From Takakia lepidozioides (Eukaryota > Plantae > Bryophyta), in the NCBI GenBank assembly GCA_030704615.1, contig CM060732.1, forward strand, positions 26,536,001 to 26,600,000: a stretch of 64,000 nucleotides of DNA, in the 5' to 3' direction. The notes below the pieces were generated by a model. It was not told where the DNA came from. It ran no database searches and saw only the letters and a list, made by a program, of their open reading frames with translations. Shown here piece by piece: positions 1-64,000 of the stretch. The translations under genes and the position numbers were made by a program. Positions within the stretch are counted from its first letter, which is position 1. Each line of letters starts with the position of its first letter.

Positions 1-200
1 AGCAATCCGGCGCTCTCGGAACTTCTCGTACTCAGTGAGAGGGACTGTCACTTCGAAGACCTTCCCCTTCACCATGGACACTCAGAAACGATACTTATAG
101 TATACTATAGATATAGAAATAGCACATTGGCAGCTGGTGCAAAACTAGAGACAATGCACTGTGCGTAGCATGCAAAGAGGGAAGGGGTGACGTTCAAAGC

Positions 201-400
201 ATGTACAGTGCAGGTGGCGAACGGATGCGTAGGCGTAGAATAGATGACCGTCTATGGCGAATGGAAGAAGCTTATGCCACAAGGAATGGGCATACAAAAA
301 TGCTATGCAACTGCGATGAGTGTCATGGAGGAAAAGTACTGTTGTTGGAAACAGTGAGGAATCATTACATGATACACGGGAGGGATCCTCTTCTCCAACG
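201..400 (+). pseudogene. CACTA/En-Spm transposase-associated domain (TAD) fragment
   Basis: ORF 201..521 contains MLCNCDECHGGKVLLLETVRNHYMIHGRDP, matching the CxC..C-x(n)-V..H...G pattern at the N-terminus of CACTA TnpD/TNP2 proteins. No element ends are visible in the window. Confidence 0.5.
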
Positions 401-704
401 CTGTTCTCTTCCAGTAAGATCGTCACTTTCCCTTCAGCACTTTAGTTTGAATTTTGAATGCAACGATCCTCTTCTCCACATGTCGACATTTCGTTGGGTG
501 ATTGTAGTCAAGAAGTCATAAGATACAGACGTGACTATGACTACGCCACTTCCGTTATCACTTTAATTAATGCACATGTCGTGTGAATCTCACAAAATCT
601 GCCGCCATCTCTAGGCTACGCGCATTGATACCTGAACGGCGATACCACCAACCGAGTTCCAGTGGAAAAAAACAAGTAACACCATCAACAAAGGTGAGCC
701 GAGA

Positions 705-875
705 CCAGTTGGCTAGGGTATCGGCCTCCCCGAAATCCTAATCATACCCTACAGGCCTACAGGTAGGTTACTCTACGCATTTCCTTTCTATCTGGAACCG
801 GCTGGTAGGGGCTTCCATACCCGGGTGCATAACCGGGTTGATACCCGTATTTTTGTACATACCAGACCAACACTG
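705..875. mobile_element. hAT-like MITE remnant (one recognisable end)
   Basis: Ends in ACCAACACTG at 875, the same terminus as the hAT MITE at 2372-3162, and has CCGG/ACCC subterminal repeats. No matching TSD found. Confidence 0.35.
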
Positions 876-960
876 GTACAGTCTGAGAGATATTGAGTTT
901 CAAGTATTTTGTCACTAGAAATTCATAAATAAATAGCAAAAGATCTTTTTTTTCAAAAAG

Positions 961-1100
961 AATATAAGAACCTAATGCACATTAGCAATCTTTGACAGGA
1001 TGGTACGTTTGTTCTGGCATGTCATCTTTCCCACCCTCTCTCTCGGGAAGTGAAGAAAATGTCATTCCAATTGGGGTGACATTGGCTAACCTAGATCTTG
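961..1100. mobile_element. Mutator-like MITE terminal fragment (family of 14970-15537)
   Basis: AAGAACCTAATGCAC...TTCCCACCCTCTCTC...TTGGGGTGACATTGG is shared with 14391-14530. Confidence 0.45.
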
Positions 1101-2371
1101 AAAAACTATATTTAATATTATTTTTAAAATAAAAACAATTCTAATTTAAAAAATACAATCATAGTGAATCAATTGACGACACTGTTGATGAAAAACATTT
1201 TGGATAGAGCTGACAAGCTGACATAATTAAGAGCTATAGTCTTAGTTGTCTAAAATATAGACAAGAGATAAAAATCTAACTTTAAGAGGTTTAACATTTC
1301 ATTTGCTATGACCATTACCATATTTATTTTTATATGTATGTACTATTGTAATATATTAGTAATCTGAAACTTGCTCATTGTAAAACCAAAGGGTTGAACT
1401 TGTGAGGTTTCGATAAATGGGTAAACCATTGATTTATGTTTCATGGTTATATTCTAATTAATATATGGAAGTGTTGTAACATCTACATTGGATGTGTGAA
1501 GAAACAAAAGAAAGGAATAAATAATATTAGAGCACATTCATAAAAGAAAAACTAAATACAATCTGTTTTTCCCCTTCCTGGGCAGCTTAAGAAATGACGA
1601 CGATGACGGTTTTTAAAAATCAGTTTTGTTTTTGTTTTTGTTTGTTTTTGTGGGGGGTTGGGGGGGGGGGGGGCAGTCTGGGCAGATTTACAAAAATAAT
1701 GATGATGACTTGGCGACCATGATCTTGCAGTACTATGACACACTATTTCTGCTCTACACTAAAACTAGTCTCCGACATCCAGTCTTCAGTAGAACTAGGG
1801 CTACGCATTGCTCTGCAGTACTAGAGTCTAGATTGGAGGGGGGTTCTTGAGGTGTGGGGAGGTCATTTTTACAAGCTATAGCCGAAGAGGGAGCTTGGGA
1901 AGAGACGGAGGCTCTAGTAGGGAGCGCAGAAGAGGCAGGATGTGGGAGGGCAAGAGGAGAGGGAGGGATCGATTAGTTGGTGGCAATTAGTTGGGCAGGC
2001 CACGCACTAGTGGCGATGGCAAGAGGCTCATCTGCATGGGATCTGGCTACGTTTCAGGTCCAGCTGTATACCTCTTTCGCTCTCTCTTGAAGTGTAGAGG
2101 TGGATTGGTCTTCATTATAACTTTCTTAGGAGTATCATGTGGCTGGTATACAAGCTAGTACCAACGAGTTTTATGCCCACCTGTATCTGGTCGTTTAGGG
2201 CTGGGCTCTAATTAATAATTTGAATAATATATTGTGCTTTGGATTGTAGAAACAAGAAGGAAAAAACTACCTAGACATCTCAGCAGCTTTAAATTTTTTT
2301 TTTTTGCATTATATCTTCATATTTAAATATATTTTGCAATACATTTTTACAAATACGAAGTAGGTTTAGAC

Positions 2372-3162
2372 CAATGTTAGGCGGGTATGACAATTTGGGG
2401 TAGGGAATCTTTGCTTAAAGCGGTATGGAGGCGGTTATATATAATGTAGGGGTTTGGAAATTGTGGCAGTTAGAGGTTATCAATAGAAGGGTCCCAAAAA
2501 CGAAAGTTCCCGGTTATCAACATGCCATTATCCAAGTTGAACACCACCAGGTCCCATACAACGGTTATCAATATAACCTGATTTTTTTAAAAAAAATGAA
2601 AGGGGATACTGGCCTTGACACTTTTATTGACCTGATTTTCAGTTGTGATATACTAAGATTTTAAGAGGACCAGAAGGGGAGAAAAAAAGCAAGGAAAAAA
2701 AATGAGATATGAAGAGTCACAATTAAGAGGACCAGAAAAGGGAAAAAAAGAAAAAGAAAATAGATAGGAGCAACTCCATAGTATGAGCTTTGAAGGTTTT
2801 GGGTTTTTCTTCCAAAAGCCTTTGACTAACAGTCATCCATAATGCGGATTCCATGCGGGTGCATAATTACTACCCATGAATGCAGCTCAGTTGTAATAAA
2901 ATCTCAAGTTCTTGTTCAAAAGTTGTTATGCTGATGTTCAAGGTTTAAGTCAGGTTCCATGTAGTAAGCCGAAGTTGCCCCCCCCCCTTCCAGCTTGGGC
3001 CTAGTAAGTGGCGAGATTGCATTCGTCGGTTCCAACTCAAGTCGGGTCCACCAAAAATTTGGGGTGGCGGGTCTCAACAGTTTGATACCCTAATTATTAC
3101 ATGGCAAACTTTGGGCCACCCTAGCCCAATGAGTGCTCTACATATATACCCACCCAACACTG
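2372..3162. mobile_element. Non-autonomous hAT element (MITE)
   Basis: TIRs CAATGTTAGGCGGGTAT / ATACCCACCCAACACTG, flanked by a perfect 8-bp TSD GTTTAGAC (2364-2371 and 3163-3170). Confidence 0.85.
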
Positions 3163-3496
3163 GTTTAGACCAATCTCCATCATCATGGCTTTTTAAACAC
3201 TCATAAGATAGTTTGACTTTCCACGAAAAAAATGACCCCCCGCCACAAAATCCATTATAACTTTTTATTTTTTATAATAGTGAAAGATTGACCGGACAAA
3301 CTGTCCCCACCTACCCCTGCACCTGCATGCCAAATTGGGGCAATCGAGCCAGATCTTTCGAAACCCTAGAGTTGCTGGTGGCCCGGTGGGGTCCAATTTT
3401 TGGACATGTGTAAGTGTATACCAGCTTGGTCAATGGGTACATCCTCCACTTGGAATCATGAGATCCAACTTAGGGTCGGATGCCACGATCCCACCT

Positions 3497-3864
3497 TGTA
3501 ACACCCATGATCTACACAAACTAGAATAGAAGTACTTCTCAACTTTTTTCCCAAAACAACTCGATGCCTTCTAGGCTTTCATTGCATGTTTATATACCAT
3601 TCATAATATGATTATTTTGACTTTAGAGCCTCAAGTCAAAACTTCATAAAGTCAACTTTCATAGGTTTGACATATTCTCCACAATATGACTTTATCAAAC
3701 ATTTGACCTACTCTCCATAATATAAATATCTTATAGATTTGACTTGAGAGCCTCAAGTCAAACTTCCTTAAGTCAAACTTCCTAGGAACCTTCCTAATTA
3801 TTTTGAAAACTTCTAGGGAACTTTCTTCCTCCATCTAGAATCTTCTAGATTCTACCCTGTTACA
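3497..3864 (-). repeat. 3' LTR of chromovirus
   Basis: TGTAACACCC...TGTTACA; direct repeat of 9016-9377; adjacent PPT (minus strand CAAGAGGGGAGGAT, 3865-3878). Confidence 0.95.
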
Positions 3865-3879
3865 ATCCTCCCCTCTTGC

Positions 3880-6800
3880 AAGAAGCAATGTCCTCGTTGT
3901 TCGAATTTTCAAAAGCTTGAATTGTCAATTGAGCATTTGCGAGATTTTGCACCGGTTCCCAGGTAGCTTCATATAATGGAAATCATTTCCATAAAACCAA
4001 ATACTCCAACACCTCATGTCGCCCTCGTTTGTATATGCGTTTTTTCAGAACACGGTCGACCTCCCACTCTTCATTTCCGTCAATCAACTCTGGTAAAGGT
4101 TGTGGTTCTTGATTATCTTTGAATATTGATGGTCGAGGTTCGTAATGACGTAGTAGAGAAACGTGAAACACCGGGTGGATCTTCATATGTGGTGGTAACT
4201 CCAGCTTGTATGCTACTGTTCCAATACGTTTAATGATCGAAAAATAACCAATGAACCGTGCCACCAGTTTTCCCGATCCAATGATGTGTAAGTTGGTTGT
4301 AGACAACTACACTTGATCCCCAACTGCAAACTCCTCATCCCGTCGACGTGCATTTGCATACTGCTTTTGGCGATTTTGGGCAACCATCAGCTTCTCTTTA
4401 GCTTGACGTTCTCCCCGTCGAATTTGTTGCACAAATGCGTTAGTCGTGGCTACCTTGGATAACTCCTCATTTGATAACTTGAACTTTGTAAGAGTTGTCG
4501 GCACATTTGGGTGTTCGTCATACATTAAAAGAAATGAGTTTCTTTCGTTGACGCGTTGACCGAGTTATTGTATGAAAATTCTACCAATGATAATAACCAA
4601 TCTCACTCTTCTTGTTCTTCTAACGTAAAGGCCCGCAACATGTCTTCAATTGTACGATTCGTTCGCTCTGTCTGTCCATCTGACTCCGGATGATAGGCTG
4701 TTGACACAGTTAATTTGGTTTTAAAAAGACCAAATACGTTTTTCCAAAACAAGCTAGTAAATTGGGTACCCCTGTCAGTAATGAGAACTTTAGGTAGCCC
4801 ATGATGGGTATAGACCGCTTCCAGATATAGTCGAACTAGTTCGGGTGCAGTGACGGATTTTCTAGTGGGACGGATGTGTATCATCTTACTCAATTTGTCT
4901 ACAAAGATCACTATAGTGTCGTATCCCGATGAGGTTTGAGGTAACTTACAAACTAAATCCATGCTCATATGTTCCCAACGTCTGTTTGGTACTGGTAGTG
5001 GTTGTAAAAGACCTGCTGGCTCGCAGTTTGTTGACTTGTTTTGTTGACATTTCATGCAACTTCGAACGTACGCCTCCACCTTGTCTCGCATCCGCGGCCA
5101 ATAAAATGTTCGTTTTAGTTGTTCGAATGTTTTTCAACTCCAACATGTCCTACTATCGCCGTATCATGAGCTTCAAACAAGACTTCTGTCTTCAATGCAG
5201 ATTCATCAGGGATCCAAAGTTTATCTTCCTTGAATACCAACCCTCGAACTTCTGTCACTTTACCCTTCTTCTTACCGTCCACGATCTCCCCATCATCTTT
5301 AGAAGCCGTCGCTATCTTGTTCCACCAATCGGGTTGAATATTGATTTCTGTCAATGTGTTCATGCACGACATCATTGTCATTGCATCCGCCAATTGTCGT
5401 TTTCCCTCCACATAGACAATCTTTATATTATATTGTTGTCGCCATTCCGCCCAACGAATCTGTCTCTTCGATAGATCTTTTTGTGTCTCCAAGTACACCA
5501 ACGGTTTATGGTCCGTCTCCACTATGAACTCTTTGTCTCCAAGATAATGTTTCCAATGTTTTGTACCCAAAACAATAGCCAATTTTTCTCATTCGGTTGT
5601 ATGATAATTTTATTCCGCAAGTAACAATTTGCGAGAAAAATATGCCACTGGGTGTCATCCGTCTTCCCATTCTTGTTGTAACATCCCACCCACTGCTGAG
5701 CCTGACGCATCTACCGAGAGCTTGATTAATCTTGTCGGATCATACTATTTCAAGATCGGGGCATGAAGCAACGCATCTTTCAAGGCCTGAAATGCTAACT
5801 CCTTTTCTGTACCCCACTTCCATATAATTCCTTAGCCCAAAAGATTTGTCAATGGTTGGGCAATCTTTGAGAATGTCCGTACAAATCGTCTGTAGAATTC
5901 GGTAAGGCCAAGAAAACTCCTTAATTGGGTAATGTTTTCAGGGGCTATCCACTGTTGAATAACTTCTATTTTTTCACTCATTACCTCAATTTCCTTCCTA
6001 CTCATGCGATGCACAAGATAATCTACTTCTTGTTTTCCAAACTCACATTTAGATGCTTTGACATATAGCTGATTCTCACGGAGAACTTGTAAAACTTGTT
6101 TGAGGTCGTTTCTATGCTCGACAAGGCTGTTACTGTAGATCAAAATAACATCTAAAAAGACTATCAAAAATCTATCTAAAAATGGGTGGAAGATATCATT
6201 CATGAGGCCGAGGCATTGGTGAGACCAAATGACATAATCATGTATTCAAAATGTCCATACCTAGTGCGAAAAGCGGTCTTATATACAACTTCATCAGCGA
6301 CTCGAATTTGGTTGTATCCACTCCTCAAATCAAGTTTCGTAAAGTATTTTGCTCCTCGCAATTGGTCAAATAGATCGTCCATGCGTGGTAACGGATACTT
6401 GTTCTTCACTGTCTGCTGGTTGAGTGTTCGATAATCAATGTACATACGCATTGCTCCATCTTTTTTCTTCACAAACAACACCAGCGCTCCATACGGGGAT
6501 ACACTTGGTCTTATAAAGCCCTTTGATAGTAGGTCATCGACTTAAGCCTTACATTCTTCCAACTCGTTTGGTGCTAATCGATAAGGGACTTTACAAGAAT
6601 GAGTACTACTTGGAACAACCTCAATTTTATGATCTACTCTTCTCTTTGGCGGAAGCCATGCTGGTAGGTCATCTAGAAAAACATCTTTGAGCTCTTTCAA
6701 TACACTCTGTAATTGTATAGGGACCTCACTCATGTCTTTTTTTGGATTTTCCACGTCTCTTATTAAACCTACAAATAATACGTCTTTCTTACATATAGTT

Positions 6801-8384
6801 GTAGTACCTATAACAAATGATGGTAGGTTTCGATATGATGTCCTCACTCGATCTCCCCATATTTTCCAATTCTGGGTTTTGACTATCTGTCGACGCCAAT
6901 CAACATCGGGGTGTTAGATTCCATCCAAGACATGCCTAATATTACGTCATATCGAGTCAGTCTGACCACTCGCTATTATAAGGTTTTTCTATATTTACTG
7001 ATCGACAACTCTATGCTTTTATGTAGTGTCTCAATGGCCTCTATATGTCCATTTGGCATTTCTACTTCCTCTCTTTCATCATTTTCTAAGGGGAGTCCTA
7101 GTTTCAAGGCAGCCTTTGTAGATAAGAAGTTTTCTGTTGCCCCATGGTCTATCAACACTCTCACATGAATACCTTCCAAGGTTCCATCTGCCACAATTAA
7201 TTGCGTCTCTTTCTTGCCCGCATGATTGATTTGTCTCTTCTCTTTGTAGGGCCATTCGCCTTTCTTCTTTTTTGTAGAACCAGTAAGACCGCGAGGCCTA
7301 TTTACTGGTTGTCCTCGTTTCTTGCTCATTGTGATGTTCGTTATCTTCTCCTCTCCTTAAACTGTTAAGAAGTCTTCGATAAGTTTGTCGATTATACCTT
7401 CCACTTCGGCAGTTGGCCGCAAGATGTCCATATTTTCCACAGTTGTAACATTGTCTAGTTTCCCTTTGTCATTCTTCTCGTGAGAATGTTAAGGAGGTCA
7501 TATCCTTGTCATTCAATTTCATTCGCCGTTGTGATATCTTCCCCATATCTAATTCCCGGCCTATTTCTTTGAGAGTATTGGAAGTTATCCCGCCTTCGAA
7601 GATTTCCAAGCTCCATAGGCATTGGTTTGTACTTGTTCAATGGAACGTGTATACCTTCGTCGTATCTTAGTAGCGTCCCTTCAATATTTTGGGCCAATGA
7701 AATTGCTTCGTGGACATCAACTGGGTTGCGTAAAATTACGTCTCCTTGAATTTTCTTCTTCAATCATCTTTTGAAGTTGTCTAAAGCTTCTGCAGGACTC
7801 ATGTCTTCGATTTGAACCTGAAGATTAAAAAAAATTTCAATGTAATTTTGCACACTCCCGCGTTGTTCCAAATTCCATAATTTCATTCGAGCAGTTGTAA
7901 CAGCATCTACTGCCTTGAATTGTTGGAGCAGTCCCGCTTTCAAGGTGCTCCATAGTAAGGTTCTCCTTTTGCAATCTGTCTTCTCTTCCATGTCTGTAAC
8001 CATGTTGAAGCATTGTTGAGTAGAAAAGATCGTATGAACATTCCGTGGTCCAAATCGCTTGTTGTAGGGAAATATGACAGATGTACCTCCATTCAATAAA
8101 TCCATCATTCTAGCACTCCCATGGCGCGACTTCCTTTATACGTCTCGACCTTGCACGTCTTGGTCATCTTTTGCAGTAACGTATCCGACCCACCAGCAAC
8201 CAGTCCCGGGGCGGTTGATTGTCTGTCTCATTTGTTTAAGCTCATCCATCAACACGTTGTTTTGTTGTTGGGTCATGACAAAAACATTCTGCAATTCGTG
8301 GAAGCGCTTCATTATCCACACCGTCTGATCATTGGCTTGATGAGTAGTGTGTGCGTTGTCCACAATTTCTTCATTGTCCGCCAT
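3880..8384 (-). pseudogene. gag-pol polyprotein, disrupted by many stops and frameshifts
   Basis: ORF fragments at 8136-8384, 7764-8108 and 7509-7763 (gag), 6976-7329 (protease), 6200-6481 and 5832-6203 (RT; YxDD degraded to FLDV), 5115-5582 (RNase H/zinc-binding), 4603-5091 (integrase core), 3983-4306 (GPY/F plus chromodomain EWEVDRVLKKR...EYLVLWK*FPLYEATWEP). Confidence 0.95.
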
Positions 8385-9002
8385 CTTGCTCCACTACTCC
8401 TTCCTTCGTGATGTTTGTCTTATCTCTATTCTCTTATCCTAATACAGTATGTAAATAGTGCAATCCCAAACCATCTCGTATGTGACTATTGGAATACAAA
8501 ATAGACGTTTGAACTCATGACAAGGTTCATGAATTCTACTTCAAATTCTGCAACTAAAAATCTTACAAGATGATGTTTGTCGTTGGCGCCCACATTAATA
8601 GTAAATATATTTGGCGGTAAAAAATTAGGCAGAAAATATTTACCTCGATCTATGAACTATATATATACACATACGTATACCTTCCAATTTCTAATTATAG
8701 GAAAGACGACAAGTCGTGGGTTTTGTAACACTTCTTGATATTGTTCCTCTCCAAATCTCTGTACTATCATATCTCTAATTTCTGCCTTACGACAACATAT
8801 AATTTTAAACTTACACTCTGAAGGAAAATCACGGAAAGGAAGTTGATTTAAGTCCATAAAATTTTATACTATCGTTATGACGCACCATCATTACTATCTA
8901 TTCAACACTTAAAAATATTAACAACAAAAATTTCTTTAAAAAAAACATCTTAATCGAATCCTCCTAAAAAGGGTATTCACTCCCAACTTTAAGAAAGACT
9001 AG

Positions 9003-9014
9003 GCTCTGATACCA
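9003..9014 (-). promoter_or_regulatory. Primer-binding site complementary to tRNA-iMet
   Basis: Minus strand TGGTATCAGAGC directly after the 5' LTR. Confidence 0.92.
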
Positions 9015-9015
9015 T

Positions 9016-9377
9016 TGTAACACCCAGGATCTACACAAACTAGAATAGAAGTACTTCTCAACTTTTTCCCAAAATAACTCGATGTCTTCTAGGTTTTCAT
9101 TGCATATTTATATACCCTTTACAATTTGATTATTTTAAAGGTTTGACTTTAGAGCCTCAAGTCAAAACTTCATAAAGTCAACCTTTATAGGTTTGACATA
9201 TTCTCCACAATATGACTTTATCAAACATTTGACCTACTCTCCATAATATAAATATCTTATAGGTTTGACTTGAGAGCCTAAAGTCAAACTTCCTTAAGGA
9301 ACCTTCCTAGTTATTTTGGAAACTTCTAGGGAACTTTCCTCCTCCATCTAGAACCTTCTAGATTCTACCATGTTACA
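9016..9377 (-). repeat. 5' LTR of chromovirus
   Basis: Direct repeat of 3497-3864, with roughly 18 substitutions and a few indels counted by eye. Confidence 0.95.
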
Positions 9378-10224
9378 CACCTCCTCTTTAATCCAGAAAT
9401 TGTTAATTATGGTTTAAATGAAGATTAGGTTGGTATCAGGAGATCAGTTATGCAAGGGGCATTTGTACAAAATCCTGGAGCAGTGCACTTCTCTTTTAGG
9501 AGCCTTAGGAGGCGCTTGTTTTCTTACCATCACAATGTCGTTGTCTAATTGGGTTTAGTGTAATATTGGAGTAACTTCTTTCTGGCTGTTTGCTGCTGCA
9601 GAGAGACAACTGCTACTATGAAAGAGGGGGGACCCTCCACACATTTTCCTACACTCATTGTTATGTTATGTGTATGTGTCAATACACTCACTTGTCTTTG
9701 TGTCAGTGCTTACATGCTTAGGTTTGCTTTGAAGAGGCTGTACTAGTGGTGTATAACTGCTAGAGAGTTGCTTGGATTAGTTGGTTACGAGTCGCTTGGA
9801 TAGATGTCTCCCTTTCGTTTTGTTTATAGTCTTGGCCTTTGGGGCTGGTACAAACAACTGGTTAGTTGTCTCAATGTTTCTATGTTTTGCTCATTACTTT
9901 GTGTGTAGGTTAAATGTTGGCTTGTCATTTTCATTTTGGTACAAGGTGCCTACTGTCGGTGTAATAGTTGCATTGCTACTATAAGAGCTGATTGTTGGTT
10001 TTGGGCTTACTTGGGCTGTAGCAGCAATACTGTTTGTGGTTGTAGGGAGTGCTGATACAGCAGCTTTGTATTGTGGTAAGAATTGACTGCAGGTTTTGGC
10101 AAATGTCAGGCTGAGTCAACACGCGCTTTTGTGCCTATAGGGAGTGCTGCAGCTGTCGCGGACATAGCCGAGAAGAACTCACCAAAAAAATTACCAAAAG
10201 TTACCAAGTTACTGGGAATACCAA

Positions 10225-12218
10225 TTTAAAACAGGGATGGTAAGGAAATTATCCATACTTACAATGTGTCTCTTACCTCAAAAGCCAGAAAAAGAAGACT
10301 AACTAGAGAGTAACCCTGCCAATGGGTCAAGTCCACCGTGTCGTCCTTCCCCAAATACACTTCCATCTGAACATACCTTAACTTGACATTGGCCAAACAC
10401 CATATCTTAATCTCCACCATTTCAAAGGTTTCTTGGCCATATATTGCTGGATTTTGTTGTATTTCCCTTTATACTTCACCATCATTTCATCCACGCTCAA
10501 ATCTTGTTCAGGTGGGTAGAATTTGGCATACAACAATACCTAACAATCTATCAACCAACGTGTCTTAGCCAGTTTGTCAAAGCCAGGTTGTCCACTCACG
10601 TCCACCACAACAGTGTCATTGTCAACAAGGTAGAGGCATCGCAAGATTGCTTTCCACCTGTTGCGGCTCATGATACGCACTGTAGAAGGACACTTGAAGA
10701 GTTTGAACTCTCATTTCTAGTACAGCCTTCTATTAGTTGGGAGTTTTTTCCAAATCCATTAGGATATGGACCGTCAACCATGCCCTCAATTCCTTCACCA
10801 CCAAAAGGTACCAGCTACTCCCACTCTTCCCATGGAATTCAAAGTCAGGGCATAGATGTTTGTCATCCTACAAATTTTGCGCATGACAAGCATCGGCCAA
10901 AACACATTGAAGAAGTCCATAGGCTTATTCTCCTCCAGTCCACACTACCGCAGACACTTCATGCAGCTCTGCCAAATTTCACATGTCGTCTTTGAACAAG
11001 TCATGTGTTGGACAACTATCCCAGTCTTTAGGAAGGGAGTACAAGCCCAATTCGCGAGTGGGCAAGCCAGTGTCAACACAAAATTCATACAGGTCGTGAT
11101 CATCGGTAGCATGAGGGTTGGTTCTAGCTTCCTGATCATGTGGATCAAAGTCGGTATCCGAGGCATTGGAGTCAGAGTGTTCATCACAATCAGAGTCTGA
11201 ATTGTCATCCAAAGTATCTACCCCTAACATATCTTCCACAGAGCACGGAAATTCGCCTTGTATGGCTAAGACATGATTGCACACCTTAGAGCTTACAGAT
11301 TCTACGGTACCATCCCTGAAAAAGGATATGAGGTAGCATTGATCACTTTCCAGCAGAATGTCCCAAGTTCGTTCAATGATTGTGCCATATTTCCACACAC
11401 GGGCGTTGGAGGAGGAGGCTGGTGAAGGATTTGACAAATCACAAATATTCACCCTCACAGTCTGTCCCAGAACCCCCAAATCTTGCATGTTTTGGCTATG
11501 ACCAGCCACATCGCAATCCTGCACTTGAGAATTTCACAGGCAATACAATGCAGACATAAATGAAGCATAGTTAGTACCAAAATCTAGAGGTGGTGGATCA
11601 GCATCATTACCTTGGCTCCTTGCTAGAGCTTTCAAGCTCATTGAGGCTAGTAGCAGAAGATACACAGAACTCAAGCCAAATGGGATCCCTCAACACATCA
11701 TTCACTGCAACCGAAAACCAGTAGGGTATATTCCTTCTTCTTTTCGCTCCACCCAGCCGAGCAGTTCTGCTGCTTGGCGACGCCACAAATAGCAAAAGTT
11801 GCTCGGCTGGCCAAACAACTCAAGCATGACGTTTTAGTGAGAGCAGGTACTCCTCATACAATGCCCCTATGAGTTGAACAACTTGCTCCTCTGAAGCACC
11901 CAAATTTTTCGCCCACTTGGTGATGACATCCAGCAACGGCTCCATGCTCCCTCCTGCTTGGCGTGAACGAGGCGTGAGCGAGACAGAAAACACGAGAAGG
12001 AAAAGAGAAAGGTGGGAGCAAGTGGCTGCCCGACCCGCTGCCACAAAAACCCTAAATTCTCTGCCCTAAAAAATCCCTAGGCCAATCATTTTGCATGCGC
12101 ATGCCTAACGCGTGGGGCCTTCTCACCAAAAATTTCCAAAATCGGTTCACAACTGACAGAGTTACAGCCTGTAGAAAATCTGAAACGGCCCGTTTCGGGC
12201 CTCGCGGACATTTAGGGG
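10225..12218 (-). mobile_element. piggyBac-superfamily transposon, copy 1 (5' end intact, 3' truncated, transposase pseudogenised)
   Basis: Minus-strand translation of 10740-10230 gives IMSRNRWKAILRCLYLVDND...FDKLAKTRWLID...FYPPEQDLSVDEMMVKYKGK...QQYMAKKPLKW(fs)IKIWCLA...MEVYLGK...GKRHIVSMDNFLT. These are the conserved piggyBac blocks, including the first two catalytic Asp. Terminus on the minus strand: TTAA (12219-12222) followed by CCCCTAAATGTCCGCGAGGCCCGAAACGGGCC. Confidence 0.9.
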
Positions 12219-12918
12219 TTAATAGCCGTATAATAAAGGATATCATTAGAGATATCCACAATTATATGAATAAAGCGATGGTTTTCTTAAGTCAATAAGT
12301 GGTTCTTAACAAATTTAATTATACTAACTAGTACAAGGTTTTCGATCATAAAACCATAAGGGAAAAAAGTCACCTCATGGCCTCGAAACAGAAACGTATA
12401 ATTATAGTATATTATTGTATTAATATTTTTTAAGGATTGTTACTATTGTCCTGCAGTTATGCTAATAAGTGCAAAAACAGCTGTCAACTAATTTTAGACC
12501 AGGACCCACCATCATGCCCACCATCATGGCATTTAATAACCATCAAAATGAATCCTGGTTAGGGCCAGGTTCCATGGAATCACCTTCCAAAACATGAGGG
12601 GGTGGTTCCATGGAGACCCTTCCTTAAAATGTCCCACCCTTCTAACTGTCCCTCTATGAGGATGCCAGGCCCGGTAAGGGAAAAAACAAAAATTATAATG
12701 AGAAGACGCAAGGGATGTTTGCGTCTGAGTCGTAGAAGGGCGATTAAGTTGCCGTGACGCCCTTCACAAATATTCCATTTTTCAAATAAGGGGATTATTA
12801 ATTTGGGGCGACATGGAATCAGATCCTTATTTCATGAATGGAAAGCAAAGCAAAGGGTAGAAAATCATGTTTTCCATTACAAAACTCGGTGCACTACACA
12901 TTAGGGGCTAAGGACAAA

Positions 12919-13077
12919 CAAGTTGTAGCCCAATGGTAATGGGCACATGCCACCTGGGTCGTGGTTGTGTGGGTTCAACCCACCCATGTGCCTCCTGTTG
13001 GAAGGCAGTAGTCCTCCCGGGTCAAGAGACACCATAATTTTTGCTTCCTTTGGGAGGTGCCATATATTATTATTATA
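12919..13077 (+). mobile_element. tRNA-derived SINE, copy A
   Basis: A-box TAGCCCAATGG, B-box GGTTCAACCC, shared body ...GAGACACCATAATTT..., (ATT)n tail. Homologous to the copies at 13562 and 16887. Confidence 0.8.
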
Positions 13078-13376
13078 AGGGCCTAAGACTTTCTTGGGGG
13101 GAGGGGGCCTAAGGCCAAGATTTTACAAGGCCAAGTTGGGTCAGCCCCTCCCTTGGCCTCTGAACTTGAAAATACTTTAATGTTTAGGCCTCTAAGCGTG
13201 AATTTATTTACGCTAACTTCGGTTTACCTCACATATATAAAACCAATGTTGTGCGGGTAACTAGATTTTTGCTTATCCTTTGATCCACTATTTATTTTAT
13301 GGTAAGGATAAATAATAATTTGTTGATCTATTTATCCTCCCATTAAAGTCCAGTATATTCATCAGGGGTAAGGGTA

Positions 13377-14103
13377 CAGTCTCCCCTGGATAAATGTTAC
13401 CTCTATAAACGTTAAACTACCATAAATGTTAAGAAAATTTTACTCCCCTACTTGTGTACACTAGCAAATGTTAAGTGTTATTTGTTAACAATTGTTTACT
13501 CCCCTCTTTGTTAATTTGCCCTATGTAAATGTTGAGTGCACCATAGAGGTGTCCATGTAACCAAGTTGTAGCCCAGTGGTGGGCACATACCACCTCGGAA
13601 GTGGTTGTGGGTTCAATGCACCCTTGGTGTCACAAAAGGTGTCCACCTTTCTAGCGGAAGGGAGGTAACCCTTCGGCCTTCCGGGTGAAGAGACACCATA
13701 ATTTACGCTTAATAATATTCATATGACTGCCACTGAAATTCCAGCGCCTGTAGCATTCAAGGATGCCAAAATGGCCATAGCTACAATTTCTCAATATTTG
13801 GAACAAATGCCTTATGACGTTATGAAAACTATTTTAGCATGAAATGCCTAGAGAAAGAACTCGATGATAGGCATATTAGAGATACTCGGCAGACCACAAT
13901 CAATTCATATTTCCTACCCATAACTGAATAATTACACTTTGTTTCATAAGTGTTAATTTCATAAATCTTATATTTGTCAAATGTTACCTTCTGTAAATGT
14001 TAATGTGTTACAATTAACCCCTTCATAACTGTTGATGTGTTAACCTTGTCTAAATGTTATTTTTTCCTACTCCCGACTGTTAATATTTATCCAGGGCAGA
14101 CTG
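13377..14103 (+). mobile_element. pogo/Tigger-like (Tc1-mariner superfamily) internally deleted element
   Basis: TA TSD on both sides; TIRs CAGTCTCCCCTGGATAAATGTTA / TAATATTTATCCAGGGCAGACTG. Retains a transposase C-terminal remnant PVAFKDAKMAIATISQYLE...RQTTINSYF. SINE copy B is inserted inside. Confidence 0.8.
13562..13718 (+). mobile_element. tRNA-derived SINE, copy B (nested in the pogo-like element)
   Basis: CAAGTTGTAGCCCAGTGG...GGTTCAATGC...GAGACACCATAATTT. Confidence 0.8.
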
Positions 14104-14390
14104 TAGACAAGTGGGTGGCAGTTGCAATTAGCTCCTCATGGAATTTACTTTCATCTGTAATAAACTTCAAAAACCATCCATTTATTCTTCATAAGTTGTT
14201 CAAGAGCATAGATGTTACCTAGAGAAGGCACATCGTGCAAGTAGTTCTCAGGAGGTTACACCTGAGGAAGGCATTACAGGTGCTTAGGTTTTGCATAGTT
14301 TCCTCATTATTATTCTAAAGAGAAGCCAATAAAAGATATGGATCAATAAATTTTTCTCCTCCCACTGTAGTCTAATAAACAACACTCATC

Positions 14391-14940
14391 CTTAATGCAC
14401 ATGTGCAAACTCTGACCTGTCAAATGTTCCCCACCCTCTCTCAAGAGTGACTAGGAACTGAAGGGAGTGCAGTTGAGGTGACGTTGGGCTACACAATGGG
14501 CAGAGTTAACTCCACTTGGGGTGACATTGGGTGTAAGCTCTGCTCAATGTAACTGACACTTGGTCTCGAAATTTGACCAAGTCCAAATAAAAGTATAAAT
14601 GAAAAAATATAAAATGGACTATGAAGAGTTACACATGACATAGGTGACACTACCCAAGGTTACACTAGCTAGAGTTACACAGGCCCATGTTACAATATTG
14701 GAGGTTACACTTTAGGTTACAAGAGCCACCACCCACCATGGCACCTTGTCCCCTTTATTACCATCACTTTACTGGTAGGTTACTTACGCGTACTTGCCAA
14801 CCTCTGGCATTCTAATGTATTTAATACTGAATCCAGGGTACCAGGGGTGGGGAGGATTTGACAGGTGCCCAGCCGGTGGGAGCTCTGCCTGAATCCAACG
14901 GAAAATTGCACGCGTCCATTAAGTTCTTACATTATTCGTA
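14391..14940 (-). mobile_element. Mutator-like MITE, inverted and diverged copy, left end eroded
   Basis: Reverse-complement homology to 14970-15537 along its length (e.g. CACTTGGTCTCGAAATTTGACCAAGTCCAAAT vs 15297-15328). Right TIR GCACGCGTCCATTAAGTTCTTACATTATTC. Confidence 0.7.
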
Positions 14941-14969
14941 TGTTTAAATCAATGATATATTGAAAGATA

Positions 14970-15537
14970 GGAAGGCAATAGGAATAATGTAAGAACTTAA
15001 TGGACGCGTGCGATCTGACGGTACTTTCGCCGGATTGGGGCAACTTGGGCTCCTCTGGCGGGGCCCCTGTCAAATCCTCCCCACCCCCTCTTACCTCGGT
15101 ATCACTATTAAATACTTAAGAATCTGCGTGGGATTCAAGCTACAGTGGGTGGCATGATGGTAAAGTGATAGCATTACTCTAGGAGTAGCATTACACTAAT
15201 ATCCGAGTCACACTATGTAACCCTTGTTACCCCAGGTATTAGTGTAACCATGGTTTTCTCATGTAATCCTCGTTAGTCCATTTTATACTTTACCAAATTT
15301 GGACTTAGTCAAATTTCGAGATCAAGTGTGGGTTACACCAAGTGGAGTTACACACCTCGTCCTGTAACCCAATGTAACCCCAAGTGGAGTTACACGTCTT
15401 GTCGTGTAACCCCGACTGGAGTTTACTCTCCTTCAGTTCCTCTGAAGAGAGGGCGGGGAAGATTTGACATGCCGATACCCATCCTGTGTGCCATTGCACG
15501 TGTGCATTAAGTTCTTACATTATTTCTATTATCTTCC
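14970..15537 (+). mobile_element. Mutator-like (MULE) MITE
   Basis: Long TIRs GGAAGGCAATAGGAATAATGTAAGAACTTAATGGACGCGTGC / GCACGTGTGCATTAAGTTCTTACATTATTTCTATTATCTTCC. Perfect 10-bp TSD TTGAAAGATA (14960-14969, 15538-15547). Confidence 0.85.
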
Positions 15538-16509
15538 TTGAAAGATATATAGATTTTTGTGTTTGTTATGCTTAATTTTTTATTTTTATTTTCTGTGTGA
15601 AAGGTGGCCATTGGGTGCAATACTAAGAGGGCTGATTATGAAAGGTGCATAAAAGGGATGTACGGTAGGTTTTCGAAGAACTACCGTTGTGCAGGTATTA
15701 CCTTTGGTATTTTGGTGGGCAAATTTTGGCCCTTAGGCCAAGTATAGAGCCAAGCTGCAGAACCCACCAATACAATCACTTGGATTGTGGTCCCTACACT
15801 TCTGGGCCCGCACTCCTATTCATGGGGTGAATTGGATGGATGATGCTATGTTGAGCAACTGGGTATCCATAGTGGATGGATGTAGCATGGATGCCACAAT
15901 ACGGGAGAAATCCCTCTCCAGGATTCCCTTTGGAGGCCACACTTGGGTTAGCCTATGGGTTGTTCTCATGCAATGAGAGTCACAAGCTCTCGGTACAATT
16001 TGCATGCGCAAGATGGCAGCTATCGCAGCACCTAGTTAGCTCATAGCCTGAGCCATGAATGCTCGAAGCTTTAATTGGACTGCACTATGTACTGGGGCTT
16101 GAATCGGGTTGTCAGAACTCTGCACTTAGTGTGGAAATCCATCCGTGCATCATTCATGTTTGAACTTTGAAGAGAGTGTACACAAGCAGACACCGCACTC
16201 CTTAGATTTGATGATTACTTACTCCATCAAAGTGAAAAAGACTTGATTCATGGAAGACGCCGGGATTTGATGCGCTTTGGCGCTGGTCCTTTTCGCGGCA
16301 CTTTCTTCTTTCATCCTCTTCTCTCTCACGCAGGTTCCTGAGCTTGATTCGGACTAATAAGTTATGGTTAGTTAGATTCTAGACCTCGCTGATGAATCTT
16401 ATGAATTAATTCAAATATGCTCTGTTTCTGTTTGAGCAGAAAACAAATAAATCTCTGCACCCTCTAATCATCCCTTTTAAATCAAAATCTTAACAAGTAG
16501 ATTTAAAAT

Positions 16510-16545
16510 GGAACATAATAGGAATAATGTAAGAACTTAATGCGT
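16510..16545 (+). mobile_element. Orphan TIR of the same Mutator-like family
   Basis: GGAACATAATAGGAATAATGTAAGAACTTAATGC; partner TIR not found. Confidence 0.55.
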
Positions 16546-16886
16546 TGCTCCCAAAGCTTCCATGGAAGCTGCTGAAGGATGGGTAGTCCCAAGGATTTCT
16601 CCCCTGCAGGAATGTGAGCTAGGATGGGCGCCGCCATCTGTTAGGATCTAAGTAGCACCAACGATCTAGGCTTCGTTTGACCGTCAAGCATCCCCATTAT
16701 TACTGGAGTCTTCTCTGCAAGCCGTTATTCCACATATCCAGATTCCATAGCTCACTGAAGCTTGCATGCATGCACCTGCAAAGGTGGCAGTACTTAGGTA
16801 TGCAGATTGCCATCAATCCCTGAGATTTGAAGCTCCTTCTTCCATTTAGGGGTTGGGCTATACAGTATCATATATTCCTTGACAAA

Positions 16887-17071
16887 CAAGTTGTAGCCTA
16901 ATGGTAATGGGCACATACCACCTCGGAAGTGGTTATGGGTTCAATCCACCGATTGGTGTCACAAAGGTGTCCAGTGTCCACAGTCAGCAGTCCTTCACGG
17001 GGAAGAGAGACACCATAATTTACATTTCCCTCATGAGGTGTCATATATTATTATATTATTATTATTATTAT
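16887..17071 (+). mobile_element. tRNA-derived SINE, copy C
   Basis: A-box TAGCCTAATGG, B-box GGTTCAATCC, GAGACACCATAATTT, long (ATT)n tail. Confidence 0.82.
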
Positions 17072-20000
17072 TCATAGTCCTTTAGTTCTTTATCAATTCA
17101 ATAGATTATCTTGTCCCGTCCGTCGTATACTATACAGTTGGTAATATTCTTAACATTCCCTCCAAAACATAAAAATAGGATACCTCAGACAAAACAAAAA
17201 CATCATACTAGGGTCCATATATTGCTTTTACAAACCATTATTCCATTCTATAACGGAAAAGAGAATACTCACTCTGAAGCAGTGTTGGTTTTCTTTTCAT
17301 TTTTCCAAAATTGCTGACCCCATCTTCCAGGTAGAAATCTGGCTATTTTTACGCCAGAAAAACAAATACTGGTCTAAAGCTAGCAGGATTAAGAGCTGTT
17401 ATTTTTTTATTATATTTTTACAAGCAATATACTAGGAAATAACACTATCCATATTGCACTAAGCTTTATCGAGCTTTTTTCTTTTTTCTTTTGTTCATAA
17501 ACCCATCTTACAAAAATAGTTAGAGGGCATTCGCTGGATCACCCTTCACGTCTTTGTGAGTCTATAAGTACCTTATGGTTGCCTCAGGGTTTACTTTTTT
17601 CCCTCAATAATTAAATAAATAAAGTTCTCAAGGGCTACAGCCTCCCTCCCCTTTCTCTTAATAACACAAAAAAAAAAGGTGACGGGGCGGCGTCCCTTTC
17701 ATCAGCCTCCATGGCATGTCATGTGAGGTTACTTTTTCCTCATGAATAAATTTCAAGGTCTCTCTCGGACCTTAAAAATTAAAAAAAAAGAAAAAGAAAA
17801 GTTAGAGGGCCTTTGTCCCCTTTAGTACCCACCTTAGTATGTTTCTACCCGGCGGGACATCGTGGCTTCTAAGGCGGGTATCGGACAATATAAATAATAT
17901 CCTTGCTTTTTGTATCTATATTTAGCAATGCCAGCTTGGCATCATGCCATGTAAAATAAAAAAGATATAGGAAGGTACATAATTCACAGCTTGTTCCACC
18001 AAAATACTTACTCCCAAACCAGAATGTGGGTTGTCTGTTTAGTACTAGCAAGACCCACAATTTTCTTTTGAAAAAGAAAAAAGAATATTTGCTCCCTCAG
18101 TTGAGTCCCTGCAAGGCTCTCTCCCTGTCAGGAGGCAGAAAGGTTGGGAAATGTAACGAGGATAGTTAAGTGAGGGTCGACATTTAACCGGCGGGTCGCA
18201 GGGTAGACTAGGGTTAAATTCCAGTTACAGAGGTTGGAGGTCCGGTGTTACATTCCTTTCATTGTGTCGAGGTGGCGGTCTTGCTCTTGGAAGGTGGTTT
18301 TGGTTTGATGGTTGTCAGCAGCTCCAATCTTCCTCAAAACCCCGTTTCCCAGTCTTCCATGCAGCCTTTCTCTGCAATTTGTGCAAGCTCTGGGTACCTC
18401 ACTCTTGTTAGTCTTCTTGAATCCGCAGTCTGCGTACTGTATGCCTTTGCCCAGCAGGTTTACTTTGTCACTGCTGCTAGTCCCCTCTTTGGTCCCCTCT
18501 TTGGTTACTCTATCTAGTTGCCGCCCTGCCACACCTAGAAGCTCATTTCCAGAGCTCTGTGTGTGCTGGTCCCCCGCTTCATTTGGTTTCCCTGGGAGTG
18601 AGTAGCTGTGTGCAGTTAGGGTTTCGACAAGATTGCCTATCTTAAGCACCAGGCTACTTAGACCGAGAATTGGACCTCATAATGAACTTGGGCAATTTCG
18701 CAGGCATCTAATGGGACCATCGACTCCTGGACATCACGTAGGTTGCTGTCTTTCCTTCTTTCTCCCTTGTTTGAACGTGGGTCAGAATGTCCACAAGTAC
18801 TTGACGCCGTTTTTTCTTCTGGGGTCTGTTTGAGAGGCTTCTTGGACGCGCTTATGTCTCCATTGGTGTGCACTGCACACGAAGACGTCGAAACGGAAAG
18901 TCATTTGGTGGTTTCTTTGGCGAATGAACAGGACAGTCCAGAGAGATTTATGAGCCGTCATTTTCAGTTGACTCGCCTGTTTGTAATACCTCTGCTCTCA
19001 CTCTCTCCTCCGCCAGATCGCCTGACGTCCCCTTGAGGGATGGTTGGGGCCACCCACCACATATTGTACGTTGATGTGAGCTTTGTGCGTTGTTGCAACA
19101 TTTCCTAGTTTATATCTAGCAGTTACATTGCCCTTTAGAGACAGTAGCTCGGCTATAAAGGGGTAGATAGTATTCGTGCTGCCTCTTATTTGGATCAAGC
19201 TGTGCACAGGTTGCTCCATCTGGAACCTCCTTGTTATCGAGATTTGTGCCATGAGGCACCTCCCGGATGGCTCATTGTACTCAACTTTTTACCCTACTAT
19301 CTCACTGGAATGCTCCTCAGTCTCGGTGAGCGTTGTATAGTGTAATGTATGTCTTTGTTAAGGTGTAATGGGTGGAATTTTGGCTTACCAGCTTTTGGCA
19401 CTTAGGGAGCAGGTCAACATTTCAGCAGATCGATTTTGTAAAGATGGATGTCTCGCTGTCAAATTTTAGGTGAGGAGAACGTGATCTCTTTTGCTGCTCC
19501 TGTCCCTTTCCCCCCACCCCCAGCAGAAATGAAGACAGGCGTCCAAAATCTGTCCTGGTGTTAGAAGGGATGCTGAACTCGGGGCTACCTTGGAACTGAA
19601 GCTGGTTTTTCTGGTGGGTGCAGTGCAGTGCACCCTAGATGGATGCAGGGTTGCAGTTGGATGCCCAGGAGGGCCTGCAGACGGCAATTCTTGACCTCGC
19701 AGGTTCCTGCATAGTTGAAGGTTGGAAAGGGGAAGAGGAGGAAGATGTTGAGATAGATTCATCTGATGATGAGAGAGATGAAGGGGTTGGCAGTGGGGCC
19801 TTTGTTGGCCAGGCTATTACAGGTGTGATGTGCTCCCCATCATCCTCGGAGGATCCCGTGTTTGAGTGCTTAAGTTAAATACCTGACTAAGCATTCACAT
19901 GTAGCTGATTGAAACAGGCTGTAATTATACCCAAAATGGCATGCTAATCAAGAACATCCAATGACCAGGCACGTCAATAAGTTGATTCTGGCCAAAGGGT

Positions 20001-20522
20001 TTGTGAGTGTTCCAAGGGGCTGAGTAGCAGTGTTACTTAAGGTCACTGGAGATTTGCATCAATCATTTTGTAAGTAGTGAAGTGTAATCTGCGTAGGATG
20101 ATCCCTCTATGTGACTAAATGCAACCCGGTCCGTCCCTTTGCTTTATCAGGAAATGTGGTGTGGATCACCTGAAATTATGTTACATAGGCTGTGTTATGT
20201 ACGAACTTGGCCACATCTCCTGCTCCTTGACTCGAGGAGATTGTGTTCTGATTCTGAGAAGAACACATGGTACTGATGGTGCTCCCGCCAGTAGAAATTA
20301 CTGTTGTAGAGAAGAGACCACTGTCAATGTGAAAGTGGTTGCCATGATTGTCAGTTGCAAGCTTCCCAACAGCAGTGGTAGCTTGTCATGGATCCAGACA
20401 TGACCAGGTTAATGGTCTGCATGTAGGCTTGTTCATCTGCCGAATGCTCGTGCCCACGAGCGCATCGTCTTGAATCAGTTTTAGGTTGTTACTATGGTTT
20501 TTAACCCTCTCTATCCCTCTAG

Positions 20523-23500
20523 GTGTATCGGCCGCAATTGAGGGTGGGGGAGATGGTAGTAGCTGGCTTGCAACCCAGGACAATCCGGCTATGGGGGTTC
20601 CAAAGTTGATCAGTGGTGGACCTCTGCAAGCTGAAGGAACTGTGGTTATTACTGCTGCTCAGGGAGGGAGTAAGTCTTGGGAGAGGGATGAGGCAGAGTC
20701 CCAAGCTTCCATTGGGCAGTCACTTCCGTCTTTAGGGCATGGTAGGTCATTATCAGATGAGCCCTCTGGGGAGAGGAGCACTGATGAAGTGGTTAGAGAT
20801 CTTAGATTGGACACAATAGACAAGGCGAAAAGACCTCCCCAGAAGAAAATGGAGTGGCCGAATGCACGGACATTCCGGAAGGCTCTGTCGGCCAAGTTCG
20901 GGGATTTGAGAAGCATACCAAGTCAGTCAAGGGGTAGTGCTGGCCTTGGCTGTGGCAACAGCAAGGAAGCATCAGTTGACAAAAGTGGAGCGATTGGAGA
21001 CGAAGCGAAGGATCAAGAGGAGCAGGTGTTTATCTTCTGTGTATTGAGATGCATACAAGTTTTATTTGTCATTTCAACTGAACCATGTTATACACTGTCA
21101 CTAAAAAGAGATGGTTTGTGATGCAGTTTGGCACAAAGCGTAAGGAAGTGGAGACTGAGCCATCTGCCTCAACGCGCACAAAGCGAGGGAAACCTAATGC
21201 TGACTTCATTCCTTGGACAGCCTTGTTGCCACGAAAGAAGAAATCTGGGAAGGTGAAAGCCCCTGGGCCTACTGTCCAGGAGTCACACGAGTCATTGCCC
21301 AGGCTAAAAGACAGGTTGAAATCCCAAGAACTTGAGGGCAGAGAAAAGCTGAAGAAGTCAGGACAGAAGGGGAGGCCAATAGCAGTTGAGAGGAGTGAAG
21401 ATGATGCGACCAACTCAGTATCCCTCATGGATAAACGGGATGGAGGGATCAGGAAGAGATTCAGGGATGAGGACCGACCATTAGATTTGACGGTGGGGCT
21501 GATTGGGGGGAGGGATTCTCATGGCAAACTACCATCTGCAGTGGCGAAAATTGACAAGAAAAGGAAGAGGGGGATATTTGTTGTTGAAAATGAGAACTTG
21601 GACAAGGTGGGACAGGGAACAGGCATGGCGAGGGACAAGAGAGCAGGTCCAAGGAAACAAGGACAGGTTTCGGTGGAGAAACAGAGACCTGGAAAGAACA
21701 TTGAGTATGGTGGAGTTGGCACAGATGAAGAGGAGGCCGAGCAGGCAGAGCCCCAATGGAAGTCCAGTCGGGTGTCTGACGGGAAGGGGAAGAAGGTTTC
21801 TGGTGTCCAGGCATCCAAATTCTTGTCTGCTGCCCCGCAAGATTTTGGAAACATGAAAGGTTCTGCTTTGCCTGGTTTGGGGAAGCACAAAGGGTCCGGA
21901 AGAAGTGAGAAGCAGGCTGGGGCCATGCAATTGTCTACAGGTAATACGACATAAACAAAGAATAGTAGAGGCATTTGACAAGGCTTGAACACATATGCGA
22001 CTTGATGGACTGTGTGACCAGACGGGTCTCAGGCATCATCTTATGTCTCAAAACGTGGCCAGCTTGCAAGTAGGGCTGCACAGTATCTTTTCTGTTGCTG
22101 GAGCTAAAATTGCATCACCTCTGATTTCCATGTTGTAATCGGTGGGATGCAGAAGAGGGCGCAGATCTGGAGGCACGTGTTACACGCAGCTGTGTTTCCA
22201 AGAAACAGACTGCACAGAATAGATCGGAAGGGAGAGGGGCAGTTATGCCGGTCGATAATACTATGCGAGTTAATGATAAAGGGAAAGGTAGCTGGTGGGT
22301 GACCTGCACAGTCTGCAAGAAGAAGCGAAGGTGAGATTCCTTGAACACCTTCAATGTAGGTACATTCAAATAAGGATACTCATTACATCCGCACATGCAT
22401 AATCAATCTGTGTTTTATCTTCAGGCTCAACTTTAGCAAATCAGCTGTTTGCCCTTGTCCCCTTGATGTTGAATCTGCTAGGGCAACTCAACCATTTTCT
22501 CAGCAGTTTCATCCTGTAGTGTTGTTGATCCACATACAAAACAATTCACTTTCGATCTACAGGGTTCGCAGGTGGTGAAACCACTAGTGGGAGATTTCAA
22601 TTTATGGTTACTGCTGGACATCTGTTGAGTTTTGGCTACTTTAGCCCAATGTCTGAAAAGGAAAGAGGTTGGTTGGAGACAGGGTTCCTCCGGAAAGTAA
22701 GTTGAAGAAAAAGGTGTGGCAATGCAAGGACAATTTTTGGGACTCGAAGTATGCCAGCTGCAGTGCACCCCAGGTGTTGATCCTAATTTTTTCTTGTTAG
22801 AGGTAGATCTGGTGTCGGGGAGGCACTATGTACTCTTTCTGATCTGGCTTGTATGTGCTTCCTATGTGTCCATGGTGTCTCCTGTGTGCATGCATTTTGC
22901 TCTTTTGGTGAAGCTTGCAACGTGTTGGAATTTTAGTACACAAGGTTCATTGTCTTGATCTCACAGCAGGTGAGTCTATGGTGTAGGGCAACTGGACCTT
23001 GGGTGTAACATTTCTTGCTATCGTGTGTATAAGTGGTGCTTGCATTTGTGTAAGGTTTCAATTTTTCCTTGTTCAATTGGCTGTGTCTTTCTCTGCAAGT
23101 TGATTTCCTTGCTTGTTGTTCGTTGGCTGTTGGGTATCCGCACCTGCAGGACAAGAGGGTTCCTTCTAGTGATGCCCATTTGACATCATCTGCTCATGCT
23201 GGTTCATCAACAAGAACTGAAGAAAGTGTTGATGTGATGCCCATTAAGAACTGCCAGATGGAAATTTCTGCAGTGGAACAGACTCCCGAGGTAGGAGGAG
23301 GGGATGGCAAGAATAGCAGCCTTGTGCACCTACAGCTTGTCTGGGTCAAGGTAATCCATCCAAACTTTTGTACAGATAGATGCTCTGCATCCACAAGAAT
23401 TAGTAAGAAGTCCAGCAATTTGACTGTAAGAATTCTGTGTTTGGAAGTTTAAATTGCTTTGGAAGAGTTTGGCATTGGTTTTGGTATATATCCTGCTCTG

Positions 23501-26500
23501 TGGTGTATAATTACAGAACCAAGAGGCATTATGTTTCAACTAGGTTTATCGGACCTCTTTTGAGTGAATGCCAGAGTCAATCAACTACCTACAAATCCTT
23601 GATACTCCTGTGGATATAATGCAGCTGGATGAGGATGAAGGTGAAGATGAGGATGAAAAGCTGTGGTGGCCAGCAAAGATTGTAACAGAAAAGGAATTGC
23701 CCCCAGAAGTTTTGGAGCAACTTTTGCCCATCAAGGGCAAGATTGTGTCCCTTTTTCACCCTCCAAAATTATCACCACCATTCCGGGTTGTGAAACGAAG
23801 GTGGGCCTCCAGAGATTTTATTTGTATGCCTTCTTGTTCAACAGGGAGGATGGACTAGCCAGCACAATGGTTCTATTTTTATGCTGGTTGTTTGCTCAAA
23901 GTACTTTTCATATGAACTATAAAAGTCTCCATGTAAGATTTCTCATGTTGACAAATTCAAGAACAGTTTTTCAATATGTGTTGCCTTCCCTCCCTCCTCT
24001 TCAATAATGAAAGACAATGCAGAAACCCTGGCTTGGAGGCAGTCTTTCTTGGGATTGCCCTTTTTCAAAGGACTCTAGTGCAATGAGCCAGTCACAAACT
24101 TACGGATGCCACACTTCACTAGGCAGGGTGTCACTAACTGGAAGAGAAATTTTGGGCTTTTGAAGCAGCTGTTTACATCCATTCGAGACGTGTTACGATA
24201 AACATAAGGATCAGATGGACACGGTGGAGTTCAGAGCAGCAGTCAGTCAGGCTCACAGTTTGTATCATACACACAAGCATGAATTGGAAGGAATCACCGG
24301 TATAGCTGGCGAAGAAGTCAGAGGTGGGGGGGATAGCACTCTAGGAATGCAAGCGAAGGGGGTTCTCACAGAAAAGCAAGCTGATGGGGAAGCTCAGTCC
24401 AATGAAATCAGGGATGGACTCAGGCACAGTCAGGGAGAGAGCCTGACTGTTGCGGCTGACATTCAGAAAGTGCAGAATGACGAGGTACCTCCAGAGAGTG
24501 TGACTCAACAAGCGAAATCGCACTCAGATGATGTTGTTGGGAGGGGGAAAGCTACATCTGTGGAGAGGAACTACAGTGGTGGGTTCATTGGAGAGAGGGA
24601 TGCTGGTGATGAAGTCCAAATTGGCAGGAGGCTAGAGTCGCAGCAAGTGGAAGACCGGGATGTTTGTGAAATACTTCATCCACACAATGAAAGGGTGACA
24701 TTGGAGCTCGATCTAAAGTTAGGGGATGGAAAGAAGGCTGTTGCATTTGATTTCTCAACTAGGGAGCTTCATTTGCAGGACGGGAGTGTCCTTAAGATCG
24801 ATGCCGTGTCGCTTGGACAGGGGTTGAATAAGAGCTTCCAAGGCCCAACTCCTCGTGAGTGTGTTCAGGAGCTGGGGAAAGAAAGTTTTAGGAGTAGGTT
24901 TCCGCGGGAGGGCCGGAGCTCCAAGGGGTTGAATTTTGCGACATTGGACAAAAACAGTGAGTTCGCAAAGAGGCTGAAGGACACCTGGGCCAGGGAGTAT
25001 GGCCAAGAGGAGTTTACCAGCTTGTTGCCATCAGCGTTTGTGGCAGCATGTGTCATGGAGGAAAAGGGGAAGGCTGTAAACTGGGCAGGGGAGATTTCCA
25101 GTGATCTGGCTATAGAATTGAAGGGGATAGTTTCAGGAGTGAGACAGGCCATACTCCCAGCTAGACATAAGATGCTGGTTGAGTACGGAGCGAAGATGCA
25201 GAGAGAGAAAGGCCAATCCTCTGAGGCCTCCCAAGTGCCCAAAGGGTTGCGGAAGGAAGAGGCAGGGGCGGCACCCATTGCATTGGGAGGGAAGGGTGAG
25301 GAAGCAGCTGACTTCAAGGAGTATAACCACTTTTGTCAGCGATGCACGCATGGTGGCGAGCTGCTGTAAGGCTTTCCCTGCTTTTTATACCCAGTCTTGT
25401 ATCAGTCTTGGGTGGACTGTAAAGGTTTGAAATGAATATCACTATCAGACCATGGAAATTACATTAAAACAATGATGTGTACAAAATGTTATATGGTATT
25501 AGACACTTGCTGCAGAAGTTTAGTTACATTCCCTTGTTGTCTCTACTCTGTAAACGTGATATATAGAAAAGATGCTACTTTGCCCCTGACTACGAGTATT
25601 CGCAGGCTGTGTCTCTGTATGACTCTGACACTTCAATGCAGCTGTTGTGATGGCAGGAGCTGCCGAAAGACGTATCACCTGAACTGCCTGAACCCACCCC
25701 TTGATAAAGTTCCAAGCACCAGCTTTCTTTGTCCCAGCTGTTCAGAGAGTCCGGTGGTGGAAAAAACTCCCCTTGCCCAACAGAGCAGAGGCTGTAAAGA
25801 AGAACCAATTGGCAAGCAACTTGTTCCAAGTACTGGATTCGTGGAAACTTGTGGTGCTGGATCAGTAGCTTTAACATCTGTACTTGAGGAAGGTGGCATG
25901 CCTATTTTAGGCGAAGCGGCCATTGGAGATGACCAGGACGGCAGGTACTTTTGTCCCCTAAATCGCACTTCTTTCATCTGTTCGCTTTCTTCTGGAATTG
26001 CGTACCCCTGCTCAGAGCAGCCTTGTCCCTTTCATCTCAAAGTTGCATGGCACTGTTCTTGCTCTGCTAGTGCTGGCACTTGCATCTCACAATCTCAATG
26101 TACTTTGTCTATTCATAGGGTTATGAAGCTCACTTTGCTGCCATGCCTTCCTTACAAGAAAATGGGGGTGTGATGACAGAAGCAAATCCTTTGATGGGAC
26201 TGAATCGGTAGGTGTAGAGGAGGGAAATGTCTCCTATCATGAATTGGGGCTGGCTCAACTGGTGACAGCAATAGATACTGTTGGCAAATCTGGGAGCAAG
26301 GAAATGGCGGTTGAGGAGTGTGACACTAGGGGTGGTGATAGAATCAGTCCAATGGAGCTGTTGACCAAAGAAAATCTTTGTGGACCTGTCTCACAACCGT
26401 CAAGTGGACCAGCTACAGAAGGTGAGGAAGTCGTGCATGATGAACCAGCCACTATGCAACTCTCACCTTGCAATAAGGGCAAAGCAATCGATGATGCAAC

Positions 26501-29500
26501 CATCCCTTCCAAAGAGGGAAGTTCAGGAAAGCCAGGAGATACGAATGAATGCAGAGGTGGTGGGAGTAAAAGCAACACTTTGCAATGCTTGAACTCTGAC
26601 AAATCACCTATGCATGTTCTGCCACGGGCTACTGGTGCCACCTTCAGTCCCATCCAGCTGGTAAACAGGGATGAACGGAGCGGTAGCCGCGGCGAAACGT
26701 GTCTGCTGCAACCGGTGGCTGCTGATGTTTTGCCTGTTCCAGTTGAGTCTCTGTATGTGGACCTTGAGGAATCAGAGCTGGAAGAAGGGGAATTTGTGCC
26801 CCAGAGGAAGTGCATCAATCTGGTGGATCCTGAAGAGAGACGAAAGGATCTTGAAGCTTCAATCTCACAGCCTTCCCTGTTGGCTTCATCCTGGGTGGCT
26901 CTGGAATGTACGCCCTTGTCGAGTGTTCAAGGGACAAACCCGATTAGGGTAGACTCCCTTGTGATGGCAGAAGCTTCAGGCCCTGGTGAACATCAGAATT
27001 CATCAGCTGATGAGGGGGTTAATGGCCAGAGGCAGTGGGATGAAAATGCCAGCAGTGATGACCACAACAGCATCTGCGAGGAGTGTGAAATTGGTGGAAG
27101 GCTTATGTGAGAGAGCACACTCCTTCACTTCATTTGTTTTATGTATTGCACCTGTCTATGTGTGCAGTCCTTTCTGTTCTTTCAGTTTTGGCACTTGCTT
27201 ACATACTTTAGGGAGCATCTTGCAAAAACCCTTTCCTTGTCAGGTTGATCATGTCTGACTGAAAGTTTGTCCTTCTGTTGGGGTGATTTTTGCACAGCTG
27301 CTGTGATGGCAAGGGTTGTAGGGTTGTTTACCACATTGGGTGCTTGGACCCTCCGTTACTTGAAGTTCCTGAAGGAGAATGGTACTGTCCACAATGTGAC
27401 ATAAAGCGGAAAGGAGCAATAGTAGAAAAGATTTGGGCTGTGCGGGATGTTGGCAGCATTTCGACAACATTGCATGGAGTTCTTTCAAATGGGATGACAG
27501 ATCACAAGGGGAGAGGGGGGAGCAGCAAGGGAGACAGTGTCGATGACGTTGAAGGAAACAAGATGGATGATGTAGAGGATTGTCAGTATACAGCTGTTGA
27601 TGTGGTAGTTGATAACAATGATGAAGTGGCAGTGGGTGGCAGAGACATGCCTGTGAGCAACAGATCCTACAGAGTATCACAAAGGTCAAGCCAGAATCAA
27701 ACAGAGATGAATGGGGAGGGAGAAGGTGGTAATGGACAGCCAAAAGAGAGTGACCAAATTAGGCAAATCCTTGAGAAGGGGTCAAATCTTCACCAGGGAC
27801 ATGAAGGTGAGCCTGATGCTGTAGAGAAGGAGTACTTTGTGCAGTGGAAATCACGTGCGCATGCCCACAACAAGTGGATCTCAGAGAGGGAGCTTGAAAT
27901 GTCCACACCGAAAGAGCTTGCCCGTTTCAAGAAGAGCTTAGCACATGGAGAGGTGACCTACTTTCTCCTTCCCATCTTATATGTGGTCTTCTGAGGAGAT
28001 GGATCCCCTGACCCCTTGGGGGTCCCTCAGATGTTCACTCTAGTCATTTACATCTCTTGGTCCTCGGGCTTTTTCATTATTCAGTCATGGTATGCTCTGT
28101 TTCTGAAGACTGGAGTTAGATTTGTCATGTGTTGGGAATGTCTATTGCCGATACTTGAACCATCATCTGCTTTGAAAATTCATTTTGTTTTCAGTTTCTT
28201 AGCAGAAGACCAGTTTCTTGACCAGACCTTCTATCTTCAGGCTGCAGTTTCACAGACGCATTAGTGGCTCTTGTAGCAAGTACATTGAATTATGTACTGT
28301 AAATATTATATCCATCTACTGCTTGCACCTCTCTGTGCTTCTGCTATGCTACCTGGTTTGATGCAGCTGCAAATAAGGCTCTTGCCATGTGTAAAGATTG
28401 GTTGTACTCTGTAAATTGTTCCAGTAGCAACCTTGAAAAAGCCAAGTTTTTGCTTGTAGGGTATTCAATTTCTTTCATTTCCTCCATTCTAACCTTTTAC
28501 TTGACTCACTACTCAGGTGATGGGACGATGGAATCCCGAATGGGCTGAGCCACAACGCCTAATTCAGAAAAGGTGCCCGGGAGCAGGACGCGGAAGAGGT
28601 CATGTCTTGAGGGGTGATGATTGTGGGGATGAGTGGTATGTAAAATGGAAAGGTCTGGGGTATGAGCATTGCACTTGGGAACCTGTGGATTCGGGTGTAC
28701 TTGCTGGTCCTAAAGCAAGCCAGCTCATATCTGCCTATGAGGAGAGGGCAGAGGCAGCAGAACAGCGGGCAATGCCTGAAAGAGCTGAAGAGGTACTAGC
28801 TTGGCATAAAAAGGCAGTTGCCATCCATTTTTCAAGATAAAGGATTACATGACAGGTTCTTTGACAGTGGTGAGATGAGACTGTGTTCTGATCTGGGGAC
28901 CTTTTGTTTCATGGAGCATTGTATTATCCACAATGTTACAAGTAGAATGTACCATAAGTTTGCTTATAGGAATGGATAAGTGGCTTGACTGAGTGAGCCC
29001 AGTGCTTTCCGGAGATGGATCTATCTGGGTATAGTTAGACCTGAAAGCACTACAGGAGTATAGGTCATTTGATTGTCCCTCTAAATATAGTCTAACTGTT
29101 GGATCTTTTATCTAGGCGAAAGGCCTTCGGAACCACCCGTTTGTGAAGTTAGAGATACAACCAGATTGGATACCTCTCAGATTGTTGCCAGGCCAGCTGG
29201 ATGCACTTAATCATTTACGCAAGTGGTGGCATAGCGGGAGGAACGGCATCTTGGTGGACGAGGCCAGTCAGGTCTCAAAGCTTTTGCTGGACGCCCTTTG
29301 AAGTTGTCAATTGCCCTGTAAATTTGAAAGTTTCTCAATTTTTGCACAACATTCTGGTGTCTGATGACTCGTATTGGATGCAGGAGAAGATCGTGAGAAT
29401 TATTCTGTTTCTTCTTGCCCTTGTAGAGGAGTACCGGGTGGTGAAGCCGATTCTGGTCGTGGTTCCATTTAATGTGGTTTCAAGTTGGGAACATGCGCTA

Positions 29501-32500
29501 CAACTCTGGGCCCCAAATATCAATGTGGTCTCCTTCGCTTCAAAGAGTGAAGACGCAAGAGATATCATTCGAAGATATGAATTCAACCTCCAGAGTGGGC
29601 CTTTCAAACCACAGATGGTTTTGACAACGTTTGAAGTCATCAATTCTGTAAGAGAGGTTATCCCTCCTGCATGCCAGTAAGGTTGTACTTCAGGTTTTAT
29701 GTTTGTGAAAGCAGCTGTGCTTATATTGCACCCATAAAGAGATCATAAACTTTCTACTGATATTGACACAGGACTCGGATTGCCTGAAGAAGCTCGATTG
29801 GGAGGCTTTGATAGTGGATGATGGGCGACGTCTACGCACAACAAAAACATATCGTCCCTTAAGCCAGATTAAGTCTGCATTCCGCCTGCTACTCTTGGGC
29901 GAACCTATGAAGGTATTGGAGCTCTGCTAGGGTCCTTTTGAGCGTCAATGGACAGGTGTACCGCATTGACCTTGTTAATGGCGTGGTTTATCATCTATGT
30001 CCCTCTTTTCAAGCGTTCTGTGGGGCCAGGATACTTCCTCTCCTTCTCCACCCAAATTGGGCGCGCTGGATATTGTCAGTTTAGGTCATTTATGCATCTC
30101 CTTCCTTCCTACCTACCCTCCTCTCCCTCTTTCACAAAGTCTAATGAGTGTATGACTGTCTTTCTCTTCTTTTATGGCTTTCATCAGCTCTAGTGTTGTG
30201 ACCAGTGTTATCTGTCCGCAGCGTACCCTGGAGGAGCTATCGCAGTTCTATGCATTTATTGAGCCACAACTGTACAGACAGGAGGAAGGAATTCAGATGG
30301 CTGAACTGCAGGATAGATTGGTTGGGCGTGTACATGAGTATATTCCAAGGATCTGCATGACAGAATACTGGGTCCCTGTGGAAATGCCCTCAGTGCATGT
30401 CCGCCAGTACTGTGACATTCTTGTACATAACTATGGCACACTTTCTCGCAACCGCCGTGAACAGTGTATATCACAGATTCAAACAGTGGTTGGGAAACTT
30501 CGCCAGGTAACTCATGTAAACATTGTTGCTTAGCAAAGAGTTAGGTGGTCAGTCATAATGCCAGACTTTCAAAGACTACTTTGTGTAGAGTCCACATTTC
30601 GAAGCCTATCTTGTTTTTATTAGGTCAATGTTTTCTCTACAAAGCTATGTTCTTGGAGAGAATGTATTCTTCACAGATGGGAAGGCTTACATGGGTTCTG
30701 TCATCTGTGGGGGTCAGTCCTGCAATCATCCATTTTTGGCAGATCCTACACTCGAGGGGCCCATGGGGAAGGATCTCACCACCCCAAGGGAGGTACTGGA
30801 GGCACACATTCAAATCAGTGGGAAAATGCAACTGCTGCATCTGATACTCCCCCTCCTTCAGGTGGCAGGGCAGCGTGTCCTCATCCTCTCCCAGGTATAC
30901 TATCAACTTCTTGAGGTCTGCTTTGCATGAGCCAATACAGTATTAAGGTACAAAACAGATCCTAGGGGATTTCCTTCAGCTTGGAAACTATTTAGTGAGG
31001 GCTGATGACTGAGGGGTTTTCTCTCTCATTGCTCGTTCTTGAGTCTCTGAATTTATAAAAGAGGTGATTCTGTCATCTACCCATCTGTCATATATCCCCT
31101 GCATGTTGCAGACTTGTCACTCTCACATCCTTAGGTGATAGCGCGCTGCCACTTCCGCTGACACACTGTTTTCCCCCTTTTCATATATCAAAGAGGAATC
31201 TTTGCTTCAAACTGCTCTTTATCACTTGACAGAGGTTTCCCGCTCAAACTGGGCGCGGGGTCAATGGCCACAAGGCTACGGCGAACAACGTCTTATGAGT
31301 ACAATCTCTTGGAAGCAGAGTTGAACAGAGTTGTCCATGAAAAGAATTCTTGGACAGCTTCAGAAGGAAAAAGTTCTACAAAACCTGCCAAACCTTGCAA
31401 TAAATGGAATGTTCCCCTTTGTCATAGGTACTTTGTTGGAAAAAATACTGACACTAATGGGGTATTTGATGCTTCTCTGGTTGATCAGGAAATAAACCAA
31501 CTCAACACCCTCCATAAGTACATGAATCAGTTGTTTGGGGGCGATTCATTTGAACAAGTGTATTCGGACCTTGCTGTCAACGCAAAGCAACGTGCGAGTG
31601 AGCATTTCAATTCTAAAGACTCCAAGCAGTTTGTGTTCTTACTCAAAACCGGTGTTCATGTTTCCTTGACAAATGTTGATCTAGTGATCATCTATGACAG
31701 TGACTGGAACCCGTCCAACGACACCCGGGCATTGAATAAAGTGCACATTGAAGGTGAAAGAAAACACCTTACTGTATTCCGGCTCTATACACACTTGAGT
31801 GTTGAAGAGAGCATGCTGATTTTGGCCCGTGAAAAGCAGATGCCTTCAGTTATATCAGGGGCAACTGTTAGTGGGAAGCTGTGCCAGAAACTCCTCATGT
31901 GGGGTGTTCATAGGCTGTTTGAATTGAATGATGAGTTGAATGGGAGCAACTGGAGTCCTAGGGAACACAAACAAACTTTGTGGAAGGCAGTACATGGCAA
32001 CGCATTGTCAGCGTCAACATCCAAAAGAAGGATGCCAAATATTATTTATAGTGTGGAGAGAGTCCGAAAACTTCTGGAGGGGGCCTTTGCCCAGGAGTGT
32101 TGTTCCAACCGAAACGGGGATGAACTCTTGGAGGCAGTTTTGGTCCCAAGAGAGTTAGAAGGAAATAAAAGCACTAGAGGGGTGCCCTTGTTTGGGGAAT
32201 GTGATGTGGACATGGTTGATGTGGATGCTGGGGAATCGCCGGAGGTCTTTTGGTCGGTTTTTCTGAAGGAGAGGCATGCAGAGTGGCAAGCAAAGGAGGT
32301 ATGTATGTGTGGATTCTATTGCAGTTCTGTAATGACGCTGTTTCCTGTTTTCCTTGGGGCAAAGCAGTGCTGCTAGGACTGCAGCAGAAGATGCAACTCA
32401 ATGTGGAGAACCCTGTAAACTGTGTGGCTATAGTGATATCCCAGGAAGACAATGGAATGTTGCATTACTTCATGATTTTGTCCGCTTAAGATGTCAACTC

Positions 32501-35500
32501 TTCTCTTGGAAGTTTAGTTTCAGTCAGTATGCATTGACCTCACCCATTTTTTGTCCTCATGTTTGTTAGGTGAACGCCCTAGGCAAAGGACAAAGGGTGA
32601 GGAAGAAAGTGGTATATAGTGAAGATGCTATGGCATCTGCAGCCTACTCCAAAGCCCAGGCTGCTGAAGATGGACAAGAGGGGAGGCGTCGGAGGCGTCG
32701 GCGATCAATGGAGCGCAGTGATGAATACCCCCTTGAAAGTGGTGGAGAGGGCACCCAGGAGGGCCACGTAGCCTTGTCTGATCTGACAAGTAGTTTGCAT
32801 ACTGACATGGAGGCTACAGCTGCCAAGGCTTTCTCTACTGATTCAGGGGCCGTAGACGCTGGAGTTGGTGATCCAGAAGTGCAAGGGGAGGCGGCAGAGG
32901 AAGACCATGCGCGGACAATGGAGGGCAGCAAGGCTGACTCCCTTTTCCTTAGTGGTGGGGAGGGCACCCGGGGGCGGGAAGCAGCCTTGTCTGATCTGGG
33001 CCCAACAGTGACAGTTCCTACGAACATGGAGGCTACAGCTACCGCCGCGTTCTCTACTGAGATACAGTGTGCAGAAGCAGGAGGTTGTGGGCTGGAAATA
33101 CAAAGCGAAGCAGAAAGAAAGGAGGCACAGATCAAACACATTTGGACAATGAAGTCTTTGCTTACCGAGCTTTGCCAAACTCTACATCTTCCGGTAGAAT
33201 GTTGTCTTCATATTTTTATAACATTGTTATTTGGGTTTTGGGTTTCTTTCAGTCAATGACTGAACATACCTTGTTATGTTGAATCACAGGAATTTATCCG
33301 GAATCGTGCTCACGAGTTGTTGATTCATGTCATTCACACCTCTAAGCTGCTCAAGCGGTCTTCAAGTCGATTAGAGATCATTGCTCTAGAGCTCACTCTG
33401 GTAATCTGTCAGCATCATTTTGTCAGCATCACTTTGTCATCATCATTTTGTCAGCATCATTTTGTCGGTGTAATTGTCGAAGACATTCATGTATCAGGAA
33501 GACAAAGACAGTAGCCAGTTTTTAATTATAGGTTGTTCTCAGTAACAGAAGTTGTTGTTACATGTACATGTGATCTGATAAGTTAGCATGTGATCTCAAT
33601 AAGTTAGCAGTTCTGCTATCGCTTAGAGCTGCTGCTGAAGTGCGCTTTGCAGTAGTCCTTTTTTCCACCAATTGTAGAAGAAATTACATGTGTTTAATTG
33701 ATCAGGAACCCAGCTTCGTATCACTGAAGATCTGTTGTGGTGGTGACAGTGTTGGGTGGCAGCCGATGAGCTTTGTCACCCTCTGGACCAGTCAGCAACA
33801 GTTGCCATCGCAGAAGCAGAGATGGGTGTCAAGTATGACAGCCATGACCAGCTTCAGCAGTACTTGTTCCCAAAGGTGAAGGTGATGTGTGTTAACTACC
33901 AGAAGGAACAGCCACCTCAGCAACTAGCAATACTGCCACAGGAGCCCTTGGTGCCATCTCAACTTTCTACGCCCTCTACAGCTCAGCCAATCTCACTTCC
34001 CCAGCCTGACGCTCAAGGAGAATCCACGGGTGCTGCACAAGTGCCTGACAAGTCAGAAACTAATTTCCAATTGCAGAGGTTACCCTATGCGGCAGATGCT
34101 TCAGAGGTGGCTATTCAGCCATCCCCATCTTCTCTGCAGGTCCTCCTACCTGCGGTGCCTGAATCTCCACAAAATCTGGAACCACAACTGCAGTCACTCC
34201 AAGTTCCTTCAGTGCAATCCATGTGTGCCTCTCAGGAGCTTAACCCTGGAATTGAAGTTCAATCGGTTGTGTCAGTATCACAACTACAGTTGCTGGATGT
34301 AGCTGATTCTGCAGATGTTATTCAGGTGTGTTCGCAGCCGCCTGAATCTTCCTCTTGTTTGCAGCCTCAGCCAACAACTTTTTCTATAAGTTCCCAACCC
34401 CAAACGCAGTCGCTTCAGGGACTGGGGGTAGAATATGTGGATGCTGAACAGGAGCTGGTGCGAGCACCAGCAGTCTCTCCCTCCTCTGCATCTCTGCATG
34501 AAATTGAAGGGCAGTTGGCTGAGTCAGAAACTCAACCTCCGCATCCCCCATCTTCCTGTGCTTTGCAGGCCCCCATATTAACCTCATCCAAAACTCCACG
34601 AAGCCCTCAACTCCAACTGGAATCTCTTCAAGTGCAGTTAGTGGAATCCACAGATGCTGCACAGGAGGTAGTGCCAGCCCCAGCCAACCAATCTGTCTCC
34701 CCACTGGCGTGTGAAAGAGAGTCAGCGTTATCAGAAAGTCGACTTCTTGTCAACATGGCAGAGCCACCTGCAGCCCCCTGCACTTCACAGCCCCCGCCGC
34801 CAGCTGTTTGTGAAATTCTGCAACATCCCCAGCCCCATTTGCAAGGAAGTCAAGTTGTCCAGGCAGAAACAAGATCACCCCACATTGCCAATGCTTGTCA
34901 AGATCCAGTGCAGCTGCTGCCTCCTTCCGTGCCCTCAGAGCCCTCGTCAACTCCCACGGTGTCTTTTTTTTCCCCTCTAATTATACTAGACTGTTTTTGG
35001 TAAACTTCCTAGGACTGTGAGGGAGGTAAGTTAAGACATGGGCATACAATGCAATCTCCCGAGGTTTTGGACTTTTGACTTTTGAGACTAGTTGTACTGT
35101 GTAATTGATTGTCTTATGTTGCAGATTTTATGCACCCTGTATGCATTCTCATCATTATCTGTTTTCTCAGAGCTTATGTACGACTCTCCTATATCAGCTG
35201 ATTCTGTTTCTGCTATAAAGACCAGACTACTGATTACAGATTGACACAGACTGTTGCTGTTCAGTCTAACATGCTCCAACAACGGCCGCCACAAGAGTTG
35301 CCCGCCCATCTGAAGGCGAAGTTGAGTGAGGAGCGTAGGTACGTGATCAATGGGCAGACAAAGGAGGTTGACCACTTTACCCAGCAAGTGGCAAGAGACA
35401 AGGCCGAGCTCAAGAAAAAGTTTGACGTGGCATGTGCTAATTTCTCTACTACACATGCAAGCGCTGCACCCATGATCACGTTACAAGGTAAGCTTTATGA

Positions 35501-38500
35501 GATTAACTTGAGGACCCTGGAGCGCCGAGTAGATGAAGAAATGGTGGCACTCCAGACTAGGCAGCGTGATCACCGCGACAGACTGTCATCAATATTTGAA
35601 GCACTTCATCAAGGCGAGGGGACAGATGGCCTTTCGAGAGAACTTAATGCTATCCGGGATCATTACGCGCAATATTTAGTTCCACACCCCCCACAGCAAC
35701 ATACCCCAGTGGTAGTCCCAGATGGCAGGGCCTCACCCCGCCACAGCAGGGCTTCTCGACCACCTTCTTCATCTCCTCAAGTTGGGCCCTTGACCAGAGT
35801 CCAAGCTATCGAACCCTCTCAGTCACCAGCATCCCAGGTCATTGAGCGTGCAGTATTTGCAAATGCTCATGGGACTCAACAAATATCTCATCCCCAGAAT
35901 AGGTCACACCTGCAGAGTCGAAACCCCCTGCAGCAGGAAGTCGCTGGTTCGCAGGGTGCATTGTCACCTGGTGAGTCTGTTCAGGGGGCAAGTCGGGGTC
36001 AATTCCCAGGGCAGAGCAGGATGGGGCGGTCTGCAGCTGTTTCCAATCAGCAGCGAGCAGTGCAAACTCAGCAGGTTCTGCCTGTGCAATTGGGCAATGT
36101 TGCCCGTGGCCAGTGGTCCCGGTCTGTGCAGGCCCAACCCACTAACCAGGGACAACAACTACCATCCCTCAATAATGGTCAAAGGGTTTCCCAGGTTGCG
36201 CAACTTAGCATACATCATGTGCAGAATGTGAACCAGGGGTTGGCAACAGTAAGCAGAGGACCTCAAGCCCTCGTGTCTTCTTCAGCCAATGTGGCTTCGG
36301 GAGGCATTCCCATCCTTGCCTCTGCGTCAAGGGGTCCAAGCCCTGCACCAGCTGGCCCAGTATGTCCTCTGGCTCCCTCTGTGCTGTGAAAATAAATCAT
36401 GAGAAAGACCACATATGACTCTTGCACATGAAACTTTGTTTTCAGAGTGCTTTTAGGAGCTCCATTTTCTTTATGGAGCATCTCTTGACATTGGTCTTAC
36501 CTTACCTTACCTTACTGTATTCAAGCAGTAGTTGACATCCTGATGTTTATGTACTGTGTCTTGTGTCTGCAGGCTGCTGCCGTCCCTGGCCCATCATGTG
36601 TTAGTCAGGCCCACCAGATTCCTGATGCACTCTTAAGAGAGCGAGAGAAGCTGAGCGGGGAGGCTGACAGACTCAAGCGAACATACGAGGAAGAGGTGGA
36701 CCTCTGGGTGCACAAACCTGTCCTAGTCTGTATTTGTATTTTTCCTGGAATTGGTTTATATAGGCTCAGGAGGCCAAAGCAGTGCTTGGTAACTACAGGT
36801 TCCAGCTTGTTTAATGATATGTAGGATAGGATGGCGACAGGAAGTCAATGGAAACTCATATCCACGGTTTTGAGATTTCAAGCTGTAATACGCAGTTGTA
36901 TGTCATACACTTGCAAAGAGTGAATGAGTCATGAGCTTTATTTCTGTCATGTATCTTGCCAATTGTTGGTGATCTGAGACTCCCGACTGTCCATAAGTAT
37001 AAGATGGTCAATAGAGCATTCCTTGGGACTCAATCAAGTGATGTATGGTGTGTTCGTGTTGACTTCACTCAATGAAATTGTACCATGAGCTAACTTACAT
37101 GTGGAGAAATGTTCCAGTTTTAATTTTTGGAGACCTGTTCAACCAAAGGCAAATGTGTTTTGCCATGAACTGAGTGGTGATATTACTGGGTTGTAGGCAA
37201 AAAGGATCACAGCAGAATACCAAAGAGAGGCGGACATACTACGGAAAAGATTTGAGGGCCTTTTATTTGAGGAGCATCGCTCCTTCTATCAAAAACAGCA
37301 AATTTTGCACCGTAACATTGCGAAAGTGGACCTGAATCGCCAATTAGCTGAGGCTTTGCAGTGGGAAGGTGTGAATTTACATAATGGTAACCCCCTAAGG
37401 CTCCTCCTTTACCTCTCTGTCTCCGTTGTAATTGCGCTTTAGCACAGGTTTCCTTCAACAGTAGAGTGATAATTACACTGCTGACTTAACTCGCTGGTCA
37501 CCCATTGTACACTTGTGAGCTCTAAGTATCGCTGTAGGTGTTTTGGCAACTGTTATCTGTCAGATTTCTGCTTTACAAGTTACCTCAAGTTTATCCTGTG
37601 TGATGATTAGCAGAACTTTTTCCTGTGATTAGGTGTAGTTCAGGGATGTTTGAATATCAAAGGATGGGTTGAAGTGACTGAAAATGCCCTTTCTGGCAGG
37701 GCTTTATACAGTTCCGGCTAGTGCTGCTAGTCAAGGGGAGAATTCAGGCATTGGTGCAACATTTTCTCGTGCACAGCAATTTAGTACCCCAACAACTGTC
37801 GGTATCATGCGAGGGGGGCTCTCAATAACTTCAACATCCAACATCAATACTTCACAGGGGAGCGTGCCGAGCATGTCTTCTGGCCCAGGCCCCTTGTTGA
37901 TGCCAGGTACAACATTGTAGGGATGGATGGATTTTCTATGTCAACCAGAAATGCAAGTTTCTTCAGATGACATGCCTTCCCAAAAAAGTTCATTTCTACA
38001 AATACTACACTTGATCAATGTCGCAGGACTTATCCTCCGCACTTGATTTTCCAGAAGTGTTCACTCGTGCATAAGCTGATGGAGAGGAGAGTGACTTACT
38101 TACACTCCTATCTGTAGGTCATCACACCAGGGACAAGAACTTGGGCTCCTGGAGTTTGGATTCTAATGTGAAGAACTTCTTTTAGTTTGGAGTTGACTCA
38201 TCGCTCTGTTTATGTCATGGGCAAACAGGCACTCCGAATATGGGCAGGCAAGGTGGGGTTGCTGGTAACCGTGTTGTCACTACCTCCTTTCCCCTGCCCC
38301 CATCAGTTGCCAGAAGCAGGGTTGCTACAGCACCGCAGAACTCTCAGCAACAACCTCCACGACGATTCTCTCATGCATCCATGTTGTCTCTTCAGCGAAG
38401 CATAGGTAAGAGAACCTGTCCTCCTCGCCGAGTAGATGATGTTTGAAGTTGGGCATCAAAAGAGGTGTTCGATTTACAATGTTAGGCTCGTATTTGTGAA

Positions 38501-39115
38501 CCAGCAGGTGGCAATGGTGTTTCTTCAACGTCAACGCCTCCACCAACAGCAGTTCACACGACGCAGCGGCAAACTGTTATAAGCAATGGTGGTGGCTTGT
38601 TTGATGTCAGCAGTAATCCAAACAATGGGTTACCTGCTCCGAGGTCTGCTGTCACACACCTGAACCCTGTGGAACGCAGGGTTGGAAGTAACCAAGGCGG
38701 GGCTCTTTTCACAGACCCACCAATGAGAGCACAAGTCGTGCAAACCTCCATGGTGGCATCAGGGTCCACAGCAGCAGGCCCTGGACACAGATGGATGATT
38801 ACCCTCAGCCCAGTGACAACAGCAATACCAGCGCATTCGGTAACAGTTACGGCTTCAGTCACCCCACCCACAGCAGTTGCAGCAAGGGATGTGCGGCATA
38901 TAGGGATGGGTACCGAATCATCAGCCATTGATGCTCAAAGACTTGCAGATGTGATTTTAGGACGTACAAGAACAGGTCAGAGTAGTGGTGGTCCACTAGG
39001 GCCGGATTCTGGTGTGGGGACAGCTCATGGACAAGGTGATGATGCACATTTACTGGCTACAACCAAAGAAATGCCTGCAAGTGTAATCTACTTGTCTGAC
39101 AGCGATGAGGATTGA
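20523..39115 (+). CDS. MOM1: MOM1-like (CHD3-derived) transcriptional silencing factor; about 25 exons; true start lies upstream of 20523 and is unresolved
   Basis: GT-AG exons join in frame and give, in order: [11 protein letters not shown] motif (22300-22475); PWWP-like region (23320-24260); PHD1 (25325-25742); PHD2 (27065-27400); two chromodomains (27420-27930, 28517-28745); both SNF2 lobes with degenerate motifs (29116-31920); [11 protein letters not shown]; MOM1 helical/CMM1-like segment [15 protein letters not shown]...[16 protein letters not shown] (33160-33850); coiled coil (35320-35600); CMM2-like [24 protein letters not shown] (36620-36695); terminal SIM-like [10 protein letters not shown]. 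Confidence 0.85.
31227..31300 (+). mobile_element. Short 3'-end remnant of the LINE family seen at 42000-43219, inside a MOM1 intron
   Basis: TGACAGAGGT...CCGCTCAAACTGGGCGCGGGGTCAA is nearly identical to 43165-43219. Confidence 0.6.
33407..33467. repeat. Intronic minisatellite (GTCAGCATCA(T/C)TTT) x4
   Basis: Directly visible tandem units of about 14 bp just after a splice donor. Confidence 0.8.
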
Positions 39116-40016
39116 TTTTGAGGTCTTCTGTTGCACACATAACATATAGCTGAAGCCTATTTCAGCTCAAGCCGGGTAAGTTGACAACAATGAGGCCTGA
39201 TATATTTCAAACCACATGAGATTCTGGAATATTTTGAGAAGATTGTAGGGCTACTAATTGGCACAACTCATGAGGACGGCTTCTCTATACAGAAGAGCAG
39301 CCTGTTGGGCAGCTGGTCTTTGCAGGGGTGGGTATGGCTTCCTCTATGTCGGTCTTCCTTTGTATTATACATTACAGCCAATTTTGTGCTCCCGTGGGCT
39401 ACTTCCCTTTTTGCCCAAGAATTTTGTAACATACAGTTGAGAGAAGCTCTCAGATCTATTGGACTCCAAGGTGGCAAATTGTGTCGGTAGATCAAGAATT
39501 TACCAACAACAAGAAATGAGCTCAGGAGAAGTTAGTAACAGAAAATCTGCTTTTCTCGTCCTTTGAAACAGTAAAGATCATTTTGTAATTTTCTCCCTCT
39601 CACATGGGCTACATGGGCTGTATGTGGATCTGTGTATTTTGTCAACCACTGGACAGTAAACTTCCTTTCCTTGGCTTTCACTCACTTTTGAGGTTGCATA
39701 ATAAAACATTGCAATGTCTCTAGGACTCGGAATACAGGTCCTCTTACAACACTTCAGAGCACTCACAACGAGACTCTTTTTTTCACCTTGGATCTACCAG
39801 ATGGTGACTTCCTGTTTATGACACTAGTTTGAACCTTGAATGTCTAAGACTTCTTCAGAGACGTGAAAAATGCATTCTAGTAGCTGTAGTGAAGTCTGGC
39901 TACTATTGTACCTACTGTTCCTCCTAATTAGCAAAAGAAGTTATAAAGGTAATAATCGCTCAAAACTAAATGGAGCAAAAGGGTGGAATGTGGACTCTTG
40001 CCCAAGCAAGCCTATG

Positions 40017-40200
40017 TTAACCCCTACACCCCCTGGGGGGGGGGGGGTTTACCTTCGGGGAAAAAATGGACCCTGCTATGTAAATGGGTGTAATTCCCTA
40101 CTGTTTTACAATTAAGAAAATGTGACCGGACAATCTGTGCCCACTTCCCACCTTTCTCTGCACTTGCATGCGAAATTGTCGGCCAATGGTACCTCATCTG
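40017..40200 (+). repeat. Dispersed repeat with a TTAA-CCCC terminus, related to 3193-3340
   Basis: Shared blocks GAAAAAA(A/T)TG(G)ACCC and TGACCGGACAA(A/T)CTGT...CTGCAC(C/T)TGCATGC(C/G)AAATT at both loci. The copy here starts TTAACCCCTA. Confidence 0.5.
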
Positions 40201-40479
40201 CAAATAATGTTAGGCCGTTTAGAGTTGAATGCAGCCTAGGGTGGTTGGTCAAAGCAGAGGGAGGTATTTTTTTGCCATCTGAACTTTGGCACTCGGCATG
40301 CACGAGAGAGAGAACGCAGGAAGGAAAAGAAAACGGCTGGAGCAGCTAACTCTTAGTGCTACGATCCCCGTTATACCCCGAGGCAGGTCGAAGATTCCAG
40401 GGCTAGAAACAGTCGCTTCACAAACCGTGGAAGTAAGCAACACGAGAGAGAGGAAGAGGGGAGTGGAGGGGAGGCAAAG

Positions 40480-40915
40480 ATGGTGGCTACAGCGAGCATG
40501 GTGGGGGCCATTATGGGTCTGAGCGTGCAGTTTTACTCGAATGGAATTCGAAAGCTTCCTCTCATGCGCCGTGTGTCTCCCTCTTCCCTTTCTATGTGAT
40601 CGTGCCCATTCAAACCTAATATTGCTTGGTCTGAGCTGTAAAGCATGCGTCGTGAGGAAATTCTTCTTAGGAACTCCATGTCGTCTCCTAATGTGTTGCA
40701 GACTGCCCCGCCTTAATGGCGTGCAGTGACGAGGGTTAATGGCGCAGAGGGTTGGTGCTCTTGTCGGTTTTCCGCAGATCCATGGGAGCATGTGATTGCG
40801 ATGGGGTTTGGCGGCGCGTTTGCAAATGCGGTGGTAAAGTGGGAGGTGCATTTGGAGGAGGAGCTCGACAAGCGGCTGGAAGAAGCTCAAAATGCCAATA
40901 AAAAACGCTTCATTG
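40480..40915 (+). CDS. NDUFC2: Mitochondrial complex I subunit NDUFC2/B14.5b; exons 40480-40570 and 40778-40915; short last exon unresolved (candidate at ~41775)
   Basis: Spliced translation MVATASMVGAIMGLSVQFYSNGIRKLPLMRHPWEHVIAMGFGGAFANAVVKWEVHLEEELDKRLEEAQNANKKRFI matches the plant family motif YSN.lRKLP.MRHPWEHV..MG. The GT-AG intron restores the frame. Confidence 0.88.
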
Positions 40916-41999
40916 GTGCGACCCCCTATTCCTTTCTTACTCTTCCTGGCTACTTGGTTGCCTTCCTTCCCGTTTTCTGTCCTTGACTCTCTCGATTTTG
41001 TGACTTGCACCGTAGTTTGACAATTTTCTCTTGATCGGTGGGTCAGGTACCATGAGAGCCGTGGAGAACTAATGCCTGCAACCAACATGAATTCTTTAGA
41101 TTGGATAAAGGGGCAGGCGATGGACTGAGGAACTACTTCGCTTTGTATGTCGAATGCAACAACTGTGTGTATCACTTTTGCTTCAACGTAGAGCTGTCAA
41201 GTGTTGTTACATGCTGATTTTTAGGGTAATAGACTGACCCCATGGTGAATGTGAAGTAAATTGTCTGGGAGATTAGACAGAGGGAAGATGTACCACAAGT
41301 TGTCAGTGGAGGTATGGATCATGGTAGTGAACATCAAGCTGATGATGGAATCTTGAAAGTTTGGCAATTGGTACATCCATGTCTCTCTAGATTGACCATC
41401 CAAACTCAAATAGAAATTGTTCCTTGTATGCCTCAAGCATTGGCTAGAGATTGTGTTCCTCTGCAAGAACATAAAAGATCTGATATGAGAACTGCCTTTT
41501 TCGGGATATTCTTGACCGAGGAAACTCTCAAGAAGGCATGCGACAGATTAGGAGGTACCTGCTGGCATCAGGAGAAAGCGGTAGGAACATCTCAAATGCC
41601 TCCCTCATGCCGTTATTTGCAAATCTCCAAGCAGATTTCCAGCTCTGGCAGAAACTGTAGTCATGGCCCAAACTTGGCCTCTCAGATCTTGGAGACTAGC
41701 ATGCAGATCAGACTGTGGGGTGTAGTTGATGGCTTATGACATAATTTTGAGAAATCAATCATCTTGATTCTCAGAGGAATGATGCAGAGTCCACCGGGTT
41801 GGCTTCTCTAGTTTGGAACTGTCAAGTAAGTGGTGCTGCTTCTAACTTTGAAACCCCCTGGACTTGTGTTAGTAACTTGATTCTTGCATTAAGCGACATA
41901 TCTTCTTCTCATCCATGGTGTTGTTTGTATAACTCTTGTGAAATGTTGAAGTAGCTGTATTTCTTGCCAGCCTGAGTTGACTACTTGCAATTAGATAGC

Positions 42000-43219
42000 C
42001 TACAAGTTTCCACGCCTGCACTCTCTCTCTCTGTCAGTAAATGTGCAGTGGTGGCATTCAACGACAGAGGAGAGGGAGGAAGTGATCTTAAGTGGCAGTG
42101 GGGTAGCCAAGAGATTCCAGTCCTCTCTTCCTACACATACCTGGGCGTTGAGTTTTCCTCCAACTGTAACTGGGATGCACATATCCAGAAAGTTGTTCAA
42201 ACTGGCAAGGGCAAAGCGCTGAGTCTCACTAAATTTTCCACTGCAGAGGGATTAACTCTGAGGTCAAGAAAACCTTGCTTTGCCGTGTTATTAGACCTGC
42301 CTTGGAGTACGGATCTGCCATATGGGTTGATAACTCCAACCAGGCTAAGTCTCTAGAATCCATTCAAGTGGGAGTGCTTAAGGAGTGCATGTCAGCATGC
42401 TCCAAAACAGCCAATGTGGCTGTTCGGGGTGAGTTTGGCATCCCTTCCTTAAGCTCCCGACCAGATGAATTCAAGGTCAGATGGTGGGGTCAGTTGCAAC
42501 ACATGTCCAACAACAGATACCCTAAGTTAATCGACTCTATATTTTGGAAACAGGACCGCCCTGTCAAACAGGCTGGCAGAAGAGAGTAGAAGAGATTCTC
42601 AAGATCTGAATCTGGACCTGCAAGTCTTGACCTTGCTGGATAAATCTGACTTAGAGACTGTAGTGTCCAAAGCCATGTCTGTTACCAGAAAATTGTCTGA
42701 TGCAAATGAAGTTAGGCAGAAAACATCCCTGAACCTGTTTCCAGTCTGACATGGGGGAGGATATTATGGATGACCTCAAGGGTCTACCCACTCTCGGCAC
42801 CAGACTGAAATTTAAACTCGGGGCAGGAAGCCTACCTTTGAACAGTAAACAGAAGCAGAGAGGAAAAGGACAATTGCCCGTTGTGTGGGCAACCCGAAGA
42901 CAACATTTTCTGATTCACTGTCCGGTGTACTCTCACCAGAGAGAAGCTCTCCTCCAATCTATCAAGAGAATTGTGCCTGTACCTCTGTTTACCAACTTTG
43001 AAAGTCTCAGGCTGAGCCAAAAGCCCAGGCCGTTCTGAGGCCTAGTTTTTGGGCAAATCACACACAGCGGATTGATGCTTGTGTGAAGGGATTTCTAGAG
43101 GATATCTGGAAAACCCCAATCAATTCTATGTATAAAGGTAAGTCTTACTACCAATGTCAGCCCCTGACAGAGGTAGGTTCTGGCCCTATGGTTTCCGCTC
43201 AAACTGGGCGCAGGGTCAA
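42000..43219 (+). mobile_element. 5'-truncated non-LTR retrotransposon (RT C-terminus plus CCHC finger), RTEX-like
   Basis: SKCAVVAF...YTYLGVEF...W..HI; RPALEYGSAIW...LESIQ; AVRGEFG; TRLKFKL.AGSLPL; DNCPLCGQPE(fs)HFLIHCPVY...R. Several frameshifts. The clade assignment is inference. Confidence 0.8.
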
Positions 43220-44201
43220 GTACATTCTCTCCTCTCAGCATAAATCCCAACATAAATCCCAACAACACCACAGCATTGCCCAAACATTCATTTGGTGAGC
43301 TTGCAAGGAACACCACCAAATGTGCCAACATAATGCAATTTAAATACAAAGTGCTGGGATTTAGTCTTAGGCCTATTTGATTTTGAACCAACTCAAGGCA
43401 GACATGGCGGTCCATTTGAAATTAAAAACTTCAAAGCCAAGACCTGTCACTTGTCAAAGTCCACTGGTTCATATGACATCCAACATGGAAAATACTGGCT
43501 GTAAAACCTTTGCATCCCAATTGGTATCCACTTCACCTCAATTAGGGATCATCAGGCAGATAGTCTTGTCAGACCTGAAAGTCAAAAGTTGGAATTTCTC
43601 ATAAAGGCATTCAATAATATACAACATATTCAAGAGAAAGTAGCTAATAGCAAACATCATGATGTTATCTTGCAAACTTGTGCTACACAAGTATTCACCT
43701 GGGGAGGTGCAATTGGTGGATCTTTTCCATGCTACACCTGCTGGTGAGGATTCAGCTCATGACAATTTTACTTTCTATAAAAGCTTGTCTTGTTTCTTGA
43801 AAACATTAATGTGACATTCTAGACCATATGCACATACAACCAGCAGTCTGCTTCACATGCACCAAAGTACTGCCGAGCTGTCAAGCTAAGGTGGACAAGC
43901 AAGCTCTTGCGTCAATTGGGAGGTTCTTTTCATGCGATTCCCTCTTAGGTACACCAGGCTCTGCACACAAAAATAAGAGCTTCAGAGTGATGTTATTACC
44001 CCTAGTTCACTAAAACCTAGTCTTAGACAAATTAATAGCATGAGCATAATCATTACCTCATTGTATGACATTATCTCCAGGCTTGTTAAGCAAAGCAAAT
44101 CAACAGACTGAGCAGGCCTGGTTCAACATTGACACAGTTGACAAGCTGCTTCTCAGAACCCAAACAACTCTGACTGTTAAAACAAGTACCAGATCATACG
44201 C

Positions 44202-47200
44202 CTACTTTCGATGTACAGTTCGCCCACTACGGCTAGTGCTCCCAGCAGCACCTGCACTTGGCGGTGTTTGGTTCTGCAGGGACGCCAACTCACGAACACG
44301 CGCCAGTATGGGAGCTGGGATAGCTGCTGTGAACTGCTTCTTCCTTTCTCCCTGCTTGTGCCAATCCGCATGTTAGACCCATATGGTTGTTCTGATCCCA
44401 AAAAGCATTCTGTGTAAGTGCTAGAAAGCTCCCATTCAAGAGGCAAGATTTAACTGACACAAGTTAATGCCATAGACAATCTACCACCCCACCCTGAGAC
44501 CAACACAATTTCAGGCAGGCATAGGGCAAGCCTGCAAAGTTCATTTGAAGTTACAAATGACAAAGAGAAAGGAGAAAACCCACACCTGCTTGGGGGGGTG
44601 TAGCTGGGCTCGACTAGCTCGTAAAAGATTTCGCCACTTATCCTGTGAACAACTCACAGACAACTCAAAACGACCACATGGAAATTGGATCGATCCCACC
44701 CCAATTAACATGCCTCTTACAAAACACTCCATTAAAGAAAGTGTCCTACTAACTGTTAATGACCAAAACTCTCATAGTGCAAAAGATTTTTTCATCAATA
44801 CCATTGTGTATACCCACAAAAAAGGAAACATCACATATCTCATTCACTGACTTACTCATTTCGTCTTTTTCATTCTTTCAGCCACCAAATGCTCCAATTC
44901 ATGCCTCACTTAGCTCTCAGACTGCAACCACAATACAATGAGGCACTGGCAATAACATTCATACCTTCAAGTCAACAGCCGTACGGTAACCAACAGATGC
45001 AAATGCTAGCTTCTTTATGTCAGCCCACTTCCCACCACCACAACGAGCAACACCCTCAACCAACGTCATGACTTCACGAAGAGTCCATGGACGGTGATGT
45101 TTCCGACGAGTCCCACCGTTTGCTGTCGGAACTGTCGCAATTGGCTGCTCACCTGCAGCATCTGCCCTGGAGTCCGGCTGCAAAGTTCCAGAATCTTCAA
45201 CTGGAATTACGGGCAACAAGCATGACACTTGGTCCCCAGTCCCTGTGTTGGCCTCGATTGAGCCATCCTGAACATCAGCCAAACCTTGCTGTTGAGTTGG
45301 AGAGAAGGGAGACGGAGAGAAAGGGAAATTAATTACGATGCTGCATGCCTTGGCAGAAAGAGTACTCGGATCTTTGGGAGGATAGAAACGGTGTTCATTC
45401 CCTTGTCTATCTTATGGAAGCTGAGAGCAATGGCTGGGGTTGGCAATCTGATGTGTCTGCCCAACACAGCTTCATGATTTCGAGAACGGCCCTTGCCTCA
45501 TAATTTTCCCCAACATTCACCCAAAAGGTCTGTCCATGGCAATACTTTATCAACCTATCAACCTTTCCATGTCATCCAGCAATAACATGTGAAGTACACT
45601 AAATCCATATACGCCAAGCACAGATGAAGTAAATTCAACGCTCTAGAGAGGAGAGTTAACAAGGTGCAGCAGTTAAGGAGCTTCTGGCCTCAAACCCACT
45701 GCTTTGGTGTGTAGTTTGATGCCCTTTGAACACATGAAGTCCACCCAAAGAGTATGTTGAGAGTCACCTCTCCGCCTGGTGCAGCTGGTAATCGGAATTT
45801 GACTTTGCGGACAGTGTCTAATGTGTCCCGGCGAGCAGCTCGTGCAGAGTGTGCCATCTTCACAAGCTTTGTGGCCCTCCCCTCTACCTTGCGATTCTGT
45901 ACGCAGCCAATCCCAAATACATTGATATTGACCCTTCCCACTATTATCTGTAGTTACAATAAATATAGAGCCCTAGAGGTCTTTGTGTTTACTTACAGAA
46001 ATGAAAGACCTTTAAGTACTCATTAGGTCAAGTTTCTTCATCAGGTAGGTGGCAGTGTTAGGCTAGTAAGCCAAACATCAACTTGAAGTTCTCTTGACTA
46101 ACTTGAAAGACCAACCTTCAGTTTCAGGTAATTTTAACATTTCTCAACACATATCAAAGAGGATGTATACCAGGGCACCATTTCCATGCTTGGTGCGGAG
46201 TCCATGGGATACAATTGCAAGGGGAACGTTCCGCAACCTCGAACCTCGCAGCGTGCCAGGCCTGCCAATGCGTTCACCTGAAACATCTGATTCGCTGACC
46301 CTCCAGGAAAGCCTAGTGGCTGCTCCCAGATTTCCACTGGAATCATTGCCAATGGAAACTGGCTTACTACCATTAGCTGGGGCACCACCCAGTCCTCCAT
46401 CCCCCTCTTCAATGTACCTACGGTTTGGCTTCCGCTGCCTTTTACTCCCAACCTGGTCGCCAAGGTGTGCTTCCTCGCCAAATATGGCTATCTGGCGAAC
46501 CCCAGCTCCAATGCCATTTAAGCTGCCAGATGTTTTAGGATCGAGAGCCCCACCAGGAGAGATTATGGTCAGAGGAAGGGTCCTCCGATGAGGTTGCCTG
46601 CTGTCCGACACCCTGGTGACAGGCCCCTTGCTGGGTTCATTCCCATTGGTGCCTTCTTCTCGTGCCCCATTAGCCGCTCCCCTTTCACTGGCCCTTGCCA
46701 TCCCTGGTGCCAATGAAGGCAGCGGTGGCTCAGCAGAGAAAGGGCGATGCAGCCTAGCTATTACAGCAGTCTCTGAAGGTAACTGACCATGCTTGGTATC
46801 CTCAAAAAACCCAGCACCTGAATCGGCATCATCACGTCTTTTACTCCATCCTGCAGAAATCTGCCGCTTCAGCCAGTGCTTGTCCTTAACAGATGTTTCC
46901 CGTCCGTAGGTGGTGCGGAAGGCCTCATGAAGTTCCCTGATGGATAGATTGTCCAGGCGGATATCGGTATGCGATGCAAACCTGGCACCAGGGGCTGATG
47001 AGGGGGGTGCCTCCACTTTCATGGACGTCCGGGTGAATGGTTTCTGAGCTACCACAGTCCGGGCCCTCTGCGTCCCAACAGCACGAACTGAGCTTCCATG
47101 GGAATCCCACCCAGGGTTGACTTTAGAGGAGATGCCTGAAACTGATGCATGCAAGGGCTCTTTTTCAGGTAAGCTCAAAGTTGCAGCAGCTTCTCCATCA

Positions 47201-49514
47201 CCAGAGCGTAAGATCATTGGAGGGGAGATTTCATTGGTCACCAGGTCATTCCCAGCATCAAAATCGAAGTACTTGGGATTGGGCCGCCGCTGTCTCTTGT
47301 TGTCTCCATTCCCATCACTTGGGCTTAAATAGGGAGACGAATTACCCTCATGCCCAAGCCCAGAGCCTAGTGGGACTTCCAAAGCCGTCCGTTGCTGCTC
47401 TTCAGCCTCCACTCTCAAAAGCATTGTTTCCAACACCTGCACAGCCAATTATTCTGTCAAGTTTTGAGGCCTTCTATTTGAGAACTCTACACCTTTTACC
47501 TGGCCACAGGTAACACTTGGATACCTTCAACCCAAGAGATAACCTATGAGGATTGAGTACAAACAACCATTGAAATACTTTTGCTTCTTGACGGTTCTTT
47601 GTCCTACAGGCCTTCGGTGTCTACGCAAATTGACACAACTTAGTCTTCATTGCATCAGATGTACAACCCCCAAAGAATATGCCTAAAAAATTAGATATGA
47701 AGCCCTCGCATAGAGAGCCATGAAAAGGAACAACTCCTACACGTAGTCTGGACACAAGGAAACTATCTACAGCAACACTGTAAGCTGGCGTCTTGGTGTA
47801 CCTCAAGTTGGGCAAGCAGCTTCTTCCTTTCAACTGCAGGGTCTTTTGATTTTGAAGTGGCTGAAGATCACAACAACATCATCAGAAATCCACAGGCACA
47901 CTAGTCCGAATGACAGATGATTGGGGACAATCCAGATAACCTGAACCAACCTCACTTGCACAAACTCTGGATTAAAATTTTCGTTGTCTTTAATAGATGT
48001 GCATCTGTGTATGTCCCTGTCTTTAAAATTGCAAATATATTGGTGTCCCACGCTGAGTGAATAGCATAGGAAAAAAGAAAACGCCTGAACCAAGCCTTTC
48101 TGTTTCTGCATCCATTCTCTTGCACATCTCTCTCACTCATGTCTACACATCAGCCCTCTGACTTGGATTAGTTCTTGGCCACTTACAAGCACCAAAGCAA
48201 ATCTTCTGACAGAAAGATGAACATTATGTGGGGCTACACCCCCACTACCCTCTTTCTGCCAGACTTGAACTACAGATAGATCCCATTTGCCTTGTGCTTA
48301 TCCCAGCCAACATTAATGATAACTTGCTTTCAACATGGAAGGATACTACAATGTGTACAAACAAACTCCTATCAAATCCTCACAAACTTACATGCTGGAT
48401 CCTCATTCTCATCAGAACCATCCTCATCAGAATCTGGACTTCCATCACTTCCCTCCTCTTCCTCAGCAGCTTCATTAGCATCACTCCCTTCGGCATCTGA
48501 CACTGCGAGACCGGCACCGCCACTTTTCACCAAAGACTCAACTTGAATGACTTCATCCTCTGTCGCTGGAAGAACTGTCCCATCTTCTCCAACCTGCATT
48601 AACACCAAGATAATTACACATTCAACCCAAAGACACCAACATGCATGAATAACTTGATGAAAATCAATAGATTCATAGTGTGATGGAGTGCAGCATAATC
48701 GGCCCTTAACATTCATATGTCAGTACTCTGTATAGGAATCCAAACCAAAAAATGATATATCAATGTACGAGCCTCATAAACTCTGTAGTCAGATTTGAGA
48801 GTAACTAAAGATTAAAAGGTAGCCACATGCAAGGTAGAGAAGAGCACAAGAGATGAACCAGGACAAATCATCAAGGAAAAGAAATGACAACGACAAGGAA
48901 GGACTCCCTATAGAATGCAGTCTCATTACTTAGAGAGTAAACCCAGAGGGTGCACACATACTGAGTTTCTGAGTCAACACCGGAGGACTCAGCCCAGACA
49001 TAGTTTTAGCATTCACATCATCGAAAATGAGACATAAAACCAAAAAGAGAGAGAAAGAGACAACCTAACTAGCATAAGTGGGCTGAAAAAAGCTTCCCAC
49101 TTAAGACTTTCAAAGTCTGTTCTTCATTGTGAATAGACAAAAGACTGAAATGCCATAGGAACCCCAATAAAAAAGACAACACATTTAGATAAGAACGCCT
49201 GCCCAAACTGCCATAAAAGAAAGCATCTTACCCACACAGTAAATACTGCCCTCCTTCCAGGCAGCGAAATTTTATAGCTTCTCATTTTCCTCATTAGACT
49301 ACAGTAATGTCTTGTCATTGTGCTTACTTCAATTGAAAAATTGGAAGGTACCTCTATAACCACATAACACAAATGTGCTTCCCAAATGATTAAGAATACA
49401 TACCCGGACCAGCTTGTAGACCAGCCGTTCTGCAGCGACTCCCTCGGTTTCAAAAGAATCCGGCGTCCACAGGGAAGACCTTTCATGACCCTTATCCTCT
49501 TTAGGCTCCAGCAT
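44202..49514 (-). CDS. TRF-like (TRFL3/TRFL6-type) telobox Myb-domain protein, multi-exon
   Basis: N-terminal LVYKLVR|VGEDGTVLPATEDEVIQVE; central LDNLSIRELHEAFRTTYGRETSVKDKHWLKRQI; KRQRKPNRRYIEE; C-terminal Myb RRKHHRPWTLREVMTLVEGVARCGGGKWADIKKLAF...RTAVDLK|DKWRNLLRAS; tail IPAPILARVRELA...HRK*. Probable 5'-UTR exons extend to ~51250. Confidence 0.9.
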
Positions 49515-49628
49515 CGCCAAAAGGCCACACTAATATACAAAAATTACATAGACAAAATCCTGCCCATGTAAAGGCAAGCATGAGTTTAGAGGCTGGACAT
49601 TACCCAGATGTAAGATTCGTTTCCTGAA

Positions 49629-49630
49629 AA

Positions 49631-49662
<32 letters not shown>

Positions 49663-49678
49663 ACGTCACACACACACA
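49629..49678. repeat. (CT)n/(CA)n microsatellite
   Basis: Directly visible. Confidence 0.9.
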
Positions 49679-50321
49679 TACAGAGTAAACCTTGAGACAA
49701 CATGCACAGCCAAGCAGCTCCAAAATGATTGTGCTGTGTTCCAATGAGTTACCACATTGAAATTGCTATTCCCTGGCTCATGGCAGAAATCTCATAGCTT
49801 GAGGCTTACCCGTCCTCTTGCATTCTGCTTTCATACAAGTTATAGACTTCCCTTGTGATATACCATTGAATGGAACAGAGAGAAAAGAAGAGTTCCATCC
49901 CAGACCGGAGTCCCAGTACAAATACTAAACTGAAATTCTGATGCCAGAACTTCCAGATCTCTGGTTGCTTTACGACTTACTCAAGAACCATCCTCTGTGT
50001 CTCTCAGCTAACCACAAATCAACCAAGGAATGAATAGGGAGAAATGGTTGAGACTTTTAGAAAGACTGTTTCAAAGGATGATTACCACAAAAATCCAGGC
50101 ATCTTAGGACCTTAGAATAGGGCCTGTTTCATGAAGTTGCCACATTTTGTTTTTGGCAGCAATCACAGGCCACTGAGTAACAGTGTTATTATTAGGTTGG
50201 CTTCAGATCTCTTCATCAGAATCATACTTCTGAGCCTCATTTACAAGGCTAGAAATAAAATAAACTACAGAAGGGGAAAATGTCTCCATCTACCAAACGT
50301 ATCACCAACCTTTCAGTGAAA

Positions 50322-50360
<39 letters not shown>

Positions 50361-50373
50361 GTTAGAGAGAGAG
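50322..50373. repeat. (GT)n(GA)n compound microsatellite
   Basis: Directly visible. Confidence 0.9.
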
Positions 50374-52300
50374 AAATTCTTAAATCATTTGAATTAGTGG
50401 ACTTGATGCCGAGGAAACAGCCACAAGGCTTTGCGAGGGCGAGAGAGTAAACTTTCTCTGGTACCAACACTCGTTCATGTACCACGAAGCTCATAAGATA
50501 GCCTCAAAGATACACTAGAAGGAGCCTAACATCCGGTCAGTAGGGGCACGGAACAGCGAGTCGCAGGGAGCGTATGAAACAGGACGGGGAAGATGAACAG
50601 ACAAATTTCGAAGTTCTTGTCCAAAACCTTCTCTTTGTCAATATCAGACAGGGCACCAAGATCCAGGAAGCCAGGAAGAGCGCTAGGGGTAAGAGACATG
50701 CAGATCCCTAAATACTTGATGTGAAACAAATTTTCTTGCCATTTCCTAAGATTTAGGCAACTACACACATTGGAATGCAAGTAAAAGAAAGAAACAATTC
50801 AGTGCAGTAGTATACTTACAGCACACGTCACGAATCAACCTTGCGCAATCTTCTGCCGCCAAGTATGGAAACAAACTTAGGAGGCCAGATATCATTAAAA
50901 GCAACAGCGATACTCAGAAAACTGATGTGGAGATGCCAATTTGGTCCAGCAGACGGCCATAGCGTGGATGTAAGCAAGCATAATCGGAGATGTGAGGAGG
51001 GAAAGGAGGCAGCGTGTCTCGCCTGCTAGACCTGCTTTGAGAATTGGAAATAACGCACTGTAAATGGCAGAGCGAGCCTGCAAGGGTATCTTTTCCGCGA
51101 CTTGCTGGTGTTGTGCAACCACTGGCTCCGATCAGCTGCGATCCCCATCTGCAGATCGTGCGCTCCCCGCACCTCCATGCTGCCACCAACTCATCCGCTC
51201 CCACTCGGCCTTTTTTTGCTCGGAAAACCCTGAATTTGCATCAGCCCGAATCTGAAATTCGGTATCCGACGGTGGGGATCTTGTTCCTTGACCTCTATTA
51301 CTTATTTCCTACAAAGCGTCATGGATGAAAGGTCAATATGGACGAAAGTAACGCCAACGTGTGTCCTTTTGGATGTAACGTTGTGGATCATCCATCTGCA
51401 CATCGGATCAGTGTTTAGTAATTCAAATTTTCCTAACGATCATACTTTCTTTTTCTTTTTCTTTTTCTTCTCTTTCAAAGCAGTTTTTTTTCAATATTTT
51501 GATTAAAAGGGCTGTGGAGCTGGATTCCTCCTCACCTGTTTTCTCGACTTGGATGGAGGGAGGGAGAATGCGCTCTAGATGATTTAGAGATGGACGGAAC
51601 CAGGATGTAGTCTGGATGAATTTGCGCTTTGTGCATGGGCAACACTTACGGCTTTATTATATGTTGTCTTATTCTAACAGCAGTTTAGGATTAGATTAGG
51701 ATGGAACTGGATGATGTGGCTTCTTTCTATAGTTAGGCTGGAACGACATCTGGCTGGCCCATATATATGTGCCGCGTGGCACAAGGATTAGATTATGACC
51801 TAATACTATTTAAACTACACGTGGCAGTAAGGGTGGTGGTTTTGCTCTCACGTTTGTACGAATACTGAGTGACGGTGTGCTCAAGTGCTAGCATGAACAC
51901 TCTGTGGATGTTTGTGTGGATGTTTGAGTCTGTCGCGTCCTCTTCGTGAGATTCTGTCTTCTCTGCTTGGCCCGTCTACTGACTACATTCTCCTGATAAA
52001 GCTGAACCTGGTAGAGGAAGGAGAATAAACCCATAACGCCGGAATCGTGCTTCACAGGGCCTCCGTCCCCTTTTTAAATTTTTTTTCGTTTTTATCTCTT
52101 CTTTGACATACCTTAAATTTAAGTAAGTGATGTCGGGTGTGTTTTTTTATGTAGATTTGGAAAATAATACGAGTGGATACTGAGTTTTGCAAGAAATAGC
52201 CATATTTTTTGTTCATCCACTGAAATTTGGATAGAATCATCCTCCTCAGTACCATGACTTCACGGCGCACAACTTTCATTCAGAAAGTTTTTCATCCGAG

Positions 52301-52548
52301 GTCATCCAACGATTTGTCATCGTGGCGAATCGATTTCTGATTTCTGACGCAATCCGAAACGGGTCGTCGTCCATTAGGGGTTAACCAAGCGGCTAGTCAC
52401 GTAATGGCTCCTCCGAAGAAAAATTGTCATCCAACGATTTGTCATCGTGGCGAATCGATTTATGATTTCTGGCGCAATCCGAAACGGGTCGCGTCGTCCA
52501 TTAGGGGTTAACCAAGAGGCTAGTCACGTAATGGCTCCTCCGTAGAAA
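52301..52548. repeat. Tandem duplication of a ~122-bp unit containing a piggyBac-type terminus (...GTCCATTAGGGG-TTAA) plus its flank
   Basis: Units 52301-52421 and 52426-52548 are nearly identical; TTAA at 52381 and 52508. Confidence 0.85.
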
Positions 52549-54177
52549 TGAATTTTTCTTTTGTATTAACTTAATATTAAAAATACGTAGATATAACATT
52601 AAACCCTAGTAAACGCCTGCAAGGCCCAAAACGGGCCGATGGTTGGGCTTAATTGGTGTCATGGCGCAGAGCTGAGCCTAGTCTTTGACCCTGGAAACAC
52701 AACGTCGTTGGGATCTGCATGCAAGACCAATTGATTACATTCGATCTGAGGGCCGAGATCTTGGGTGTTTTGAGGCTGGGAGGTTGGCTGGGCCGGCTCT
52801 CGCCTCTTTCACTGGCTTCTCTCTCATACACTACCTCGCGCACGTTGCTTGTAGGTTCCCATTTGCATGTTGATTGTGTTGCAGGTTATCATTACAAGTT
52901 TCATTCTCCTGCAGGTTGCCGTGTGGTTGGCTTGCTCTCGCCGTCATTGTTGTCGTGCTGAATCCCATGCGCTTCACGTCTTGTTCTTTGGTTCCACTTG
53001 TTTGCTTACTGGTGTGTTGTCTAGCTTTGTTGCGCATTGCGCCCGCTTGTCTGCTTGGATTCAATAGAGGCGGCGGGGAGTGTCAACTTGTTGTTATAGC
53101 TACCTTCAACACTCCACTGCTCTTCCACACCTAGCTAAGCAAACAGCTACAATTGCTGAATGGGCAAGGGGCCTAGGGGCGAATGAGGAGCAAGTGGCTC
53201 AACTTGTTGGGGCCCTGAACGAGGACTACTTAGTGCAAATGAAATGCCCTGCAATGATCACTTGGCCGGCATTTTCATGTGCCAGCCAATTTCTGCTACC
53301 GAGTAGGTTGAGTGGAAGTAGGAGGGCCATCCTAGTGGGTTCTCTTCCGACATCAATGACCTGCTGAGGAAGTCAGTGTGGCCTGATTTTGTTGTATCCT
53401 CTACAAATAGCCACGTCGATGAGGCTTGGGGCTTTGGCAAGGTCACTGGGTAAGTCCAATTCCTACGCTGCAAGTCAATTTCAAGACCAACCCCCTGTCA
53501 CCTACTCGTTGAGAAGCTCTCAAGTTGAGCACCGTGATGTGGCTGGTCATAGCCAACGCCTGGAGGAATTGGGGGTGGTGGGATTTGCAATTGCCTGATG
53601 CAACCTCTTCCTCCACCCCCCATGTTTGGGTTTACGGCACTGTAATTAAGTGCACATGGGACATCGTGACAGAAATAGAGCTCTGGCTTGTATGTTTTGT
53701 GGGCGTTCACTCAGTATCCTCCCACTTGTGTTAGTTGATAGACCTAGATGTCGATCGCATTATCTTGTTCAGTGGAACAGATATTAGGGGTGGATGCTTG
53801 TGCTATGAATTCGAACAGTGAGGGGTCAGACTGTAATGACTCGAATTCAGATTTTGATCCGGAGGAGGAGGTGAGAGCTAACCTTGCTTCTGTTGTAGAG
53901 CCTAATTTATGGGAATTCTACGTAGACACTAGGGTGTCTAGCCATGAACTTGGTCGGTACTCCCTGCCCAAAATTGGTTGGAGTGGGAGGCAGTAGACAT
54001 GTTTAGGGATGACATGTGGAATAGTAGTGAGCAAACTCTGCCAGAGGTGAGGTGGATTGGGGGGGGGGGGAGCACCTAGAGGAAGAACTCCATTAGGTAA
54101 TGATGCACTGCATGTGGATTTCTGTCCTATACCGTGTAGTGAACTCGAACGGTAAGCGAAAGGTATATTCAAAAGCT

Positions 54178-57100
54178 CACTACTATATTTAGGGGGGGTT
54201 AGCGACATGTCATGCGCATACATATCGCTACACAACTACATCGCTGTCCAAAACCACACAACACATGTGCACACCACACACTAGTATACCACTAGTCCAC
54301 CACTAGTCTAACCACTAGGCTGCCACTAGTCAGTCGTTAGGCTGCCCACTATGGCAGTCACTGGTCCACCACAATCGCCCCTCTAGCTGGTGCTTAGGTC
54401 CCTCGAAGTCTAGGTAGCCACAAGATGTGATAGTGACCGTAGCCTCACTAAGTCCTCCACCACTGTCCCTACTACACTCAAACTCGATAGATCAAGAGGC
54501 CAGGTGCAAGAATTGCCCATAACAACTGTCTTAGAGCCTATTCCAGCCCCCTACACCTGCCACTTCAAGAGCCATGCTCTATCTAGGCTTGAGGTTGAAA
54601 CCCCACCTCGCATATACCCTACAAGTGCTTTTCTTTCACCCAAGTGGGAACCAGCCCTAGCCCTTCCATTCTAGCTCTCTAAAGCTTAGGCATGCTCCAC
54701 ACATGCCCCACTCTCACCACAAGAGAATCAGCCCCTTTGCTTCCTTTCTTGCACCCACCAACCTAAAAATATAAGCTTCAGCGGGCTGGAAGCATGCTCC
54801 ACACATGCCCTACAGGGAAACCAACCCCTTCATTTCTTTCTTGCACTCCCAAACCTAAAAGTACAAGCCTTCAACGAGCTAAAAGCATGCTCCACATATG
54901 TGTTACCCTCACATAAGAGAAGTCAGCCCTTCCCTCTTCCTTGCTTGCCCTCCAAGCTTAAAGATGGAAGCTTTAATGGGCTGCATGCATGCTCCACACA
55001 TGCATCCTCTTCACACAAGAGGTAATATCAGCCCCTTATCTTGGCTCTTTGGCTCCTTGATGCTCTCTAAGACAAGACTAAGCACTCCACAGCCCTTACC
55101 AAGCTCCTGAAACCCTAAGGCTTACATTTCCAGCCACAAGACACTTCTCTTGTGGTGCAAGAGCTCTTCTTCCAAGCTCTGAAACCCTAGGTGCAGATTT
55201 CATGGCCTTGCCGCACCTCTTAGCTCCTGTTCCACCCCTGCTTTTGCCATGACAAGAGCCCTCACAATGCTGAAGCTCGAGATTGAAACCCAATCTCAAC
55301 ATACTCCACAAAGTGCACTGATTTGCCCAAAGCCAAATCAGCCCTTTCGCTTGGTCACAATCCTTCACACAATGAAAACTCGCATTCCCAAGTCTAGTTC
55401 TCAGCTTTGCCACCAAAGCCACTATAACCTGCTCTTGACTGGTCCTCTTCCCAATCGTGCTTGCTCATGCATGTACACAATCTGAAACCATCAAGGTGCT
55501 CTGGAATTACCTGCAGCATGGTGCTTTCATCTCTGAAGCTGAAGATCGAATGTCAAGGTCTACCACCTCGTAACCCACATCGCCTCCGCTTCTAATAACC
55601 AAGAGCTCCACAGTGCTCCTTGCATAACAACCTGGTTTCTCTCATTCTCAAGCAAAAACCACAAGTGCTACAACTAACTCGTATCTGGCACTCACAGATA
55701 CGAGCTCATCTTTCTCGAGTGATAAAGATGAAGAATACAAGCACAAGCTCATGCGAGCTCACAAAGCTGAAGCATAAACTCATGCATATATAACCTCATC
55801 ACTCAAATACAAGTCAAGCCAAGTGCACCCCACGCCATGGGGAATCCACACTACGGCGCCATAGCTAGGCGCGGTGAGGCTCAACTCGAGAAAGATGATC
55901 CTCCCGCACTTGCCGTGAAGATAACCACTCCAGGGCCTAAATCTGCCTTGACCCCTGGATTGACACTTGGGCCAATCCCAAATGTCAATATGTAAAGCTA
56001 GCTATTTCCTAGCTAGTTTCACATAGTGGTGAAATAACTTGACAGACGCCCAACCCCCCACGCCCGATTCTCCGTGCGACGCCATCGCCGTGACGGTTTC
56101 TGCGACGCCCTGAGCGTCGCAGAAAATTCTTGCGAGGCGTCATAAGGTGGCCGAGGGACTGCCAAATTGGCCAAGTCCCTACCTGCGACGCCCGGGGTTC
56201 AGACTGCGACGCCTTAGCGACGCCCAGGGCGTCGGCGCTTCAAGCACCCCGGGAAAAAAATAATATATATATATTTTTGCGACGCTTTGGGGGTTGTTGT
56301 TTGGGAGCGATGCCTTGGGCGTCACATTTGATATTTGTTTTTAGCCAAGTCCCTACCTGCGACGCCGGGGTTCAGGGCGTCGCTTCATGCCAAAAAATAA
56401 AAATAAAATAAAAAATTAATGCGACGTCCTGGGCGTTGCTTTTGCTTGAGTTTTTTTTTTTTTTGATAAGTCATTTTTGGGTTTCTGCAGTAAAAGGTTC
56501 AGGAAAAGCGACGCCAGAGACGTTGCTTACATTTGAGCGACGCGAGGAGTGTCTCTTCGAGGTCCCGACGAGCAACCGATGTATGCATGAACTACCTTAT
56601 GTGCAATTAAATCATGAGTTTGTGTGTAAGTTTTGTAAACTGATATGTTGGTTAGAGTGAAGTGTCTTACTATGTGTATAATGTAGAGGTCTTGAGTTCA
56701 AATTTGCCTAACAACATGTTGAATGATTTATGAACTCGATATGTGTTGGCTACTTGCAAACACATGCTCATGGGTTAGCTTCACTACGTGACAAGTATGT
56801 GTCCTACCATTTTTTGAACCGTGTGAATCCCGCCATTTTTTTAAATTCAAAATTCAAAAAAACCTCAATAAGCGATCCCCAGGGTGTCGCTCCAATACAG
56901 TGAATCCCAGGGCGTCGCTTTAAAAAAACGACGTTATTTTATTTTTATTTTTATTTTTTGCCTTCTTATATGGCAATAGCAATGCCCCGGGCGTCGCAGT
57001 CATTGTGACACTTGGGGCGTCACTAATGGGGATTTTCAGGGGGGGTGGATCTACGACCCTCCCCAGCGTCGCCTTAAGTCTGGAATTTGTGGCGTTCCCA

Positions 57101-57230
57101 TAGCGACGCCGAGAGGCGTTGCAGATTTGTGATTTTCGCCGGCCTGAAAATACGCGATTAGCGGCGCCTGGGGTGTCACTGGGGCATCGCTACCCCCCCC
57201 CCCCCCCCCCCCCCTCCAAATGGAGTAGTG
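54178..57230. mobile_element. Non-autonomous CACTA/En-Spm element
   Basis: Termini CACTACTATATTT(G)n TAGCGA / TCGCTA(C)n...AAATGGAGTAGTG; many GCGACGCCC/GGGCGTCGC subterminal repeats (56045-57190); flanks GCT/GAT (imperfect 3-bp TSD). Confidence 0.8.
54208..56044. mobile_element. Probable solo LTR (~1.84 kb) inserted in the CACTA left end
   Basis: TGTCA...TGACA ends with flanks GACA/GACG. Removing it restores TAGCGACGCCC, matching the opposite CACTA end. Non-coding, with about 4 internal ~85-100 bp repeats (GCATGCTCCACACATG...) at 54690-55040. Confidence 0.55.
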
Positions 57231-59806
57231 GATAGAAATGTACTAGGTATGAGAAGATGAAGGGGTGGATTTGACTCATGGTATGGGCTAATCAGTAGTG
57301 ACGTGGCTCCTTTCTGACTCTGAAGATAAAGGGCACATCGTCTCTATGGACGATTTTTTCTCTAGCCCTGTTCTCTTCTACGACTTGGCTAGAAAGGGGA
57401 TCTATGTCACTAGCACAGCCAAAACCATTCGTGTGGGTTTTTCGAGTTGATTGGATTTGGGCCAAAAAAAAAAATGGGAAGGTTGCAATGATGCATGCAT
57501 GTTTCAGGGAAGATTGTGGCATTGGCATGGTCTGACAAAAAATGTGTGAACCTACCAAGAATATTCAAGACCAATTGCGTGGGTTAGTGTACAAACCTGC
57601 GACCACAAGCGGTGGCACAAGCTGTACTTACATTCTGTTGACATGAGCTTGGTGAATGACTACATCCTCTACCAGCATTGCGGCAAGGGGTCGTACCCCT
57701 CGATCACATTTGCTTTTCAACTTGGAAGTGGTTAATGGTTTGATTGGTGGGTGGGTTGGTCCCAGGAGAATAGTGATATCAGGGGCGTCTGTAGCAAAAT
57801 CTCGAATCAATTTTTCTGATCAATGATCATGTATCGTGATGGGAAGTTGTGGTATTGTTGCTTCCACAATTTGCATGTTTATCAAACCAACGAGTTGTTT
57901 GCTTGGGATTTACTGAACACCAAGGTTGAATTTTCTTTCACATAATTTGCTAGGTTTTGTCTTTTTATTTATGATCCCAAACACAAGATTTTAAAGCTTG
58001 GAAGAGGCACATTGCCTGAGGGGATCATTATGCAGCAGTGTGCTTGACTTCTTTGGCGCCGAAGTTGTGATCTGTGATTATGAATGTCAGCCGCAGTACC
58101 TTCTAAACATGTTACTAGGTTGTTGGTAGTTGTGTGAGCATTGAGGACAACTGCAAGGTCACATGTGTGACTTTGCTTATGCCTCGGTGACCTAGGGGTG
58201 CTTGCAAGCATCGAGATCATTGGGATTGGAAGCTCTGACATACAGTTTTTAGTCTATGGAACACTTATCATATGTTTTGGGTATGTTTCACTGGCAGCTC
58301 TACCAGTCGGCATACGCCAACAACTTCGTGCAAGCTTTTGGCAGCCTGAATTGTAAAACCAGCACACCTCCTCATCTAGCATCTCCTTCTCCCATGTAGT
58401 TTCAGTTGACGAGCTCGAGAGCTCGTCAGTCTGCCACAGCCGCTCGCAGCGGAAGTAAAGAGGAGAGACAGCAAAACATTTCGGGCAGCTCTCTGAAATT
58501 TGGTTTTGTACAATGGTTTGTTAACTGTGGCGCTGCGGTTTGTTAGTGGCCAAGTGCAACCAGACCCTAGTATTGTCGGACCTGCTAGCTAGCAGGCCAG
58601 ATAGTAGTGGCTAATGGCCAGCCAACTAACAGCTAGATGCGCCAGAGGCATTACTTGTTAAGATTTTGATTTATAAAATCCTTTATAGAACCTATCCTTG
58701 AAAGAAGCAGTAGCCACAAAATGAAGTTGTTATTAGTTATGTCAGCTCTAGGCAGAAGTCTTTTATCTCTATAACAAAAATAGTATCATTAATTGATTGA
58801 ATGTCTTTTTATTTTAAAAATTAATTAATTGATTTGTAAAGTTACTTGAACATTGTTGTCAAAAGTCCGGAGCAATGTGTAGTCCTAGTGATTTTTGCAA
58901 GTAATTCTGGTAGTTCCAGTAGGTGGTTCAGTTGGATGGTGCACTTAGTGCCACTCATATGAGTCTCGTTTCAAATTATGTTATTTGTTGAGTCTGAAGC
59001 AATCATTTTCCTCTTCTTTTGGGGTGGTGTCCCTTGAGCCTCGCACTGATCTCACTCCCTCCGAAATTCACACAATTTATTTTTTGTCTTTGTTTTTCAA
59101 GGAAAGGGGACAGTGGCCCTTTTAATCAAATTAGTGAAAAAAAAGTCACAGAAGGTGGAAAAAATAACCACCCATGGGCCGTGCAGGCTTACTGTAGGGG
59201 AACTTCCCCGTGACCTTAGCAAACTAGCCAAAATAATCTGGAGATGGTATTAGCAAAGAGTAGGGGTAGGATCTAGGGAGTAGGCCTAGCAAAGAGAACC
59301 TAGATTGAGAACTAAGAGCAAGTACTTAACATCATCTAGAGAGAGATCATAGGTTTCAAAATTTCAACTGGGCTCTGAACTTGGGATCCCGAGCTTTTTT
59401 GCGACACCAATTGAACTCTCCCTCCTCCTCTTAATCACCAAGGGACTTCCCATTGAGGGGGGATGAAGTCTTGCCAGTGAAAATGCAAGTAAGGAAGACG
59501 GGTGCCGAGCATGTTGCTTTTGCCCCAAGACTACTCGAAATTTTGGAACAGAATTGGGCCCAAGCTACTTTGAAACAGTGTTTTTATTTCTGACTAGAGT
59601 AAGAAATGAAGAAAGTCAAAGAGGGAAGTTGGCTAACATTTAACATAACAATAAGTTATAGATACTGAGCGCACCTCTTGCAAAAGTTACGAATACTGAG
59701 GCATGCAAGCAATCAATGCAGCTGCGTTGTGTGAGGAGGAAGACAATCATGGCAATCAATGCAGTTGCGTTGTATGAGGAGAAACATGTCCTATGCTGTA
59801 ACCGCT

Positions 59807-60021
59807 CTAGGGGTGGTCAAAACGCCTTACTAATCCGGGTATACAGTGTAGTGCTAAGCTTAATATAGGGTACATATACATATACATACTCACCTCCCAA
59901 CCGTCGGTTATCTATTTGCTCTGTTTTGTAAAAATACCCTGTATGCGGTTATATATATCTACTAACCGAGGTGGTAACCGACTCACTAACCGGGGTAAAG
60001 TGCTATACCCGGCCAACACTG
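59807..60021. mobile_element. hAT-like MITE remnant
   Basis: Ends TATACCCGGCCAACACTG like 875 and 3162; AACCG subterminal repeats; no TSD found. Confidence 0.4.
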
Positions 60022-60429
60022 GTTAGAATGCTTCCAATTTTTTTGTGGTGGTGAGTTTCTAGGCAAGGAACAATATGACCAAAGGAATTCACCCTATGAT
60101 GAAAAATTGGACACTTTTGAGGCTGATTTGGGGTCAATTGTAATGGATGGTCTTTTTGATCCACCTATTCTCCCATACAAAGCAACCCTCATGTGGTCTT
60201 GGAATTTGGTTGTGATATTTTGGCCCAAGGTGCTCTAGATGCCGGGCAATCATAATATGGATGGCCAATGAAAATTCATTTTGCCAGGCCAAATGCTTGG
60301 TCAAACCATTCTCTTACTCCAAAACTAGAGCACAGTAGATATTTGCAGCTTGGATTTTTGTTATAATTTTCGATGTTTGTCAAATGATAGATATGCCCTC
60401 AAGCATGTGGGCATGTTCCGTTTTGGAAT

Positions 60430-60466
60430 GGGCCCACCAAAAAGGGGCTCGTCCATTAGGGGCTAA
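60430..60466. mobile_element. Degenerate piggyBac-type terminus
   Basis: CGTCCATTAGGGG-CTAA is identical to the 52368-52384 terminus except TTAA>CTAA. Confidence 0.45.
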
Positions 60467-63400
60467 GAGCAGCCTTCCATGTACCCAGCTCACCGTCTAA
60501 GGGAGGAAACCGACAAAACTTGGCCGGGTAGCATGGGGTAGCGGGGCGGCGGAAGAGTTCCTATGTGATAGTGCAGCCCCATAAAATGGAAAGAGAGCTC
60601 GCACAAATTTATTGCAGCATGTACTTGCCTGCCACGTCGTGCTAAACTCAGTCGTACGTAGTACCTCTACCACGACATGCTAAAGTCCAATTATTACTCG
60701 GCCGCCGAGCTCACATGAACCCAGCTATTGTTTTTTAGCACCCGGCAAATTCCTTTTTCTGCGGGCCGAGCTCCTCCCGTGGTCTGATCAGCAGCTGACC
60801 GCTTTGGAGATTTGAACTCTGGAGGTATACAAGAGCATCGTGGAATGAGCATCGATGCATCGAAGCCGTTCGTGCGGAAAGTTGTGGGCCTTGTGTAGCG
60901 GAGATGACCTTCGTTAGGGTTTGTTGGGGCGGCTGACCTTTGTACATAGCCAGGAGCCATTGCCGAAGTTTCTCTCGGGTAGGATTGCGGAGGCGGCTGA
61001 TTGAGCTCAGAGTGACCCGCTGCAGATGTACAAGTAGATCGTCTGTTTGTCTCTAGGTATGTGTGGTGTTTGCCTTGCGATGTGACGTTGGTCCTAGGAA
61101 GACAGGTGCGGTGTCAGGGAAACATCAGGGTTATCATCTTTATTCCAGTAGTCACGTTGATTCGTGGTCATCCTCTCTCAAAATTCTCGTTGGGTTTGAC
61201 TGTTCTTATAAGCTGTGATTTTTCCAGCCAAGCTCTCTACTTTTGTTTTCCTTACGCACTTGATGAGTTGAGATGTTGTATTCTGTTGTGAGTGATTCTT
61301 CTCGCGCGGTGTTATTGTGTGTTTTCTGAATATTAATCCTACGGCGGCATTGTCGAGTTCACCCCACTGAAGCACTTTCCGTGTTACAGATATGGTGTCC
61401 TCTCCTTCCCTGCATGCCTAAATGGAAGCTAGTCCATTTCCCCGGTCTGCCAATTCTTGAGCGGTTTTCATGGGAACGCTGGGATTCGACACCCCAGTGA
61501 GAGATTAACATTTGTTTTGTTGTCTGAATCTCCTAGTTGTCGGTCGCCTTTGAGGATGTCGGGTCTTTGTACACAGAGGTGCGAGTGATGTCAAGTAAAG
61601 CCAAGTAGTCCTGTGTTGTAGTTTGGCCGGTTTTTTGTTGTGGTCTTTAGTCCTGTTGAGGCACAATGATGATTCATCCACTTTTTGGTTGAGAGATTAC
61701 TCGTTGATGCAACCAAAACCTCCTACTCATTCTGAGTGCTGCAGGGCTTTATGTTGGTCAGTATTACCAAGGCATGTGATGAAAGAAATTGTCAAAGGGT
61801 AATTTGCGCCTGATCGCTGTGATGTTACACCTTGGAGACCTGATGCCTTGGGTTTGTCCTTCATGTATTGAAGTAACATGTCTACTAACAGTGCGAAATG
61901 AGGACGTGGGCTCGGCTGGATCCTTTTCTATCTGACCCACTTCGAACTGTGGTTTCCTGAAATTGATTACCCCAGAGGTGGTCCACCGGAAAATTCAGCC
62001 AGCTGATCCCTATTTCGCCACAATCTCTTAAAAGTACTGCCGCATTCTAGGTCACACAACAGACGCGACACGCTTTGAAGCTCCCTCCGAACTTTGGCAC
62101 AGGACTGTTTGTCGCATCTAGAAACAAGGGTTGAATATTCTAAACCGCTTGTGAATGCTGGCTTAGCATGCCAACACTTGACCTGCAGTTTTTGGGAAAT
62201 GGACTGGCTTGTCCATTTCTTCAAGGCGCAGAACTGCGGGAGGGAGTTTAGCAGGCCAATACTTGACCTGCAGTTCTGCCTGGGCAGCCATAATTTCCTC
62301 GTCCCCTTAGCATGAGTGGATGTTGTGAAACTCATCAAGCCCTCAACCCAACTGCTGAATACATCCTTTCACCAGGGTTTGAAGGGCGGCCATCAACCCT
62401 ACTCTGAGGGATAATTAAACAATAAATCTCCACAAACATAGTCTGTGCTGGCTTCCATTCATGGATATGTTCGGATTTGAAAATGTTTGGCCTGCTCACA
62501 CACTTTGGGTGCCTATGTAATCCTCGTTTTCAAAATTCAGCTGAAACGTCATGAGCTACAAACAAATTTTAGCAGTCTTACAAAGTTTCATAATCTTAGC
62601 AGCAATTGTTTCTCATTGAGGGCGAAGAAAATGCTGCTCTTGAAGGTGCATGGAGAGGGAGTGGATGGTAGAAGTTTGCAGCATTTGCCAATTTGGGGTT
62701 CCTATTAAGTTATGGCGTTGGCCTTCCCGTAGTTGTTGTCCTAGTCTTTGTGCATCACTTTGGTGGGAGGGTAATGTTTATTAGATGCATGTTCATGTCA
62801 ATCTCACAATGTGCATGTACAATAGCCTACTGATTAGACAGCATGGTGAAGTGGCTCATGCCCACACAGATTTTTTGTATGTATTTGTATGTGTACGTGT
62901 AAAAATTGTGTATGTAAATAGTAACAACATAGGAAAAGGATAGGTTGGACAACAGAAATTTTATTCGGGCTCACTTTTTTGTCGATTATCCTCCCGAAAT
63001 TATCCAGGGAGAGAATGTAGAGCCACGAGAAGGTGGACGAGTGCAAGCAATTTGGGAAACAACAGGACATGATACAGTGACCAATGTCCCGTGGCTTTCC
63101 CGACTTCAAAGAGACCAAATCAACTGCCCAGTGACCCAGAATATACCACAATAAATATTGGCCGCCTCCTTGTAGCCATAGAGTACTGGAAAACTCCCAA
63201 GTGCTTTATACGAAAGGCGGCCTAACATAGAGAAGGAACAGAAAAGCAGTGAAATATCTTACAACTATAACAACACAAGCACTAACAGCAAATTCAGGCC
63301 CATGAGGACGCTCAGACAGCCAATAGTGGTTTCTTCAGCCTGGCTATGCCAGATCAGAAACTCTAGTCCAAAACACTTTGGTATCATCACAGCATAAAAG

Positions 63401-64000
63401 AGCTGAGAGGGCCCTAGACCAGCAACAGTAAAACCGCAGAGTAGATTGGTTTAGCAAGTAGCGCGAAGCCCTTTGAGACCCGTGAAAAATCATTCATCAA
63501 GTGCTTACCAACCACACCCCTCAGCAAGTAAAGAAGGTAAAGTCTATCTCCAATGGTAAGGATATGGTAGAACAACACTGACTTGAAGCGTCATGCGGCA
63601 CTTCCTATATTGGGAGATTGTCATCCTCCGGTATCACACAAGTTACATGCACACTAGAATTTCAATACTGAGAATAACGGAGCATCCTTCCCGTGTACGA
63701 AACAAACAGCAGCTCATGCTCAAAATAAAAAAAAACATAACTCCATGCTAGAGCAAGAACGTCTAGATATCATCACCCTCAATGGCACCATAAGCAATGA
63801 CGGGTAGTACAGATGGCTACTTGGTAGGTAGCACAGATGGCTTCCTATCGAGAAGTGAAGGTTGCTCTATGCCAAACCCTGGTCGAATTGAGGATCACAG
63901 CATACGCTACCCCCTTCGTGGCAGGTCGGCAGAAACACAATCAGCAAGACCAAACCATATCCTGGAAAAGAACGCAGCGGCATCTCCAATAGACAAGGTG

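Follow-up and report, generated by a model that had tools for sequence, protein, structure and literature searches.

A decayed and rearranged piggyBac-superfamily remnant as the probable content of a single-copy locus in a bryophyte-like land plant genome

In 2017, piggyBac was stated to be undocumented in plants (PMC5381638), and a survey from 2015 had listed PiggyBac among the superfamilies present in all the groups studied, land plants included (PMC4438587). More recently, a mining study from 2025 (Ivancic et al.) recovered a "Group 4" of PiggyBac elements from land-plant genome assemblies, which was flagged as unexpected and given without description. Literature searches on bryophytes, mosses, hornworts, Physcomitrella and Marchantia, and Selaginella yielded no detailed account of piggyBac, but only RepeatMasker tables and uses as a vector. 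The novelty that an earlier note on this DNA had seen in a plant piggyBac is therefore not supported, since land-plant piggyBac already figures in the 2015 survey (PMC4438587) and in the 2025 mining study.

Here, we describe a locus within a 64-kb window, the whole stretch of DNA that was analysed. Positions 9375-12222 hold, with a probability of about 0.88, what is left of a dead DNA transposon of the piggyBac superfamily, present as a single copy in the nuclear DNA of a land plant that resembles a bryophyte. The element had at first been delimited as 10225-12222; this interval is instead the 5' portion of a dead, rearranged copy, and 10225 is a break inside the transposase. We refer to the locus as copy 1, to a diverged relative in the same window as copy 2, and to a 1.9-kb public contig with the same layout as L001. 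The features of copy 1, from its 5' end onwards, are as follows.

12219-12222, minus strand: TTAA target site adjoining the 5' end (read directly)
12180-12218, minus strand: 5' terminal region, which opens with CCCCTAAA and holds a subterminal palindrome of 15 bases (12187-12201; sequence read; pattern search)
11607-11945, minus strand: upstream reading frame of about 112 codons, with a TGA at 11822-11820 (frame map; identity to copy 2)
10979-11641, minus strand: N-terminal extension of the transposase, ATG at 11641-11639, TGA at 11536-11534 (frame map; identity to copy 2 and to the L001 protein P0003)
10979-11524, minus strand: 181-codon open frame within the N-terminal extension (open reading frame read)
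about 11225-11482, minus strand: predicted beta-rich module within the N-terminal extension (AlphaFold model)
10226-10944, minus strand: initial two thirds of the catalytic domain of piggyBac, divided over five frame pieces, with a TAG at 10542-10540 (Pfam, tblastx, frame map)
10209-10228, minus strand: truncation or rearrangement point (homology to the relatives ceases a few codons past the second aspartate)
10158-10167, plus strand: 10-base exact inverted match to the 5' subterminal sequence of copy 1 (sequence read)
9375-9474, plus strand: C-terminal transposase fragment, opposite in orientation to copy 1 (tblastx and blastn to copy 2)

The identity of the locus comes from its catalytic domain. 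Copy 1 was searched as uninterrupted frame pieces, one at a time, and two of these matched Pfam DDE_Tnp_1_7, the RNase H-like catalytic domain of piggyBac, namely 10540-10680 (16.7 bits, E 0.0046, profile positions 75-112) and 10378-10536 (21.9 bits, E 0.00012, profile positions 119-154), both on the minus strand and both slightly below the gathering score of 22.4 bits that serves as the cut-off. The two pieces are adjacent and colinear, they lie in the same frame with a single stop, the TAG, between them, and they cover consecutive positions of the profile. The relatives score higher: 32.7 bits for the copy 2 piece at 57292-57447 (E 6.2e-8, above the cut-off) and 59.5 bits for the domain piece of L001 (E 4.6e-16). 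L001 also matches the solved piggyBac transposase of T. ni (PDB 6x67) over residues 205-296, which span the first catalytic aspartate, and in tblastx it is colinear with the window over 10456-10944 and 11315-11422 (summed E 4.7e-23). In the ESM Atlas, the DDE_Tnp_1_7 domain was present in all 30 of the 30 nearest named clusters. A word-indexed search with the 126-residue domain piece of L001 returned no relatives within its length limits. A PDB search with a 52-residue piece of copy 1 gave a MYB match as its sole result, which we put down to chance.

Because the Pfam pieces are colinear, the L001 domain scores as it does, the tblastx alignment is colinear and L001 links the family to the solved transposase, the piggyBac identity of copy 1 is, as judged by homology, secure. 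These scores bear out the DDE_Tnp_1_7 homology that the earlier note had made its check, and the six canonical piggyBac peptide blocks that it had read are all present on the minus strand, in the order it gave, over three frames. Its DDD triad stands in part. The codon of the first catalytic aspartate lies at 10491-10489 (minus strand), as placed through the alignment of L001 to T. ni piggyBac 205-296, and that of the second at 10253-10251 (minus strand); the region of the third is missing from copy 1. The C-terminal cysteine-rich domain also falls in a region absent from copy 1, and Pfam recognised no such domain in the pieces of copy 2.

The two relatives tell us where the element begins. 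In copy 1, the element sequence opens with CCCCTAAA right after the TTAA at 12222-12219; in L001, a TTAA is followed by CCCCTAAA at about base 89; and in copy 2, a TTAA is followed by a CCC-containing end at 52599. All three copies are unrelated before the TTAA and alignable after it. Because similarity to copy 2 and L001 also begins exactly after the TTAA and the sequences upstream are unrelated, the TTAA/CCCC junction at 12222-12218 is, by this comparison, the real 5' end of the element, and the reading of an element that begins CCCC after a TTAA is upheld. The 22-base end sequence of copy 1 is unique in the 64-kb window. The pattern of the 15-base palindrome occurs twice in the 64 kb, against a chance expectation of 0.09, and both occurrences are at the ends of the window copies, 18-21 bases inside the element end and at about equal distance from the TTAA in copies 1 and 2. 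Searches of the window for a 3' end of either copy found no second TTAA and no 3' terminal repeat. The 5' CCCC/CCC end is present; the window has no inverted end to match it, only the internal 10-base inverted match at 10158-10167. All three related copies have a TTAA next to their 5' end; the 3' side is absent, so that a target-site duplication is not visible for copy 1.

Further TTAA + CCCCTA junctions were seen in the window. Two of them, at 52373-52384 and 52500-52511, stand 127 bases apart in a tandem duplication that lies a short way upstream of copy 2. Another, at 40017-40028, faces the opposite way. From their sequence, they may be the ends of other TTAA-targeting elements.

Copy 2 supplies the second view of the family and is organised as follows.

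52599-54064, plus strand: 5' part of copy 2, decayed, with TTAA, CCC end, palindrome at 52623-52637, upstream frame and N-terminal extension (sequence comparison)
57250-57823, plus strand: 3' part of the catalytic domain of copy 2, with the second aspartate present (Pfam, translations)

Copy 2 spans 52599-57823 on the plus strand, with an insert of about 3.1 kb, unrelated in sequence and rich in palindromes, between its two parts. A G-run (about 54058-54070) stands at one border of this insert and a C-run (about 57195-57216) at the other, and nine copies of a GC-rich palindrome of about 19 bases are spread over 56100-57180 within it. Copy 2 is dead as well, with stops, frame changes and the first half of the catalytic domain missing. 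Its third-aspartate block has presumably also been deleted, as judged against the T. ni sequence. Copies 1 and 2 share about 50% amino-acid identity and mere patches of nucleotide identity, which agrees with the claim that the host carries a diversified piggyBac family.

Upstream of the catalytic domain, the family shows an arrangement of two overlapping reading frames. In copy 1, the last 35 bases of the upstream frame (11607-11641, minus strand) also belong to the start of the transposase frame, and in all three copies the end of the upstream frame falls within the start of the transposase. In L001, the upstream frame occupies 533-766 and overlaps the frame at 760-1263, and its upstream region matches copy 2. 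The ATG and the stop codon interlock there in 7 bases (760-766). In intact copies, interlocked frames of this kind could, to go by the sequence, allow translational coupling or else a programmed frameshift. Pfam gave no match to the P2X7 tail domain for pieces of the upstream frame at E values up to 1. The upstream frame of copy 1 is 48-57% identical in amino acids to that of copy 2, and its N-terminal extension is 31-55% identical to that of copy 2 and to the L001 protein P0003. Because amino acids are conserved in the sense frames with little nucleotide identity, this pattern indicates that selection once acted on both the upstream frame and the N-terminal extension.

The nature of the N-terminal extension was approached through structure prediction and searches. 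AlphaFold gave five strands for the residues encoded by 11225-11482, with a pLDDT of 60, and the whole 181-residue N-terminal frame was modelled with a pLDDT of 44. Foldseek with the model of the beta-rich core returned no significant match (best E 0.4, TM about 0.4); Tudor and Sm barrels topped its list, none of them significant at that best E of 0.4. A Tudor- or Sm-like barrel for this module is thus only a lead, suggested by the predicted model. Sequence searches with the extension recognised no domain, and the ESM Atlas gave low scores only. An exhaustive protein search with the 181-residue frame produced four weak matches, in which P0003, on contig L001, is the one true relative; two of the four are bacterial repeat proteins and were discarded as spurious.

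Copy 1 itself has decayed beyond function. Its transposase frame is broken by the TGA at 11536-11534, the TAG at 10542-10540 and five further frame changes, and the element as a whole carries three in-frame stops and six frame changes in the frame map, if the shift from the upstream frame to the transposase is counted. As it reads today, copy 1 cannot encode a transposase. Nor can it be mobilised in trans, because only one end remains.

The proposed history of the locus follows from these features. The intact ancestor, as family membership suggests, would have moved by cut-and-paste into TTAA sites with a DDD transposase. Its family is distinguished by a 5' end of the form CCC(C)TA that bears a subterminal palindrome, by a short overlapping upstream frame and by a transposase N-terminus lengthened by about 200 residues. 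Copy 1 would have retained its 5' end, gathered its stops and frame changes, and lost all sequence past the second catalytic aspartate. The C-terminal fragment beside the break would have come to lie in inverted orientation either through an internal inversion accompanied by a deletion or by way of a second copy placed tail-to-tail, two routes that we consider about equally likely.

The evidence at the break bears on both routes. The tblastx alignment of copy 1 to copy 2 ends at 10227, and tblastx and blastn against copy 2 found no downstream transposase sequence in sense orientation past this point. The fragment at 9375-9474 (plus strand) is homologous to copy 2 at 57704-57801, with a tblastx alignment over 57704-57798 (summed E 2e-5) and 73% identity over 67 bases in blastn. 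The 10-base match at 10158-10167 stands between this inverted fragment and the break; it is weak evidence, with an estimated chance expectation of 0.03-0.05, and is possibly a remnant of the 3' end. That the sequence beside the break comes from another piggyBac copy, one that faces the opposite way, has nearly an even chance and is compatible with our main explanation. In its favour, only about 100 bases are recognisable, adjoining a high-copy repeat at 9345. Against this, the inverted match between fragment and break is to the 5' motif of copy 1 itself, where copy 2 and L001 differ, and the order of fragment and motif suits a single inversion. An inversion within copy 1, for its part, is suggested by the fragment of 100 bases and the weak 10-base match, and we regard it as about equally likely. 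Under either route, position 10225 marks a breakpoint and not the end of the element.

Sequencing reads place this remnant at single-copy level. The depth across 9468-12807 is about 28-43, versus thousands in the flanking repeats, and one contig spans 9345-12615 without mismatch; the runs behind both the depth and this contig may be the source of the assembly, so the support that they give to the junctions is not independent. Because read depth is at single-copy level, copy 1 has no close paralogue in the genome, which fits an old insertion. On either side of it are very high-copy repeats, at 12808-13800 and 8800-9467, whose summed contig depth reaches about 39,000, where single-copy sequence has 28. 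Repeat units at about 12913-13100 and about 13559-13710 recur about every 640 bases and resemble tRNAs in appearance; ARAGORN called no tRNA in the flanks of copy 1.

Two further studies that carry the same species label have contigs which cover 10438-11971 and 10672-11853 only. They are colinear with the genome, with a few single-base changes, and do not span the junctions; the runs in question (X5 and X6) are small assemblies, RNA by guess. If these runs are RNA, the transcript of copy 1 is unspliced and starts near 11970, and its own 5' region may drive transcription of copy 1 at a low level. This apparent expression invites the reading of an intact gene, a functional piggyBac transposase or a domesticated derivative, whose introns mimic frameshifts. 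The stretch is single-copy, a 181-codon open frame persists, and two of the three copies have stops in the non-conserved middle of the upstream frame, where a small intron could lie. However, the TAG sits between two conserved, Pfam-matched blocks of one frame with no space for an intron, the contigs of the other studies pass through the frame changes without a joint, and the catalytic domain lacks its last third, with the C-terminal fragment inverted. A domesticated PGBD-like gene would show an intact frame with its ends lost; copy 1 shows three stops and six frame changes and keeps its 5' transposon end. An intact spliced gene is therefore very improbable.

The host was judged from other features of the window.

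61767-61851, plus strand: snoZ101 C/D-box snoRNA (Rfam, above the gathering score)
63304-63399, minus strand: snoZ157/R69/R10 C/D-box snoRNA (Rfam, above the gathering score)
31264-32376, plus strand: helicase C-terminal exon, part of a very large host gene at 20-39 kb of the window (best relatives 44-49% identical)

Both snoRNA families were originally described from plants. The helicase exon has no relative above 49% identity, and the second-best cluster holds a 3,592-residue protein of Sphagnum magellanicum, the nearest named relative, at 49% identity. By these likenesses, the host belongs to the land plants and is most likely a bryophyte distant from Sphagnum. A contrast with flowering plants, such as had been drawn for this piggyBac, is thus inapplicable, the host being bryophyte-like. 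The least probable alternative, a contaminant or misassembly that joins DNA of an animal, fungus or protist to plant sequence, could appeal to the far greater commonness of piggyBac in animals and to the lone junction-spanning contig from runs that may be the assembly source, but three studies with one species label contain the stretch, its depth is no different from that of the single-copy flanks, and the same window holds a diverged second copy, plant snoRNAs and a moss-like host gene. That the piggyBac lies in plant nuclear DNA and not in a contaminant, as had been argued from the neighbouring genes, agrees with the snoRNAs, the moss-like gene and the three studies of the species.

A dead piggyBac remnant in a bryophyte-like genome leads to a broader reading, which we offer tentatively and with rather less than even confidence: that the two window copies and L001 belong to an old piggyBac lineage, kept up in bryophytes, with an undescribed architecture, made up of an overlapping upstream frame, an N-terminal beta-barrel, possibly Tudor-like, and a subterminal palindrome. 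If this lineage reading is true, the N-terminal module could steer integration toward particular chromatin, and the relic at copy 1 would be evidence of the age of the lineage in this genome. A bryophyte genome with diverged piggyBac copies could inform how the superfamily entered the green lineage or persisted in it, and a bryophyte piggyBac could supply plant-adapted transposases as tools. The copy 1 locus itself is a decayed example; it marks the age of the family and is one of the three copies that define the 5' architecture.

Among described systems, the "Group 4" PiggyBac of Ivancic et al. resembles copy 1 in being piggyBac in land-plant assemblies. The likeness to T. ni piggyBac and piggyBat lies in the homology of the catalytic domain with its first two aspartates, in the TTAA at the end and in a terminus that starts with CC. 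Unlike these two elements, copy 1 has no third aspartate and lacks both the cysteine-rich domain and a 3' end. Also in contrast to T. ni piggyBac and piggyBat, the family of copy 1 has a transposase frame about 200 residues longer at the N-terminus, as well as a conserved overlapping upstream frame and a subterminal 15-base palindrome.

Follow-up and report, generated by a model that had tools for sequence, protein, structure and literature searches.

The question raised by this locus is whether a piggyBac transposase of Takakia lepidozioides (Bryophyta) carries a chromatin-reading module at its N-terminus and, if so, whether this module and the coding sequence upstream of it belong to one protein or to two. 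The original prediction, made for a 64,000-nt stretch of contig CM060732.1 (assembly GCA_030704615.1, positions 26,536,001 to 26,600,000; hereafter the window), had proposed that two transposase copies share an N-terminal extension of about 250 aa, comprising a helical block followed by a Tudor-like segment, and that this extension may steer integration. The window represents plant-type nuclear DNA, as judged from the presence of two plant box C/D snoRNA genes, snoZ101 (61767–61851, plus strand, 61.2 bits) and snoZ157/R69/R10 (63304–63399, minus strand, 57.2 bits), these two plant families being its Rfam matches.

Two decayed piggyBac elements are present in the window: copy 1 on the minus strand (from ~12222 to ~10050) and copy 2 on the plus strand (from 52599 to ~54000), with a DNA identity of ~65–70% over their alignable parts (Table 1). 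Their assignment to piggyBac follows from the combination of a TTAA target site with a CCC-type terminus and from matches to the Pfam profile DDE_Tnp_1_7, obtained with two pieces of copy 1 (21.9 and 16.7 bits) that are colinear on the profile. Judged from the 5′ ends, TTAA together with a terminus beginning CCC is found in both copies; in copy 2 the TTAA (52599–52602) is followed by ACCCTAG, and this end is homologous to that of copy 1. The similarity of DNA contigs from other copies to copy 1 ends exactly at 12222/12223, and the terminal motif of copy 1 is unique within the window, where none would be expected by chance. A palindromic GGCCC[GA]AAACGGGCC is kept in both 5′ termini (12180–12218, minus strand, and 52603–52640, plus strand), ~20 nt inside the end, and is a candidate for a subterminal hairpin or repeat bound by the transposase.

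At the opposite side, no 3′ end is recognisable in copy 1 or copy 2, a search of the window for a 3′ terminal repeat of copy 1 gave none, and a terminal inverted repeat pair along with an intact catalytic DDD triad was found in neither copy. These features bear on activity and not on ancestry: the copies are relics. Copy 1 is devoid of the distal part of the core and contains in-frame stops at 10981–10979 and at two upstream positions (given with ORF1 and the ORF2 leader in Table 1), with frame breaks further on, while of copy 2 only the 5′ ~1.4 kb remains, its similarity to the other sequences of this lineage ceasing near 54000. The broken frames were searched piece by piece. Both copies are best described as dead relics, probably of a plant piggyBac lineage that is rare and has two genes.

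Table 1. Features of the two piggyBac copies in the window
Feature	Position	Strand	Basis
TTAA target site at the 5′ end of copy 1	12219..12222	-	sequence read
5′ terminal region of copy 1, begins CCCCTAAATG, contains palindromic GGCCCGAAACGGGCC	12180..12218	-	sequence
ORF1 of copy 1, ~112 codons, stop-broken at 11822-11820, ends with TAA 11609-11607	11607..11945	-	frame, pN/pS, conservation in L001
ORF1/ORF2 overlap, 35 nt; ORF2 ATG at 11641-11639, ORF2 in the +1 frame	11607..11641	-	ATG and TAA aligned in copy 2
ORF2 leader, ~51 codons, stop of copy 1 at 11536-11534	11489..11641	-	pN/pS
Beta-rich N-terminal module (the "Tudor-like" segment), five predicted strands	11228..11461	-	models, fold searches, P0003
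Acidic Ser/Asp-rich tract, in frame with the beta-rich module	11129..11212	-	also in copy 2 and P0003
Decayed transposase body with the start of the piggyBac core (DDE_Tnp_1_7 profile positions 75-154), without the 3′ part	10050..11128 (lower bound approximate)	-	Pfam, identity to L001
TTAA and 5′ end of copy 2	52599-52640	+	homologous to the copy 1 terminus
ORF1 remnant of copy 2	~53128-53453	+	
Barrel remnant of copy 2	53585-53731	+	
Acidic tract of copy 2	53748-53996	+	

Further piggyBac-type ends (TTAACCCCTA...) are observed at 52373–52384 and 52500–52511 (minus strand) and at 40017–40028 (plus strand). The ends at 52384 and 52511 constitute a 127-bp tandem duplication of one end, which adjoins the 5′ end of copy 2, and their subterminal CCCGTTTCGGATT resembles the terminus of copy 1; the end at 40017 was considered as their partner and rejected, given no pairing beyond 10 nt. 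A dispersed repeat unrelated to piggyBac (9015–9387 and 3496–3874, 89% identical over ~380 nt), with internal sub-repeats at 9123–9185 and 9245–9305, sits just past the truncated end of copy 1.

A third member of the lineage is provided by a 1.9-kb Logan contig (L001), another decayed piggyBac, whose transposase piece matches DDE_Tnp_1_7 with 59.5 bits (E = 4.6e-16) and is 44% identical to the transposase pieces of copy 1. Its protein P0003, a single 167-aa ORF, comprises the barrel-like segment and the acidic tract, with the first transposase motif following in the same frame. A phmmer search with the 181-aa ORF of copy 1 (10979–11524, minus strand) identified P0003 as the sole true relative among 1.84 billion representative proteins (E = 1.8e-4), the match covering both the beta-rich segment and the acidic tract; three other HMMER matches were discarded as low-complexity false hits. 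The same ORF yielded no match in a word-index protein search and was not on record in an exact sequence look-up, profiles of the barrel and of ORF1 in word-index searches matched P0003 alone and the own ORF of L001 alone, respectively, and two scans of a metagenome collection with single proteins found no relatives. In the protein databases searched, this piggyBac lineage is very scarce, and its sequence set consists of three decayed sequences (copy 1, copy 2 and L001), none of them intact.

Comparison of these three sequences confirmed the coding-type similarity that had been claimed for both copies upstream of the acidic tract and extended it, far above chance, to L001. Indeed, tblastn between copy 1 and copy 2 aligns, in ORF1, the helical block and a second block and, in ORF2, the leader, the beta-rich segment and the acidic tract. 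Both ORF1 blocks are conserved in L001. In shuffle tests against L001, the barrel segment reached z = 16.8 (0/2000 shuffles), the helical block z = 8.9 (copy 1) and 7.7 (copy 2), and the second ORF1 block z = 5.5 (copy 1) and 13.4 (copy 2). The helical block, the YGT...WD segment and the acidic tract all lie where the original prediction had placed them.

The way in which these parts are joined is different from the proposed single extension of ~250 aa, which is not upheld by the reading frames: the helical block lies in another frame, within a separate ORF1 whose stop is aligned in both copies. A conserved ORF2 ATG is located 32 nt upstream of this stop in the +1 frame (at 11641 in copy 1 and at 53420 in copy 2, where the aligned ORF1 TAA occupies 53451–53453), and the frame opened by it continues from the leader into the transposase by way of the beta-rich segment and the acidic tract. 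The peptides formerly read as a read-through linker (YCL*NSQV and YSLRSSQV) belong to this ORF2 leader and do not connect the helical block with the transposase. In L001 the ORF2 ATG is at 760 and the ORF1 stop at 764–766, an overlap within 7 nt, and the two frames again differ. Analysis of substitutions between copy 1 and copy 2, one of the checks proposed earlier, revealed constraint in the transposase frame (f0), but only from ~11690 downwards, where it replaces constraint in f2 and is the sole constrained frame; the helical block, in turn, is constrained only in f2 (pN 0.26, pS 0.96; pN/pS of 0.25–0.37 across windows). Since the constraint switches frame, the frame difference was kept by selection in a once-active lineage and is not a product of decay.

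Additional information on this junction comes from assembled contigs of two runs of different studies (X5 and X6, RNA by guess), which are 99% identical to the window, colinear with it and unspliced. They cover only 10438–11971, the interior of copy 1, with a beginning that precedes the ORF1 ATG by ~25 nt. These contigs suggest that the dead copy 1 is still transcribed from an element-internal promoter. The X5 contigs cover 11064–11971, one of them (908 nt) crossing the ORF1/ORF2 junction without a joint, although contigs as such can miss rare spliced forms.

A single long transposase would nonetheless account for some of the data, assuming that its ~250-aa extension consists of the helical block plus a Tudor-type histone-mark reader steering integration, the parts being joined by read-through, by a short intron or by a programmed frameshift. 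Such an arrangement could explain why, in copy 2, the frame of the helical block is also that of the ORF2 leader, and why both copies have splice-like sequences at matching positions, GGTAA at the ORF1 stop and AG before the leader. Domains of the Tudor, PWWP and chromo-barrel types do appear among the weak structural matches described below. However, the second ORF1 block of copy 2 lies in another frame than its helical block, so that the shared frame in this copy is itself a decay product, and in both copy 1 and L001 the frames of ORF1 and ORF2 differ. According to our own reading of the sequences, the candidate donor is in phase 2 and the candidate acceptor in phase 0 in both copies, so that splicing at the GGTAA/AG sites would give no in-frame fusion; with these incompatible phases and with no joint in the X5 contigs over 11064–11971, fusion of ORF1 and ORF2 by an intron was rejected. 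A conserved programmed frameshift was rejected as well, since the direction of the shift differs between lineages (+1 in the window copies vs. −1 in L001, an offset that indels in the decayed copies could have changed). Considering also that neither Pfam nor PDB profiles give a Tudor-family sequence signal, we regard the long transposase as very unlikely. In contrast, the differing frames, the aligned stop and ATG, the switch in pN/pS, the splice-site phases and the unspliced contigs lead to the conclusion that ORF1 is probably an accessory gene in its own right, whose end overlaps the start of the transposase gene.

The content of ORF1 is a helical block followed by a P-x-x-FS-x-x-[VI]N-x-[VL][IL]R-x3-W motif, the two being in one frame in copy 1 (f2) and in L001. 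Searches of Pfam and PDB profiles detected no protein family for ORF1. The nearest approach is a partial alignment of the helical block (11823–11945, minus strand; 335–493 in L001) to the Pfam family SAM_BAF (E = 0.071, profile positions 55–83 of 88) and an equally weak and partial one to PDB entry 1ci4 (E = 0.098, residues 52–83). BAF is known as an animal protein, and the likeness of the helical block to its residues 52–83 (the C-terminal helices) includes a common W, GA[NS], Q and G-x-L-x-E; on the other hand, ~32 residues align (E = 0.07–0.1), and the helix-hairpin-helix half of BAF is without a counterpart in ORF1. This apparent similarity is a lead only, on thin evidence, even though a transposon-encoded BAF-like helper would, if true, be remarkable.

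Turning to ORF2, all three copies have a beta-rich module that precedes the acidic tract and forms part of the transposase. In copy 1, the uninterrupted 181-aa ORF contains both the barrel-like segment and the acidic tract, along with the ~45 aa that follow the latter; copy 2, in which 26 nt are deleted near 53581, otherwise has an arrangement compatible with the same fusion. The preceding leader is kept in copies 1 and 2 and is absent from L001, where the corresponding frame has stops just upstream of the ATG. Between the two window copies, the values of pN/pS in f0 are 0.26 for the leader (range 0.26–0.59), 0.61 for the barrel segment (range 0.5–0.85) and 0.21 for the acidic tract with the transposase N-terminus, indicating a weaker constraint on the barrel than on its flanking blocks. 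The barrel segment includes W/F-x-YGT-[IV][IV]-x-x-[TS]-WD, in which YGT...WD is kept between distant lineages at ~31% overall identity. Of the features named in the original prediction, the GQTVRV strand is missing in copy 2 (due to the 26-nt deletion) and the F.DG..E portion of the Tudor pattern is kept neither in copy 2 nor in P0003. The aromatic residues conserved in alignment A3 (W/F32, Y34, W42 and Y/W52) could serve in an aromatic cage as well as in a hydrophobic core.

The fold of this module has been approached by sequence profiles as well as by structure prediction. At E <= 10, Pfam offers no family for the beta-rich segment or for P0003, including Tudor, Agenet, PWWP, chromo and MBT; a PDB profile search with the beta-rich segment returned a sugar-binding protein only (E = 1.5), and the ESM Atlas, searched by features, had no row above the threshold. 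AlphaFold2 models of the copy 1 segment and of P0003 show five strands in the same order, at a low confidence (pLDDT of 56.2 and 57.5, respectively) and with both models drawing on the same three-sequence alignment led by different sequences. Foldseek comparison with PDB produced non-significant matches (best E = 0.05–0.1) to Sm, L19, WYL, Rtf1 Plus3, PHF1/PHF19 and the UHRF1 tandem Tudor. A wide PDB comparison by VIA-align (Z <= 6.1 and <= 5.1) listed L19, SGF29, Hfq, Tbtudor, 53BP1, MTF2, BAH, PWWP, chromo-barrel and KOW, values that are not significant, given that a best Z of 7–8 is typical of models for which Foldseek has no clear match. A search of the ESM Atlas by shape was weaker and mixed, with clusters containing PWWP, WYL and Tudor_5 at TM by query <= 0.52. 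Tudor domains among these matches (Z = 4–5.8, Foldseek E = 0.3–0.5) score no better than Sm, Hfq, L19 or WYL, and nearly every structural neighbour in PDB is a small SH3-like barrel, with no class standing out and none significant.

In the structural check proposed with the original prediction, the same five strands and the SH3-like neighbours speak for a barrel, while pLDDT of 56–58, E >= 0.05 and Z <= 6.1 speak against it. On the basis of these models, a small SH3-like barrel is plausible for the beta-rich module, and its identity as a Tudor-type reader is unproven. Likewise, of the chromatin-reader module said to be fused to the transposase, the in-frame fusion is confirmed, but the assignment to the Tudor/royal family is not, no Pfam or PDB sequence match having been obtained.

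What such a module would do depends on the kind of barrel, if it is a barrel at all. A nucleic-acid-binding barrel of the Sm, KOW, WYL or integrase-CTD type would help the transposase to hold transposon or target DNA, or RNA, and would imply no reading of chromatin marks. SH3-like barrels bind DNA in other DDE recombinases, e.g., as the C-terminal domain of retroviral integrase, and Sm, Hfq, L19, NusG-KOW and WYL rank equal to or above Tudor in every fold search; nevertheless, the models are weak, barrel classes are not told apart by them, and the conserved aromatics suit an aromatic cage too, which makes this specific assignment possible yet somewhat unlikely. Doubtful to a greater degree is the view of the segment as a conserved but largely unstructured or partner-dependent piggyBac N-terminus, its strands being an artefact of modelling. 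The low pLDDT (56–58) from three-sequence alignments, a pN/pS of 0.5–0.85 and the failure to obtain any significant family or structure match are in line with it, as is the extreme variability and general disorder of piggyBac N-termini described in the main text of PMC13461360; against it, two models give the same five strands, the sequence has an alternating hydrophobic pattern, and YGT...WD is preserved at the above-mentioned low identity between distant lineages. The boldest version, with the barrel as a royal-family histone-mark reader directing piggyBac integration to particular plant chromatin and with ORF1 as a BAF-like helper that keeps the excised element from self-insertion, is in our opinion very improbable; if true, such a histone-mark reader would be the first case of this kind for a cut-and-paste piggyBac.

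For the two-gene element preferred here, the following layout and mode of action emerge. ORF1 begins ~270 nt (copy 1) or ~530 nt (copy 2) inside the element and encodes a small accessory protein of ~110–150 aa, helical in its N-terminal block and marked by a [VL][IL]R-x3-WP motif. With its stop placed some 7–35 nt after the ORF2 start codon and in a different frame, ORF2 would be translated by its own initiation from one unspliced transcript, possibly via leaky scanning or termination-coupled reinitiation. ORF2 encodes the transposase, in which a beta-rich module of ~80–100 aa precedes the acidic tract and the DDE core, with a 51-aa leader in addition in the lineage of the window copies. The module, predicted to fold as a small SH3-like barrel, may tether the transposase by binding nucleic acid or chromatin, by analogy with the integrase CTD and the chromodomain, and chromatin-guided integration is a hypothesis.

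In general terms, N-terminal domain gains and second proteins of piggyBac elements are already published. According to the main text of PMC13461360, ~4.6% of piggyBac clusters have gained terminal domains, mostly N-terminal, with DNA-binding domains and fusogens as the commonest gains; that main text makes no mention of a Tudor or SH3-like barrel in piggyBac, and a full-text search (piggyBac + "Tudor domain" + "transposase") returned no Tudor-fused piggyBac by title among the matches listed. A few piggyBac families of a red alga and an oomycete encode a second, KolX-like protein (Kojima and Bao, 2022; PMC9587614). The lineage described here resembles these families in having a small accessory protein beside the transposase, and a C-terminal IR-x-x-WP-type motif is common to ORF1 and the KolX-like proteins (by eye, Data S6 of PMC9587614). 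Unlike them, ORF1 has no P2X7-ballast/KolX match, as P2RX7_C was not found in Pfam (E <= 10) and PDB profile searches with either ORF1 block gave no P2X7 chain; furthermore, an overlap of ORFs is not described in PMC9587614. Such a lineage would add to the little-studied piggyBacs of land plants; as long as all copies are dead and the fold is of low confidence, the finding serves as a pointer to a family worth collecting genome-wide.

As a working analogy, the module can be compared with the chromodomain of chromovirus integrases and the SH3-like CTD of retroviral integrases, each a small beta-barrel on a DDE-type integrase that is tethered by it to chromatin or DNA; in contrast to the module considered here, those barrels are C-terminal, occur in retroelements and belong to families recognisable by sequence. 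The closest point of reference, canonical piggyBac (Trichoplusia ni), shares with our elements the TTAA target site, the CCC terminus, the DDE_Tnp_1_7 core and an acidic Ser/Asp-rich tract before the core. It has, however, one gene and an N-terminus that is a disordered acidic stretch of ~116 aa, whereas the lineage in the window possesses an extra leader and beta-rich module (~100–150 aa) before the acidic tract, as well as a second gene overlapping the start of the transposase gene. As piggyBac is a main gene-delivery tool whose N-terminus controls its activity, a natural lineage that combines a folded N-terminal module with a translationally coupled helper would be a model for targeting or regulating this enzyme.
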